Shown piece after piece: positions 1 to 64,000 of a stretch of 64,000 nt of DNA. Source of the stretch: Solirubrobacteraceae bacterium (lineage in GTDB: Bacteria > Actinomycetota > Thermoleophilia > Solirubrobacterales > Solirubrobacteraceae). Position numbers and translations under genes: made by a program. The notes below the pieces were generated by a model, which had not been told where the DNA came from, did not search any database, and saw only the letters and a list, made by a program, of their open reading frames with translations. The stretch's first letter is position 1. Each line of letters starts with the position of its first letter. The stretch lies in the NCBI GenBank assembly GCA_035508515.1, contig DATJMW010000013.1:45772-109771 (forward strand), written 5' to 3'.

Positions 1-311
1 AGGCGCTCGGCGTAGTCGTCGGCGCCACGCACCATTCGCAGGCGGGCGGGGTCGGCGCTGTCGGGGTCAGCGAGCATCTTGGCGCCGCCGGTCAGCTCCA
101 TGTAGTCGCGCCAGTGCGGCAGGTAGAGGTCGCGGATCGCCCGCTTGCGGCCGGGATCGCGCACGGCGACGACGCGCCAGCCCTGGCGGTTGCCGCCGCT
201 GGGGGCGAAGCGCGCGGCGTCGAGCGCCCGCTGCAGGACCTCAGGCGCGACGGGCTCGTCGGTGAAGCGGCGGCTCGTGGGCGCGCAACGCATCGCCTCG
301 TACAGGTCCAT
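1..311 (-). CDS. Nitroreductase family protein (runs off the left window edge)
   Basis: Manual translation from ATG at 311: MDLYEAMRCAPTSRRFTDEPVAPEVLQRALDAARFAPSGGNRQGWRVVAVRD, matching the nitroreductase R-x-F...A..APSGGN.Q.W signature. Not in the ORF track. Confidence 0.8.
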   Translation of the reverse strand, partial: MDLYEAMRCAPTSRRFTDEPVAPEVLQRALDAARFAPSGGNRQGWRVVAVRDPGRKRAIRDLYLPHWRDYMELTGGAKMLADPDSADPARLRMVRGADDYAER

Positions 312-321
312 GGCCGCCAGC

Positions 322-956
322 CTAGCCGTACTCGACGCGCCTGATCACCTTCGCCGGCAGGCCGGCGGCGATCGAGAAGGGCTCGACGTCGCGCGTGACG
401 ACGCTGTTGGCCCCGATCACGCAGCGCTCGCCGATCGTGACGCCGCTGGTGACGACGACGTTCGCGCCGAGCCAACAGTTATCGCCGATTCGCGTCGGTC
501 CCTTGCTCTCGAAGCCCTGCCAGGTGATCGGCTTGCCGGGGTCGTCGAAGCGGTGGTTCGCGTCCGAGACGAAGCAGCCGTTCGCGAGCATGCAGTGCGC
601 GCCGATCTCGACCAGCTCCTCCGCCGCGACCATCACGCCCTGGTTGAGGAACGTGCCCGCCCCGATCCGCACGCGCGCAGCCCCTGGCGCCGTGATCCAG
701 ACGCCGGGCTCGAACAGCGCTTCGGCGCCGACCTCCAAGCGCCCCTGGCGCATCGCCTCCAGCACGTTGCCGTGCAGCGGCCAGCGCGCGAAGGCGCCGC
801 GGCGCATCAGCTCCCAGTGGATCCGCGCGCGGTTCCAGGGCAGCGAGTTGCGCTCGTACCAGCGCCACTTCTGCGCCCACAGGCGTGCCTGCGCCGGTAG
901 CCCGGGCGTGGCCGCCGGGGCCTCCCCCGCTCTGTCCGGGTCGGCGGCCGGCCCGC

Positions 957-960
<4 letters not shown>
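322..960 (-). CDS. Left-handed beta-helix (hexapeptide repeat) acyltransferase
   Basis: C-terminal part of ORF 322..3609: [54 protein letters not shown] start at 960 overlaps the uvrA stop. Confidence 0.85.
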
Positions 961-3950
<2,990 letters not shown>

Positions 3951-3971
3951 CTGACGGTCATTCTATGAGCC

Positions 3972-3985
3972 CGAACAGACGTTCG
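3972..3985. promoter_or_regulatory. LexA SOS box upstream of uvrA
   Basis: CGAACAGACGTTCG fits the Gram-positive/actinobacterial consensus CGAAC-RNRY-GTTCG and lies 22 bp upstream of the uvrA start. Confidence 0.85.
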
Positions 3986-4044
3986 GGTACCTCACTCCGT
4001 CTCTTCTCGCTAATTGCGCGAAAAGCCCCAGGCCTCGCGGCGGC

Positions 4045-4935
4045 CTAGGTGTCGATGGCGGCGAACACCTCGTCGATCAGCTTCCCGCGATCGGCGAGCT
4101 GGTAGTTCTCGGCGAGATAGCGGTCGGCGTCCTCGCGCGACTCGCCGTTGAGCGCCATGTTCAGCGCGACGAGCCGGGCGCTGTCGAGGTCGCCCCCCTC
4201 GCCCCCGTTCGCGGGCTGCTGCGCGGGCGGCGCGGCACCCGCGGCGATCCGCTCCCGCGGAGCGGGCGCCTCGGGGTCGAGATGCACGCCCGGAGCGGTG
4301 GTCTCGGGCGGCGAAAGCGGGGGCGGGGCCGCGGCTCGCGGCGGCGAAGACGACGGCGGCGATGCGGGCGGCGACGGGACGGGCACCGACGGCTGCGCGG
4401 CCTGGTCGGTGGCGACGGCGCGGGTGACGCCCGCCTGACCGGCGGCGGCGTCGTACAGCTCGCCCATGTTCGCCACCAGCGCCGAGAGGTCGCCGGACAG
4501 CCGCTCGGCCCCGGCGCGCAACCGGTCGACAAGATCACCGGCCTCGCGGTCCATGGCGCCCACGCGCTCGAGCAGCGTCGCGGTGGCCTCGGCGACGGCG
4601 GCGGCATGGGCCTGCGCCCGCTCGACGGCCTCCTGGCGCGTCTGGGCGGCGTCGCGATCGGCCTCCTCGCGGGTGGCCTGCGCGGCCTCGCGAGCCTGTC
4701 GCTCGATGTCGGCGGCGGCGGTCTCGGCGGCGGCGAGAATGCTCTGCACCTGGGTGCCGGCGGCGGAGGCGAGCGAGGGCTCGGAGCCGCCATCGGCGCG
4801 TTCGCGCTGCAGCTCCTCGATCTCCCCGGCGAGCGCGCGCAGGTGGGCGTCGACGGCGGCGGGGTCGTAGCCGCGCCTGGAGATCGGGAAGTCGCGCCGC
4901 TCGATCGCCTGCCGGTCGATGTCCACGGCGGCCAT
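4045..4935 (-). CDS. DivIVA domain-containing coiled-coil protein
   Basis: N-terminal IERRDFPISRRGYDPAAVDAHL DivIVA motif, Ala/Glu coiled coil, Pro-rich linker. Start at ATG 4935. Confidence 0.8.
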   Translation of the reverse strand: MAAVDIDRQAIERRDFPISRRGYDPAAVDAHLRALAGEIEELQRERADGGSEPSLASAAGTQVQSILAAAETAAADIERQAREAAQATREEADRDAAQTRQEAVERAQAHAAAVAEATATLLERVGAMDREAGDLVDRLRAGAERLSGDLSALVANMGELYDAAAGQAGVTRAVATDQAAQPSVPVPSPPASPPSSSPPRAAAPPPLSPPETTAPGVHLDPEAPAPRERIAAGAAPPAQQPANGGEGGDLDSARLVALNMALNGESREDADRYLAENYQLADRGKLIDEVFAAIDT

Positions 4936-4936
4936 C

Positions 4937-7000
4937 CTAGGCGATGTCGCCCGCGGCGGTCTCGGCGGCGCCGGAGCCGCCGGAACCGCCCTCGGCGGAC
5001 TGGATCTCGCGCAGGTCACGGCGCAGCTCGCGCAGCTCGTCGCGCAGCTGCGCGGCGTACTCGAAGCGCAGCTCGTCGGCGGCGGCGATCATCTCCTCCT
5101 CGAGCTCGACGATCATCTTCTCGAGCTCGTGCTGGGGCATCTCCTCCCCTTTGCCGCGCTTGGCGGTACGGCGTTTGCGGCCCTTCGGCACCTTCGAGTC
5201 GGACTGCAGGAACTCGGCGATGTCGGAGATGCCCTTGACGATCGTGGCGGCGGTGATCCCGTGCTCCTCGTTGTAGGCGAGCTGGATCTCGCGGCGGCGG
5301 TCGGTCTCGGAGATGGCGGCACGCATCGCGGCGGTCTCCTTGTCGGCGTACATCAGCACGGTCCCGTCGACGTTGCGGGCGGCGCGGCCGATCGTCTGGA
5401 TCAGCGAGGTCTCGCCGCGCAGGAACCCCTCCTTGTCGGCGTCGAGGATCGCGACGAGCGAGACCTCGGGCAGGTCGAGGCCCTCGCGGAGCAGGTTGAC
5501 GCCGACGAGCACGTCGTACTCGCCAAGGCGCAGGTCGCGGATGATCTGGATGCGTTCGAGCGTGTCGATCTCCGAGTGCAGGTAGCGCGTGCGGAAGCCC
5601 ATCTCCAGCAGGTACTGCGACAGATCCTCGGACATCTTCTTGGTGAGCGTGGTTACGAGCACCCGCTCGTCGCGGTCGACGCGCTTTCGCACCTCGTTCA
5701 TCAGGTCGTCGATCTGGTTCCTGGTCTCGCGCACCTCGACGGTGGGGTCGACGATCCCGGTGGGGCGCACGATCTGCTCGACGACGCGCTTGGAGTTCGA
5801 GCGCTCGTACTCGCCGGGGGTGGCGGACACGAACAGCAGCTGCGGCGTGATCGACAGGTACTCCTCGAAGCGCTGCGGGCGGTTGTCCATCGCGCTGGGC
5901 AGGCGAAAGCCGTAGTCGACGAGCGTCTGCTTGCGCGAGCGATCGCCCTCGTACATGCCGCCGATCTGCGGCACGGTCTGGTGGGACTCGTCGATGAAGC
6001 AGACGAAGTCGTCGGGGAAGTAGTCGATCAGGCAGTAGGGGCGCTCGCCGGGGGCGCGTTTGTCGAGGATCCGCGAGTAGTTCTCGATCCCGGAGCAGAA
6101 GCCCATCTCGCGCAGCATCTCCATGTCGTACTGCGTGCGCTGGCGCAGGCGGTGGGACTCGAGCAGCTTGCCCTCGGCCTCGAGTTGCTCGCAGCGCTCG
6201 TTCAGCTCGGCGCCGATCGCTTCGACGGCGCTCTCGATCGTTCCCTCCTTGACGTTGTAGTGGGTCGCGGGCCAGATCGCGACGTGCTCGAGATCGTCTT
6301 CCAGCAGCTCGCCGGTCAAGGGGTCGAAGTGCTGCAAGCGCTCGACCTCGTCGCCGAACAGCGTCGCGCGAAAGGCGGTCTCGGCGTACGCGGGGAACAC
6401 CTCGAGCGTCTCGCCCCGCACGCGGAAGCTGCCGCGCGAGAGCACCTGGTCATTGCGGGTGTACTGGATCGATACGAGCTTGCGCAGCAGCTTGTCGCGG
6501 TCGATTTCCTCGCCGCGGCGGAGGATCTGCATGTTCAGCTCGTAGGTCTCGGGCGAGCCAAGGCCGTAGATGCAGGAAACGGAGGCGACGACGATCACGT
6601 CGCGGCGCGCGAACACCGCGGCGGTGGCGGCGTGGCGCAGGCGATCGACCTCCTGGTTGATGGCGGAGTCCTTCTCGATGTAGAGGTCGCGGCTGGGGAC
6701 GTAGGCCTCTGGCTGGTAGTAGTCGTAGTAGCTGACGAAGTACTCGACGGCGTTGTCGGGGAAGAAGGTGCGGAACTCGTTGCAGAGCTGCGCGGCGAGC
6801 GTCTTGTTGTGGGCGATCACGAGCGTGGGGCGCTGCACGGCCTCGATCACGCCGGCCATCGTCATCGTCTTGCCGGTGCCGGTGGCCCCGAGCAGCGTCT
6901 GGAAGCGCTCGCCGGCCTGGATGCCTTCGGCGATCGCGGCGATCGCCTGCGGCTGGTCGGCGGTCGGGGTGAAGACGGGGTCGAGCTTGAACTCGGGCAC
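4937..7000 (-). CDS. uvrB: Excinuclease ABC subunit B
   Basis: [26 protein letters not shown] box, C-terminal UVR domain. Confidence 0.98.
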
Positions 7001-7063
7001 GCTCTCTACCGTAGCGAGCGCTATCGATGATGGGGCAGGCCCGCCGGGAGCGGCGTGCCTGCT

Positions 7064-7747
7064 CTATTGAATGCCGAGCGCGCGAGCGTAGGTCGAGCGG
7101 TAGTCCTGCTGCGCGGCAAGCACCCGTTCGACGTAGGCGCGCGTCTCGGGGAAGGGGATCTCCGCGACGGTCAGGTGCCCGCCGCGTGCCTTCGCCCGCG
7201 CGACCCAGCGGTCGACGTTCGCGAGACCGGCGTTGTAGGCGGCGACGGCGAGCATCTCGTCGCCGTCGTAGTGGTCGAGCAGGTAGCGCAGGTAGTAGCT
7301 GCCGTAGGCGACGTTGATGCTGGGCGTGGCGAGGTCGCTCTCGGTGAACTGCGAGCCACCGGACAGGTGCGCGATGAAGTAGGCGGTTTCGGGCAGGATC
7401 TGCATCAGCCCCTCCGCCCCGGCGGAGGACTGCTCGGGAGAAAATTTCGACTCCGCGTAGATGACGCCGGCGATCAGCGCGGGGTCGAGGTGCTTCTCGG
7501 CGGCCTGTTCGCGGATCACGTCGGCGTTCGTGAGCGGCAGGCCGAGCCTCGAGACGGCGTGGTTGACCTCTGAGGCGACGAGCACGCCGGCGAGCGCGAG
7601 CAGCGCGAGCACGACGACGGCGCCGAGCGCGCGGCGTCGAGCCAGGCGCGCTCGCCGCGACGCGCCCGCCCGCCGCGATGCCCGCGCGGCGGAGCCGCCG
7701 CGCGAGGAGCGTGCGTGACGGGCGTCGATCGCCGTCTGCCGGCTCAT
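7064..7747 (-). CDS. Membrane-anchored lytic transglycosylase (SLT domain)
   Basis: One TM helix, then IYAES (catalytic Glu), GLMQI, AAYNAG motifs. Confidence 0.9.
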   Translation of the reverse strand: MSRQTAIDARHARSSRGGSAARASRRAGASRRARLARRRALGAVVVLALLALAGVLVASEVNHAVSRLGLPLTNADVIREQAAEKHLDPALIAGVIYAESKFSPEQSSAGAEGLMQILPETAYFIAHLSGGSQFTESDLATPSINVAYGSYYLRYLLDHYDGDEMLAVAAYNAGLANVDRWVARAKARGGHLTVAEIPFPETRAYVERVLAAQQDYRSTYARALGIQ

Positions 7748-8355
7748 CCGCCTAGCTTGTCAAGAACCGCCGACAACTCACGTTCCAACTCCTGCTCGGT
7801 GCCGTCGTTGCGGACTACGAACGTCGCACGTTCCGCCTTTTCCCGCTGCGAGAGCTGGCGCGCGGCGCGCTCGTCGAGCGCGGCGTGCCCGCGCGCGGCG
7901 GCGCGCTGGTGGCGTAGCTGCTCGTCCGAGACGACGACGATCGTCGCGTCGTAGATGCCCTCCTGCCCGGACTCGAACAGCAGCGGCACCTCGACGACCG
8001 CGGCGCGCGGCCGCTCGGCGCCGGGGGCCGGGTCGGCGCGCGCCTCGGTCAGCCAGGCGGCGACGCGCGCCCCGACGAGCGGCCACAGCCGCTGCTCCAG
8101 CCAGGCCCGGTCCTCGGGCGTGGCGAACGCGCGCTCGGCGACCTTCGCGCGGTCGATCGTGCCGCCGGGCGCGACCTCCGCCCCCCAGCGCTCGACGACG
8201 GCCTCCCGCAGCTGCCGGTCGCCGGCCCACAGCTCATGCACGACGGCGTCGCTGGAGATCGTCGCGGCGCCCAAGCGCGCGAGCGCCGCGAGCGCGGTCG
8301 ACTTGCCGGCGCCGATGCCTCCGGTCAGCCCGACGAACGGGATGAGATCCGGCAC
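7744..8355 (-). CDS. coaE: Dephospho-CoA kinase
   Basis: VGLTGGIGAGKST, D-A-VVH, EVPLLFE motifs. Lies downstream of rpsA. Confidence 0.93.
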   Translation of the reverse strand: MPDLIPFVGLTGGIGAGKSTALAALARLGAATISSDAVVHELWAGDRQLREAVVERWGAEVAPGGTIDRAKVAERAFATPEDRAWLEQRLWPLVGARVAAWLTEARADPAPGAERPRAAVVEVPLLFESGQEGIYDATIVVVSDEQLRHQRAAARGHAALDERAARQLSQREKAERATFVVRNDGTEQELERELSAVLDKLGG

Positions 8356-8379
8356 CGGCCCGGCGGAAAGGGCGCGGCC

Positions 8380-9915
8380 CTACTCGGACTCGGCGGCGGC
8401 TTCCGCCTCGGCGGCCGCGGCGTCCGGCAGCGGCGCGGCGTCGCCGGCGACGTTCTCGCCCACGGGCTCCTCGACGGCGTCCTCCGCTGGCGCCTCGGCG
8501 ACAGGCTCCTCCGCGGGCGCTTCGGCGACGGGCTCCTCTGCGGCAGCCTCAGCCGCGGGCTCGGCGGGCTGCGGCTCGGGCGCCGCCTCCGCGGATGCCT
8601 CTTCCGCGGGCGCCTCCTCCGCGACCTCCGCGACAAGCGCCTCGGCGGGAGCGGCCTCCGCGGCGGGCGCCTCCTCGAAGGCAGGCGCCTCCTCAGCGGC
8701 AGGCGCTGCTTCCGCGGCGGGCGCGGCCTCCGCTGCGGGCGCCTCGGCTGCGGGCGCCTCGGCGGCGGGTTCGTTCGGGCGCGACACCGGCAGGATCTGG
8801 TCCTCGACGCGCTTCGCCGACAGCGACAGGCGGCGGCGCTCGGAGTCGATCTCGAGGATCTTCACGCGGATCTCGTCGCCCGGGTGAACGATCTCGCGGG
8901 GACTCTCGACGTGGTGCGGCGCGAGCTCGGAGATGTGCACGAGGCCCTCGACGCCGTCGAGGATCTCAACGAAGGCGCCGAAGGTGACGACCTTCGTGAC
9001 CTTGCCCTCCAGCTCGTCGCCGACGTTGTAGGTGTCGACGATCCGCTGCCAGGGGTCCTCCTGGGTCTGCTTCAGGCCCAGCGAGATGCGCTGGCGGTCG
9101 CGGTCGATGTCGAGCACCTTGACCTTGACGGTGTCGCCGATCGAGAGGATCTCGCTCGGGTGGTTGACGTGCGACCAGGAAAGCTCGGAGATGTGGATCA
9201 GGCCGTCGATCCCGTCGAGGTCCACGAACGCGCCGAAGTCGACGATGTTCGAGATCTGCCCTTCGACCACGAGGCCGGGCTGGAGGCGGTCGAGGATCTG
9301 CTGGCGGACCTCCTTGCGCTCCTCCTCCAGCACCGCGCGGCGCGACAGCACGACGTTGTTGCGCGAGCGGTTCAGCTCGATGACCTTCGTCTCGATCTTC
9401 GTGCCCATGTACTCGTCGAGGTTCGGCACGCGGCGGATGTCCACGAGCGATGCGGGCAGGAAGCCACGCACGCCAAGGTCGATGATCAGGCCGCCCTTGA
9501 CGACCTCGATCACGGTCCCCTCGACCGGCTCGCCGGACTCGTTGGCGGCTTCGATGCGGCGCCACGCTTTCTCGAAGCGGGCGCGCTTCTTGGACATGAT
9601 CAGGCGGCCGTCCTGGTCCTCCTTGGTGAGGACGATCGCGTCGACCTCCTCGCCGAGGTGGACCTCGTCCTTGGGATCGACCGACTTGCGGATCGAAAGC
9701 TCGTTCGCGGGGATGACCCCCTCGGACTTGTAGCCGATGTCGACAAGCACCTCGTCCTTGTCGATGCGGACGACGTGACCCGTTACGACCTCGCCCTCCT
9801 CGATCGTCCGGAAGGTCGCCTCGTAGTTGGGGACGATCGCGCCGTCGACCTCCAGCAGGAGGCCGTTCGACCCCTCGACCACCCGGGCTTGAGGATTCTC
9901 CATCACCGTTTGCAC
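8380..9915 (-). CDS. rpsA: 30S ribosomal protein S1 with long acidic Ala/Glu/Pro tail
   Basis: Four S1 repeats (DIGYKSEGVIP, RGFLPASL, DGLIHISELSW, EGLVHISEL). The start may be ATG 9903. Confidence 0.95.
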   Translation of the reverse strand: MQTVMENPQARVVEGSNGLLLEVDGAIVPNYEATFRTIEEGEVVTGHVVRIDKDEVLVDIGYKSEGVIPANELSIRKSVDPKDEVHLGEEVDAIVLTKEDQDGRLIMSKKRARFEKAWRRIEAANESGEPVEGTVIEVVKGGLIIDLGVRGFLPASLVDIRRVPNLDEYMGTKIETKVIELNRSRNNVVLSRRAVLEEERKEVRQQILDRLQPGLVVEGQISNIVDFGAFVDLDGIDGLIHISELSWSHVNHPSEILSIGDTVKVKVLDIDRDRQRISLGLKQTQEDPWQRIVDTYNVGDELEGKVTKVVTFGAFVEILDGVEGLVHISELAPHHVESPREIVHPGDEIRVKILEIDSERRRLSLSAKRVEDQILPVSRPNEPAAEAPAAEAPAAEAAPAAEAAPAAEEAPAFEEAPAAEAAPAEALVAEVAEEAPAEEASAEAAPEPQPAEPAAEAAAEEPVAEAPAEEPVAEAPAEDAVEEPVGENVAGDAAPLPDAAAAEAEAAAESE

Positions 9916-9967
9916 CGGCGAAGCCTAGCGCAGCATCGGCGCGGTCGCCCGTATCATTGCTCGGCAG

Positions 9968-11116
9968 ATGCCTGTACGAGCGACGACGCGGGGAGCGGCG
10001 CGCACGCCACTCGAGCGCGACTGCGACGTCCTGGTGTGCGGCGCGAGCTTCGCGGGCCTGACGATCGCCCGCGAGCTGGCGGGCTCGGGCGCGCGCGTGC
10101 TGCTGCTGGACCGCTACGAGATCGGCGAGCGCCAGACCTCCGCGTGCGCGATGCCGACGCGCTGGCTGAACGCGATGGACCTGCAGGACTCCCACCGCCA
10201 GACGTTCGGCGAGCTGGTGGTGCACACGAAGTTCAACACCTCGCGCTGGTCGCTGCCCTGGTCGTTCTCGACGTTCGACTACCGCGAGCTGTGCGCGCTC
10301 CTGTGGGGCCAGGCCGGCGACGGCGACGTGGAGTTCGCGACGGCGACGATCACCGGCCGTGAGGGCGACACGGTGATCACGGACCGCGGCCGGCTGACGG
10401 CGCCGCTGATCGTGGACGCGCTCGGCTGGCGGCGCGTGCTCTCGAACGCCTCGACGATCCAGCCGCCGAACGCGCGGCTGTCGCGCGGCCTGGAGGTGCA
10501 CCCGGAGGGCAACGGCGAGGAGCTTGAGCTGTGGGTCGACCCGCGCTACGTCCGCGCCGGCTACTCGTGGAGCTTCCCCGCCGCGGGCGAGCTGCGCGTG
10601 GGCGTCGGCTCGTTCTGGCCCTCCCACCACGTCAAGGAGCCGACGGTCAGGCTCGCGGGCGACCTTGGCCTGCCCCCCGAGCGCTACCAGGGCAACTGGA
10701 TACCGCATCAGCTCCGCCCCGCCGTGGAGGACGGCGTGTTCTTTGTCGGCGACTCCGCCGGCCACTGTCTCCCATTGACGGCGGAGGGCATCCGCACGGC
10801 GCTCTACTTCGGCCTCGCCTGCGGGCGCGAGCTGCGCGAGGTCGTGCAGGGACGGCGCACGCGCGAGCAGGCGCTCCAGCGCTACGGGACGTTCTCGGCC
10901 TCGCACGCGCGCAAGTTCGAGTGGATGCTGCGCGTGCAGCGCGCGGTCGGGCGGGTCACCCCGAGCCGCTCGCTAGCGGCGGTGATCCGGATGTTCGAGA
11001 ACCGCCGGCTGTGCGCCTGGACGTTCGACCGCTATCTCGATATCGCCCCGCCGACGTTCGTGGCGGACGGCGTGCGCGCGCTGACCCGCTCGCGGGTGAC
11101 GGCGCTGTCAGCCTGA
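9968..11116 (+). CDS. FAD-dependent oxidoreductase, geranylgeranyl-reductase-like
   Basis: DVLVCGASFAG dinucleotide-binding motif, GYSWSFP, VGDSAGHCLPLTAEGI. Confidence 0.75.
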   Translation: MPVRATTRGAARTPLERDCDVLVCGASFAGLTIARELAGSGARVLLLDRYEIGERQTSACAMPTRWLNAMDLQDSHRQTFGELVVHTKFNTSRWSLPWSFSTFDYRELCALLWGQAGDGDVEFATATITGREGDTVITDRGRLTAPLIVDALGWRRVLSNASTIQPPNARLSRGLEVHPEGNGEELELWVDPRYVRAGYSWSFPAAGELRVGVGSFWPSHHVKEPTVRLAGDLGLPPERYQGNWIPHQLRPAVEDGVFFVGDSAGHCLPLTAEGIRTALYFGLACGRELREVVQGRRTREQALQRYGTFSASHARKFEWMLRVQRAVGRVTPSRSLAAVIRMFENRRLCAWTFDRYLDIAPPTFVADGVRALTRSRVTALSA

Positions 11117-11629
11117 CCCCGGCGCCCACGCGCCGGGCGCGATCTCCAGGAAGCACATGTCGACGCGCAGCAGGTCCATCGCGCGCTCGAACAGCTCGCG
11201 ACCCAGGCCGTAGCGCGCGGCCAGCGCCTGCTCCGCGACGCGCTCCTCCCCGGCGTCGAGCACCCGCGCTCGCGCCTCGAACGGCGCCCCCAGCGGCTCG
11301 CCGCGAACGGTGCAGGGCGCGACGAGCAGGCGCGCGTCGTTGCGCAGCCGCTTGAGCTTCCCGGAGGCGCGCTCGGAGCGTACGTACAACAGCCCGCCCG
11401 CGCCGGGCGCCGCCCACACCGGCGTCGGCACCGGCGTGCCGTCGCGGCGGTACGTCACCAGCAGCGCGCGCTTGTGGCGCGCGATCTCCCCCGGCGTACC
11501 CGTGCGCGCGGCGCCCGCGATCCGGCGTGCCCCGCGCGGCGCGTTGCGGGCCGCGAGCCGGGCGGTGAACAGCGCCGCGGGCAACCTTCGGCCCGGCACG
11601 GGACGGGCACCGGGCCGCGCCTGGCTCAC
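11108..11629 (-). CDS. PPOX-class F420-dependent oxidoreductase-like protein
   Basis: LLVTYRRDGTPVPTPVW...SGKLKRLRNDARLLVAPCTVRG motif. Confidence 0.8.
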   Translation of the reverse strand: MSQARPGARPVPGRRLPAALFTARLAARNAPRGARRIAGAARTGTPGEIARHKRALLVTYRRDGTPVPTPVWAAPGAGGLLYVRSERASGKLKRLRNDARLLVAPCTVRGEPLGAPFEARARVLDAGEERVAEQALAARYGLGRELFERAMDLLRVDMCFLEIAPGAWAPGSG

Positions 11630-12996
11630 AGCTCCCCCAGCACGTGCGCGAGCCGGCGCACGCCCTCAGCGATCGCCGGCTCGGACAGGTTCGCGTAGCC
11701 CATCACCAGCGACCGCACCTCTGCCCGCGGCTCGACTTCATGGAAGTTCAGCGGGTAGATCCCGAGCGACTCCGCCGCGGCGCCGGCGAGCAGCGCCTGA
11801 AGCTCGGCGGGCTCGGGCAGCTCCAGCAGCGCGTGCAGCCCCGCGGAGACGCCACTCACCCGCGCCCGCGGCATGTGCTCCGCGACGGCGGCGAGCAGCG
11901 CGTCGCGGCGCGAGCGGTTCAGGCGCCGGGCCTTGCGCAGGTGCCGGTCGTAGGCGGCGGTCTGCAGGAGCCGCGCGAGCACGAGCTGCTCGACGGTCGA
12001 GCAGCCAAGGTCGTCGAACGCCTTCGCTTCCGCGACCGGCGCGATGAGCGATGGCGGCAGCACCAGCCAGCCAAGGCGCAGGCCGGGCGCGAGCGTCTTC
12101 GAGACCGTCCCGAGGTAGACGACGCGATCGGACGCGAGACCCTGCAACGCGCCGAGTGGCGCGCGGTCATAGCGGAACTCCGCGTCGTAGTCGTCCTCGA
12201 TCACGATGCCCCCCTCCCGCGCCCAGCGCACGAGCTCGCCGCGACGGGAGGGCGAGAGCACGACGCCCGTGGGGCACTGGTGCGCCGGCGTGCAAAGCAC
12301 GACGGGCGCGCGCAGCGACGAGACCACCAGCCCCTGCTCGTCCACCCGCGCGCCGCGCACGGACAGGCCGGCGTAGGCGAGCACCGCGCGATGCGGCGGC
12401 AGCCCGGGGTCCTCGACGTCGATCGCCTCGACGCCGCGCGTGCGGAGCGCGCGGGCGAGCAGCGCGAGGCCCTGGGTCGCGCCGGCGCAGACGACGATCG
12501 CCTCCGGGTCGGCGGCGACGCCGCGCACGCGGCGCAGGTACGCGCTGAGCGCGCTGCGCAGCTCGGGCGCGCCGCGCGGATTGGGGTAGGCAAAGGCGCT
12601 GTCGGGCGCCGAGCGCAACACCTCGCGCGTCGCGCTGAGCCACAGCGCGCGCGGGAACGAGGACAGCGACGGCGCCCCGGGGAAGAAGTCGAACCGCAGC
12701 CTGCCCGCGGGGCGCGGGCCGGCCGCGGGCTCCTCGCTGGTCCCCGCATCCGCGACGTACGTGCCGGCGCCCCGGCGCGCGACGAGGTAGCCCTCCGCGA
12801 GCAGTTGCGCGTAGGCGTCGACCACGAGCCGCCGCGAGACGCCCAGGTCGCCGGCGAGCGCGCGCGAGGAGGGCATGCGGCTCCCGGCGGCGAGCGTGCC
12901 GTCGCGGACCAGCTCGCGCAGGCGATCCTCCAGCTGCGCGCGGCGCTTGCCGCCGCGCAGGCGGACGAGCAGCTCCGGGCCATAACTGGTACCCAT
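11626..12996 (-). CDS. MocR/GabR family regulator (GntR HTH + PLP aminotransferase-like domain)
   Basis: RMPSSRALAGDLGVSR HTH, IEDDYDAEFRY, GTVSKTLAPGLRLGW (PLP Lys). Start likely at 12996; the track gives 13017. Confidence 0.9.
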   Translation of the reverse strand: MGTSYGPELLVRLRGGKRRAQLEDRLRELVRDGTLAAGSRMPSSRALAGDLGVSRRLVVDAYAQLLAEGYLVARRGAGTYVADAGTSEEPAAGPRPAGRLRFDFFPGAPSLSSFPRALWLSATREVLRSAPDSAFAYPNPRGAPELRSALSAYLRRVRGVAADPEAIVVCAGATQGLALLARALRTRGVEAIDVEDPGLPPHRAVLAYAGLSVRGARVDEQGLVVSSLRAPVVLCTPAHQCPTGVVLSPSRRGELVRWAREGGIVIEDDYDAEFRYDRAPLGALQGLASDRVVYLGTVSKTLAPGLRLGWLVLPPSLIAPVAEAKAFDDLGCSTVEQLVLARLLQTAAYDRHLRKARRLNRSRRDALLAAVAEHMPRARVSGVSAGLHALLELPEPAELQALLAGAAAESLGIYPLNFHEVEPRAEVRSLVMGYANLSEPAIAEGVRRLAHVLGEL

Positions 12997-13014
12997 TTCT
13001 GCCGTTGAACTGGT
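12984..13014. promoter_or_regulatory. Possible MocR operator (AACTGGT direct repeats)
   Basis: AACTGGT at 12984 and 13008 in the divergent promoter region. MocR proteins commonly bind short direct repeats at such promoters. Confidence 0.35.
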
Positions 13015-13496
13015 CACTGTTCGGGAACCACCTGTGGGCTAATGTAGCGGGCGTGTCAACCGCCGGCGAGATCCCCGCAGCAACCGCCGGCGCCCCCTCC
13101 CGCGAGGACTCGATCGTCGTCGCGGGGCTGATCGCGTTCGCGGTGGTGAACCTGGCGATCGCGGCGATGCTGACGTTCGCGCCGCATGCCTTCTTCGAAG
13201 ACATCGGCCCCTACGGCGCGCAGAACGACCACTACATGCGCGACATCGCGACGTTCTACGCCGCGATCGGCGTCGCGGGCCTGATCGCCTGCCGCCGCCG
13301 CTCCTGGCGCACGCCGGTGCTGTGCCTGCTCGCGCTCCAGTACGGCCTGCACGCGATCAACCACCTCGCCGACATCGGCGCAGCCCACACCCGCTGGCTC
13401 GGGCCGGCCAACTTCGCCTCGCTCGCGGTCGCGACCGCGGCGCTGGTCTGGCTGGCGCGCGAGTCGGCACGATCCCCGGAGGTGCAGAGGTCATGA
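13005..13496 (+). CDS. Small integral membrane protein (about 4 TM)
   Basis: Four hydrophobic segments. Stop overlaps the next ATG. Start uncertain. Confidence 0.7.
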   Translation: MNWSLFGNHLWANVAGVSTAGEIPAATAGAPSREDSIVVAGLIAFAVVNLAIAAMLTFAPHAFFEDIGPYGAQNDHYMRDIATFYAAIGVAGLIACRRRSWRTPVLCLLALQYGLHAINHLADIGAAHTRWLGPANFASLAVATAALVWLARESARSPEVQRS

Positions 13497-14122
13497 GAGT
13501 CGCTGGAACAAACGAGCGCAGGGTCGGGCCGTGGACGCGCCTGTTGCTGTGGATCGGCCGCCGCGAAACGAAGAAGCTGACCGGCTGCGAGACGACGACC
13601 GCGATGATCGAGCCGGCGCAGGCGTTCTCGCACACGCCGGGGCTGCTGATCGGCTACGGCGTGTTCGAGGGGATGGTCGCGAGAGCGCACCGCGTGCCCG
13701 AGCGCCTGAAGGTACTCGCCGAGCTGAAGGCGGCGGCCTTCACGCACTGTCGATGGTGCATCGACATCGGCTCGCCGATCGCCTACCGCGCCGGCGTCAG
13801 CGAGGCGCAGCTGCTGGCGCTCCCCCACCACCGCGACAGCGACGAGTTCTCAGAGCTGGAGAAGCTCGTGATCGACTACGCGGCCGGCATCAGCAGCACG
13901 CCGGTGAGCGTCTCCGACGAGCTGTTCGCGGCGCTGCGCGAGCACTTCGACGACGCCCAGCTCGTCGAGCTGACGAACGTGATCGCGGTCGAGAACATGC
14001 GCGGGCGCTTCAACCTCGCGCTGGGCATCGGCGCGACGGGCTTCAGCGAGGGGATGGTCTGCGTCGTGCCCGAGACAGCGGGCCGCGACGAGACGCCGTC
14101 CCCCAACGCGATCGCGGCGTGA
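13493..14122 (+). CDS. Carboxymuconolactone decarboxylase / AhpD-like protein
   Basis: ELKAAAFTHCRWCIDI (CxxC), FDDAQLVELTNVIAVENMRGRFN. Confidence 0.85.
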   Translation: MRVAGTNERRVGPWTRLLLWIGRRETKKLTGCETTTAMIEPAQAFSHTPGLLIGYGVFEGMVARAHRVPERLKVLAELKAAAFTHCRWCIDIGSPIAYRAGVSEAQLLALPHHRDSDEFSELEKLVIDYAAGISSTPVSVSDELFAALREHFDDAQLVELTNVIAVENMRGRFNLALGIGATGFSEGMVCVVPETAGRDETPSPNAIAA

Positions 14123-15057
14123 GGGTCTTCCTCGCGGGCGCCACCGGCGTGATCGGGCGCCGGCTCGTGCCGCTGCTGCGCGCCGAAGGGCACGAGGTGG
14201 TCGGGATGACGCGCTCGGCCGAGCGCAGCGAGCGGCTGCGCGCGGCGGGCGCGGAGCCGGTGGTGGCGGACGCCTTCGACGCGCCCGCGCTCGCGAGGGC
14301 CGTCGCGGAGGCGCGGCCGGACGCGATGATCCACCAGCTCACCTCGATCCCGGCGCGGATCGACCCCCGCAAGATGGAGCGCGACTTCGCCACGAACGAC
14401 CGCCTGCGCAGCGAGGGCACCGCGAACCTCGTGGCGGCGGCGAAGGCCGCCGGCGTGCAGCGCCTGATCGCACAGAGCGTCGCCTTCTTCTACGCGCCCG
14501 GCCCGCCGGGCACGGTGCATGGCGAGGACGACCCGCTGCTCGACCCCGAGCGGGCGCCGAAGCCCGTCCAGCGCTCGGCGGGCGCCCTCGGGACGCTCGA
14601 GCGGGCGGTGCTCGACGCCGGCGGCACCGTGCTCCGCTACGGCTACTTCTACGGCCCGGGCAGCGCGATCGCGCGCGACGGCTCGACCGGCGAGGAAGTC
14701 GCCAGGCGGAGGCTGCCGGTCGTCGGCTCGGGCGCGGGGGTGTGGTCGTTCATCCACGTCGACGACGCCGCCGCGGCGACGGTCGCAGCGCTCGACGCGG
14801 GCAAGCCTGGCGTGTTCAACGTCGTCGACGACGAGCCCGCGCGCGTCGCCGACTGGATTCCCGCGCTGGCACAGGCGCTCGGCGCGGGCAGGCCGATGAA
14901 AGTCCCGGCGTGGCTCGCGCGGCCGCTCGCGGGCAGCTACGGCGTGGCGATCATGACCGAAGCGCAGGGAGCCTCGAACGCCCGCGCCAAGCGCGAGCTG
15001 GGCTGGAGCCCGAAGCACGCCGACTGGCGCGAGGGCTTTCGCACCGCGCTCGGCTGA
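14119..15057 (+). CDS. NAD-dependent epimerase/dehydratase (extended SDR)
   Basis: VFLAGATGVIGRRL, LRYGYFYGPG, SFIHVDDAA. GTG start overlaps the upstream stop. Confidence 0.88.
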   Translation: MRVFLAGATGVIGRRLVPLLRAEGHEVVGMTRSAERSERLRAAGAEPVVADAFDAPALARAVAEARPDAMIHQLTSIPARIDPRKMERDFATNDRLRSEGTANLVAAAKAAGVQRLIAQSVAFFYAPGPPGTVHGEDDPLLDPERAPKPVQRSAGALGTLERAVLDAGGTVLRYGYFYGPGSAIARDGSTGEEVARRRLPVVGSGAGVWSFIHVDDAAAATVAALDAGKPGVFNVVDDEPARVADWIPALAQALGAGRPMKVPAWLARPLAGSYGVAIMTEAQGASNARAKRELGWSPKHADWREGFRTALG

Positions 15058-15061
15058 GGCG

Positions 15062-15505
15062 CTACTTGCGCACGACGAGCACGACGCCCGCAAGCAGCAG
15101 CACGAGGCCGAGCACGCGCTGCACGCCGACGTGCTGCTTGGCGACGCCGAGCAGCCCGAAGCGATCGATCGCCACGGAGATCGCGAGCTGGCCGGTGATC
15201 ACGACCGCGGTCAGCCCGCTCGCGCCGAGCGTGCGCACCGCTTCCAGCGCCACGAACACGTAGACCGCGCCGAGCAGGCCGCCGACCAGCGCCCACCACG
15301 GCACCTGGCCGATGCGACCCCAGCTGCCGAGCCCGCCGCGCAGCACGAACGTCAGCGAGACGAGCGCCACGGTCCCGGCCAGGAACGAGAAGCTCGCGGC
15401 CTGCACGCCGCCGACGGTCTTGCCCAGGCGCGAGTTGATCGGCGCCTGCATGCCGACGAGGCACCCGGCGCCGACGCCGACGAGCACCGCGACCGTCTTG
15501 CTCAC
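15062..15505 (-). CDS. DMT family (YdcZ-like) transporter
   Basis: GMQAPINSRL, WWALVGGLLGAVYV, GQLAISVAIDRFGLLG. Confidence 0.85.
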   Translation of the reverse strand: MSKTVAVLVGVGAGCLVGMQAPINSRLGKTVGGVQAASFSFLAGTVALVSLTFVLRGGLGSWGRIGQVPWWALVGGLLGAVYVFVALEAVRTLGASGLTAVVITGQLAISVAIDRFGLLGVAKQHVGVQRVLGLVLLLAGVVLVVRK

Positions 15506-18150
15506 TTCGCCTCCAGCCAGTTCTGCCCGACCCCGGCCTCGACGGCGAGCGGCGGCTCGCGCTCCCACACGCCGCACATCTCGCGCTCGATCAAATCGCC
15601 GGCCCGCTTCGCCTCGCCGGGCGGTCCTTCGAACAGCAGCTCGTCGTGGATCGTCAGCAGCAGGCGCGTCTGCATCCCCGACTCGGCCAGCGCCGCGTGG
15701 CAGCGGATCATCGCCAGCTTGATGATGTCGGCGGCGGTGCCCTGGATCACGGTGTTGACCGCGAGCCGCTCGCCCAGCGTGCGCACCTGGTAGTTGCGCG
15801 CCTGCAGCTCCGGGATCTGGCGCCGGCGGCCCCACAGCGTCGTGACGTAGCCGCGCTCCTTCGCGGACTCGATCGTCTCGGCGATGAACGCCGCCACCCG
15901 CGGGAAGCGGGTCAGGTAGGCGTCGATGAACTCCTTCGCCTCCTCGCGGGGGATGTTCAGCCGGTCGGCGAGCCCGAAGTCCGAGAGCCCGTAGACGATC
16001 CCGTAGTTGATCATCTTCGACTTCGAGCGCATCCCCGGGTCGATCGCATCGGGGGCGACCTGGAAGACCTGCGAGGCCGTCGCCGTGTGGACGTCTTCGC
16101 CGCGCTCGAAGATCTCCATCAGGACCGGCTCCTCCGCGACGTTCGCGAGCACCCGCAGCTCGATCTGCGAGTAGTCCGCCGAGATCAGCACCTGGCCCTC
16201 GTCGGCCTCGAAGCAGCCGCGGATCTCGCGCCCGAGCGGCGTGCGGATCGGCACGTTCATCATGTTCGGGTTCGTGCTCGCCAGGCGCCCCGTCTGCGCG
16301 CCGGCCTGCAGGAACGTGGTGTGGATCCGCGAGCGCCCGTCGACCTGGCTGGGGAGCGCGTCGAGGTAGGTCTTCGCCAGCGTCGAGAGCTCGCGCCAGC
16401 GCTCGATCTTGGGGATGATCTCGTGCTCGGTGCGGATCGCCTGCAGCACGCGCGCGTCGGTCGAGTAGCCGGTCTTGCCGCGGCGCTTGCGCGACAGCCC
16501 CAGCTTCTCGAACAGGATCTGTCCCAGCTGCTGGGGCGAGCCGATCGTGAACTCCTCTTCGGCCAGCAGGAAGATGTCCTCTTCCAGGCCCGTCAGCTCC
16601 TCGCGCACGCGCCCGGTGATCTCAGCGAGCCGGTCGAGATTCAGGCGCACGCCCAGCAGCTCCATCTCGCGCAGCACCGGAACCAGCGGCAGCTCGACGT
16701 CGCGCATCACGCCCTCCAGGCCGCGCTCGGCGATCTGCTCACGCTGCCAGGCCGCGAGCGCGTGCAGCATCACGGCGTCGGCGGCGAGCGGGTCGTCGAG
16801 GTCGCTGGCGAGCCCGCGCTCTTCGCACAGCTCGGCGAGCGGGAATTTGCGCCGCGCCGGCTCGAGCAGGAAGGCGCCGAGCAGCGTGTCGTGCGTCAAC
16901 CCCGGCGGGACGAGCCCCAGCGCCTTCGCGTCGTGCGCGATCACCGGCCGCTCGCCTGCGGCGGCGGCGACTTCGTCCGGCGACTGGCAGTCCCCCGCGA
17001 TCGCCTCCTCCCCCACCGCGGCGGCGAAGCGCCACGGCGGGCCGTCCGCGAACAGCTCGCCCTCCGGCGCCTCGGTCTCGCGCGCGACGAGCGCCAGCTC
17101 GTCCTCCGCCCCACCCAGCTTCGCAACGTCCTGCGGCTTGCCGTCACGGACGCGCCCGCCGAGCTTCACCTCCGCCGCGGGCGCCGGGGCAGCGACCTCG
17201 GGGTCGCCCAGCGCTTCCTCCAGGCGCCGCAGCGGGTCGCGCAACTCGAACTCGCGGAACACCTCGCGCACGCGCGAGCGGTCGGGCTCGCGCGTGGACT
17301 CGGCGGCGACGTCGATCTGCACCTCGACGTCGCGCTGCACGGTCGCGAGCTGCTTCGAGACCCGTGCGTCCTCCGCGTGCTCGGTCAGGTTCTGTTTGCG
17401 CTTCGCGCCTTTGATGTCATCGACGTGCGACAGCACGTCCTCTAGAGATCCATACGTCTGAATCAGATCGCTCGCGGTCTTGTCGCCGATCCCCGGGATT
17501 CCGGGGATGTTGTCGGAGGTGTCGCCCTTCAGGCCGTAGAAGTCGGGGATCAGCTCGGGCGGGATGCCGTAGCGGTCGATCACCGCCTGGCGGTCGTAGA
17601 TCTTCGTCTCGGTGATCCCGCGCGCGGTCGCCATCACCTTCACGAGGCCGTCCTCGTCGATCAGCTGGAAGACGTCGCGGTCGCCGGTGACGATCATCAC
17701 CGGCACCGGCGGGTCCGCCTGGCTGGCGCGGGCCGCCAGCGAGGCGATCACGTCGTCGGCCTCGTAGCCCTCGACCTTGACGTTGGCGTAGCCGAACGCC
17801 TCCACGAGCGGTTCCATCGCGGGCCACTGCTGCTTGAGCAGATCGGGGCGCGAGCGGCGCTGGGCCTTGTACTCGGAGTAGACCTCCGTGCGCCCGGAGG
17901 TGCCCGCGTCCCAGGCGACGACCGTTGGCTGCACGCCGTAGTCGGTGACGATCTTCACCAGCATCGAGGCGAAGCCGAAGATCGCGTTCGTCGGCACGCC
18001 CGTCGAGGTCGCGATCGACTCCGGCAGCGCGAAGAAGGCGCGGTAGACGAGGCTCGGGCCGTCGATCAGGAACAGGCGCCGCTCCGCCCCCTGGCCGGCG
18101 CCCGTGGGGGCGCCCGTCCGGGACTTCGCGGTCGTGCTCGCGGCGGCCAT
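15502..18150 (-). CDS. polA: DNA polymerase I
   Basis: 5'-3' exonuclease (LIDGPSLVYRAF, EADDVI, GDTSDNIPG) and polymerase motifs (ADYSQIELR, KMINYGIVYG, IHDEL). Confidence 0.97.
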   Translation of the reverse strand: MAAASTTAKSRTGAPTGAGQGAERRLFLIDGPSLVYRAFFALPESIATSTGVPTNAIFGFASMLVKIVTDYGVQPTVVAWDAGTSGRTEVYSEYKAQRRSRPDLLKQQWPAMEPLVEAFGYANVKVEGYEADDVIASLAARASQADPPVPVMIVTGDRDVFQLIDEDGLVKVMATARGITETKIYDRQAVIDRYGIPPELIPDFYGLKGDTSDNIPGIPGIGDKTASDLIQTYGSLEDVLSHVDDIKGAKRKQNLTEHAEDARVSKQLATVQRDVEVQIDVAAESTREPDRSRVREVFREFELRDPLRRLEEALGDPEVAAPAPAAEVKLGGRVRDGKPQDVAKLGGAEDELALVARETEAPEGELFADGPPWRFAAAVGEEAIAGDCQSPDEVAAAAGERPVIAHDAKALGLVPPGLTHDTLLGAFLLEPARRKFPLAELCEERGLASDLDDPLAADAVMLHALAAWQREQIAERGLEGVMRDVELPLVPVLREMELLGVRLNLDRLAEITGRVREELTGLEEDIFLLAEEEFTIGSPQQLGQILFEKLGLSRKRRGKTGYSTDARVLQAIRTEHEIIPKIERWRELSTLAKTYLDALPSQVDGRSRIHTTFLQAGAQTGRLASTNPNMMNVPIRTPLGREIRGCFEADEGQVLISADYSQIELRVLANVAEEPVLMEIFERGEDVHTATASQVFQVAPDAIDPGMRSKSKMINYGIVYGLSDFGLADRLNIPREEAKEFIDAYLTRFPRVAAFIAETIESAKERGYVTTLWGRRRQIPELQARNYQVRTLGERLAVNTVIQGTAADIIKLAMIRCHAALAESGMQTRLLLTIHDELLFEGPPGEAKRAGDLIEREMCGVWEREPPLAVEAGVGQNWLEAK

Positions 18151-18239
18151 GCGAGGCCCACTCTATGAGAGCGGCGCAGCGGCGTCCCGCCGCTTGGCCC
18201 TAACATGCCCTGCCGCCCGAATACCTAGGAGAAAGCTCA

Positions 18240-19718
18240 GTGAGCGCAACGACCAGCGCGCAGTACCGCCTTACGATCCGCGTCCGCATCGAGGACGCCC
18301 AGGGGACGCTCGGCCTCTTGACCGGCGCGATCGGCGACGCCGGCGGGATGGTCGGCGCCGTGGACCTGGTCGAGGTCGACGGCTCGCACAGCCTGCGCGA
18401 CATCGTCGTCGACGCCTCCAGCCAGGACCACTGGGAGCAGATCCTCGCGGCGATGCGCGCGCTGGAGGGCGTCGAGGTGATCGACACGACCGACCGCACC
18501 TTCCAGATGCACGTCGGCGGCAAGATCGAACAGCACAACAAGCACCCGCTGAAGACGCGCGACGACCTCTCGATGGCCTACACGCCCGGCGTCGCCCGCG
18601 TCTGCACCGCGATCGCCGAGGACGAGGAAAAGGCCTTCCAGTACACGATCAAGCGCAACACGGTCGCCGTCGTCTCCGACGGCACCGCGGTGCTGGGTCT
18701 CGGCGACATCGGCCCGCGCGCCGCGATGCCCGTGATGGAGGGCAAGTGCTGCCTGTTCAAGGAGTTCGCCGGCGTCGACGCCTTCCCGATCTGCCTCGAC
18801 ACCACCGACCCCGAGGAGATCGTGCAGAACGTCAAGCTGATCTCGCCGGCGTTCGGCGGCATCAACCTCGAGGACATCTCCGCGCCGCGCTGCTTTCAGA
18901 TCGAGGACCGGCTGAAGGCCGAGCTCGACATCCCCGTGTTCCACGACGACCAGCACGGCACCGCGGTCGTCGTGATGGCGGCGCTGCTGAACGCCGTGAA
19001 GCTCACCGGCAAGCGGATCGAGGACCTCAACGTGCTGATCATCGGCCTGGGCGCCGCGGGCATCGCCGTCACGAAGATCCTCCAGGCGGGCGGGGTGAAA
19101 AACATCGTCGGCGCCGACTCCAAGGGCGCGCTGCACGTCCAGCGCGAGGACTACCTGAACGGCTCGATGAGCGACATCAAGAAATGGTTCGCCGAGCAGA
19201 CGAACCCCGACTGCCGCGCGGGCACGCCCGCAGAGGTGATCGACGGCGAGGACCTGCTGATCGGCCTCTCCGGCGCGCGCGCGATGCCCGCGGAGGCGTT
19301 GGCGCGGATGAACGACGACGCGATGGTGTTCGCGATGGCGAACCCCAACCCCGAGGTCACACCCGAGGACGCCGCGAAGTACGCGCGGATCGTCGCCACC
19401 GGCCGCTCGGACTACCCGAACCAGATCAACAACGTGCTCTGCTTCCCCGGCGTGTTCCGCGGCGCGCTCGACGTGCGCGCCCCCGAGATCACCGAGGAGA
19501 TGAAGATGGCCGCGGCGCACGCGATCGCCGACACCGTCGACGAGTCCGAACTGCGCGAGGACTACATCATCCCCTCCGTCTTCAACCGCGACGTCGCACC
19601 CGCGGTCGCGAAGGCCGTCGCCGACGAGGCGCGCGCCACCGGCGCCGCGCGCGCGGGCAGCGAGCTGGGCTTCGCCCAGGGCGACACGCTCGCCCCCGGC
19701 GCGCCCGTGGCGCAATGA
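18240..19718 (+). CDS. NAD(P)-dependent malic enzyme with N-terminal ACT domain
   Basis: [56 protein letters not shown]. Confidence 0.95.
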
Positions 19719-20656
19719 GCACGAGCGCCGCGCGCGTCACGGTCACGGGGGCCACCGGCCTGATCGGCCCCCCGCTCGTGGCCGCGCTACAGGACGCGGG
19801 CGCCGAGGTGTCCGTGCTCACGCGCGACCCCGAGCGCGCGCGCAAGCGCCTGGCGCGCGAGGGCCACGAGGACGTCGAGGCGTTCGCCTGGGACCTGATG
19901 GGCGAACCGGCGCCCGCGCAGGCGCTCGACGGGCGCGACGCGGTCCTGCACCTCGCCGGCGAGAACATCGCCCAGCGCTGGAACGAGCGCGCCAAGCGCG
20001 CGATCCGCGAGAGCCGCGTCACCGGCACGCGCAACCTGCTCGCCGGCATGCACGAGGCGGGACGGGCGCCGCGCGCGCTGATCAGCTCCTCCGGCGTCGG
20101 CTACTACGGCGCCCACGGCGAAGAGCCGCTCGACGAGGAGGCGCCGCCCGGGCGCGACTTCCTCGCGCAGGTCTGCGTCGAGTGGGAGTCCGAGGCGCAC
20201 AAGGCCGAGGGGCTGGGGGCACGTGTGGCCTGCGTGCGCACCGGCGTCGTGCTGCACCGCGACGGCGGCGCGCTGGAGAAGATGCTGCCGCCGTTCCAGC
20301 TCGGCGTCGGCGGCCCCGTGGCCGGCGGGCGCCAGTACATCTCCTGGATCCACCGCGAGGACCTCGTCGGCATCTTCCTCGCCGCCGCGGGCGACGAGCG
20401 CTGGCGCGGCGCCGTCAACGCCACGGCCCCCACCCCCGCGAGCAACCGCGACTTCTCGCGCGCGCTGGGGCGGGCGCTGCACCGCCCGGCGCTGCTGCCG
20501 GTGCCGGGCGCGGCGCTGCGGCTGCTCTACGGCGAGATGGCCGAGATCGTCACCGAAGGCGCGCGCGTCGTGCCCGCGAAGGCGCTGGTGCTCGGCTACG
20601 AGTTCGCCCACCCCGAGCTGGGCGAGGCGCTCAGCTCGGCGCTGCGGCGCGGCTGA
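19715..20656 (+). CDS. TIGR01777-type epimerase family oxidoreductase (YfcH-like)
   Basis: VTGATGLIG, HLAGENIAQRWN, GGRQYISWIHREDL. C-terminal part of ORF 18104..20656. Confidence 0.88.
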   Translation: MSTSAARVTVTGATGLIGPPLVAALQDAGAEVSVLTRDPERARKRLAREGHEDVEAFAWDLMGEPAPAQALDGRDAVLHLAGENIAQRWNERAKRAIRESRVTGTRNLLAGMHEAGRAPRALISSSGVGYYGAHGEEPLDEEAPPGRDFLAQVCVEWESEAHKAEGLGARVACVRTGVVLHRDGGALEKMLPPFQLGVGGPVAGGRQYISWIHREDLVGIFLAAAGDERWRGAVNATAPTPASNRDFSRALGRALHRPALLPVPGAALRLLYGEMAEIVTEGARVVPAKALVLGYEFAHPELGEALSSALRRG

Positions 20657-22646
20657 CGGGCTTCGCGGCGGGCGCGCCGCCGCCCGCCCCGTCCGCGCGC
20701 GAGGCCGCGGAGGCCCCCGGCACGCCGTCGCGCAGCTCGCGCGTCGCGCGGTTCTCGGTCTCGACGATCACGCGGCAGGGCCGCCTGCCGAGCAGATAGG
20801 CCGCCGTCGGGCCGATCCCCTGCTCGCCCGCGGGCGCGTGGATCGTGGACCAGTAGATCACGTCGGCGCCGACCTTCTCGGCCTCCTGCACGAGCGCCGC
20901 GCCGGGGTTGCGCGTGCGGATCAGCGCCGTGTGGATCTTGATCTGGGCGCGCCGCGCCTGGATGCGAGCGCTCTCCAGCACCGAGCGCCCGTGGGCTTCC
21001 TCCTCCTCCATGCCGGCGTCCAGGGAAAGCTGGTTCGGCACCGGCAGCACGAAGATCGCGTAGACGACGCCGTCTTCGCCGATCAGCTTCGCGGCGCTGT
21101 GCAGCGCGCTGGCGCTGACGTCCGCGCCGAAGATCGGCACGAGCGCGGTGGAGTACTCGAACGCCTCGAAGTCCGCCGGCCGCGCGGCGCGCTCGATCTT
21201 GTAGGACTTCAGCGGGTCGAGGCCCTGGCGGCGGCGATAGAAGTAGTAGCCCGCCATGCCCACGACCATCCAGGGGATGCCGACGACGCGGGCCTCCGCG
21301 TGGAAGACCACGACCGCGACCCACGCCGCGGCGGTGCCGATCCCGCCGAGCACCGCGCTCAGCGGGATGTCCGCGCCGTGGATGCGCAGGTTCCCAGGCA
21401 TCCGGTAGGGCCGCTCGCGGTCGGGGTCCTTGACGCGCAGCGCGATCACCGCGACGTGCGCGGTCGTGAACGACAGCATCGCCCCGAACGAGTAGAGGTT
21501 GCCGAGCACTTCGGTGTCGCCGTAGAGGATCAGCACGCCCGCGAGGCCGCTGAAGAACACGAGCGTGAACCAGGGCGTGCGGAAGCGCGAGTGCAGCCGC
21601 GAGAAGATGCTCGGGAGCTGGCGGTGCTCCGACAGCGACCAGGACAGCCGCGAGATGCCGATCATGCCGGCGTTCGTGGCGATGAACAGGATCGTCGCCG
21701 CGAGCACGCCGACGTAGTACTGGGCGATGTGCAGCACCGTGCCGTGCAGGCCCAGGCGCGAGATGATCCCCAGTACGGGGTCGTTCTGGAAGAAGCCCCC
21801 GAGCGCCGTGGCGTGGCCGGGCGTGGAGAAGTGTTCGTGCAGCTGCGGGCTGTAGCCGATGCCGTGGTGGACGACGGGCAGCGCCGACAGCGCGACGACC
21901 GAGATGCCCGCGTAGACGCCCAGCACGGCCAGCACCACGAGGTTGACGGCCTTCGGCACCTGGCGCCCGGGGTCGCGCGACTCCTCCGCCATGTTGGCGA
22001 CCGTCTCGATGCCGGTGTAGGCGAGCATCGCCAGCGACAGCGCGAAGATCAGTTCGCCCCAGCTGGGGACGCTGCCGAGGTGCACCTGGTGGATCAGGAG
22101 GTGCGGGCTCAGCACGAGCACGGCGCCGACGACCACGAGCAGCACCTGCGTGCTGAGGTCGGCGATCGCGAGGATGAAGTTGAGCTTCGCCGACTCGCCG
22201 AGGCCGCGGATGTTCAGCGCCGCCAGCACGCCGACGACGACCAGCCCGCCGACGATGTCGTCGGGGTTGTGGTTCAGCGCGTGCAGCCCCGGGAACGCGC
22301 TCAGGTAGTGCGGCACGAAGAACGCCGAGATCGCGATCGTGAGGATGTAGTCGAGGCTCAGCGCCCAGCCCGCGAAGAACGAGACGACATCGTTGAAGGC
22401 ATGGCGCGCGAACGAGGATGAGCCGCCGGCTTCGGGGAACATCGACGCCCCCTCCGCGTAGGTTTTCGCCGTCAGCGCGAACAGCCCGCCCGCGAACAGG
22501 AAGACCAGCGGCGTCAGCCCCAGCGCGTGCGCCGCGACGAGCCCGAGCGCGTAGTAGATCGAGGAGCCGACGTTGCCGTAGGCGGTCGCGAACAGGCCCG
22601 ACACGCCGACCGAGCGGCGCAGACCGTGCTCTGTCAGGCGTGCCAT
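20631..22646 (-). CDS. APC family amino acid permease with C-terminal USP domain (paralog 1)
   Basis: AYGNVGSSIYY, YAEGASMFPEAGGSSSFAR, YTGIETVANMAEE, C-terminal USP fold ending RPCRVIV. Confidence 0.9.
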   Translation of the reverse strand: MARLTEHGLRRSVGVSGLFATAYGNVGSSIYYALGLVAAHALGLTPLVFLFAGGLFALTAKTYAEGASMFPEAGGSSSFARHAFNDVVSFFAGWALSLDYILTIAISAFFVPHYLSAFPGLHALNHNPDDIVGGLVVVGVLAALNIRGLGESAKLNFILAIADLSTQVLLVVVGAVLVLSPHLLIHQVHLGSVPSWGELIFALSLAMLAYTGIETVANMAEESRDPGRQVPKAVNLVVLAVLGVYAGISVVALSALPVVHHGIGYSPQLHEHFSTPGHATALGGFFQNDPVLGIISRLGLHGTVLHIAQYYVGVLAATILFIATNAGMIGISRLSWSLSEHRQLPSIFSRLHSRFRTPWFTLVFFSGLAGVLILYGDTEVLGNLYSFGAMLSFTTAHVAVIALRVKDPDRERPYRMPGNLRIHGADIPLSAVLGGIGTAAAWVAVVVFHAEARVVGIPWMVVGMAGYYFYRRRQGLDPLKSYKIERAARPADFEAFEYSTALVPIFGADVSASALHSAAKLIGEDGVVYAIFVLPVPNQLSLDAGMEEEEAHGRSVLESARIQARRAQIKIHTALIRTRNPGAALVQEAEKVGADVIYWSTIHAPAGEQGIGPTAAYLLGRRPCRVIVETENRATRELRDGVPGASAASRADGAGGGAPAAKPVSRAAAPS

Positions 22647-22679
22647 CCCAGCGTCAAGCTAGGTATGCGGGCATTACGC

Positions 22680-22725
22680 CCGCATGACGATCGCCACGCG
22701 GGACATAACGATTTCGTTACGGCCG
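22680..22725. other. Hairpin/palindrome cluster between the APC paralogs
   Basis: ATGCGGGC-ATTAC-GCCCGCAT near 22668-22688 and TAACGA-TT-TCGTTA near 22706-22719 (positions approximate). Confidence 0.3.
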
Positions 22726-22768
22726 CCGCGGCGGGCGCCCGCGGTGCCCCGGAAGGCCCGGCGGCGCG

Positions 22769-24685
22769 TCAGGCGGGGACCGGCTCGCGCTTGCGCGGCG
22801 GCGCCGGCGCGGGCGGGTTCTCGGTCTCGATGATCACGCGGCAGGGCCGCTTGCCGAGCAGGTAGGCCGCCGTGGGGCCGATCCGCTGGTCGGAGGAGGA
22901 GGCGTGGATCGTCGACCAGTAGATGACGTCGGCGTTGACCCGCTGGGCCTCCTGCACGAGCGTGGCCCCGGGGCTGCGCGTGCGGATCAGCGCGGTGTGG
23001 ATCTTGATCCCGGAGCGGCGCGCCTGGATACGGGCGCTCTCCAGCACCGAGCGCCCGTGCGCTTCCTCTTCCTCCATGCCGGCGTCCAGGGAAAGCTGGT
23101 TCGGCACGGGCAGCACATAGATCGCGTAGACGACGCCTTCTTCGCCGATCAGCTTCGCGGCGTGCCCAAGCACGCTGGCGCTGATGTCCTTGCCGAAGAT
23201 CGGCACCAGCGCCGTGCGGTAGTCGAACTCCTCGAATTCGGGCGGACGCTCGCGCTGCGGCGACTTCGTGGTCGTGCGCAGGTCGAGCCCCTGGTCGCGC
23301 CGGTAGAGCACGTACAGCCCCATCCCGAGCGCCAGCCAGAAGACGCCCGCGGCCGCGACCGCGAGGTGCAGCACGGTGACGACGACGAACGCAAGGCCCG
23401 TGCCGAAGATCCCCAGCAGCGCGAACAGCGGCAGCTCCCTGCCGGCGATCCTGATCGTGCCCGGCCCGCGATAGGGACGCGGGCGATCGGGCTCCTTCAC
23501 GCGCAGCCGGATCACCGACAGGTGCGCGATCGTGAACGACAGCATCGCGCCGAAGGCGTACATGTTGCCCAGGAATTCGGCCTGGCCGGGGATGATCGTC
23601 ACGCAGGCAATGCCGCCGAACAGCAGGATGCCGACCCAGGGCGTGGAGAAGCGCGGGTGCAGCTGTGACAGGCGCCCCGGCACCTGCCGGTGCAGCCCCA
23701 TCGAGTAGACCAGACGCGAGGCGCCGATGATGCCGGCGTTCGTGGCGATGAACAGGATCGTCGCGGCGAGCAGGCCGACGTAGATCTCGCCGACGTGCTG
23801 GAAGGCACCCAGGTGCAGGTGCTTGACGATCCCCAGCACGGGGTCGCCCGCGAAGCCGCCCTTGTCCTCCGCGGTGCCGAGCAGCGTCGTGTATTTGCCG
23901 TCGCCGGCCTTGTGCACCGGCAGCGCCGACAGCGCGACCATCGGTAGCGCGGCGTAGATCGCGAACACCGCCAGCACCACGGCCCGGATCGCCTTCGGCA
24001 CGGTTTTCGTCTCGTCGCGCGCCTCCTCGGCCATGTTCGAGATCGTCTCGATGCCCGTATAGGCGATCATCCCGATCGGGATCGCGATCAGGAAGTCTTT
24101 CCAGCTCGGGGCCAGGCCCAGGTGGACGTTGTGGACGAGCGTGTCGGGCGAGAGCACCAGCACGATCCCGACGATCACGAGCAACAGCTGCGTGGCGAGG
24201 TCGGTGATCGCGAGGAAGATGTTCAAGCCGGCGGCCTCCTTGACGCCGACGACGTTGACCATCGACAGCGTGGCGACGACGGCGATCCCGAAGATGATGT
24301 CGCCGGGTCCGTGTTCGAGCGCGGGCCAGAACAGGCCGCCCAGGTAGTGCGGCACGAAGAACGCGGAGATCGCGATCGTGATCGTGTAGTTGAGCATCTG
24401 CGCCCAAGCCGCGAAGAACGACCACAGCTCGTTGAAGGCGTGGCGCGCGAACGAGGAGGAGCCCCCGGCCTCGGGGTACATCGCCGTGGCCTCGGCGTAG
24501 GTAGCGGCGGTCAGGTAGAAGATCACGCCGGTGATCAGGAACACGATCGGCGTCAGCCCCAGCGCGTAGGAGGCGACGAGCCCGAGCGCGTAGTAGATCG
24601 AGGAGCCGACGTTGCCGTAGGCGGTCGAGAACAGCGCGCTCGTGCCGAGCACGCGCCGCAGGCCGTGTTGGGACAGACGCGCCAT
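22769..24685 (-). CDS. APC family amino acid permease with C-terminal USP domain (paralog 2)
   Basis: Same motifs as paralog 1. Start at MARLSQHGLRR (24685). Confidence 0.9.
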   Translation of the reverse strand: MARLSQHGLRRVLGTSALFSTAYGNVGSSIYYALGLVASYALGLTPIVFLITGVIFYLTAATYAEATAMYPEAGGSSSFARHAFNELWSFFAAWAQMLNYTITIAISAFFVPHYLGGLFWPALEHGPGDIIFGIAVVATLSMVNVVGVKEAAGLNIFLAITDLATQLLLVIVGIVLVLSPDTLVHNVHLGLAPSWKDFLIAIPIGMIAYTGIETISNMAEEARDETKTVPKAIRAVVLAVFAIYAALPMVALSALPVHKAGDGKYTTLLGTAEDKGGFAGDPVLGIVKHLHLGAFQHVGEIYVGLLAATILFIATNAGIIGASRLVYSMGLHRQVPGRLSQLHPRFSTPWVGILLFGGIACVTIIPGQAEFLGNMYAFGAMLSFTIAHLSVIRLRVKEPDRPRPYRGPGTIRIAGRELPLFALLGIFGTGLAFVVVTVLHLAVAAAGVFWLALGMGLYVLYRRDQGLDLRTTTKSPQRERPPEFEEFDYRTALVPIFGKDISASVLGHAAKLIGEEGVVYAIYVLPVPNQLSLDAGMEEEEAHGRSVLESARIQARRSGIKIHTALIRTRSPGATLVQEAQRVNADVIYWSTIHASSSDQRIGPTAAYLLGKRPCRVIIETENPPAPAPPRKREPVPA

Positions 24686-24845
24686 TCGGGCAGCGTATAG
24701 AGGGCGTTGGCCGGCCGGGCCGCGCAAGCCGCGATTCGGTGGAACCGAATGCATGCAAAATCCCATGCACCGCAGCCGGCGGTGCAGGAAGCCGCCTTAT
24801 GATCCCGACGACCTCGGGTGCCAAGCGCCTGGAGGCAAGCTCGCC

Positions 24846-25322
24846 ATGGACACTTCGCGCCGCGGAAACTACGACTCCGGAGAGGACTTCGTCCTCGAAT
24901 ACGGCGAGCTCCGCTTCACCTTCAACGAGGCCGACTTTTCCGAGCGCTGCGAGCAGGCGGCGATCAAGGTCGGGTTCGTCGGCGGCCGCCTCGGCGAGGA
25001 GGAGCTGGAAGACCTCGTGAACCTCGCGGTCAACGGCGAGATCTCCGACCCGGCCTCGGCGCTGGGCCAGCACGTCAACGACTGCTGGCCGGAGCTGGTC
25101 GGCCCGGCGGAGCGCTCGCTGGTGCACTGGCTGCGGCGGCTGGTCTTCCGCGGCGCCTGGCTGGACCAGCGCGTCAACGAGGGCGAGCTGAGCGTGTCCT
25201 TCGACGAAGCCACCGGCGGCTTCGCCTACGTGCAACCGGCCGACCCGCTGAGCGAGGCAGCCGGCGAGCCGATCGAACTCGCGCCCGAGCCCTCCTGGGG
25301 CCGAGTCGCCTACAGGCGTTGA
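24846..25322 (+). CDS. Hypothetical acidic protein (158 aa)
   Basis: Housekeeping-like codon usage and globular composition from ATG 24846. No family recognised. Confidence 0.7.
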   Translation: MDTSRRGNYDSGEDFVLEYGELRFTFNEADFSERCEQAAIKVGFVGGRLGEEELEDLVNLAVNGEISDPASALGQHVNDCWPELVGPAERSLVHWLRRLVFRGAWLDQRVNEGELSVSFDEATGGFAYVQPADPLSEAAGEPIELAPEPSWGRVAYRR

Positions 25323-25331
25323 GTTGAGTTA

Positions 25332-25353
25332 GGGAGCCGCTTTCGCGGCTCCC
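25332..25353. terminator. Hairpin between convergent genes (putative bidirectional terminator)
   Basis: GGGAGCCGC-TTTC-GCGGCTCCC, a 9-bp stem with a GAAA loop on the minus strand. Confidence 0.6.
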
Positions 25354-25385
25354 CGCTCGGATGGCCTTGCGGCTTTCGCCGTCTC

Positions 25386-26729
25386 CTAGCTGCCGTTGTC
25401 GAGCGCTTCCGCGCGTGCCTTGACGAGCGCCTTGGCGTCGGACTCGCCGACGAGCAGATCCGGGCGGATCACGCCGCTGGCGGCGAGGTCGAGGATCGGC
25501 TGGCGGCCCGTCGAGGTGAGCGCGACGTCGAGCGCGATCACGGTGCTCTCGCCGCCGACGGGCGCGGACGCCGTGGCGATCACGGTCAGCGAGCCGCCCT
25601 CGCGCAGGTTGCGCGCGGCGGCGAGCGCCCTGCGCGCGACGTGCGGCGGCAGGCCGTCGAGCGAATCGATCAGCACGACGGCGTCTCCCCCGCGCGCGGC
25701 GACGCGCTTGCCGGCGTCGATCGCGTGGTCGACCGCCTGCGCCTGCGTGTCGGGCGAGGCCGCGAAGCTGAGCGCCGCCACCGGGGCGGGCTCGCCCTCC
25801 TGCCAGCGGCCGATCTCCTCCGGGCGGGCGCCCGCGAGCACGAGCGAGACCTCCGGGCCCTTGCCCGCGGCGATCGCGTGCAGCAGCGCGCCGAGCGTCT
25901 CGCTCTTGCCCGAGCGTGCGGCGCCGACGATCGTGACGCGCGAGCCGCGCCCGAACGGCGTCAATGCCTCGATCGCCTGCAGCGTCTGGTCGCTGGACTT
26001 CAGCTCGAAGCGCTCGCCGGGGTAGGCCACCGGCAGGTCCTCGTAGCGCGTGCCGCTGGACACGGCGTCGGCGGAGCCGCCGTTGATCGTGTCGATGCGG
26101 ACGAGCGAGGGGTAGCGCTCGGAGCGGCGCGGCGTGCGCACCGGGCCGGTGACGCGATCGCCCGACACCAGCTCGCAGCGGCGCACCTGCGCCGCGGAGA
26201 TGTAGACGTCTCCGTCGGAGGGCTCGGGCGGGTCGATGCGCAGGAAGGCCGAGCCGTTGCCGAGCACCTCGACGATGCCCTCGGCGACCTCGCCGCCGTC
26301 GCGGCTCTCGCCCTCGCCGGCGTCGTCGGCCTTGCCGTTGGACTCCGCGGAGGAACGGCGCGAGCGACCGCCGCGGCGCGAGCGTTTGCGCGGCGACTCC
26401 TCGTCGGCGTCCCGATCGTCGGTCGAGGCCTCGGGCTCCTCGGCGGCCTCCTGGCTGTCGCTGTCTCCGTCGGCCTCAGCGTCGGCGGACCCGCGTGAGC
26501 GGCGTGAGCGACCGCCGCGGCGCGAGCGTTTGCGCGCGCCGCCGGAGGACTCCTCCTCGCTGGTCGCGCCGTCGTCGTCGGCGTCCTCGCTCTGCTCGCC
26601 CAGGATCCTGTCGATCAGATCGGCCTTGCGCAGGCGGCGGAAGCTGTCGAGACCGAGCTGATCCGCAATCGCGTGCAGGTCGGCGAGGGGGCTGGCTTCG
26701 AGCTCTGAGCGCTCGAGCACTGCTGGCAT
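25386..26729 (-). CDS. rho: Rho-like protein: Rho-N + insertion + RNA-binding OB fold + shortened, divergent ATPase domain
   Basis: LEASPLADLHAIADQLG (Rho-N), GSAFLR...DVYISAAQVRRCELVSGDRVTG (OB fold), GAARSGKS, AARNLREGGSLTVIATA. Confidence 0.8.
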   Translation of the reverse strand: MPAVLERSELEASPLADLHAIADQLGLDSFRRLRKADLIDRILGEQSEDADDDGATSEEESSGGARKRSRRGGRSRRSRGSADAEADGDSDSQEAAEEPEASTDDRDADEESPRKRSRRGGRSRRSSAESNGKADDAGEGESRDGGEVAEGIVEVLGNGSAFLRIDPPEPSDGDVYISAAQVRRCELVSGDRVTGPVRTPRRSERYPSLVRIDTINGGSADAVSSGTRYEDLPVAYPGERFELKSSDQTLQAIEALTPFGRGSRVTIVGAARSGKSETLGALLHAIAAGKGPEVSLVLAGARPEEIGRWQEGEPAPVAALSFAASPDTQAQAVDHAIDAGKRVAARGGDAVVLIDSLDGLPPHVARRALAAARNLREGGSLTVIATASAPVGGESTVIALDVALTSTGRQPILDLAASGVIRPDLLVGESDAKALVKARAEALDNGS

Positions 26730-26809
26730 GACTATCTCCTTCTGTTTGGATGGGGTGGTTGGCGTCCCGCCGCGTTGGACAGCGGTGGGCACCCGTTGCA
26801 GGCCTCAGC

Positions 26810-27733
26810 CTAGCGACTGTCCCGGCCGGTCGGCCGGTCGTGACGCAATTCATCGGCCAGCGCCAGATCCCTGCCGGGCGCGATCTCGCCGCGCAGCGCC
26901 GAGCGCACCGCGACGAAGTCGGCGGCCGCGGCGACGTCGTGCACGCGGAACACGTGCGCGCCGGCGTCGAGCCCGTGCGCGAGCGCCGCGAGCGTCCCGG
27001 CGAGGCGCTCGCGCGGAGCGCGGCCCGTCAGCGCGCCGACGAAGTCCTTGCGCGAGATCGCCATCAGCAGCGGGCGTCCCAGCTCGTGCAGGCGTTCCAG
27101 GCCCGCGAGCAGCGCGATCGTCTGCGCGGGCGTCTTCGCGAAGTCGGGACCGGGGTCGAGCAGCAGCTGCTCGGGGTCAACCCCAGCGGCGGTGGCCAGC
27201 GCGACCCGCTCGCGCAGGAAGCCGAGCACGTCCTCGACGACGTCGTCGTACAGCTCCGGGTCCTGCAGCCGTTCGCGCGGCGCGGCGCGCGTGTGCATCA
27301 GCACGAGCGCGGCGCCGGTCTCTGCGCAGGCGTCCGCCAGCCCGGGGTCGCGCAGCCCGCTGACGTCGTTGACGACGTGCGCGCCGGCGTCGATCGCGGC
27401 GCGCGCCACCGCGGGCTTGTAGGTGTCGACGGAGACGAGCGCCCCCAGCTCCCCGGCAAGCCGCTCGACGAGCGGCACGACGCGATCGATCTCCTGCTCG
27501 ACCTCGACCGGCGGGCGGCCCGTCGTGGCGGACTCGCCGCCGACGTCGAGGATGTCGGCCCCGGCGTCCAGCAGCTCGCGCGCGAGCTGCACCTGGGCTT
27601 CCAGGGTGGCGTAGCGACCGCCGTCGCTGAACGAGTCCGGCGAGGCGTTGACGATCCCCATCAGCAGCGGGCGCACGCCCAGTTCGAGCACGCGCCCACG
27701 CACGCGCAGCCGGTGACGGGGGGTCTCGCTCAC
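26810..27733 (-). CDS. folP: Dihydropteroate synthase
   Basis: LMGIVNASPDSFSDGG, DVGGESATTG, SVDTYKP, DPGPDFAK, SRKDF, RVHDV. Confidence 0.93.
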   Translation of the reverse strand: MSETPRHRLRVRGRVLELGVRPLLMGIVNASPDSFSDGGRYATLEAQVQLARELLDAGADILDVGGESATTGRPPVEVEQEIDRVVPLVERLAGELGALVSVDTYKPAVARAAIDAGAHVVNDVSGLRDPGLADACAETGAALVLMHTRAAPRERLQDPELYDDVVEDVLGFLRERVALATAAGVDPEQLLLDPGPDFAKTPAQTIALLAGLERLHELGRPLLMAISRKDFVGALTGRAPRERLAGTLAALAHGLDAGAHVFRVHDVAAAADFVAVRSALRGEIAPGRDLALADELRHDRPTGRDSR

Positions 27734-29541
27734 GCGCCGAGCAGGCCCTCGGCGCGGGCTTCCACGCGAAAGCGCTCGATCTCCTCGCGCAGGCGCTCGC
27801 GATCCCAGCCCAGCTCGGCCCCGAGCGTGCCGCCGACGCGCTCGACCGGCCCGTTCCCGTGGGCCTCGCCGCCCGCACGAGGCTCTGCTTCCCCGGCGCC
27901 ACGGCCGCCGGCGTCGGCGGCGGCGCCGGCGCCGGCATCGGCGGCGAGGAGCTGGCGCGCCGAGAGCAGCCCCAGGCGCGTGCGCCGCAGCATCACGTCG
28001 CCGATGCCGCGCGCCTGCTCGCTGCGCGCGGCGAGCACGACCTCCGCGAGCAGGTCCGGCGCGCCGGGCACGATCGGCTGCGCGAGCTCGCCCCGCTCCG
28101 CGGCCAGCGCCAGCACCTGGTGCGCGGCGTGCCCGTAGCGGGCGGCGAGCGCCGCGTAGGACTCCTCCGGCACGCCCTCCACGCGCGGCAGCTCCTCGGC
28201 GGAGATCGCCTGGCCCAGCGGGATTTCCTGGGTGCGGCAGGGCGCGTCGCTGGCGTCGCGGAGCGCGATCCGGTCGACGGTCATCTTCGCCATCCGGCGC
28301 CAGGTGGTGAGCTTGCCGCCGGTAATCGTGATCATGCCCGATGAGGTCTCGTACAGCTCGGCCTTGCGCGAGATGTCCACCGACTTCTTCGGATCGCCCG
28401 TCGAGATCAGCGGCCTGACCCCCGCGAAGGCTCCGGTCAGGTCGTCCGGGGTGAAGCTCGATCCGAAGAAGTCGTTGACGGCTTCGAGCAGGTAGTCGAC
28501 GTCCTCGCCGGAGGGCTCGACGTGGTCGAGCGGGCCCTCGTAGTCGTTGTCGGTGGTGCCGATCAGCGCGTGGCCGAGCCACGGCAGCGCGAAGATCGAG
28601 CGCCCCGAACCGGCGGGCACGATCGCGCCGCCGACGAGCGGCAGGTCGGCGTGGCTGAGCGTGACGTGCGTGCCACGGCTCGGGCGGATGCGCGGCAGCT
28701 CGGCCTCGTCGTGCAGCTCGCGCGGGCGCAGCTCGTCGGCCCACACCCCGGTGGCGTTGACGACGTTCTGCGCCCTCACCTCGAAGCTGCCGCCGCCCTC
28801 GCGGTCGAGCGCCTGCACGCCCTGCGCCCGCCCTTCGTGCTCCAGCAGCCCCGTCACCTCGACGCGGTTGGCGCAGACGGCGCCGAAGCGCTCGGCCTCG
28901 CCCAGCACGGTCAGCAGGAGGCGCACGTCGTCGGTCTGGCAGTCGTAGAAGAGGTAGCCGCTGGTGGGCTCGCGCGGCGCGAGCGCCGGCAGCAGCTCGA
29001 CGACCTCCTCGCCGGAGATCACGCGGTGGCGCTCGGGGCTCCAGGACGACTGCTCGGCGCCGTCGGCCGCGGCGCCGGTAGCGGTTTCGGCGCCCGGCTC
29101 GGCGGCCTTGCGCTCGGAGCCGGCGCGCTGCTTGCGCCCGCGGCGCGAGCGCCGGCGCCCGCGCTCGACGGACATCACGTCGTACAGGTTCAGGCCGACG
29201 CCGACGAGGCGGTCGGGGTGGGCGCCCTCGAACGCCGGCACGACCAGCGGCAGCGGGCGCACCAGGTGCGGCGCGAGCGCGACCATCAGCTGGCGCTCCA
29301 GCAGCGCCTCGCGCACGAGCCCGAGGTCGAAGTTCTGCAGGTAGCGCAGCCCGCCGTGGACCAGCTTGCTCGAACGGCTGGAGGTGCCGGCGGCGTAGTC
29401 GGCGCGCTCCAGCAGCGCGACGCTGTAGCCGCGCGAGGCCGCGTCGAGCGCGACGCCCGCTCCCGTGATCCCGCCGCCGACGACGACGACGTCGAACTCC
29501 TCCTCGCTCAGCGCCGCGAGGGCCTGGCTGCGCTCGATCAC
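27730..29541 (-). CDS. glpD: Aerobic glycerol-3-phosphate dehydrogenase/oxidase
   Basis: DVVVVGGGITGAGVALDAASRG, GTSSRSSKLVHGGLRYL, GGKLTTWRRMA. GTG start at 29541. Confidence 0.9.
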   Translation of the reverse strand: MIERSQALAALSEEEFDVVVVGGGITGAGVALDAASRGYSVALLERADYAAGTSSRSSKLVHGGLRYLQNFDLGLVREALLERQLMVALAPHLVRPLPLVVPAFEGAHPDRLVGVGLNLYDVMSVERGRRRSRRGRKQRAGSERKAAEPGAETATGAAADGAEQSSWSPERHRVISGEEVVELLPALAPREPTSGYLFYDCQTDDVRLLLTVLGEAERFGAVCANRVEVTGLLEHEGRAQGVQALDREGGGSFEVRAQNVVNATGVWADELRPRELHDEAELPRIRPSRGTHVTLSHADLPLVGGAIVPAGSGRSIFALPWLGHALIGTTDNDYEGPLDHVEPSGEDVDYLLEAVNDFFGSSFTPDDLTGAFAGVRPLISTGDPKKSVDISRKAELYETSSGMITITGGKLTTWRRMAKMTVDRIALRDASDAPCRTQEIPLGQAISAEELPRVEGVPEESYAALAARYGHAAHQVLALAAERGELAQPIVPGAPDLLAEVVLAARSEQARGIGDVMLRRTRLGLLSARQLLAADAGAGAAADAGGRGAGEAEPRAGGEAHGNGPVERVGGTLGAELGWDRERLREEIERFRVEARAEGLLGA

Positions 29542-29587
29542 GTGCCGCAGTCTCGCAGAGGCGTCCCGCGAGCCCTCGACGGCGCCC

Positions 29588-29658
29588 GCTGTGGCTAGCG
29601 GGGCTGTTGTTAGCGGAGCCCCTGTGGCCAGGAGACTGTGGCTAGCGGAGGCTAGCGG
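29588..29658. repeat. Degenerate short tandem repeat (CTGTGGCTAGCGG-like units)
   Basis: CTGTGGCTAGCGG, CTGTTGTTAGCGG, CTGTGGCCAGGAG, CTGTGGCTAGCGG, GGCTAGCGG. Confidence 0.5.
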
Positions 29659-31283
29659 TGGCGGCGCGACGGCCTGAGCACGAGCGCGACCTTCGTGGCG
29701 TGTGTCTGACGCAGGCCCGCGCTGTCGATGGCGACTATCGCAAGCGTGTAGGACCCCGGGCGCAGGCCGCTCGCCACGATCGAGAAGCGGCCCGGGGCGA
29801 GCGCCCGCGCGCCGACGCGCCGCGTGAAGCGCCGGACGCAGCTCGCGCGCCGCCCGTGCTTGCGGCAGCGCACCCTGCGCACGAACGAGAGCTTGGCTTC
29901 GAGCTTGTCGACGAGGCGCTGGCCGGCGCCGTCGCCGGCGCGCACGACCACGGTGCAGGAGCCCCGGCCGCAGTGCCTGGAGAGCAGCCCGAGCGTCGGC
30001 GGCTTCGGCGCGGGCGAAATGGGCGCAGGCGCCACCGGGACCGTCGGGACGGCCGCCGACGACGCGGGCACCGGGATCGACACGTCGTCGCTGATCCCGG
30101 TGCCGATGCCACCCGCGTTGCGCGCTTCGACCACGCAGAAGAGCCGCTGCCCCGCGTCGGCGCTCTGAAGCGTGTACGACGGCACGCCGGAGGCTTCGGT
30201 CAGGGCTTCGACCGAGAAGAAGCCGAGCGCACCCGATTCCTCGCGGTAGAAGGCGTAGCGGAATTCGAGTCCCGAGCCCTGCCAGCCGCCGGGCTCGCAG
30301 TCGACGGGGCGGCCGACTTCGAGCGTCCCGGCGATCGCGGGCGGCGAGACGCTGCGCGGCGCCTGCGGCGGGTCCGAACCGGCGAACTGCCGGTTCGGGA
30401 GGTCCGCGAGGCTCTGGTAGACGCCGGGGAACTCTTTCTGGGCGCAGCCTTCGCCGAAGTCGACGAGGCCGAGGAGCCTGTCGGCGGGACTGCCGGGGGC
30501 GCCGCTGAACAGCGGCCCGCCGCTGTCGCCGAAGCAGGAGTCCGCCACGGGCGAGCTCGGGCCGTTCGCGCAGACGAACTCGCTGAGCAGCAGTTCTTCG
30601 TCTTCGTAGTCGAAGGCGCATTCGGCCTGCGACACGATCGTCAGCGGCGCCGACTGCAGGACCGCAGGGTGCCCTTCGGCTTCTTCGCTCGCGCTCGGTT
30701 CCTGCCCCGGCAGGAGAGGTTTGTCGAAGCCCCAGCCGCTGACCGTCGCGGCCGAGCCGGCCGGCGGCTGCGAGGCGGCGAAGGCGAGCGGGGCGATCGT
30801 GGCGGTGCCGTCGATTTCGGGCGTCGCGCCGCTCCACAGCGGGTTCTGGAGCGTCAGCACGCCGACGTCGTGCGCGCCGGTGAACGGGTTCCATTCGGGA
30901 TCGAACGAGGTCGCGAGGACCGGGTCGCGAACAGAGCCGGCTTCGGGTGCTTCGAGGTTCGCGCTGCCGGCCAGCACCTCGACTTCTTCCGGCGCCGCAG
31001 CTTCGAAGCCGCCGAAGGTGATGCAGTGCGCCGCGGTGACGACGTGTGTGGCGTCGCGGATCACGCCGCCGCAGAACTGCGCCCCGAGCAGGTTGCCGGG
31101 TTCTCCGGGTTCGACCAGCTGCGGGTCGTACAGGGCCACCTGGAACGGAGCGTCGCCGATCGGCGTCGCGGAGCCGTGCACGATGCGCGGGCGCAGCCGC
31201 GGGCTCGCGGAGGACGTGGCAGCCGGGCCGAGCGCGAGCAGCCCGGCGCAGCAAGGCACCAGCAGCGCCGACCGGCGGCGCAC
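29652..31283 (-). CDS. Secreted trypsin-like (S1) serine protease with Ig-like and basic C-terminal domains
   Basis: Signal peptide, IVHG N-terminus, TAAHC (His), HDVGVL (Asp), GDSGGP (Ser). Confidence 0.9.
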   Translation of the reverse strand: MRRRSALLVPCCAGLLALGPAATSSASPRLRPRIVHGSATPIGDAPFQVALYDPQLVEPGEPGNLLGAQFCGGVIRDATHVVTAAHCITFGGFEAAAPEEVEVLAGSANLEAPEAGSVRDPVLATSFDPEWNPFTGAHDVGVLTLQNPLWSGATPEIDGTATIAPLAFAASQPPAGSAATVSGWGFDKPLLPGQEPSASEEAEGHPAVLQSAPLTIVSQAECAFDYEDEELLLSEFVCANGPSSPVADSCFGDSGGPLFSGAPGSPADRLLGLVDFGEGCAQKEFPGVYQSLADLPNRQFAGSDPPQAPRSVSPPAIAGTLEVGRPVDCEPGGWQGSGLEFRYAFYREESGALGFFSVEALTEASGVPSYTLQSADAGQRLFCVVEARNAGGIGTGISDDVSIPVPASSAAVPTVPVAPAPISPAPKPPTLGLLSRHCGRGSCTVVVRAGDGAGQRLVDKLEAKLSFVRRVRCRKHGRRASCVRRFTRRVGARALAPGRFSIVASGLRPGSYTLAIVAIDSAGLRQTHATKVALVLRPSRRHR

Positions 31284-31287
31284 GGCC

Positions 31288-32793
31288 CTACAGCTCCGCC
31301 AGCTCGGCGGTGATCTCCGACACCGCCGACTTCGCGTCGCCGAACAGCATCGAGGTCTTGGGGTCGTAGTACAGCTCGTTTTCGATGCCGGCGAAGCCGG
31401 GGTTCATCGAGCGCTTGATCACGATCACCGATGCGCTGTCGTTGACTTCGAGGATCGGCATGCCGTAGATCGGCGAGGAGGGCGTGTTCTTCGCGGCGGG
31501 GTTCGTGACGTCGTTGGCACCGATCACCAGCGAGACGTCGGTGCGCTGGAACTCGGGGTTGGCGTCGTCCATCTCCTTGAGCTGGTCGTAGGGGACGTCG
31601 GCCTCGGCGAGCAGCACGTTCATGTGCCCCGGCATGCGCCCGGCGACGGGGTGGATCGCATAGCTGACCTCGACGCCGCGTTTCTCGAGCTCCTTCGTCA
31701 GCTCGCGCACCGCGTGCTGGGCCTGCGCCACCGCCATGCCATAGCCGGGGACGACCACGACGCGGCTCGCGTAGGCCAGCTGGATCGCTGCGTCGGAGGC
31801 GCTGGTCGATTTCACCGTACCGGCGTGCTCGCCGGCGCCTTCGGCGCCCGCGACGGCGCCGCCGCCGCCGAAGCCACCCGCGACGATCGCCGGAATCGAG
31901 CGATTCATCGCGACCGCCATCAGGTTCGTGAGGATCGTGCCGGAGGCGCCGACGATCATGCCCGCGACGATCAGCGCGGGGTTGTTCAGAGCGACGCCCG
32001 TCGCCGCCGCGGACAGCCCCGTGAAGGCGTTCAGCAGCGAGATCACGACCGGCATGTCGGCGCCGCCGATCGGCAGCACGACAGCGTTGCCGAGCAGCGC
32101 GGCGACGACCAGCATGCCGATGAACAGGAGCTCGGAGTGCGCGCCGGCGACGAGATCGACGCCGGCGGCGAGCGCGAGCACGAGCAGCACGAGGTTGACG
32201 ATCTGCTGCGCGGAGCCGAACGAGATCGGGCGCCCGGGGATGATTTCCTGGAGCTTGCCGAAGGCGATGTTCGAGCCCCAGAAGGAGACCGAGCCGACGA
32301 TCGCGGCGAACACCGAGAAGATCGCGACGTACGTCGGCACGCCGCCGACGTGTACGGCGACGCCGGTGCCCACGACCGGGCCGCCGGGCACCTGGTGGCC
32401 GATTTCGAGCGTTTTCGACCCGTACGTCGAACCCTGGTGGCGGAACTCGACCCAGGAGATCAGCGCCACCGCGCCGCCGCCGACGCCGTTGAACAGCGCG
32501 ACCATCTGCGGCATCGCGGTCATCTTCACCTGGCGCGCCGCGGGCACGCCGACGGCGACGCCGAGCGCGACGCCGAGCGCGATCAGACCCCAGTTGCCCT
32601 CGCCCTTGTTCAGCAGCGTCGCCACGACCGCGATCGCCATGCCGACCGCAGCGATGCGGTTGCCGCGGACGGCCGTCGTCGGGCCGGCGAGGCCGCGCAG
32701 GCCCTGGATGAACAGCCCGAAGGCGATGATGTAGAGGACGTAGATGAAGTTGTCGCTCTGCAGGAACGACGTGGCGAGCGGCAGCGCGTTCAC
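31288..32793 (-). CDS. pntB: NAD(P) transhydrogenase subunit beta
   Basis: GGADMPVVISLLNAFTG, VPGYGMAVAQAQ, HPVAGRMPGHMNVLLAEA. Confidence 0.97.
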   Translation of the reverse strand: MNALPLATSFLQSDNFIYVLYIIAFGLFIQGLRGLAGPTTAVRGNRIAAVGMAIAVVATLLNKGEGNWGLIALGVALGVAVGVPAARQVKMTAMPQMVALFNGVGGGAVALISWVEFRHQGSTYGSKTLEIGHQVPGGPVVGTGVAVHVGGVPTYVAIFSVFAAIVGSVSFWGSNIAFGKLQEIIPGRPISFGSAQQIVNLVLLVLALAAGVDLVAGAHSELLFIGMLVVAALLGNAVVLPIGGADMPVVISLLNAFTGLSAAATGVALNNPALIVAGMIVGASGTILTNLMAVAMNRSIPAIVAGGFGGGGAVAGAEGAGEHAGTVKSTSASDAAIQLAYASRVVVVPGYGMAVAQAQHAVRELTKELEKRGVEVSYAIHPVAGRMPGHMNVLLAEADVPYDQLKEMDDANPEFQRTDVSLVIGANDVTNPAAKNTPSSPIYGMPILEVNDSASVIVIKRSMNPGFAGIENELYYDPKTSMLFGDAKSAVSEITAELAEL

Positions 32794-33122
32794 GAGCCCC
32801 CTCCCTGCCCGTCGTCCTCGCCCTTGGGCTTCGGCTTGGACTTGAACATCTCGAGCATGCGGTCGGTGACGAGGAAGCCGCCGATCACGTTGATCGTCCC
32901 GAACGCCACGGCGATCACGAGCAGCGCCTTGCTGAGGCCGTCGAGGCCCGCGAGTCCGAGCAGGAGCAGGCCGCCGAGCACGACGATCCCGTGGATCGCG
33001 TTCGTGCCGGACATCAGCGGCGTGTGCAGCGTGTTCGGGACCTTCGAGATGACGACGAAGCCAAGGAAGCCGGCGAGCACGAGGATCGCGAGGTTCGTCG
33101 TGAGCGTGCTGGCCAGGATCAT
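32790..33122 (-). CDS. pntA: NAD(P) transhydrogenase subunit alpha, membrane part
   Basis: VPNTLHTPLMSGTNAIHG, GGFLVTDRMLEMF. Confidence 0.95.
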   Translation of the reverse strand: MILASTLTTNLAILVLAGFLGFVVISKVPNTLHTPLMSGTNAIHGIVVLGGLLLLGLAGLDGLSKALLVIAVAFGTINVIGGFLVTDRMLEMFKSKPKPKGEDDGQGGGS

Positions 33123-34264
33123 GCGGGGGCTCCTCCCGATGCCTTCTCCACGGTTGCCTTCGCGGCCTCGTTGACGATCTGCCCGTCGCGCACGACGCAG
33201 GCGCCGGCGACGATCTCGTCGTCGAAGTCGAGGTTCAGCTTCCCCTCCTCGTCGACGAACAGCTCCAGCAGCGCGAGCACGTTGCGCGCGAACAGCTGCG
33301 AGGAGTGCTCGGGCATGCTCGACGGCAGGTTCAGCGGCGAGACGATCTTCACGTCGTGCTTGACGACGGTCTGGCCGGGCTCGGTCAGCTCGCAGTTGCC
33401 GCCGGTCTCGCCGGCCATGTCGATGATCACGGAGCCGGGCTTCATGCCTTCGACGGCCTCGGCGGTGACGAGTTTCGGCGCGGGGCGCCCGGGCACGAGC
33501 GCGGTGGTGATCACGACGTCGAAGCCCTTGATCGCGTCGGTCAGCGCCTGCTGCTGGCGCGCGCGCTCCTCGTCGGTCAGCTCGCGGGCGTAGCCGCCCT
33601 CGCCGCTAGCCTCCAGGCCAAGGTCGAGCCACATGGCGCCGAGCGACTGGACCTGCTCGGCGACCTCGGGGCGGACGTCGTAGCCGGTCGTGCGGGCGCC
33701 AAGGCGCTTCGCGGTCGCGAGCGCCTGCAGCCCTGCGACGCCGACCCCCAGCACGAGCACCTTCGCCGGCGGGATCGTGCCCGCGGCGGTCATCAGCATC
33801 GGGTAGAAGCGGCCCATCTCCTCGGCGCCGAGCAGCGCGGCCTTGTAGCCGCCGACGTTCGCCTGCGAGGAAAGCGCGTCCATGGACTGGGCGCGCGAGA
33901 TGCGCGGGATCGACTCCATCGCGAAGGCCGTGGCGCCGGCGTCGGCGAGCGCCTTCGTCGTCTGCGGGCTCGACAGCGGCGCGAGGAAGCCGATCAGGAT
34001 CGAGCCCTGGCCGAGCGCGCGGATCTGCTCGGGGTCGGGCGGGGAGATCGTCAGCACGACGTCGCTGCGCCAGATCTCGCCGGCGTCCTGGGTCAGCTCG
34101 GCGCCCGCCGCCGTGAAGGCGTCGTCGGGCACGAGCGCGTCGGTGCCCGCGCCGCTCTGCACGAGCACGTCGAGGCCCTTGCCCTTCAGCTTGCCAACGA
34201 CCTCGGGCACGAGCGCAACCCGGTGCTCGCCCCCCGCGGTCTCCTTCGGAACACCTATCCGCAT
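33119..34264 (-). CDS. pntA: NAD(P) transhydrogenase subunit alpha, NAD(H)-binding domain
   Basis: MRIGVPKE, RISRAQSMDALSSQ, VLGVGVAGLQA, TTALVPGRPAP. Confidence 0.96.
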   Translation of the reverse strand: MRIGVPKETAGGEHRVALVPEVVGKLKGKGLDVLVQSGAGTDALVPDDAFTAAGAELTQDAGEIWRSDVVLTISPPDPEQIRALGQGSILIGFLAPLSSPQTTKALADAGATAFAMESIPRISRAQSMDALSSQANVGGYKAALLGAEEMGRFYPMLMTAAGTIPPAKVLVLGVGVAGLQALATAKRLGARTTGYDVRPEVAEQVQSLGAMWLDLGLEASGEGGYARELTDEERARQQQALTDAIKGFDVVITTALVPGRPAPKLVTAEAVEGMKPGSVIIDMAGETGGNCELTEPGQTVVKHDVKIVSPLNLPSSMPEHSSQLFARNVLALLELFVDEEGKLNLDFDDEIVAGACVVRDGQIVNEAAKATVEKASGGAPA

Positions 34265-34406
34265 GAAGGGCGGGAACGTATCCGATTGAGAAGACGCGCG
34301 GTGTGCCGATCCGCACACATGCGCTCGGCGGGCCTATCATCGGGGGTCCCGCAGGTTGCCCTCCGGCATGTCGCCGGGGACCCGGCGGCGCGAGAGCCGA
34401 GCAACG

Positions 34407-35006
34407 ATGACCGTCAATCTCACCCGCATCTACACGAAGCTCGGCGACGGCGGGGAGACCCACTTGGGCGACATGAGCCGTGTCTCCAAGGTGCACCCGC
34501 GGGTCGAGGCCTACGGCACGGTCGACGAGCTCAACGCGACGATCGGTGTAGCGCTGCTCGCCCCTGGGATGCCCGAGCAGTTCGCGAAGTGGCTTGCGCG
34601 CGTGCAGAACGACCTGCTCGACATCGGCGCCGATCTGTCGGTCCCCCCGGGCGAGGACGCCGAGCGAGCGCGCCTGCGAGTCGGATCGGACTACACCGAG
34701 TGGCTGGAGGCCGCGTGCGACGAGGTCAACGCGACGCTGGCGCCACTGCGCTCGTTCGTGATCCCCGGCGGCACGCCCCCCGCGGCCTACCTGCACGTCT
34801 GCCGCACCGTCTGCCGCCGCGCCGAGCGCCGCGCGATCGCGGTCGGCCCCGAGGGCAACGCCGAGGTGGTGCGCTACCTGAACCGGCTCTCCGATTTGCT
34901 GTTCATCCTCAGTCGCGCCGCCAACAACGAGGGCCCGAACGCCGAGCAACCCGAGTCGCTGTGGCAACCCGGCGCCCACGGGGCCGGGGCGCGGGACGGC
35001 GACTAG
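34407..35006 (+). CDS. PduO-type ATP:cob(I)alamin adenosyltransferase
   Basis: IYTKLGDGGET, RVEAYGTVDELNA, RTVCRRAERR, YLNRLSDLLF. Confidence 0.93.
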   Translation: MTVNLTRIYTKLGDGGETHLGDMSRVSKVHPRVEAYGTVDELNATIGVALLAPGMPEQFAKWLARVQNDLLDIGADLSVPPGEDAERARLRVGSDYTEWLEAACDEVNATLAPLRSFVIPGGTPPAAYLHVCRTVCRRAERRAIAVGPEGNAEVVRYLNRLSDLLFILSRAANNEGPNAEQPESLWQPGAHGAGARDGD

Positions 35007-35689
35007 CGCCTACGCGGCCAGCGCCTGTCGGCGGCCCGCAGGCAGGAGACGGCCAGCGCGATCCACAGCGTGCCGAGCAGGTAGCCGCCGAGCACGTCGC
35101 TGGGCATGTGCCACACGCGGATCAGCAGCGCCACGCCGACGGCGGCTATGAAGGCGAGCGCGAGCGGGGCCGCGAGCGCCCACCAGCGCCGCGGGGTCAC
35201 GAGCAGCGCGCTGAGCGCCAGCGCCGTCGCCGCGGTGGCGTGCCCGCTGGGCCAGGAGCCGGCTCCGATCGTGCGCCCGAAGCCAACGTGCGGTTCGGCG
35301 AGCAGCGGCTTGAGCAGGTCCGCGCTGATCGGCGCGAACGCCATCACGACGGCGACCGCGAGCGCCAGGCGCGGACGGTTCCGGGCGATCGCGAACAGCA
35401 CGATCGCCGCCGCCCAGATCGTGAACGGCCCCGGTTCCAGCAGGTGCAACAGCCCGCGCGCGACGTCGTTGACGCGTTCGCCTTCGATCAGGGCGAAGTG
35501 GCGCAGCAGCTCGGCGTCGCGGACGCGGGTCGCTTCGACGTGGGTCGCGAGCAGCCACAGCACCGCGAGCGCGACGACGCACAGGCCCGCCAGCAGCAAC
35601 GGCGCGGAGACGCTTCCGCGGGCGCGCGGCGAGCGAGAGCTCGAGCCGTGTTGCGGCAGCGCGACTGCGGGATATGCCCCGGTCGACAT
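35003..35689 (-). CDS. PAP2 family membrane phosphatase
   Basis: LKPLL, SWPSGHA, WHMPSDVLGG motifs and several TM helices. Confidence 0.85.
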   Translation of the reverse strand: MSTGAYPAVALPQHGSSSRSPRARGSVSAPLLLAGLCVVALAVLWLLATHVEATRVRDAELLRHFALIEGERVNDVARGLLHLLEPGPFTIWAAAIVLFAIARNRPRLALAVAVVMAFAPISADLLKPLLAEPHVGFGRTIGAGSWPSGHATAATALALSALLVTPRRWWALAAPLALAFIAAVGVALLIRVWHMPSDVLGGYLLGTLWIALAVSCLRAADRRWPRRR

Positions 35690-35730
35690 GCCTACAGGGT
35701 AGGAGCGACGCTAAAGCGGCGCTGAACCGC

Positions 35731-37311
35731 TCATCCGACGGGGAATGTCTTCCCCGCGAGCGCGATCAGCGCCTGCGCCGTGACCCAAGCCGGCGTCTGC
35801 GCGCTGGTGCGCGAGTAGCGGATGCTGCCGTCGGGCGCGAGCAGGCTTTCCAGGTAGGCGATCGGCGAGCGGCTGCCCTTGCGGCGGACCGACCCGGGGT
35901 CGGTGCCCGCGGCGATCAGCCCCTGCACCGCCCAGGCGGTCGACTGCGCGTTCGATTCCCCGCCGTACTCCTGCGGGAAGCCGCCATCGGCACCCTGGGA
36001 GCGGGTCAGGTAGCCGACGGCGCGCGCGAGCAAGCCGCGGTTGCGCGCCCCGGCGGCGGCGAGCGCCTGGAGCGCGGCGCCGGTGTCGTCGACGTCACTG
36101 CGCGAACCGCGCCCGCCGAAGCCGAAGCCGCCGTCGCGGTTCTGCTGCTGCTCGATCCAGCCCGCGGCTTTGCGGATCGGGCTGTAGCTCGCCGAGTGGC
36201 CGCCGGCGCGCAGCGCGAAGACGGCGAAGGCGCTGAGGTTGACCTGATGCGCGAACGAGCCGTCTGCGCCCCGCGCCCGCAGCGTTTCGGCGACGAGGTT
36301 CCTGCCGGCGAACGAGTAGGGCGAGGCGCCGCATGCGCGGGCCGCGAGGATCGTGCGCTCGACGTCGCCGAGGCTGCGGACCGTCGCGGCTTCGCCGCGC
36401 AGCGAGTCGAGCAGCGAGTGGCCGTCGCGCTTCACGGCAGCGGGGTTGCGGCCCGCGGCGGCGAACCCCATCGCGACCCAGGCGGTGTACAGCTCGCCGC
36501 TGCGCTGTGAAGTGGTCGCCCCGTAGCCGCCGTCGGGGTTCTGCGCGCGCGTCAGGTAGCCGAGCTCGCGCGAGAGCGACGCCGCATCGGCGGCGCGCGG
36601 CAGCGCCAGCGAAGCCCCGGCTCCGGCCGCGAGCACGAGCACCAGCACAAGCGAAGAGGCGGAGAGATGAGGAAGGAGCCGCGTGCCGGCGCTTGGCGGC
36701 TGCGCCTCCTCCCACTGCACGTCCATCCGCGCCCGCGTGCGCGCCAGCAGCCGTGCGAGCTCCGGGCCGAAGGCGATCCCGAACAGGAAGCTCGCGACGG
36801 TGTCGGTGAGATCGAAGGGCAGGCCGGTGCCCGCGATCGCGAGGAACGCCGCCGGGGTGTGGCTCGCGCCGATCGTCCACTGATAGAGGTTCATCACCTC
36901 CTTGGCCGCGAACGCCGCCAGCGCGCAGGCGAGCGCGAGCTGCACCCGGTTCAGGCGGCGCCGGCTGAGCGCCCCCAGCGCCGCGCCCGCGAGCCCGACG
37001 CCCCCCCACGCGGCCATCTGCCACGGCGTGTAGGGGCCCTGGCCGAGCACGAAGTTCGAGGCGAGCATGCCGAGCGCGCCGACGCTGAAGCCGGGCAGCG
37101 GGCCGAGCGCGTAGCCGACGACGAGCGCCATCGCGGTGATCGGCTTGACGTCGGGGATCGCGACGAAGGCGTCGCGCCCGAGCGCCGCGACCGCGGCGAG
37201 CGTCGCGACGACGGCGATCATCCGCGCCGAGGGACGGGCGCGCTCATAGGCGAGCCAGCCGAGCAGCAACACGACGCCGACGAGCAGGAACGAGGCCAGC
37301 GGCCAGCTCAC
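35731..37311 (-). CDS. ECF S component fused to a prenyltransferase/squalene-cyclase-repeat (alpha/alpha barrel) domain
   Basis: N-half: PDVKPITAMALVVG...GQGPYTPWQMAAWG (S component). C-half: QNPDGGYG, QQNRDGGFG, SQGADGGFP repeats. Confidence 0.82.
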   Translation of the reverse strand: MSWPLASFLLVGVVLLLGWLAYERARPSARMIAVVATLAAVAALGRDAFVAIPDVKPITAMALVVGYALGPLPGFSVGALGMLASNFVLGQGPYTPWQMAAWGGVGLAGAALGALSRRRLNRVQLALACALAAFAAKEVMNLYQWTIGASHTPAAFLAIAGTGLPFDLTDTVASFLFGIAFGPELARLLARTRARMDVQWEEAQPPSAGTRLLPHLSASSLVLVLVLAAGAGASLALPRAADAASLSRELGYLTRAQNPDGGYGATTSQRSGELYTAWVAMGFAAAGRNPAAVKRDGHSLLDSLRGEAATVRSLGDVERTILAARACGASPYSFAGRNLVAETLRARGADGSFAHQVNLSAFAVFALRAGGHSASYSPIRKAAGWIEQQQNRDGGFGFGGRGSRSDVDDTGAALQALAAAGARNRGLLARAVGYLTRSQGADGGFPQEYGGESNAQSTAWAVQGLIAAGTDPGSVRRKGSRSPIAYLESLLAPDGSIRYSRTSAQTPAWVTAQALIALAGKTFPVG

Positions 37312-38984
37312 GAGAGCACCGCCTCGACGGCCGAGTCGCGGCGCAGCAGCTCGGCGCCCTGCTCGGGCAGCAGCGCCCCGCCCGCGCCCCCGAGGATCCG
37401 CGCGGTCTCGGTGGCGAAGTACCAGCCGCCCGCGAGCAGCTCCTCGACGGGGCCGTCGGCGATCACGCGCCCGTCGGCGAGCAGCACGGCGCGGCGCGCG
37501 CAGGACGCGGCGAACTCCGGGTCGTGCGTCGCGACGATCACGGCCTGTCCGGCGGCGGCTCGGGCGCGCAGCTCGTCTGCGAGCCCGGCCTTCGCGCCGC
37601 GGTCCATCCCCCGCGTCGGCTCGTCCAGCGCGAGCACGGCGGGCGGCTCGCCGTCAGTGACGATCGCGAGCGCGAGGCGCTGGCGCTCGCCGCCGGAGAG
37701 ATCGCGCGGGTGGCGCGCCGCGAGCGCCTCCAGGCCCGCGGCGGCGAGCGCCTGCCGCGAGGCCTCCTCGACGACGCGCTCGCGAACGAAGTAGTCGCCG
37801 GGGTTCTGTAGCAGCAGCGCCACGCGCCCCGCCCGCTCGACCCGGCCGCGCGTCGGCTCCAGCAGGCCCGCGGCGTGTCGCAGCAGCGTCGACTTGCCGG
37901 CGCCGTTGCGGCCCATCAGCGCCACGGTCTCGCCTGCCGCCAGGCGCAGCGAGGCGCCGCGCAGGATCGCGGGCCCCTCGCGCAGCTCATGCCACACCTC
38001 GCGCAGGTCGAGCGCCGCCGGTGCCTCGCCGCGCTTCGGCCACGGCCACGCTCGGCGAGCGGCGGACCGGGGCGCGGAGGTGGCGGGTGACGCGCTCGCG
38101 ACCGGCCCAGGCGCCGCCGGTTCGGACAGGTGCGGGCCAGCCCCCCCGCCGGGCAGCAACCCGTGAGCGCGCAGCTCGGCGCGCGCCTGCCTGACCCCCA
38201 CCGGCGCCGGCTCCAGGCCCGCGAGCGAGAACAGCTTCGCGCCGGGCGTCTGCAACGCCGGCCTGTGCTCGCCGGCCCAGCGCAGGAAGTCGCGCGGGGC
38301 GCCGTCGCAGGCGATGCGCCCGCCGTCGAGGGCGATCACGCGGTCCGCGGCGTTCAGGCAACGCTCGAGGCGATGCTCGGCGAGCACGATCGTCATCTCC
38401 CACTCCTGATTCAGGCGCCGCAGCAGCCCGATCAGCTCGTCGCCGGCGACTGGGTCCAGCTGCGAGGTGGGCTCGTCGAGCAGCAGCAGGCGCGGGCTGC
38501 CGGCGAGCGCGGCGCCGAGCGCCACGCGCTGCTTCTCCCCGCCGGAGAGCTCGTGCGTCGAGCGATCGAGCAGTGCGTCGATGCCGAGCGCGAGCGCCAC
38601 CTCCTCGACGCCGCGCGCGACCGCGGCCCCGGCCCCGCCGCGGCTTTCGAGCGCGAGCGACAGCTCGGCCCGCACCGAGCTGGTGACGAGCTGCGTCTCG
38701 GGGTCCTGGAACAAGGCCCCCGCCAGCGTTCCGAGCTCCGCGGGCCGGTGCTCGCGCGTGTCGAGGCCCGCCAGCTCGACGCGCCCGGCGAAGCGCCCGC
38801 CGTGGAAGTGCGGGACGAGCCCGCAGGCCGCGCCGAGCAACGAGGACTTGCCGCTCCCGGAGAGGCCCGCAAGCAGGCAGAACTCGCCCGGGTGCAGCTC
38901 GAAGCTGACGTCGCTCAGCGCGGGCCGGTCGGCTCCGGGATAGGAGTAGCCGACGCGCTCGAAGCGCAGCAGCGCGGCGCTCAT
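37308..38984 (-). CDS. ECF transporter double ATPase (A-A' fusion)
   Basis: Two Walker A motifs ([16 protein letters not shown]), LSGGEKQR/LSGGERQR, LDEPT twice. Confidence 0.92.
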   Translation of the reverse strand: MSAALLRFERVGYSYPGADRPALSDVSFELHPGEFCLLAGLSGSGKSSLLGAACGLVPHFHGGRFAGRVELAGLDTREHRPAELGTLAGALFQDPETQLVTSSVRAELSLALESRGGAGAAVARGVEEVALALGIDALLDRSTHELSGGEKQRVALGAALAGSPRLLLLDEPTSQLDPVAGDELIGLLRRLNQEWEMTIVLAEHRLERCLNAADRVIALDGGRIACDGAPRDFLRWAGEHRPALQTPGAKLFSLAGLEPAPVGVRQARAELRAHGLLPGGGAGPHLSEPAAPGPVASASPATSAPRSAARRAWPWPKRGEAPAALDLREVWHELREGPAILRGASLRLAAGETVALMGRNGAGKSTLLRHAAGLLEPTRGRVERAGRVALLLQNPGDYFVRERVVEEASRQALAAAGLEALAARHPRDLSGGERQRLALAIVTDGEPPAVLALDEPTRGMDRGAKAGLADELRARAAAGQAVIVATHDPEFAASCARRAVLLADGRVIADGPVEELLAGGWYFATETARILGGAGGALLPEQGAELLRRDSAVEAVLS

Positions 38985-39901
38985 CGCTCGATCCCCCTGC
39001 GGTCGGCGAACGGCAGCAGGATCGCGAGGCACAGCCCCACCCCGAGCACGAGCGTGCCGAGATGCAGCGGCATCGCGATCTGCGGATAGGCATCGAAGCG
39101 CGCGGCCCCCGTGAGGCGCCCGGCGAGCGCAAGCGCGAGCACGGCGGCGGCCGAGGCGCCGAAGGCGAGGTCGTGACGTGAGAGCGGGCGGCGCAGCGAG
39201 CCGCCGCCGCCACGCTCGCGGACGCCCCTCCGATCGCGGCGCATCGCGGCGAAGCCGCGAACCTCGAGCGTCGCGGCGACGTCCATCGCGCGGTCGAGCG
39301 AGCCGCCGACGACGGCGCTCAGCAGCGCTACCCGCGCCCGCGCGCCGCCGGGGGCGCCGCCGGGCCGCGTGCGCTGCGCCTCCGCGAGCCGCTGCGCGTC
39401 GGCGGCGAGCAGCGGGATCATGCGGGTGGCGATCGTGGCCGTCAGCGCCGAGCGAAACGAGAAGCGGCGGAACAGGCGCAGCAGCTCGTCGGGGTCGACG
39501 GCGAGCCCCGCGAGCGTGGTGACGAGGATCAGCAACGCGACCTTCAGGCCGATCACGCTGCCGTAGACGACGGCCTCGACGGTGAGATCGCCCTGCCCGA
39601 AGGGGCCAAGGTCGCCGACGCGGGCGAACACCGTCAGCCCGTCGCGGTCGACGAGCACGTTCACGAGCACGATCGGCACCGCGACGATCAGCGCCGTGCG
39701 CAGGGCGCGCAGCAGCGGGTGGCCGACGCCGGCGCCCGCCCCGGCGCCGAGCACGGCGAGCAGCATCGCGCACAGGATCAGCGGCTGGTAGAGGATCAGC
39801 GCGGCGGATGTCAGCGCGATCGCCCAGACGGCGCCGATGCCGGCGCGGGTGGCGTGCAGCGGGCTGGGCAGACGCCGGTAGAAGAACGAGGAGGAGCCCA
39901 T
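38981..39901 (-). CDS. ECF transporter T component
   Basis: TM helices, RMIPLLAADAQRLAEAQRTR and LEVRGF (XRX motifs). Confidence 0.88.
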   Translation of the reverse strand: MGSSSFFYRRLPSPLHATRAGIGAVWAIALTSAALILYQPLILCAMLLAVLGAGAGAGVGHPLLRALRTALIVAVPIVLVNVLVDRDGLTVFARVGDLGPFGQGDLTVEAVVYGSVIGLKVALLILVTTLAGLAVDPDELLRLFRRFSFRSALTATIATRMIPLLAADAQRLAEAQRTRPGGAPGGARARVALLSAVVGGSLDRAMDVAATLEVRGFAAMRRDRRGVRERGGGGSLRRPLSRHDLAFGASAAAVLALALAGRLTGAARFDAYPQIAMPLHLGTLVLGVGLCLAILLPFADRRGIER

Positions 39902-40860
39902 CAGGCACCGGGCCTCGTCGGCAGCGCCAGCGCGGCGCCGGCTGGCGTCACGGCGACGGCGAAGCGATCGCGCAGCGTCCCCGCGGCGAATGCCCGCGAG
40001 GCGGCATCGACCCCGGCGGCGTCGGTGCCGGTGACGGCCCACAGCGGGACGGACCCGCCGGGCCCCGCGGCGCCACGCGTGGCGGCGATCAGGCCGGAAC
40101 CGGCGGCGAGCGTCTGCGTCACGCGCCCGTCGGCGTCGAGCAGCGCGAGCGAGCCGCCGCCGCGCTGGAAGCGTGCGTACACGCCGTTGGCCCGTGGCCC
40201 TTCGCGCAGCGTCGCGAGCGCCGGTTCGGCGGCGAGCTCATGCCAGGTGCCGACGGCGACGCGCAGCGTCTGCGTCGCCCCGGCCGCCCCGCCGAGCGCG
40301 GAGACCGCAGCGGGGACACCCTGCGCCCGCAGCCGCTTCGTGACGGTGGTGCACGCCTCACCCCCCGCCTGCGCGCATTCGACCCGCACCGGCAGCCGCT
40401 TGCCGCCAAGGCCGTGCAGGAACGGCTCGGGGAAGGAGCCGACGACCGCGGGCACGTCGTCGGTCTGGCTCCAGTCGTGCCGGTCCCACCAGATGCGATC
40501 GCCGGGGTGCACGGTGGTGGTCGCGGCGCCTTCGCTCGCCTCGACGCCGTTGACGTAGTAGAACCAATCCACGGGCGAGCCGCCTTCGTGGCCGCCTTCG
40601 AGGCCGTCGATCCCCTGCACGAAGGCGCCGCCGTAGCGCGTGCTCACCCTGACGTTGCGTCGCAGCAGGCTCATCGCCGTCTCCTGCCCGCGCAGCTTCG
40701 GGGCGCCGGCGGCATCGATCGTGACGGCGCCGAAGTCACGCGTCACGAGCAGTTGCACGCCGCCGGGCGCCTTGCCGGCGCCGAGGCCGCAGCCCGAGAC
40801 GACGGCAGCGAGCGCCGCGAGCGCCCCCGCCAGCAGGCCCTCGCGGCGTCGCGGGCTCAT
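39901..40860 (-). CDS. DUF4430 (transcobalamin-like C-terminal domain) lipoprotein
   Basis: Lipobox AVVSGC, TRYGGAFVQGIDG and DWFYYVNG...GA...GDRIWWD. Confidence 0.8.
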   Translation of the reverse strand: MSPRRREGLLAGALAALAAVVSGCGLGAGKAPGGVQLLVTRDFGAVTIDAAGAPKLRGQETAMSLLRRNVRVSTRYGGAFVQGIDGLEGGHEGGSPVDWFYYVNGVEASEGAATTTVHPGDRIWWDRHDWSQTDDVPAVVGSFPEPFLHGLGGKRLPVRVECAQAGGEACTTVTKRLRAQGVPAAVSALGGAAGATQTLRVAVGTWHELAAEPALATLREGPRANGVYARFQRGGGSLALLDADGRVTQTLAAGSGLIAATRGAAGPGGSVPLWAVTGTDAAGVDAASRAFAAGTLRDRFAVAVTPAGAALALPTRPGA

Positions 40861-40887
40861 CGCCGGGCTCGCACCTGGGCGTTGGTC

Positions 40888-42072
40888 TCAGCGGACAAAG
40901 AACACCGTCCTCGTGCTCCCGCGCGCGAGCGTCGTACGGTTCCCGAGCGTGTCGGTCGCCTGGATGTCGAGCACGTAGCGCCCCGGCGCCAGCGCCGCCG
41001 GCAGCAGGTAGGAGAAGCTGGGGGTGCTGCCCACGCTGAAGAAGCTGCCGCCGCCACAGCGGGTGCGCTTGAAGCGCTCCGTGACGCCGTCGTAGGCGGA
41101 GCAGCGGCCGCGGTAGGAACGCCGCAGCTCGATGCTGACTCCGGCGACCGACGCGTGCGTCGAAACGGTGCCCCGCAGCAGCCGGGGGGCGTCTTTGCGC
41201 GAGTAGACGTGCCCTTCGGTGACGCTGCCGGCGCGCGCCACGACGGCGTAGGAGCCTTTGTAGGGCGCGGTCGTGGGCGAGGAGGGCCCGCCGGCGGCAG
41301 CGCCCGTCGTGGCCGCGCCGCACTGCCCGTCGTTGCCGTTGTGCACGCAGACCGTCGTCTCGCTGCGCACCGAGTCGGGGGCGGTCACCTGAAGCTGCTG
41401 GCTGCCGGTTCCCGCCAGCGTCAGGGTGGCGTGGCCGGCGGCGTCGGTCGTCGCCCGGGCGCCGCCGCCGGCGACTGTAGCGCCGGCCGCGGGCGAGGGT
41501 GCGCCGGAAGCGCTCGCGTAGGAGGTCACGGTGACGGTGAACGGCTTGCCGGCTTCCGCGACGGCGGGGGCTTCGATGCCGAGCGGGTTCGGCGCGAGCG
41601 GGCAGGGGTTCGGTTCTTCTTCGCTGAAGCATTCCGGGAAGTACAGGACGCTCTCGCCGCTGCTGAGTTCGCCTTCGCAGATGCCCACGGAGGACGGCTT
41701 GTTGTCGAGCCAGTAGACCCAGAAGAAGTTCTCAGGCGCGCCGAATTCGAATGCGAGCCGTTCGCCCAGGATCGTTTCGACCGAGTAGCCGTGGAGGCTT
41801 TCGAACCATTCGCCGCCCCAGTTGCCGGAGGTCGCGAGCTCGAGCGCGCCCGCGGCGGTCGCGCCGGGGCAGCTGTGCGCGTTGTTGCCGTCCTTGACGA
41901 CGGGCGTGTTGGTGGTCGTGACGGTCGTCGGCGCGAGCAGCGTGTGGCTCGCCCCCTCGACCCGTACCGTCACCGTCGCGGGGGCAGCGGCGTGCGCGGT
42001 TGCAGCGAGCACGAGCCCCGCCAGGAGGAGCGCAGGGACCAGAAACTTCGGGACACGACGAGAACTGAACAT
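40888..42072 (-). CDS. Secreted protein with DUF4430-like domain, Ig-like domain and basic C-terminal module
   Basis: Signal peptide ending AHA, VTVRVEG, YSVETILG, FWVYWLDN...GESVLYF. First gene after the riboswitch; start 42072 or 42090. Confidence 0.7.
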   Translation of the reverse strand: MFSSRRVPKFLVPALLLAGLVLAATAHAAAPATVTVRVEGASHTLLAPTTVTTTNTPVVKDGNNAHSCPGATAAGALELATSGNWGGEWFESLHGYSVETILGERLAFEFGAPENFFWVYWLDNKPSSVGICEGELSSGESVLYFPECFSEEEPNPCPLAPNPLGIEAPAVAEAGKPFTVTVTSYASASGAPSPAAGATVAGGGARATTDAAGHATLTLAGTGSQQLQVTAPDSVRSETTVCVHNGNDGQCGAATTGAAAGGPSSPTTAPYKGSYAVVARAGSVTEGHVYSRKDAPRLLRGTVSTHASVAGVSIELRRSYRGRCSAYDGVTERFKRTRCGGGSFFSVGSTPSFSYLLPAALAPGRYVLDIQATDTLGNRTTLARGSTRTVFFVR

Positions 42073-42114
42073 GAGCCAACCCCTTTCCACGAGGGCTTGC
42101 GGGCTTTCGGCCGG

Positions 42115-42290
42115 AGGCGGGTCTCCTGGCTCCCGGGCCTACCGTCCCGCGCCTTCCCAAGCCGCGTGGGCGGTCTTAGTGGCTGCGCGCTCAGCGCGCT
42201 TGCGGTCGGCATCCCCGGTCACAGTGGCGGGTCCGCGTCGGATTCGCACCGACTTCCCTCGACCACCGACCGTTGAACGGCTGAATCGTA
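42115..42290 (-). ncRNA. Cobalamin (B12) riboswitch
   Basis: Minus strand reads AGGGAAGTCGGTGCGAATCCGACGCGGACCCGCCACTGTGA...GCCACT...GGGAAGG...AGCCAGGAGACC, the canonical B12-box motifs, upstream of an ECF operon. Confidence 0.95.
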
Positions 42291-42303
42291 CCCGACGGGG
42301 CGA

Positions 42304-42630
42304 CTAGCGCTTGCGCTCGACGGAGCCCTTGAGCCGCCGGAGGCGGCGCTCCCAGGCGGCCTCGGTCTGCGCGAGCCAGGCATTGGCGGGGCGCAGCGCA
42401 CCGGGGCGCAGGCGGTAGTGGACCTCGCGCCCGGGCGCGGGCGCGCGCTCGACGAGCCCGGCCTCGCCCAGCGTCCCGAGATGCTTCGCGACGGCCTGGC
42501 GCGTGATCGGCAGCTCGGCGGTCAGGCGCGGCACGCTCGTGGAGCCGTCGCGCAGCAGCGACTCGATCATCACGCGCCGCGTCGGGTCGGCGAGCGCGGC
42601 GAACACCGGGCCGAGCTCGTCGCGGCTCAA
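42304..42630 (-). CDS. ArsR/SmtB family transcriptional regulator
   Basis: VFAALADPTRR, ITRQAVAKHL..L.EAGLV, GREVHY. TTG start at 42630. Confidence 0.9.
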   Translation of the reverse strand: MSRDELGPVFAALADPTRRVMIESLLRDGSTSVPRLTAELPITRQAVAKHLGTLGEAGLVERAPAPGREVHYRLRPGALRPANAWLAQTEAAWERRLRRLKGSVERKR

Positions 42631-42944
42631 GCCGCCACCAGGGCGAAGCTCGCGGCGAGCGCGGGCAGCGGGAACGACGGCTCGCTCTCGGTCACGACGA
42701 CGCGCGTGCCGCCGGGGGTCGCCTCGACGATGAACTCGACGCGCGTGGCGGGCTGTTCCTCGCCAACCCACCACCACACCAGCCGGCTGGGCGACTCGAC
42801 GACCTCGACGTGGATGTCGCGGTCCGGCTCCTGTAGCCAGCGCTCGCGCCCCTCCTCGGTGACGAGCGCTTCCCAGACCTCCTCTGGCGAGGCATCGATC
42901 TCGATCTCTGTTTGCGCAACCTCCGCACGGGCCACCGGCACCAT
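42627..42944 (-). CDS. SRPBCC/AHA1-like domain protein
   Basis: EIEIDASPEEVWEALV, SRLVWWW, TRVVVTES. AAGGAG RBS before ATG 42944. Confidence 0.8.
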   Translation of the reverse strand: MVPVARAEVAQTEIEIDASPEEVWEALVTEEGRERWLQEPDRDIHVEVVESPSRLVWWWVGEEQPATRVEFIVEATPGGTRVVVTESEPSFPLPALAASFALVAA

Positions 42945-42952
42945 CTCCTTGA

Positions 42953-42993
42953 CAACCAAGTGGTTGCTATTGTTGTTGACAACCATACAGTTG
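42953..42993. promoter_or_regulatory. Two CAACC-N4-(G/A)GTTG inverted-repeat operators
   Basis: CAACCAAGTGGTTG (42953-42966) and CAACCATACAGTTG (42980-42993) between the SRPBCC-ArsR genes and divergent clpP. Confidence 0.6.
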
Positions 42994-43009
42994 TCGAAAG
43001 GATATCGAG

Positions 43010-43645
43010 ATGCCCCTTGTCCCGATGGTGGTCGAGCAGAGCGCGCGCGGCGAGCGCTCGTTCGACATCTACTCCCGCCTGCTGAACGAGCGGATCGTCT
43101 TCATCGGCACGCCTGTCGACGATCAGGTCGCGAACCTGGTCGTGGCACAGCTCCTGCACCTGGAGAGCGAGGACCCCGAGAAGGACATCTCGCTGTACGT
43201 GAACTCCCCCGGCGGCGTCGTCTACTCGGGCCTTGCGATCTACGATACGATGCAGTTCGTCAAGCCGGACGTGCAGACGATCTGCTTCGGCGTGGCGATG
43301 AGCATGGGCTCGCTGCTGCTGGCGGGCGGCGCCCCCGGCAAGCGGATGGCGCTGCCGAACAGCCGCATCCTGATCCACCAGCCGTCGGGGGGCTTTCAGG
43401 GACAGGCGGCCGACATCGAGATCCACGCCAAGGAGACGCTTCAGCTGCGGCGGCACATCGACGAGATCTACGCGCGGCACACGGCCCAGCCGATCGAGCG
43501 CGTCCACGACGACATGGACCGCGACCGCTACTTCACGGCACAGGAGGCGCTTGAGTACGGGCTGATCGACCGCGTGATCTCCTCACACGAGCTGACGCGC
43601 GTGCCGACGGGCTTCGCGGGGCGCTCGACGGGAGAGGCGGACTGA
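43010..43645 (+). CDS. clpP: ATP-dependent Clp protease proteolytic subunit
   Basis: [26 protein letters not shown] (Ser), LIHQP (His), DRDRY (Asp). Confidence 0.96.
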
Positions 43646-43651
43646 CGCGGA

Positions 43652-44890
43652 TCAGCCCGCGCCGTCTGCCTCGGCGTCTGCGAGCGCGGCGCGCTGCGCC
43701 TGGTCGAGCACCGTCGCATCCACGATCAGCTCGCGCGCTCGATCGAGATCCTTGGAGCGCCCCCAGGTAAGGGCCGCCTTGACGACGCCGTCCTTCAGGT
43801 ACCAGTTCGTGAAGGTGCCATCCTCGAGGGAGCCCCGCACGATCTCCTCGTCCCATTCGTAGGCGGGGCCGACGTACTCGAGCTCGCCCCAGTCGGCGAA
43901 GACGGAGTAGAAGTAGGGCACCTCCTCGTGCGGGACGTTGTTGCCCAGCATGTTCAACGCGACGGTCTTGCCGTGGTTGAAGGCGACGTCCCAGTGCTCG
44001 ATCCGCATCGGCGAGCCGCCATGGACGACGGAGTCGTATTCGCAGATGTCGCCGGCGGCGAACACGCCCTCCGCGGCGGTTTCCAGGCGCGAGGAGCATT
44101 CGACCCCGCCGCGCTCGCCGATCGCGAGCCCGGCGCGCTGCGCGAGCTGCACGTCAGGTGCGACACCGGCCCCGATCACGACGACGTCGGCCTGCAGCTC
44201 CAAGCCGCCCCGCGTCACTACCTTCGCGACGGCGCCGTCGCCCTCGAAGCGCTCGAGCTCGTCGTTCGCGTGGACCGTCACGCCGTGTGATTCGAGCAGC
44301 TGCTGGAAGAACGCGCCCGCCGTGGGCCCGAAGCCCCGTTCCAGCGTGTGCCCCTCCTGCATCACGATCGTGCAGCGCTTGCCCAGCTTCGTCATCGAGG
44401 CTGCGACCTCGCAGCCGATGTAGGAGCCGCCGATCAGCACGACGTGCTCGGCGTCCTCGGCGTCCTCGCGGATCGCGTCGGAGTTGCCGAGCGTGCGCAG
44501 ATAGTGGATGCGCTCCAGATGACATCCCTCGACGTTCAGGCGGCGCACGTTCGCCCCGGTCGCGAGCAGAAGCTTCCCGAAGGAGACATCTTCCTTGTTC
44601 GAGAGCTTCGCGCTGCGGGCGTCGAGGTCGAGCGCGGTGACGCTCGTGCGCGTCAGCAGGTCGATGTCCTGTTCGCCCCAGAACTCGTCCGGACGGAAAT
44701 AGGCCTCCTCGCGTTGCTCCTCGCCGCGCAGGTAGCCCTTCGAGCAGTTGGGGCGGTTATACGGCGGATCGGGCTCGCGTCCGACGAGCAGGATCTGACC
44801 GTCGGCGCCTTCCTCACGCAGCCAGCGGGCGGTGTTCGCGGAGGCGAGACCGCCTCCGATGAGCAGGTAGTCGACTATACGAGTGGGCAT
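43652..44890 (-). CDS. FAD-dependent ferredoxin reductase-like oxidoreductase
   Basis: IGGGLA, PPYNRPNCSK, LLLATGA, IGGSYIGCEVA, AAGDI, RIEHW. Confidence 0.9.
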   Translation of the reverse strand: MPTRIVDYLLIGGGLASANTARWLREEGADGQILLVGREPDPPYNRPNCSKGYLRGEEQREEAYFRPDEFWGEQDIDLLTRTSVTALDLDARSAKLSNKEDVSFGKLLLATGANVRRLNVEGCHLERIHYLRTLGNSDAIREDAEDAEHVVLIGGSYIGCEVAASMTKLGKRCTIVMQEGHTLERGFGPTAGAFFQQLLESHGVTVHANDELERFEGDGAVAKVVTRGGLELQADVVVIGAGVAPDVQLAQRAGLAIGERGGVECSSRLETAAEGVFAAGDICEYDSVVHGGSPMRIEHWDVAFNHGKTVALNMLGNNVPHEEVPYFYSVFADWGELEYVGPAYEWDEEIVRGSLEDGTFTNWYLKDGVVKAALTWGRSKDLDRARELIVDATVLDQAQRAALADAEADGAG

Positions 44891-45001
44891 GGCGTCACCT
44901 TACGCCACGTCACACTGAAAGCGCGACAAAACAGCTGACTGTGGGGATGGCTATCGATCAATGACATTATTCCTATCGTTGGATTAATGAGAGGAGGACT
45001 C

Positions 45002-45268
45002 ATGGCAGGGACGGGAGAGAACCCCCCGGGAGAGACCGATGCGCCGGACCCACGGGCACGACTGATGCACGAAGTGGCGGAGCAGATGGATGCGATCGAA
45101 GCCGACTTCGGCGACGGCTACCAGATCGGGCGCGTGATCACGATCGTCGAGATCACCGGGCCCGACGGCAACGTCGAGCTGCGAGTACGAGCGGGACAGT
45201 ACCCGTGGGTCTCGTTGGGGATGCTGGACTTCGCGAAGAAAAGCGTGGAAGCCTCGATGGGTGCGTAA
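45002..45268 (+). CDS. Small hypothetical protein (88 aa)
   Basis: Strong RBS GAGGAGGA before ATG 45002 and an AT-rich upstream promoter region. Confidence 0.7.
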   Translation: MAGTGENPPGETDAPDPRARLMHEVAEQMDAIEADFGDGYQIGRVITIVEITGPDGNVELRVRAGQYPWVSLGMLDFAKKSVEASMGA

Positions 45269-45300
45269 GCCATGCCCGAGCCCGGGCGCGCCGGCGGCGG

Positions 45301-46479
45301 CTACAGCCCTGGCGGATGGCGCACGGACCATCGGGCCCACGTGGGGATGTGATCCAGAACCCGCCAGCGCGGGCCGCCTTCGCCCGCGTTCGGACCGGTG
45401 TCGGTGCCGTTGCGGCTCGTGTCGAGCCGCAGCCCGGCGATCGTCATGAACACGTGGGCGGTCGGCGCCGTCGTGGCGTAGATCGTCACCCATCGGCCCG
45501 GCCCGGGCGCGCCCCATCCGACGTAGTCCTGCGCGAGCGGATTCTGCTTGAGGATTTCCTGGATGGGGCGGATTCCCGCTCGGTAGAGCACGTAGTTGAC
45601 GGTGCTGGAGCAATCCTCTTCCAGCGCCCCGCGCGGGTCGGGATGGCCACCCGGGCCGTAAGGGAGCTGTTGCAGCTCGTTGCCGGCGACCACCATCGCC
45701 TGGACGACCGCCGGCGCTTGGGCGGGCACCAGCGCAAGATGGCCATCGTGGGGGGCAAGCGTCGCGCGGGGGCCGGCCAGGAAGCGCACCGGCGTCACGG
45801 TTTCGGCCTGTAGGCGCAGGTCCGGCCGCAGCAGCCCGATCGCGCCCACCGGGGCGTCCGCGGGGAGCGGCAGCCCCGAGCTGCCGGACAGCGTCGAGCC
45901 GCGATACCTCGCGGCCCACCGCAGCACCTCGTCGACGTACCAGCCCGCGTGGTTGTAGGCGAACAGGGCGTGCCTGTAGTCACGCGGCGCTCCGGAGGCC
46001 AGCAGGTAGTTGGCGGCGCCGAAGATCGCATCCGCGGCGTCCCAGCGGTCGGCCCTGCCGTCCCCGTCGCCGTCCACACCGTACGCCGACCACGTCGCCG
46101 AGACGAACTGCATCGGCCCACCCGCGCCGGCTCCGTTGGTGGCGCCCTCGCGAGCGCAGGAGGGATCGGGGTCGCGTCCGTGGTCGCACTCGACCCGGCC
46201 GATCGCCGCGAGCACCGCCCAGTCCAGGCCATAGCGCCGCGCCGCCCGCTCGTAGAGGTCCAGGTAGCGCGCGGGGATCTCCTTGCGCGCGAGGGCTGAA
46301 GGCGCGTCACCCCGGTCCGGCTCCTCGCCGGCGCCTTCCTGAAGCGCGACGCCGGTGATCGCGGCGATCGTAGCCAGCGCCAGGAACACGCACAGCGCGA
46401 TTACCGACCCGCCAAGCGCCAGCCGGCGAGCGCCGCGGGGACGCGCTGCCGGGGCTCCAGCGAGCGCACCCGCACTCAC
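45301..46479 (-). CDS. Bifunctional peptidoglycan hydrolase (SLT + NlpC/P60-like), CwlT/TcpG analogue
   Basis: TM anchor, LAAIGRVECDHG and GPMQFVSATW and FAYNHAGWYV (SLT). EDCSSTVNYVL and HVFMTIAG (Cys/His). Confidence 0.8.
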   Translation of the reverse strand: MSAGALAGAPAARPRGARRLALGGSVIALCVFLALATIAAITGVALQEGAGEEPDRGDAPSALARKEIPARYLDLYERAARRYGLDWAVLAAIGRVECDHGRDPDPSCAREGATNGAGAGGPMQFVSATWSAYGVDGDGDGRADRWDAADAIFGAANYLLASGAPRDYRHALFAYNHAGWYVDEVLRWAARYRGSTLSGSSGLPLPADAPVGAIGLLRPDLRLQAETVTPVRFLAGPRATLAPHDGHLALVPAQAPAVVQAMVVAGNELQQLPYGPGGHPDPRGALEEDCSSTVNYVLYRAGIRPIQEILKQNPLAQDYVGWGAPGPGRWVTIYATTAPTAHVFMTIAGLRLDTSRNGTDTGPNAGEGGPRWRVLDHIPTWARWSVRHPPGL

Positions 46480-49037
46480 GGCGTGTCCCTGCCCAGCTGG
46501 CGTTTGCGCCCGGCGGCGACCTCGTGCGCGTCCCTCATGACGCTCGACTCCGACCGCGAGGCGACAGCGGGACGCCCGGTCGGGCGGCGACGTCCACGAT
46601 CCGTCGCGGCGTCGCGGGGTCGATCGAGCTGGGGCACATCCGAGCCGGGGACGATCTCCCGGCGCCGTGCGAGCTCGCGGTCGATCTGCTGCCGCGCCAC
46701 GAGCGCCCTGATCGGATCGAGCTGAAGGAACTCGCGTCGTCCGTAGCCCGCGATCCCGGCCATCGCCGGGTAGCTACGTCTACGCGGCTCGTCTCCCGCG
46801 CGCCCGCCGCCAAGCGGCGGAAGCCTCGCCTGGGCATCGAGGAAACGCGCGTAGGCCTCGCCGCGCCCGCCTCCCGGCCCCCGCCCCCTCCGCTGAGATT
46901 CGCGGCCGCCGGGGTCGTCGGCCGACTCCGCTGCCACTCGCTCGGCTCGGCTGGCGAGCAGCGCGGCCCGGCGCACGTTGCCGACGCTCACGGCGCGCTC
47001 ACGCTGCGCGGCGATCAGTCGCAATCGCGACGAGAGAGCGCCCGGAGACGGCTCGCGGCTGCGCACCCGCGCGTCCGCTCTCGCCGTCGCGGGTGGCGCG
47101 GCCGGCGAGGGCAGCGCGGCCGGGTCGGCTGGCGCGGCCGGGTCGCGCCCAGCCGGAAGCACCGGCGCTTCAGGCGCGCCCCGGTCGCCGCGAGGCCCGA
47201 AGCCGCCGTGTCGGCCATGGCTCGACCGGGGCCACGAGGCCTCGCCGCCGTGGCGCCCCGGCTCGGGCTGCTTGCGATCGGACCGCTCGCGGGCGCCGCG
47301 CACTCGCTCGCGCAGGTCGCGCAGGTCGCCGGGTCGACGCGGCATTCTCCAGCCGTCCGTCGCCGTGCGGTCCCCGCCGATCAGCTGCAAGAGCTGATGG
47401 CGGCGCGCGAAGGTGCCCCACCAGAAGGCGGACATCAGCAGCCAGCGCGTCCACCATCCGACCGCCTGCAGCCCGCCGAGGATCGTGACGATCGCGAGCA
47501 GCACCCCGAGCAGGAAGGCGAACAGGAGCTTTGAGACGACGGCGCCCAGCAGCTGGGCGGCCCATCTGCGAAACGCCGCTCGGCCAGGCTCGCCCAGCGC
47601 GGGCGCGAGCGCAACCGCGGGGGCCAGCAGCAGGTACAGGAGGCTGAAGATCGCGGCGCCGAGCAGCCTCAGCGCGACGAAGCCCAGCAGGAGCAGCAGC
47701 CCGAGCACTCCTGCGGCGATAAGCAGCAAGCCGCCGACCCGTGGCCAGGTGCCGTGGTTGGCGCGGAACTCCGCCGGCGCGGCGGCGCTGCCATGGCAGT
47801 CGGTCGCGTCTTCGCTGCGGCAGATCGCACGCAGCAGCGAGCCTGGATCGTTGATCGCGTTGCGGGCGGGCCCGTTCGGCGGCAGCGCCAGGAAGACTTC
47901 GCCGTTCGTCCGCGCCGCCCGCAGCAGGCGCGCGCTTCGTTCGAGCGCGTCGGCGTCGGCGCCGTGCCGGGCGCAGGCCTGCCCCGCGCAACCGGCTTCG
48001 CGCTGCTCGGAGGCCGCGAGCCGCAGGGCCGCGGCTCGCAGCCCGGGGTCCAGCCGTGCGGGGTCCCGGCACCAGGAGACGTCGCCGAACTCCAGGTAGC
48101 ACCAGGGGATCTCAATCGTGGTCGCGAAGACGGCGCCGAGGCTGTCCGCGAGCGCGTTGCCCGGCGAGGCGGGGCTGCCATGTGCGGTCACGGCGAGCGT
48201 TCCGAGGCTTGCGCCGTTCGCCCATTCCCCCAGGACGCCCACGGTCCCGGCGGGATCAATCGTCACCCAGGTGCAGGCGCCCGTCATCGCCAGCACCAGC
48301 AGAGCCTGCGTCAGGCTCTCGGTCACGCGACGACGGATCAGCCCGTGGTAGGCGCAGAGGATCGCCGCGAGCGGTAGCACCACCGCCAGCCAGGGGAGCG
48401 TGATCGAGGACTGCATCGTGCGCAGCGAATCCCCCACTCCGCCGCGCAGCGTGCCGCCGTCGAGCAGGTCGATCGTGAAGCACCACTCGAGCACCACGAT
48501 GAGCGCGTGCATCGCCCATACCAGCGCCATCCAGAGCGGCGCGACGAACAGGTCCTGCACGATCGCCAGCAGCCCCGACGAGCTGAGCCCCAGCAGCCCG
48601 GTGTCGATGTGTACGTCGAGCCCGAAGTTCCCAGTCGGCGCCGCAGCCGCGATGAAGCCGGAGGTTTCGCAGTTGCGCCGGCCCTGTCCCGCCAGGACCG
48701 AGCCACCCGGCGCGCCGGAGCACAGGGGGCTACCGAGACCGTTGCGAACCAGCGGGTCCGCTTCCGCCACGGGCGATCCTCCCGCCTGCGGTTCATCGCC
48801 GCCTTCGTCGGCGGTGGGAGTGGAGCCCAGCAGAGGCGGGCTCGCCGGGGAGCGCGAGGCGTGCCTCCCGGCGGAGCTGACCGCGGTGGCGTCGGCGCGC
48901 CGCGCAGCCGACGCAGTCCGTGCAGCGCCCGGCTGCCCGCGGGCTTCGCCGACCGGCCACTTGCTGCCGACGCCCGAACCGACGGCCGCCGCCACCAACA
49001 CGCAGGCACCGACACGAGCACACGGCGGGGCGCTCAT
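46476..49037 (-). CDS. Large polytopic membrane protein, ConG/TcpH (VirB6)-like
   Basis: About 7-8 hydrophobic segments, a Cys-containing loop and a long charged C-tail. Follows VirB4 directly. C-terminal part of ORF 46476..51377. Confidence 0.7.
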   Translation of the reverse strand: MSAPPCARVGACVLVAAAVGSGVGSKWPVGEARGQPGAARTASAARRADATAVSSAGRHASRSPASPPLLGSTPTADEGGDEPQAGGSPVAEADPLVRNGLGSPLCSGAPGGSVLAGQGRRNCETSGFIAAAAPTGNFGLDVHIDTGLLGLSSSGLLAIVQDLFVAPLWMALVWAMHALIVVLEWCFTIDLLDGGTLRGGVGDSLRTMQSSITLPWLAVVLPLAAILCAYHGLIRRRVTESLTQALLVLAMTGACTWVTIDPAGTVGVLGEWANGASLGTLAVTAHGSPASPGNALADSLGAVFATTIEIPWCYLEFGDVSWCRDPARLDPGLRAAALRLAASEQREAGCAGQACARHGADADALERSARLLRAARTNGEVFLALPPNGPARNAINDPGSLLRAICRSEDATDCHGSAAAPAEFRANHGTWPRVGGLLLIAAGVLGLLLLLGFVALRLLGAAIFSLLYLLLAPAVALAPALGEPGRAAFRRWAAQLLGAVVSKLLFAFLLGVLLAIVTILGGLQAVGWWTRWLLMSAFWWGTFARRHQLLQLIGGDRTATDGWRMPRRPGDLRDLRERVRGARERSDRKQPEPGRHGGEASWPRSSHGRHGGFGPRGDRGAPEAPVLPAGRDPAAPADPAALPSPAAPPATARADARVRSREPSPGALSSRLRLIAAQRERAVSVGNVRRAALLASRAERVAAESADDPGGRESQRRGRGPGGGRGEAYARFLDAQARLPPLGGGRAGDEPRRRSYPAMAGIAGYGRREFLQLDPIRALVARQQIDRELARRREIVPGSDVPQLDRPRDAATDRGRRRPTGRPAVASRSESSVMRDAHEVAAGRKRQLGRDTP

Positions 49038-57565: not shown

Positions 57566-57685
57566 GACGGGTGCATGCACCCGTCGGGATCGGGCCGCAT
57601 GCGGCCCGATCTGCCGGCGGCGCATGCGCCGCCGGAGGGGGGCGCACATGTGCGCCCCCCTGCCGGCCCCGCATGCGGGGCCGGC
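57566..57685. repeat. Array of five contiguous perfect palindromes centred on CATG
   Basis: 57566-57585, 57588-57611, 57614-57635, 57636-57661, 57662-57685; each checked base by base. Confidence 0.95.
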
Positions 57686-57744
57686 TTCCTTGAATGAGTG
57701 GTATTTGGCTCTAGAGAGCCAGTTCAGGCATCACCAGAAGGTAC

Positions 57745-57773
57745 TTGCGCATGCAATCACCCCGCGCTATACT
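57745..57773 (+). promoter_or_regulatory. Putative sigma-70 promoter of lon
   Basis: TTGCGC-N17-TATACT, 37 bp upstream of ATG 57811. Confidence 0.65.
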
Positions 57774-57810
57774 AACTACACTTTCGTAAGCTCATATGGA
57801 GCAATAACTG

Positions 57811-60130
<2,320 letters not shown>

Positions 60131-60150
<20 letters not shown>

Positions 60151-60457
60151 CCGCTGCAAGCCCGTCCCCGAGGAGGTCCGCCAGACCGCGGACCTCCTCG
60201 AGCGGCGCTGGCAGCTCTCCATCATCTACGCCGCCCTCTCCGGCGCGCTTCGCTTCAACGAGTTCGCCGAGGCCGTCGCCGGCATCTCCCCCCGGATGCT
60301 CTCCGAGCGCCTGCGCGACCTCGAGGGCGCCGGGCTCGTCGAGCGCACCGTCCTGCCCACCAGCCCTCCCACCGTCGAGTACCGGCTCACCGAGCGGGGG
60401 CGCAAGCTGCGGCCCATCATCGAGGCCATGCGCGCCTACGCGGGTGAGCCCGTCTAA
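60131..60457 (+). CDS. HxlR family winged-helix regulator
   Basis: RWQLSII, RFNEF, ISPRMLSERLRDLE..GLVER, PPTVEYRLT..G. Confidence 0.88.
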
Positions 60458-60467
60458 GTCGCCCGCC

Positions 60468-60495
60468 GGCGAACGGCGAACGGCGAACGGCGGAC
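60468..60495. repeat. 7-bp tandem repeat (GGCGAAC x3 + GGCGGAC)
   Basis: Read directly in the convergent intergenic region. Confidence 0.8.
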
Positions 60496-60525
60496 GGCGC
60501 GGCCCCGTCAGGCTCTTGAGGCCTC

Positions 60526-62508
60526 TCAGCCCGTGATGCCGAACGGCGCGCGGGCCACCGGGCCAACCGCCGTCGCGATCAGCACGTAGCTGCCCGGCAC
60601 CAGCTTCCTGCCAGCCAGACGACCCGAGAAGCGCAGCGCGTTCGCGCCCGCCTTACCCGCGCTCGTGAAGCTCCCCCGTAGAGTCATCCGGCGCGTGCAG
60701 CGCCTGCCGCCGCGTGCGCTCGCCTTGCGTCGCACGCAGGCCTTGCCCTGCATGACTCCCGGCACCAGTCGCTGCACCGTGAACGTCACCGTCGCCGGCC
60801 CCGCCAGCACGTAGCTCACCAGCGCGCCGCCTCGCCCGCCCCGGAGCACGCTCGGCCCCTTCCGCGCCGCGCGGAACGAGCCCGGCGAGAGCTTCAGGTG
60901 CGACACCCCCGCGGGGCGCAGCGGCCGATCGATCACGATCGGCGCCCGCCTCACCACTTCCGCCTGACCCGGAGACGGCGAGGAGACCGCCACGGCCACG
61001 CTCGACTGTCCCGTGATCCCCAGCACGTCCGTCACCGTCAGCGTCGCCGTGTGCGTGCCCGGCGTCGCGAAGGCGTGCGTCGCCTGCGCGCCGCTCGCCG
61101 CGCCACCGTCGTCGAACGACCACGCGTAGGCCACGATCGAGTCGCCCGCTTCCTGCACGCTTGACCCCGCCCCGTCGAACGCCACCGGCGCTCCCGTCTG
61201 CGCCCACGCCGCCGAGGCCGAGGCGCTCGCCAGCGGCGGGCGGCGCTGGTACTCGTAGGCGCCCACGTCCCGCTGCCCACCCGCGATCCGCGGCTGTCCC
61301 GCCGCGTCGAATTCGTATTCCCCCGCCTGCAGCGCGCCCGGCGAGCCCGCCCCCAGCAGCGCCGAGGTCGCCAGCAGGCGCCAGTCGCCGCCCGTCGCCA
61401 CAGGGTTCACGAAGCCCGGCGGCGCCGACAGCAGGTGTTCGTCCGAGATCGTCGCCCCCGTCCCGCCTTTCACCGCCTTTTCCGCTTCGTAGTCCGTGTA
61501 CTTCGTCGTCACCGCGCTCGACGTCCCCGCTTTCGAGTCCGTCGTCACGCTCAGCGGCCGGCCCACGCCCGCGATGATCGAGTTTTCCAGCGTCACGTTC
61601 GCCGCGTGTTTCGCTTCCGCGCTCGCCAGGACGCCGATCGCGCTCGTGTCCCCGTTCACGATCGTCATCTGGCTGAATTTGCCCACCGCGTTCGCCGAGT
61701 TCGCATCCAGGTAGATCCCGTAGCTCGGTTTGCCCCCCAGGTCGATCAGCGTGTCTTCCGCCGTCGGCCCGGAGGAGTAGGACAACAGGCCGTACTGCGT
61801 CGCCGCGATCCGGCAGCCGCGAATCAGCGGAAAGCCGCTGGCCTGGATCCCGTATTCGCCACCTTCCAGCGACGTGTTCGTCAGGATGCCCCCGCCCGCG
61901 GCGCTCACGTCCGTGGTCGCGCTACCAGCCGCCGGCGGCATCGCGATCGAGCCCGTCGTGAACTCACCGCCTTTCAGGTCCAGGCCCGTGCTCGACGTGC
62001 CCGCGTCCTGAGCCGCGATCCGCACCCCTCGCACCGTCCCCGCGCTCATCGACAGGCCCGTTACGTCTTCCGCCGCCGGCGCTTCCACCGTCAGGCCTTC
62101 CAGCGTCGTGCTCGCCACGCTCGTCAGGATCATCGTCGTGCGCGTGCTCACCGCCGCGCGCGCCAGCGTCGTCGACCCCGCGCCCGCGCCGTGGATCGCC
62201 ACCGCGTCCGAGCCGCCGTAGGAGAAGCCTTCCGTGCGCGTGTAGCTGCCCGCGCCGATCGTCACTTCGTCCACCGCGCCGCCCGTGTTCGCGTGTTTTT
62301 CCGCGGCTTCGAACGCTTTCTGGACCGCGTTGCCGTTCGTGCCCTCTTCCGTGCCGCCCGCGACCACGCACGCCGGTTCGTTCACGCAGTAGACCGCCGC
62401 CGAAGACGACGAGGCCAGCGCGAGCATCGGGGCCAACGCAGCGATCGACGCCGCGCACGCAACCGGCGCACGCGGAAGCCCTCGCCACAGCTTCCCCCGA
62501 ACCTGCAT
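60526..62508 (-). CDS. Secreted protein with beta-helix-like region, PKD domain and basic C-terminal module
   Basis: Signal peptide, D-V-G-A-Y-E motif, FDGAGS...YAWSFDDG...HAFATPGTHTATLTVTD (PKD). Confidence 0.75.
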   Translation of the reverse strand: MQVRGKLWRGLPRAPVACAASIAALAPMLALASSSSAAVYCVNEPACVVAGGTEEGTNGNAVQKAFEAAEKHANTGGAVDEVTIGAGSYTRTEGFSYGGSDAVAIHGAGAGSTTLARAAVSTRTTMILTSVASTTLEGLTVEAPAAEDVTGLSMSAGTVRGVRIAAQDAGTSSTGLDLKGGEFTTGSIAMPPAAGSATTDVSAAGGGILTNTSLEGGEYGIQASGFPLIRGCRIAATQYGLLSYSSGPTAEDTLIDLGGKPSYGIYLDANSANAVGKFSQMTIVNGDTSAIGVLASAEAKHAANVTLENSIIAGVGRPLSVTTDSKAGTSSAVTTKYTDYEAEKAVKGGTGATISDEHLLSAPPGFVNPVATGGDWRLLATSALLGAGSPGALQAGEYEFDAAGQPRIAGGQRDVGAYEYQRRPPLASASASAAWAQTGAPVAFDGAGSSVQEAGDSIVAYAWSFDDGGAASGAQATHAFATPGTHTATLTVTDVLGITGQSSVAVAVSSPSPGQAEVVRRAPIVIDRPLRPAGVSHLKLSPGSFRAARKGPSVLRGGRGGALVSYVLAGPATVTFTVQRLVPGVMQGKACVRRKASARGGRRCTRRMTLRGSFTSAGKAGANALRFSGRLAGRKLVPGSYVLIATAVGPVARAPFGITG

Positions 62509-62546
62509 CGAGGATCATTCAAGCAGGGGGTTGCGACGGTTCGCTC

Positions 62547-64000
62547 TTACGCCCGCGAGCCCAGCGGCTCTGCCGCCGGCTCCAGGCCGCCCCGCCCCTC
62601 CCCCGGCGGACAGAGCTCCGAGCTCGCGCCCACCAGCTGCCCGCCCGGGCAGTTCTTCGCATGGAACTCCTCCTGCTGCTTCTGCGGGTTGCGAATCCCC
62701 ACCGCGCCCACCAGCCCCCCAAGCGCCACCAGCGCCGCCGCGATCCCAAGGCCCACGTGGAAGCTGTGCAGCGAGGCCGCTTCCGCCGCCGCCCTCACCG
62801 TCCGCGCCTGCCCCGCCGGCATCCCGTGCAGGCTCGGCAGCCCCAGCGGCAGTCGCTTCGCTTCCGCCACCGCCGCCCTCGCCGCCCCGCCCAGCGCCAC
62901 TCCCGCCAGGCGCTCATTCATCGAGGAAGCGAACGACGACGCCACCGCCGCCCCCACCGCCGCCGTCCCCAGCAGCCCCGCCACGCGCGCCACCGCGTTG
63001 TTCACCCCCGAGGCGATCCCCGCCTCGCGCTCCGAGCCCGCCAGCACCGCCGCCGTCAGTGGCGCCACCGTCATCGACAGGCCCAGCGCGAAGAGCAACA
63101 GCGGCGGCAGCACTTCCGAGAGGTAGTCCGCCTTCGTGCCCGTCATCTGGAACAGCAGCAGCCCCCCCGACCCCAGCAGCGGGCCCGCACCCATGAAGAA
63201 ACGCGGGCCGTAGCGATCCGCCAGACCGCCGAAGCGCCGCGACAGGAAGAACATCACCACCGTCACCGGCAACGTCGCCAGGCCGCTCTTCAGCGGGCTG
63301 TAGCCGCCGATCTGCTGGAGGAACAGCACCAGGAAGAAGAACACGATCGACAGGCCCGCGTACATCGCCAGCGTCTCCACGTTCCCCGCCGAGAAGTTGC
63401 GCCTGCCGAACAGCACCAGCGGCAGCATCGGGTCCTTCGCCCGCGACTCGTACAGCAGGAACAGCCCCAGCAGCACGAAGCCCGCCACCAGCGGCAGGTA
63501 CACAGCCGCGCTCGACCAGCCCAGCCGCGGCTGCTCGATCAGCGCGAACACCGGGCCGCCCAGGCCCAGCGCGCACAGCAGCGCCCCGAGGTAGTCCACG
63601 CGCCGCGCGCCGTCCCCCCGCGGCGGCAACGGTGGGATCGCCGCCAGGATCAGCCACACGCACGCCGCCGCCAGCGGCACGTTGATCACGAAGATCCAGC
63701 GCCACGACGCCAGCGCCAGCAGCTCGCCACCCGCCAGCGGGCCCAGCACCCCCGCGATCGCCCCCCAGGCCGTCCACGTGCCGATCGCCCCGCCGCGCTC
63801 CTGCGCCGGGAACGTGTTCACGATCACCGCCAGCGAGCTCGGCACCAGCAGCGCACCCGCGACCCCCTGTAGCCCCCGCGCCGCCACCAGCACGCCGATC
63901 GAAGGCGACAGCGCGCACGCCAGCGAGGCCACCCCGAAGCCCGAAACGCCGATCGCGAACACCTTCCGCTCGCCGTAGAGGTCGCCCAGCGAGCCTCCCA
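62547..64000 (-). CDS. MFS transporter, DHA2 (EmrB/QacA-like); 5' end beyond the window
   Basis: GSLGDLYGERKVF, RGGAIGTW, SWRWIFVINVPL, DPMLPL, GIASGVNN. Confidence 0.9.
   Translation of the reverse strand, partial: GGSLGDLYGERKVFAIGVSGFGVASLACALSPSIGVLVAARGLQGVAGALLVPSSLAVIVNTFPAQERGGAIGTWTAWGAIAGVLGPLAGGELLALASWRWIFVINVPLAAACVWLILAAIPPLPPRGDGARRVDYLGALLCALGLGGPVFALIEQPRLGWSSAAVYLPLVAGFVLLGLFLLYESRAKDPMLPLVLFGRRNFSAGNVETLAMYAGLSIVFFFLVLFLQQIGGYSPLKSGLATLPVTVVMFFLSRRFGGLADRYGPRFFMGAGPLLGSGGLLLFQMTGTKADYLSEVLPPLLLFALGLSMTVAPLTAAVLAGSEREAGIASGVNNAVARVAGLLGTAAVGAAVASSFASSMNERLAGVALGGAARAAVAEAKRLPLGLPSLHGMPAGQARTVRAAAEAASLHSFHVGLGIAAALVALGGLVGAVGIRNPQKQQEEFHAKNCPGGQLVGASSELCPPGEGRGGLEPAAEPLGSRA

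Follow-up and report, generated by a model that had tools for sequence, protein, structure and literature searches.

A stretch of DNA of 64,000 nucleotides (hereafter the window) raises the question of why five mismatch-free palindromes, each centred on CATG, should abut one another at 57566-57685, between lon and a divergent gene for a protein with two transmembrane segments (2TM). An earlier note on this sequence had offered three answers, namely a hairpin RNA or leader serving the neighbouring membrane protein, a cruciform, protein-binding or methylation array, and the captured end of a linear replicon. The features of the locus are as follows.

54808-55764, plus strand: brkB/yihY-family gene (context).
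55872-56813, plus strand: secreted lipase gene (context).
57030..57467, minus strand: divergent 145-aa 2TM protein gene, with two predicted transmembrane segments.
57566..57685, no strand: whole array, BIME-like, of the Solirubrobacterales CGCATGCG-hairpin family; ortholog at L009:2259-2377.
57566..57585, no strand: unit 1, GACGGGTG-CATG-CACCCGTC, 20 bp.
57588..57611, no strand: unit 2, GATCGGGCCG-CATG-CGGCCCGATC, 24 bp.
57614..57635, no strand: unit 3, CCGGCGGCG-CATG-CGCCGCCGG, 22 bp.
57636..57661, no strand: unit 4, AGGGGGGCGCA-CATG-TGCGCCCCCCT, 26 bp, the ACATGT-core variant.
57662..57685, no strand: unit 5, GCCGGCCCCG-CATG-CGGGGCCGGC, 24 bp.
57706..57721, plus strand: inverted repeat TGGCTCT-AG-AGAGCCA, between the array and the lon promoter.
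57745..57773, plus strand: putative lon promoter TTGCGC-N17-TATACT, conserved in 17 lon loci.
57811..60150, plus strand: lon, 779 aa, ATP-dependent protease La, with Pfam LON_substr_bdg, AAA and Lon_C.

The positions and lengths of the palindromes given in the earlier note were reproduced exactly, as were the spacers of 2, 2, 0 and 0 nt, the centre-to-centre distances of 24, 25, 24 and 25 bp, and the cores, which are GCATGC in four units and ACATGT in one. Its statement that the arms share no sequence holds for the outer arms, which vary, and fails for the two innermost stem pairs, which are common to the units, so that the constant core is 8 bp (CGCATGCG or CACATGTG) and not 6. Unit 1 has an atypical T-A pair beside GCATGC, exact copies of unit 3 are also found in the arrays at L118 and L135, and unit 5 is the unit most widely kept among relatives. 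As DNA, the hairpins are predicted at -8 to -15 kcal/mol each (-8 kcal/mol for unit 1 and -12.1 kcal/mol for unit 2), and the RNA fold of the array gives five hairpins at -121 kcal/mol with z = -8. A coding role was rejected by inspection, because the 23-25 bp spacing of the units disrupts every reading frame.

The placement of the array was also as described. It lies in a low-GC islet (GC 0.61 over 57001-58000 vs 0.72 for the whole window), 98 nt from the ATG of the 2TM gene at 57467, where about 100 bp had been noted, and its end is 59 nt before the -35 box TTGCGC at 57745, where about 60 bp had been noted. This -35 box sits within a 12-bp palindrome, TTGCGCATGCAA, and the conserved leader ACTTTCGTAAGCTCATATGGAGC follows the putative promoter at 57780-57802. 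The inverted repeat TGGCTCT-AG-AGAGCCA is recognisable upstream of lon in nearly all close relatives read, with the array present or not, and is probably an operator. A consensus scan for promoters and terminators over 56800-58200 flagged nothing; it misses the lon promoter because TTGCGC matches TTGACA at 3/6 positions only.

The array far exceeds chance expectation. The window contains nine perfect palindromes with arms of at least 8, five of which are in the array, and six with arms of at least 10, compared with a mean of 0.59 in 200 first-order Markov simulations of the window. Within 130 bp, five palindromes were observed, and the 200 simulations gave one at most. The array is also real and no assembly artefact, because the same sequence is found in independent assemblies and the same kind of array in many long-read, chromosome-level metagenome-assembled genomes (MAGs). 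A Logan contig from run X1 covers 57000-57791 with zero differences, and the ENA MEGAHIT contig L204 is identical to the window in the array and its flanks. Tightly packed palindromes superficially resemble actinomycete telomeres and can arise as chimeric artefacts, and the earlier note had proposed a captured telomere-like end of a linear replicon. The probability of either origin is negligible, and we regard both as refuted by the identical independent assemblies, by an orthologous array with compensated substitutions and by the location of the arrays. The window array is contig-internal with genes on both sides, and others are flanked by housekeeping genes deep within chromosomes of Mb scale; one of them is 1.80 Mb into OY970221.1, a record of 2.97 Mb. 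A BLAST search of the locus against PLSDB plasmids gave no match, and exact-protein look-ups of the window Lon and of P0002 returned no record. Arrays of this kind break short-read assemblies, as is seen at several loci and in run X2, where contigs end.

A pattern scan of species-representative genomes for runs of at least three adjacent CATG-centred palindromes, a check that the earlier note had proposed, recovered at least 48 further arrays of 3-7 units in 45 loci beyond the window copy. All of these belong to Solirubrobacterales or to unresolved Actinomycetota MAGs; among the matches listed, arrays in other taxa numbered 0 among 71 loci, and none of 66 pattern matches in viral contigs contained even two adjacent perfect CATG palindromes. 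The window array is a single member of a family of tandem palindrome arrays that is dispersed and specific to this lineage. As the other arrays stand at unrelated loci, it is REP/BIME-like and not a lon-specific device. The claim that it is neither CRISPR nor a REP-type repeat was right about CRISPR, whose repeats and spacers are lacking, and is not supported in its second part, since the dispersed extragenic family is REP/BIME-like in organisation. The literature on Solirubrobacterales palindromes, CGCATGCG, tandem perfect palindromes and actinobacterial REP elements does not describe the family, which is previously undescribed as far as this literature was searched.

The anatomy of the family was compiled from 205 units. 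The unit length is 24 bp in 138 and 22 bp in 46 of them (range 20-28 bp), and the centres are spaced at 23-25 bp with gaps of 0-2 nt. The core is GCATGC in 189 units, ACATGT in 15 and GTATAC in 1, and C stands at position 4 from the centre in 96%; the conserved apical core is 8 bp, CGCATGCG and sometimes CACATGTG. The outer stem, about 7-8 pairs per unit, varies in sequence and keeps its Watson-Crick complementarity. As a single strand (RNA or ssDNA, either strand), a unit folds to an 8-11-bp stem with a CATG/CAUG tetraloop. Few units are identical, the commonest sequence occurring four times among the 205, and single units are rare. Several genomes contain at least 2-3 arrays, and the density of about one array per 60-180 kb in the DNA examined suggests tens rather than hundreds of copies per genome. 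The units have no strand polarity, so that an alternation of orientation is undefinable, and the inter-unit spacers show no sense-strand bias (T in 8 and A in 5 of the single-nucleotide spacers). No conserved motif was found at the base of the stem in family units. A "head" motif, GCATGC-N3-8-AAAAGCTGATG, abuts arrays at 7/45 loci, is found nowhere else in 1.46 Mb and is absent from the window. The L156 array is bracketed by inverted AAAAAGCTGATG...CATCAGCTTTTT flanks, which most arrays, including that of the window, lack. No target-site duplications were seen at the arrays.

What is conserved within a unit is seen most clearly at L009, a soil relative with an orthologous five-unit array upstream of lon, in the same unit order and with the ACATGT unit again in fourth place. 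Pair changes were counted with each unit anchored at its centre, because a MAFFT alignment of the two arrays gapped asymmetrically. The arrays differ at 14/57 stem pairs, every one of them on both arms, with zero mismatches; eight of the 14 changes are transversions. Two of the changed pairs are in unit 1, whose ortholog is AGACAGGCGCATGCGCCTGTCT, four are in unit 2 and one is in unit 3, all compensated, and the changes affect 1/30 apical pairs vs 13/27 basal pairs. The arm covariation that the earlier note had suggested looking for is complete, and its reading that structure and spacing are maintained while arm sequence is not agrees with what these sequences indicate. Across the family, pairing around every CATG is bimodal, with a background mode of 4-5/12, 150 sites at 12/12, 53 sites at 11/12 and almost none at 9-10/12. 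Only one G-T pair is present among about 2400 stem pairs. Units with a mutated, non-palindromic loop (CTTG, CGTG, CAAG) still have perfect stems, and the unit centre therefore behaves as a loop. The symmetry is probably kept by selection for pairing, and intrastrand template switching during replication may help, as a change in one arm would be copied onto the other. At quasipalindromes, mutation by template switching is well established (PMC7202029).

Homologues of the window Lon are 91-100% identical in Solirubrobacteraceae. In close relatives with 94-98% identical Lon, the array is decayed or deleted, so lon expression does not depend on it. In L203 a single perfect unit stands at the place of unit 5, and L201 and L202 have just the right half of unit 5. 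As only such single-unit and half-unit remnants are left in the closer relatives, the array is dispensable. The unit-5 remnant of L202 is a statistically supported 15/15 match to GCGGGGCCGGCTTCC; further remnants, from units 3-4 in L202 and from unit 1 in L206, were recognised by eye but lack statistical support. Intact, single-unit and eroded states coexist at this one orthologous locus. In most relatives brkB is directly followed by lon, and the gene content of the brkB-lon interval beside the array varies.

The same relatives bear on the proposal that the array is a locus-specific regulatory RNA, either a five-hairpin ncRNA or the 5' leader of the 2TM gene, with the function of an antitoxin or protein sponge for the 2TM protein. 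The array is close upstream of the 2TM ATG, both are found together in the window and in L009, and a conserved loop on stems of differing sequence has a formal parallel in CsrB/RsmZ-type sponge RNAs. A tblastn search, however, found a 2TM homologue only at L009, and none is present beside the other 47 arrays, whose neighbours are unrelated housekeeping genes. L206 has a 2TM homologue and only a decayed remnant of the array, and L203 has one unit and no 2TM gene. The 2TM protein diverges fast (36% identity to its L009 homologue vs 81% for the lipase), its Pfam matches are all below threshold, and no nuclease domain was found among them. Unlike type III antitoxin repeats, the units differ mutually and face the gene divergently. 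An Rfam scan of the window and four related loci at gathering threshold found no family for the array, and a permissive scan around it gave only chance-level matches below that threshold. The regulatory-RNA proposal is largely refuted by the distribution of the arrays and appears highly improbable, and the 2TM gene is without a specific link to them. The sole Rfam match in the window is a cobalamin riboswitch, located elsewhere than the array.

With genes called by a crude GC3-based caller, the arrays are extragenic and most start 0-41 nt after a stop codon, and 30/43 of the flanking 3' gene ends scored are within 41 nt of an array. Where both flanking genes run in the same direction, the intergenic array is nearer to the stop codon upstream than to the start codon downstream in 15/19 cases (sign test, p ~0.01). 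The neighbours are diverse, unrelated housekeeping genes, with no gene family enriched. The arrays of the window and L009 adjoin no gene's 3' end. As they lie between the divergent 2TM gene and lon, the typical context of the family is missing at this locus. No T-run follows the arrays, and the terminator scan over 56800-58200 was also empty; the arrays are therefore not canonical intrinsic terminators. A look for RNA runs listed for the window locus and for L093 returned none.

By analogy with known elements, we tentatively favour, at a probability of roughly 0.45, the explanation that the arrays are BIME-like, strand-symmetric multi-hairpin elements at transcription-unit ends, which might act as a terminator, an insulator or an exonuclease block. 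Several highly stable hairpins in succession, lacking U-tracts, would make RNA polymerase pause or terminate and would be a barrier to 3'-to-5' exonucleases. The same function has been proposed for REP/BIME elements, and also for the GC-rich stems lacking poly-U at transcript ends of high-GC actinobacteria. Term-seq in Streptomyces avermitilis showed that most transcript 3' ends are preceded by GC-rich palindromic stems that lack poly-U (PMC8780764). The window array, upstream of the lon promoter, would insulate this promoter from transcription arriving from the brkB-lipase side and would equally stop leftward transcription leaving the lon control region. The apical loop is invariant, which suggests that a putative factor might recognise the hairpin tip. 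The near-absence of G-T pairs is unexpected for a hairpin formed by one RNA strand and points to a constraint at the DNA level or on both strands. A bolder proposal, which we consider unlikely, is that the arrays are the footprint of an undescribed hairpin-recognition system. A putative protein or enzyme would recognise DNA or RNA hairpins by their invariant CG-CATG-CG tip, multivalently in arrays, and replication-coupled or dedicated conversion would keep the lower stems complementary; such a class would be independent of REP/RAYT and private to Solirubrobacterales.

The hairpins might also be of no benefit to the host. As selfish or neutral REP-like elements, they would be spread, now or once, in the form of ssDNA hairpins by a putative hairpin-specific enzyme, for which a RAYT/IS200-like HUH transposase or another structure-specific recombinase is a candidate, and would persist harmlessly after stop codons. 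The dispersed, lineage-restricted occurrence with several arrays per genome is in line with this, as are the same-locus arrays that are intact, eroded or missing across close relatives and the variable gene content between brkB and lon. Hairpin-recognising DNA enzymes read their sites through a conserved loop and apical stem above a variable lower stem, the virtual absence of G-T pairs fits DNA over RNA pairing, and the head motif at 7 loci points to common descent of whole elements. The surroundings fit less well, as no transposase or Y1_Tnp domain was found in the 63 ORFs flanking arrays, no clean empty sites were seen, in addition to the missing target-site duplications, and the density is low. 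The diverse units with few identical copies are unlike a REPIN population with its master sequence (PMC3116915). In addition, the arrays of the window and L009 were inherited vertically as a block, and perfection kept through 14 compensated changes requires ongoing selection or conversion beyond a past insertion. We consider this account possible but doubtful.

Another candidate is an element acting as DNA, the second proposal of the earlier note, which would fit both the conservation of the apical core and the almost complete lack of G-T pairs. Here the arrays would extrude as cruciforms or bind a dimeric protein at CGCATGCG, and would act on supercoiling, replication or chromosome organisation; candidate binders are a nucleoid protein, a gyrase-like enzyme and a CATG methyltransferase or reader. 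Among known repeats, E. coli BIMEs are binding sites for gyrase and IHF, and the intergenic repeats of Caulobacter have methylation sites at their centres. The units are palindromic through the centre, with a conserved, self-complementary 8-bp core, Watson-Crick pairing only, and neither strand polarity in the units nor sense-strand bias in the spacers; the window array also has divergent promoters on its two sides, and negative supercoiling between them would favour extrusion. On the other hand, a dimer binding dsDNA would not need complementary, variable outer arms, and perfect stems around mutated, non-palindromic centres argue for a stem-loop and not for a symmetric duplex site. Cruciform extrusion is at its lower limit with arms of 10-12 bp around a GC-rich centre, and most arrays are downstream of genes, where positive supercoiling disfavours it. 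Outside the array, the window contains 114 CATG sites vs 110 expected and 16 GCATGC sites vs 16.1 expected. Neither motif is depleted or enriched there, and no bias linked to restriction-modification or methylation is apparent. We consider such a role at the DNA level rather unlikely.

Extragenic palindromic repeats are known mainly from Proteobacteria, and their origin and function are debated. The present family comes from a poorly studied, abundant order of soil actinobacteria and is of unusually clean design, with a fixed 24-bp unit, an invariant tip and stems that are free in sequence and mismatch-free, which sets the tip, as the part that is read, apart from the stem, which need only stay paired. 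With this family, nature provides a test of whether such arrays are RNA-end structures, DNA hairpin sites for an enzyme, or both. It supplies dozens of natural compensatory-change experiments and shows how perfect palindromy is maintained or lost. In MAG annotation, the arrays could pass for CRISPR-like or artefactual sequence.

Several known systems share part of this design. The regular periodicity of short, partly palindromic units resembles CRISPR; however, CRISPR consists of identical direct repeats with unique spacers of similar length, whereas here the units differ and the gaps are 0-2 nt, and no cas genes were found in the neighbourhoods examined. Integron attC sites also place structure over sequence and are recognised as folded single-stranded hairpins, but they are imperfect palindromes of 57-141 bp with R/L boxes and extrahelical bases, with gene cassettes between them and near intI, none of which is seen here. 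The serial hairpins with a conserved loop and variable stems have the layout of CsrB/RsmZ-type sponge RNAs for multivalent, loop-specific binding. Each of those is encoded by a separate sRNA gene that has its own promoter and terminator, and its loops are GGA and its stems imperfect, with G-U pairs, unlike the present arrays, which lie in the 3' flanks of many genes and have Watson-Crick-perfect stems. The array copies are also not near-identical, as those of MITEs would be.

The REP/BIME elements of Enterobacteria are closer. They are short, GC-rich extragenic palindromes that form stable hairpins and are clustered in head-to-tail arrays, dispersed mostly just after stops or between convergent genes, lineage-specific and dispensable at individual loci. 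Short GC-rich stem-loop palindromes and their clustering into arrays are both found here. REPs, however, are imperfect palindromes of about 35-40 nt with conserved sequence, as compared with perfect units of 22-24 bp, and carry, at the base of the stem, a conserved head of the GTAG type, with a loop that varies, whereas our units have a conserved loop and apical stem and a variable basal stem, with only the apical CGCATGCG conserved. BIME units alternate in orientation with defined linkers, and the units here are symmetric with gaps of 0-2 nt. The copy number is apparently much lower than for REP/BIME, and no RAYT gene was among the 63 flanking ORFs; RAYT genes are single-copy. The REPIN/RAYT system likewise comprises lineage-restricted, dispersed extragenic hairpin repeats that are vertically inherited (PMC3116915, PMC3337134), and the conservation of a hairpin tip would be accounted for if a domesticated HUH transposase recognised the DNA hairpin. 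A REPIN is a doublet, made up of two REPs in inverted orientation and a spacer, and REPINs form populations around a master sequence, in contrast to the 3-7 differing units here, which abut without such a spacer and are not near-identical copies.

The arrays are also similar to the "I-shaped" transcript-end hairpins and tandem terminators of high-GC Actinobacteria, with GC-rich perfect stems at gene 3' ends and no poly-U tail. A canonical intrinsic terminator combines a hairpin with a U-tract, of which only the hairpins are present. Most arrays of the family, by the crude gene calls, are at the predicted 3' end of a transcription unit, and the window copy is not. In more distant relatives, lon is followed by a single perfect 26-38-bp palindrome. 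Ordinary terminators are such single, idiosyncratic hairpins, which neither share a loop nor keep to a 24-bp unit size nor form arrays of 3-7, whereas the common 8-bp apex marks the arrays described here as a family of common design or descent.

The earlier note had described five perfect palindromes of 20, 24, 22, 26 and 24 bp at positions 57566-57685, with spacers of 2, 2, 0 and 0 nt, centres 24, 25, 24 and 25 bp apart, and the core GCATGC in four units and ACATGT in one; all of this was confirmed. The window originates from a wetland metagenome, has a G+C content of 71.7%, and holds nine perfect palindromes with arms of at least 8, five of which lie within the array. For arms of at least 10, six palindromes are observed against 0.59 expected from 200 Markov simulations of the window, none of which placed more than one within 130 bp. 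As RNA, the array region is predicted to form a row of five hairpins, each closed by a loop of 4 nt (-121 kcal/mol, z = -8), and as DNA each unit is predicted to fold at -8 to -15 kcal/mol; no Rfam family matched the array. An assembly artefact is ruled out by a Logan contig from metagenome run X1, which spans the array without difference, and by the identical array on the ENA MEGAHIT contig L204. Around units 2-3 (57561-57662), extra contigs from four metagenomes (X1-X4) align at an identity of at least 85% with small indels and raise the local depth to about 25 versus 7.6 for the host contig. They presumably represent units of other arrays in other community members.

The array lies upstream of lon, whose product has homologs of 91-100% identity in MAGs annotated as Solirubrobacteraceae or Solirubrobacterales.

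Features of the lon locus in the window
54808-55764, +, brkB/yihY
55872-56813, +, lipase gene
57030-57467, -, 2TM gene (145 aa, two predicted transmembrane segments)
57566-57685, array, between the 2TM gene and the inverted repeat
57706-57721, conserved inverted repeat TGGCTCT-AG-AGAGCCA
57745-57773, conserved promoter TTGCGC-N17-TATACT with leader
57811-60150, +, lon

An equivalent lon-upstream array was found in only one of 80 metagenome lon loci, L009, which shows the same order of lipase gene, 2TM gene, array and lon. Its five perfect units are ordered as in the window, with the ACATGT unit fourth. With each unit anchored at its own centre, the window and L009 arrays differ at 14 of 57 stem pairs (8 of the 14 by transversion), and all 14 are altered on both arms, so pairing is kept. 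The differences fall in 1/30 pairs at positions 1-6 from the centre versus 13/27 at positions 7-12. The apical 8 nt are kept in sequence and the basal stem only in pairing. In closer relatives, remnants occur at the position of unit 5: one perfect unit, TAGCGCCCGCATGCGGGCGCTA, in L203 (93% Lon identity), a right half-unit in L201 (98%), and in L202 (94%) a right arm and flank matching at 15/15 with the left arm lost. L206 (94%) retains a 2TM homolog and no intact unit, and in most other relatives brkB is followed directly by lon, separated from it by no more than the TTTGGCTCT box and the promoter. On these comparisons the array is old at this locus: some lineages have preserved it in perfect form, others have let it erode or have lost it, and neither lon nor the 2TM gene requires it. 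Individual arrays are dispensable and do decay.

The brkB-lon interval immediately upstream of the lon-proximal unit is a hotspot at which close relatives vary in gene content. This interval contains the lipase and 2TM genes in the window (55765-57565) and L009, the lipase gene and three unknown ORFs in L201 (876-3500), an N6/N4 DNA methyltransferase gene in L203 (646-2424), only the 2TM homolog in L206 (556-1500), and nothing in L202 and most others. Ahead of the unit, L201 and L203 have in common some 150 nt of conserved non-coding DNA, for which Rfam gave no match. The 2TM protein is changing very rapidly (36% identity between the window and L009, versus 81% for the adjacent lipase; copies at L009:1737-2192 and L206:804-1313, both on the minus strand), and its gene has a low GC3 of 0.77. 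SLATT_3, DUF6232 and holin models match it only below threshold; it is possibly a membrane protein of the conflict-system or holin-like kind.

The lon control region (57706-57721 and 57745-57802) is strongly kept across relatives (L001-L030, L201-L206) and consists of the TTTGGCTCT..AGCCA inverted-repeat box, TTGCGC-N17-TATACT and the leader ACTTTCGTAAGCTCATATGGAGC; the -35 box in the window lies inside the palindrome TTGCGCATGCAA. The box resembles an operator of some regulator and does not seem to match the HspR HAIR consensus. An HxlR-family regulator gene (60131-60457, +) shares 20 nt with the 3' end of lon, an arrangement retained in L201-L206. In more distant relatives, a single perfect GCGC-centred palindrome of 26-38 bp, GGAGGTCCGCC-GCGC-GGCGGACCTCC or a variant, follows lon (L017:2522-2547, L019:4397-4422, L048:3585-3616, L064:4793-4830 with a compensated C-to-G change, L077:2763-2794). 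It resembles a normal terminator hairpin, with perfect symmetry in addition.

Further upstream, a cluster resembling type IV secretion or conjugation genes (45301-53433) includes genes for an SLT transglycosylase (45301-46479), a large membrane protein, a VirB4-like AAA_10 ATPase (49034-51475) and, weakly, a TcpC-like protein (52486-53433). GC3 is 0.78-0.90 over 42.6-54.8 kb versus 0.93-0.97 in the remaining window, a pattern suggestive of an integrated element lying a few kb from the array on its upstream side. A cobalamin riboswitch (Rfam RF00174, 72 bits; 42099-42282, -) precedes a 400-aa ORF without a Pfam match (40888-42090), and the riboswitch's strand also carries, further downstream, a CbiQ cobalt-transport gene (38981-40042).

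A scan of 185,579 species-representative genomes for three SGCATGCS cores 12-22 nt apart, a pattern that biases the sample against single units and arrays with other cores, returned at least 120 loci. Among those listed, 45 hold 48 arrays of at least three abutting perfect CATG-centred palindromes; of these 45 loci, 41 carry the label Solirubrobacterales or Solirubrobacteraceae and the other four are assigned only to Actinomycetota or Actinomycetes. The matches listed also include 71 loci from other taxa, all of them either ordinary tandem repeats or matches by chance, and none with an array. The same pattern gave 66 matches and no array in IMG/VR. Many hosts are long-read, chromosome-level MAGs, and several genomes carry at least two arrays. 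The window array belongs to a family of tandem hairpin units that is lineage-specific, dispersed and extragenic. In an Acidimicrobiia MAG we noted a different repeat (L088:2225-2470), a 28-nt tandem of GCATGC-centred imperfect hairpins with G-T pairs, a useful contrast to the mismatch-free units of Solirubrobacterales.

Anatomy was compiled from 205 units across the family.

Anatomy of the units
Unit length: 24 bp in 138/205, 22 bp in 46/205
Centre spacing: 23-25 bp
Gap between units: 0 nt in 82, 1 nt in 34, 2 nt in 13
Units per array: 3-7
Core: GCATGC 189, ACATGT 15, GTATAC 1 (biased by the search for three units per array)
Position 4 from the centre: C in 96% of units, hence a conserved apex CGCATGCG
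Positions 7-12: variable, 5' arm G-rich

The number of paired positions (of 12) around each CATG in 1.46 Mb is bimodal, with a background mode at 4-5, a second mode of 150 sites at 12/12 and 53 at 11/12 (the 22-bp units), and 9-10 nearly empty. By our count, some 2400 stem pairs contain about eight internal mismatches, only one of them G-T. Among 4-nt-loop hairpins with 10/10 stem pairs in 421 kb, 148 have a CATG loop and 11 another loop, where simulation expects one. Next to arrays there are a few units whose centre has mutated and is no longer palindromic (CTTG, CGTG, CAAG), yet their stems are still perfect; the centre thus acts as a loop, and what stays paired is the stem.

Arrays lie mostly just after stop codons. 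With a crude GC3-based caller, whose gene calls are approximate, 30 of 43 flanking 3' gene ends fall within 41 nt of an array, many at 0-10 nt. Flanking genes were called co-directional for 21 arrays, convergent for eight and divergent for four; the window and L009 had been miscalled because the caller missed the 2TM gene, and correction gives 19 co-directional and six divergent. In 15 of the 19 co-directional cases the array is closer to the upstream stop than to the downstream start (sign test p ~0.01, conservative because starts were called as far upstream as possible). Neighbours are housekeeping genes of diverse kinds, among them genes for aminoacyl-tRNA synthetases, acyl-CoA dehydrogenases, ClpC/ClpB, superoxide dismutase, histidine biosynthesis and TetR regulators. 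Three adjoining genes encode Clp ATPases of the ClpC/ClpB type, and the window carries clpP (43010-43645, +) as well as lon, which may be a small-number coincidence. No transposase was found among the flanking genes, and no T-tract after the arrays. At seven loci a "head", GCATGC-N3-8-AAAAGCTGATG-N4-5, abuts the array, preceded by a half-unit and sometimes duplicated (L084:158-185, L086:4356-4386, L128:5204-5229, L141:1721-1813, L155:1235-1264, L156:3023-3052 and 3248-3277, L196:7459-7520); in L156 one copy lies at each end of the array, the two in inverted orientation. No further copy occurs in 1.46 Mb, the window included. The head may mark the end of an element, form a small AT-rich hairpin or supply a U-tract on the opposite strand.

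For function, the reading with most support is a BIME-like element placed where transcription units end. Very stable hairpins in a row, with no U-tract, would make RNA polymerase pause or stop and would shield transcript 3' ends. According to Term-seq in Streptomyces avermitilis, an actinobacterium of high GC, most transcript ends are preceded by palindromic GC-rich stems that lack poly-U (PMC8780764). Lying between divergent genes, the window copy is atypical; there the same hairpins would shield the conserved lon promoter against transcription entering from the brkB-lipase side. Two earlier proposals fail on where the arrays occur: their distribution contradicts an RNA tied to the adjacent membrane protein, and their internal chromosomal positions contradict a telomere relic.

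The earlier suggestion of a DNA-level element is a rival to the BIME-like reading. A role of the RNA from one strand leaves unexplained both the near absence of G-T pairs, which RNA would tolerate as G-U, and the invariant, self-complementary tip. These two features suggest a two-strand function, recognition of a DNA hairpin by some factor, or efficient arm-to-arm conversion. Conversion would proceed by intrastrand template switching, a known mechanism at quasipalindromes (PMC7202029). Conversion alone cannot account for everything, given the decayed units in relatives.

The array had also been described as not a REP-type repeat. This is wrong in spirit, as the organisation is REP/BIME-like, although two features that define REPs, conservation of the unit's sequence and a head of the GTAG type, are lacking, and no RAYT gene turned up among 63 ORFs flanking arrays. 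We therefore regard the family as working like BIMEs without belonging to them. Literature searches found no published description of Solirubrobacterales arrays or of CGCATGCG-centred palindrome arrays. The known kind is the extragenic palindromic repeat array, from which the present family is distinguished by perfect units, a constant tip, a variable stem and the lack of spacers.
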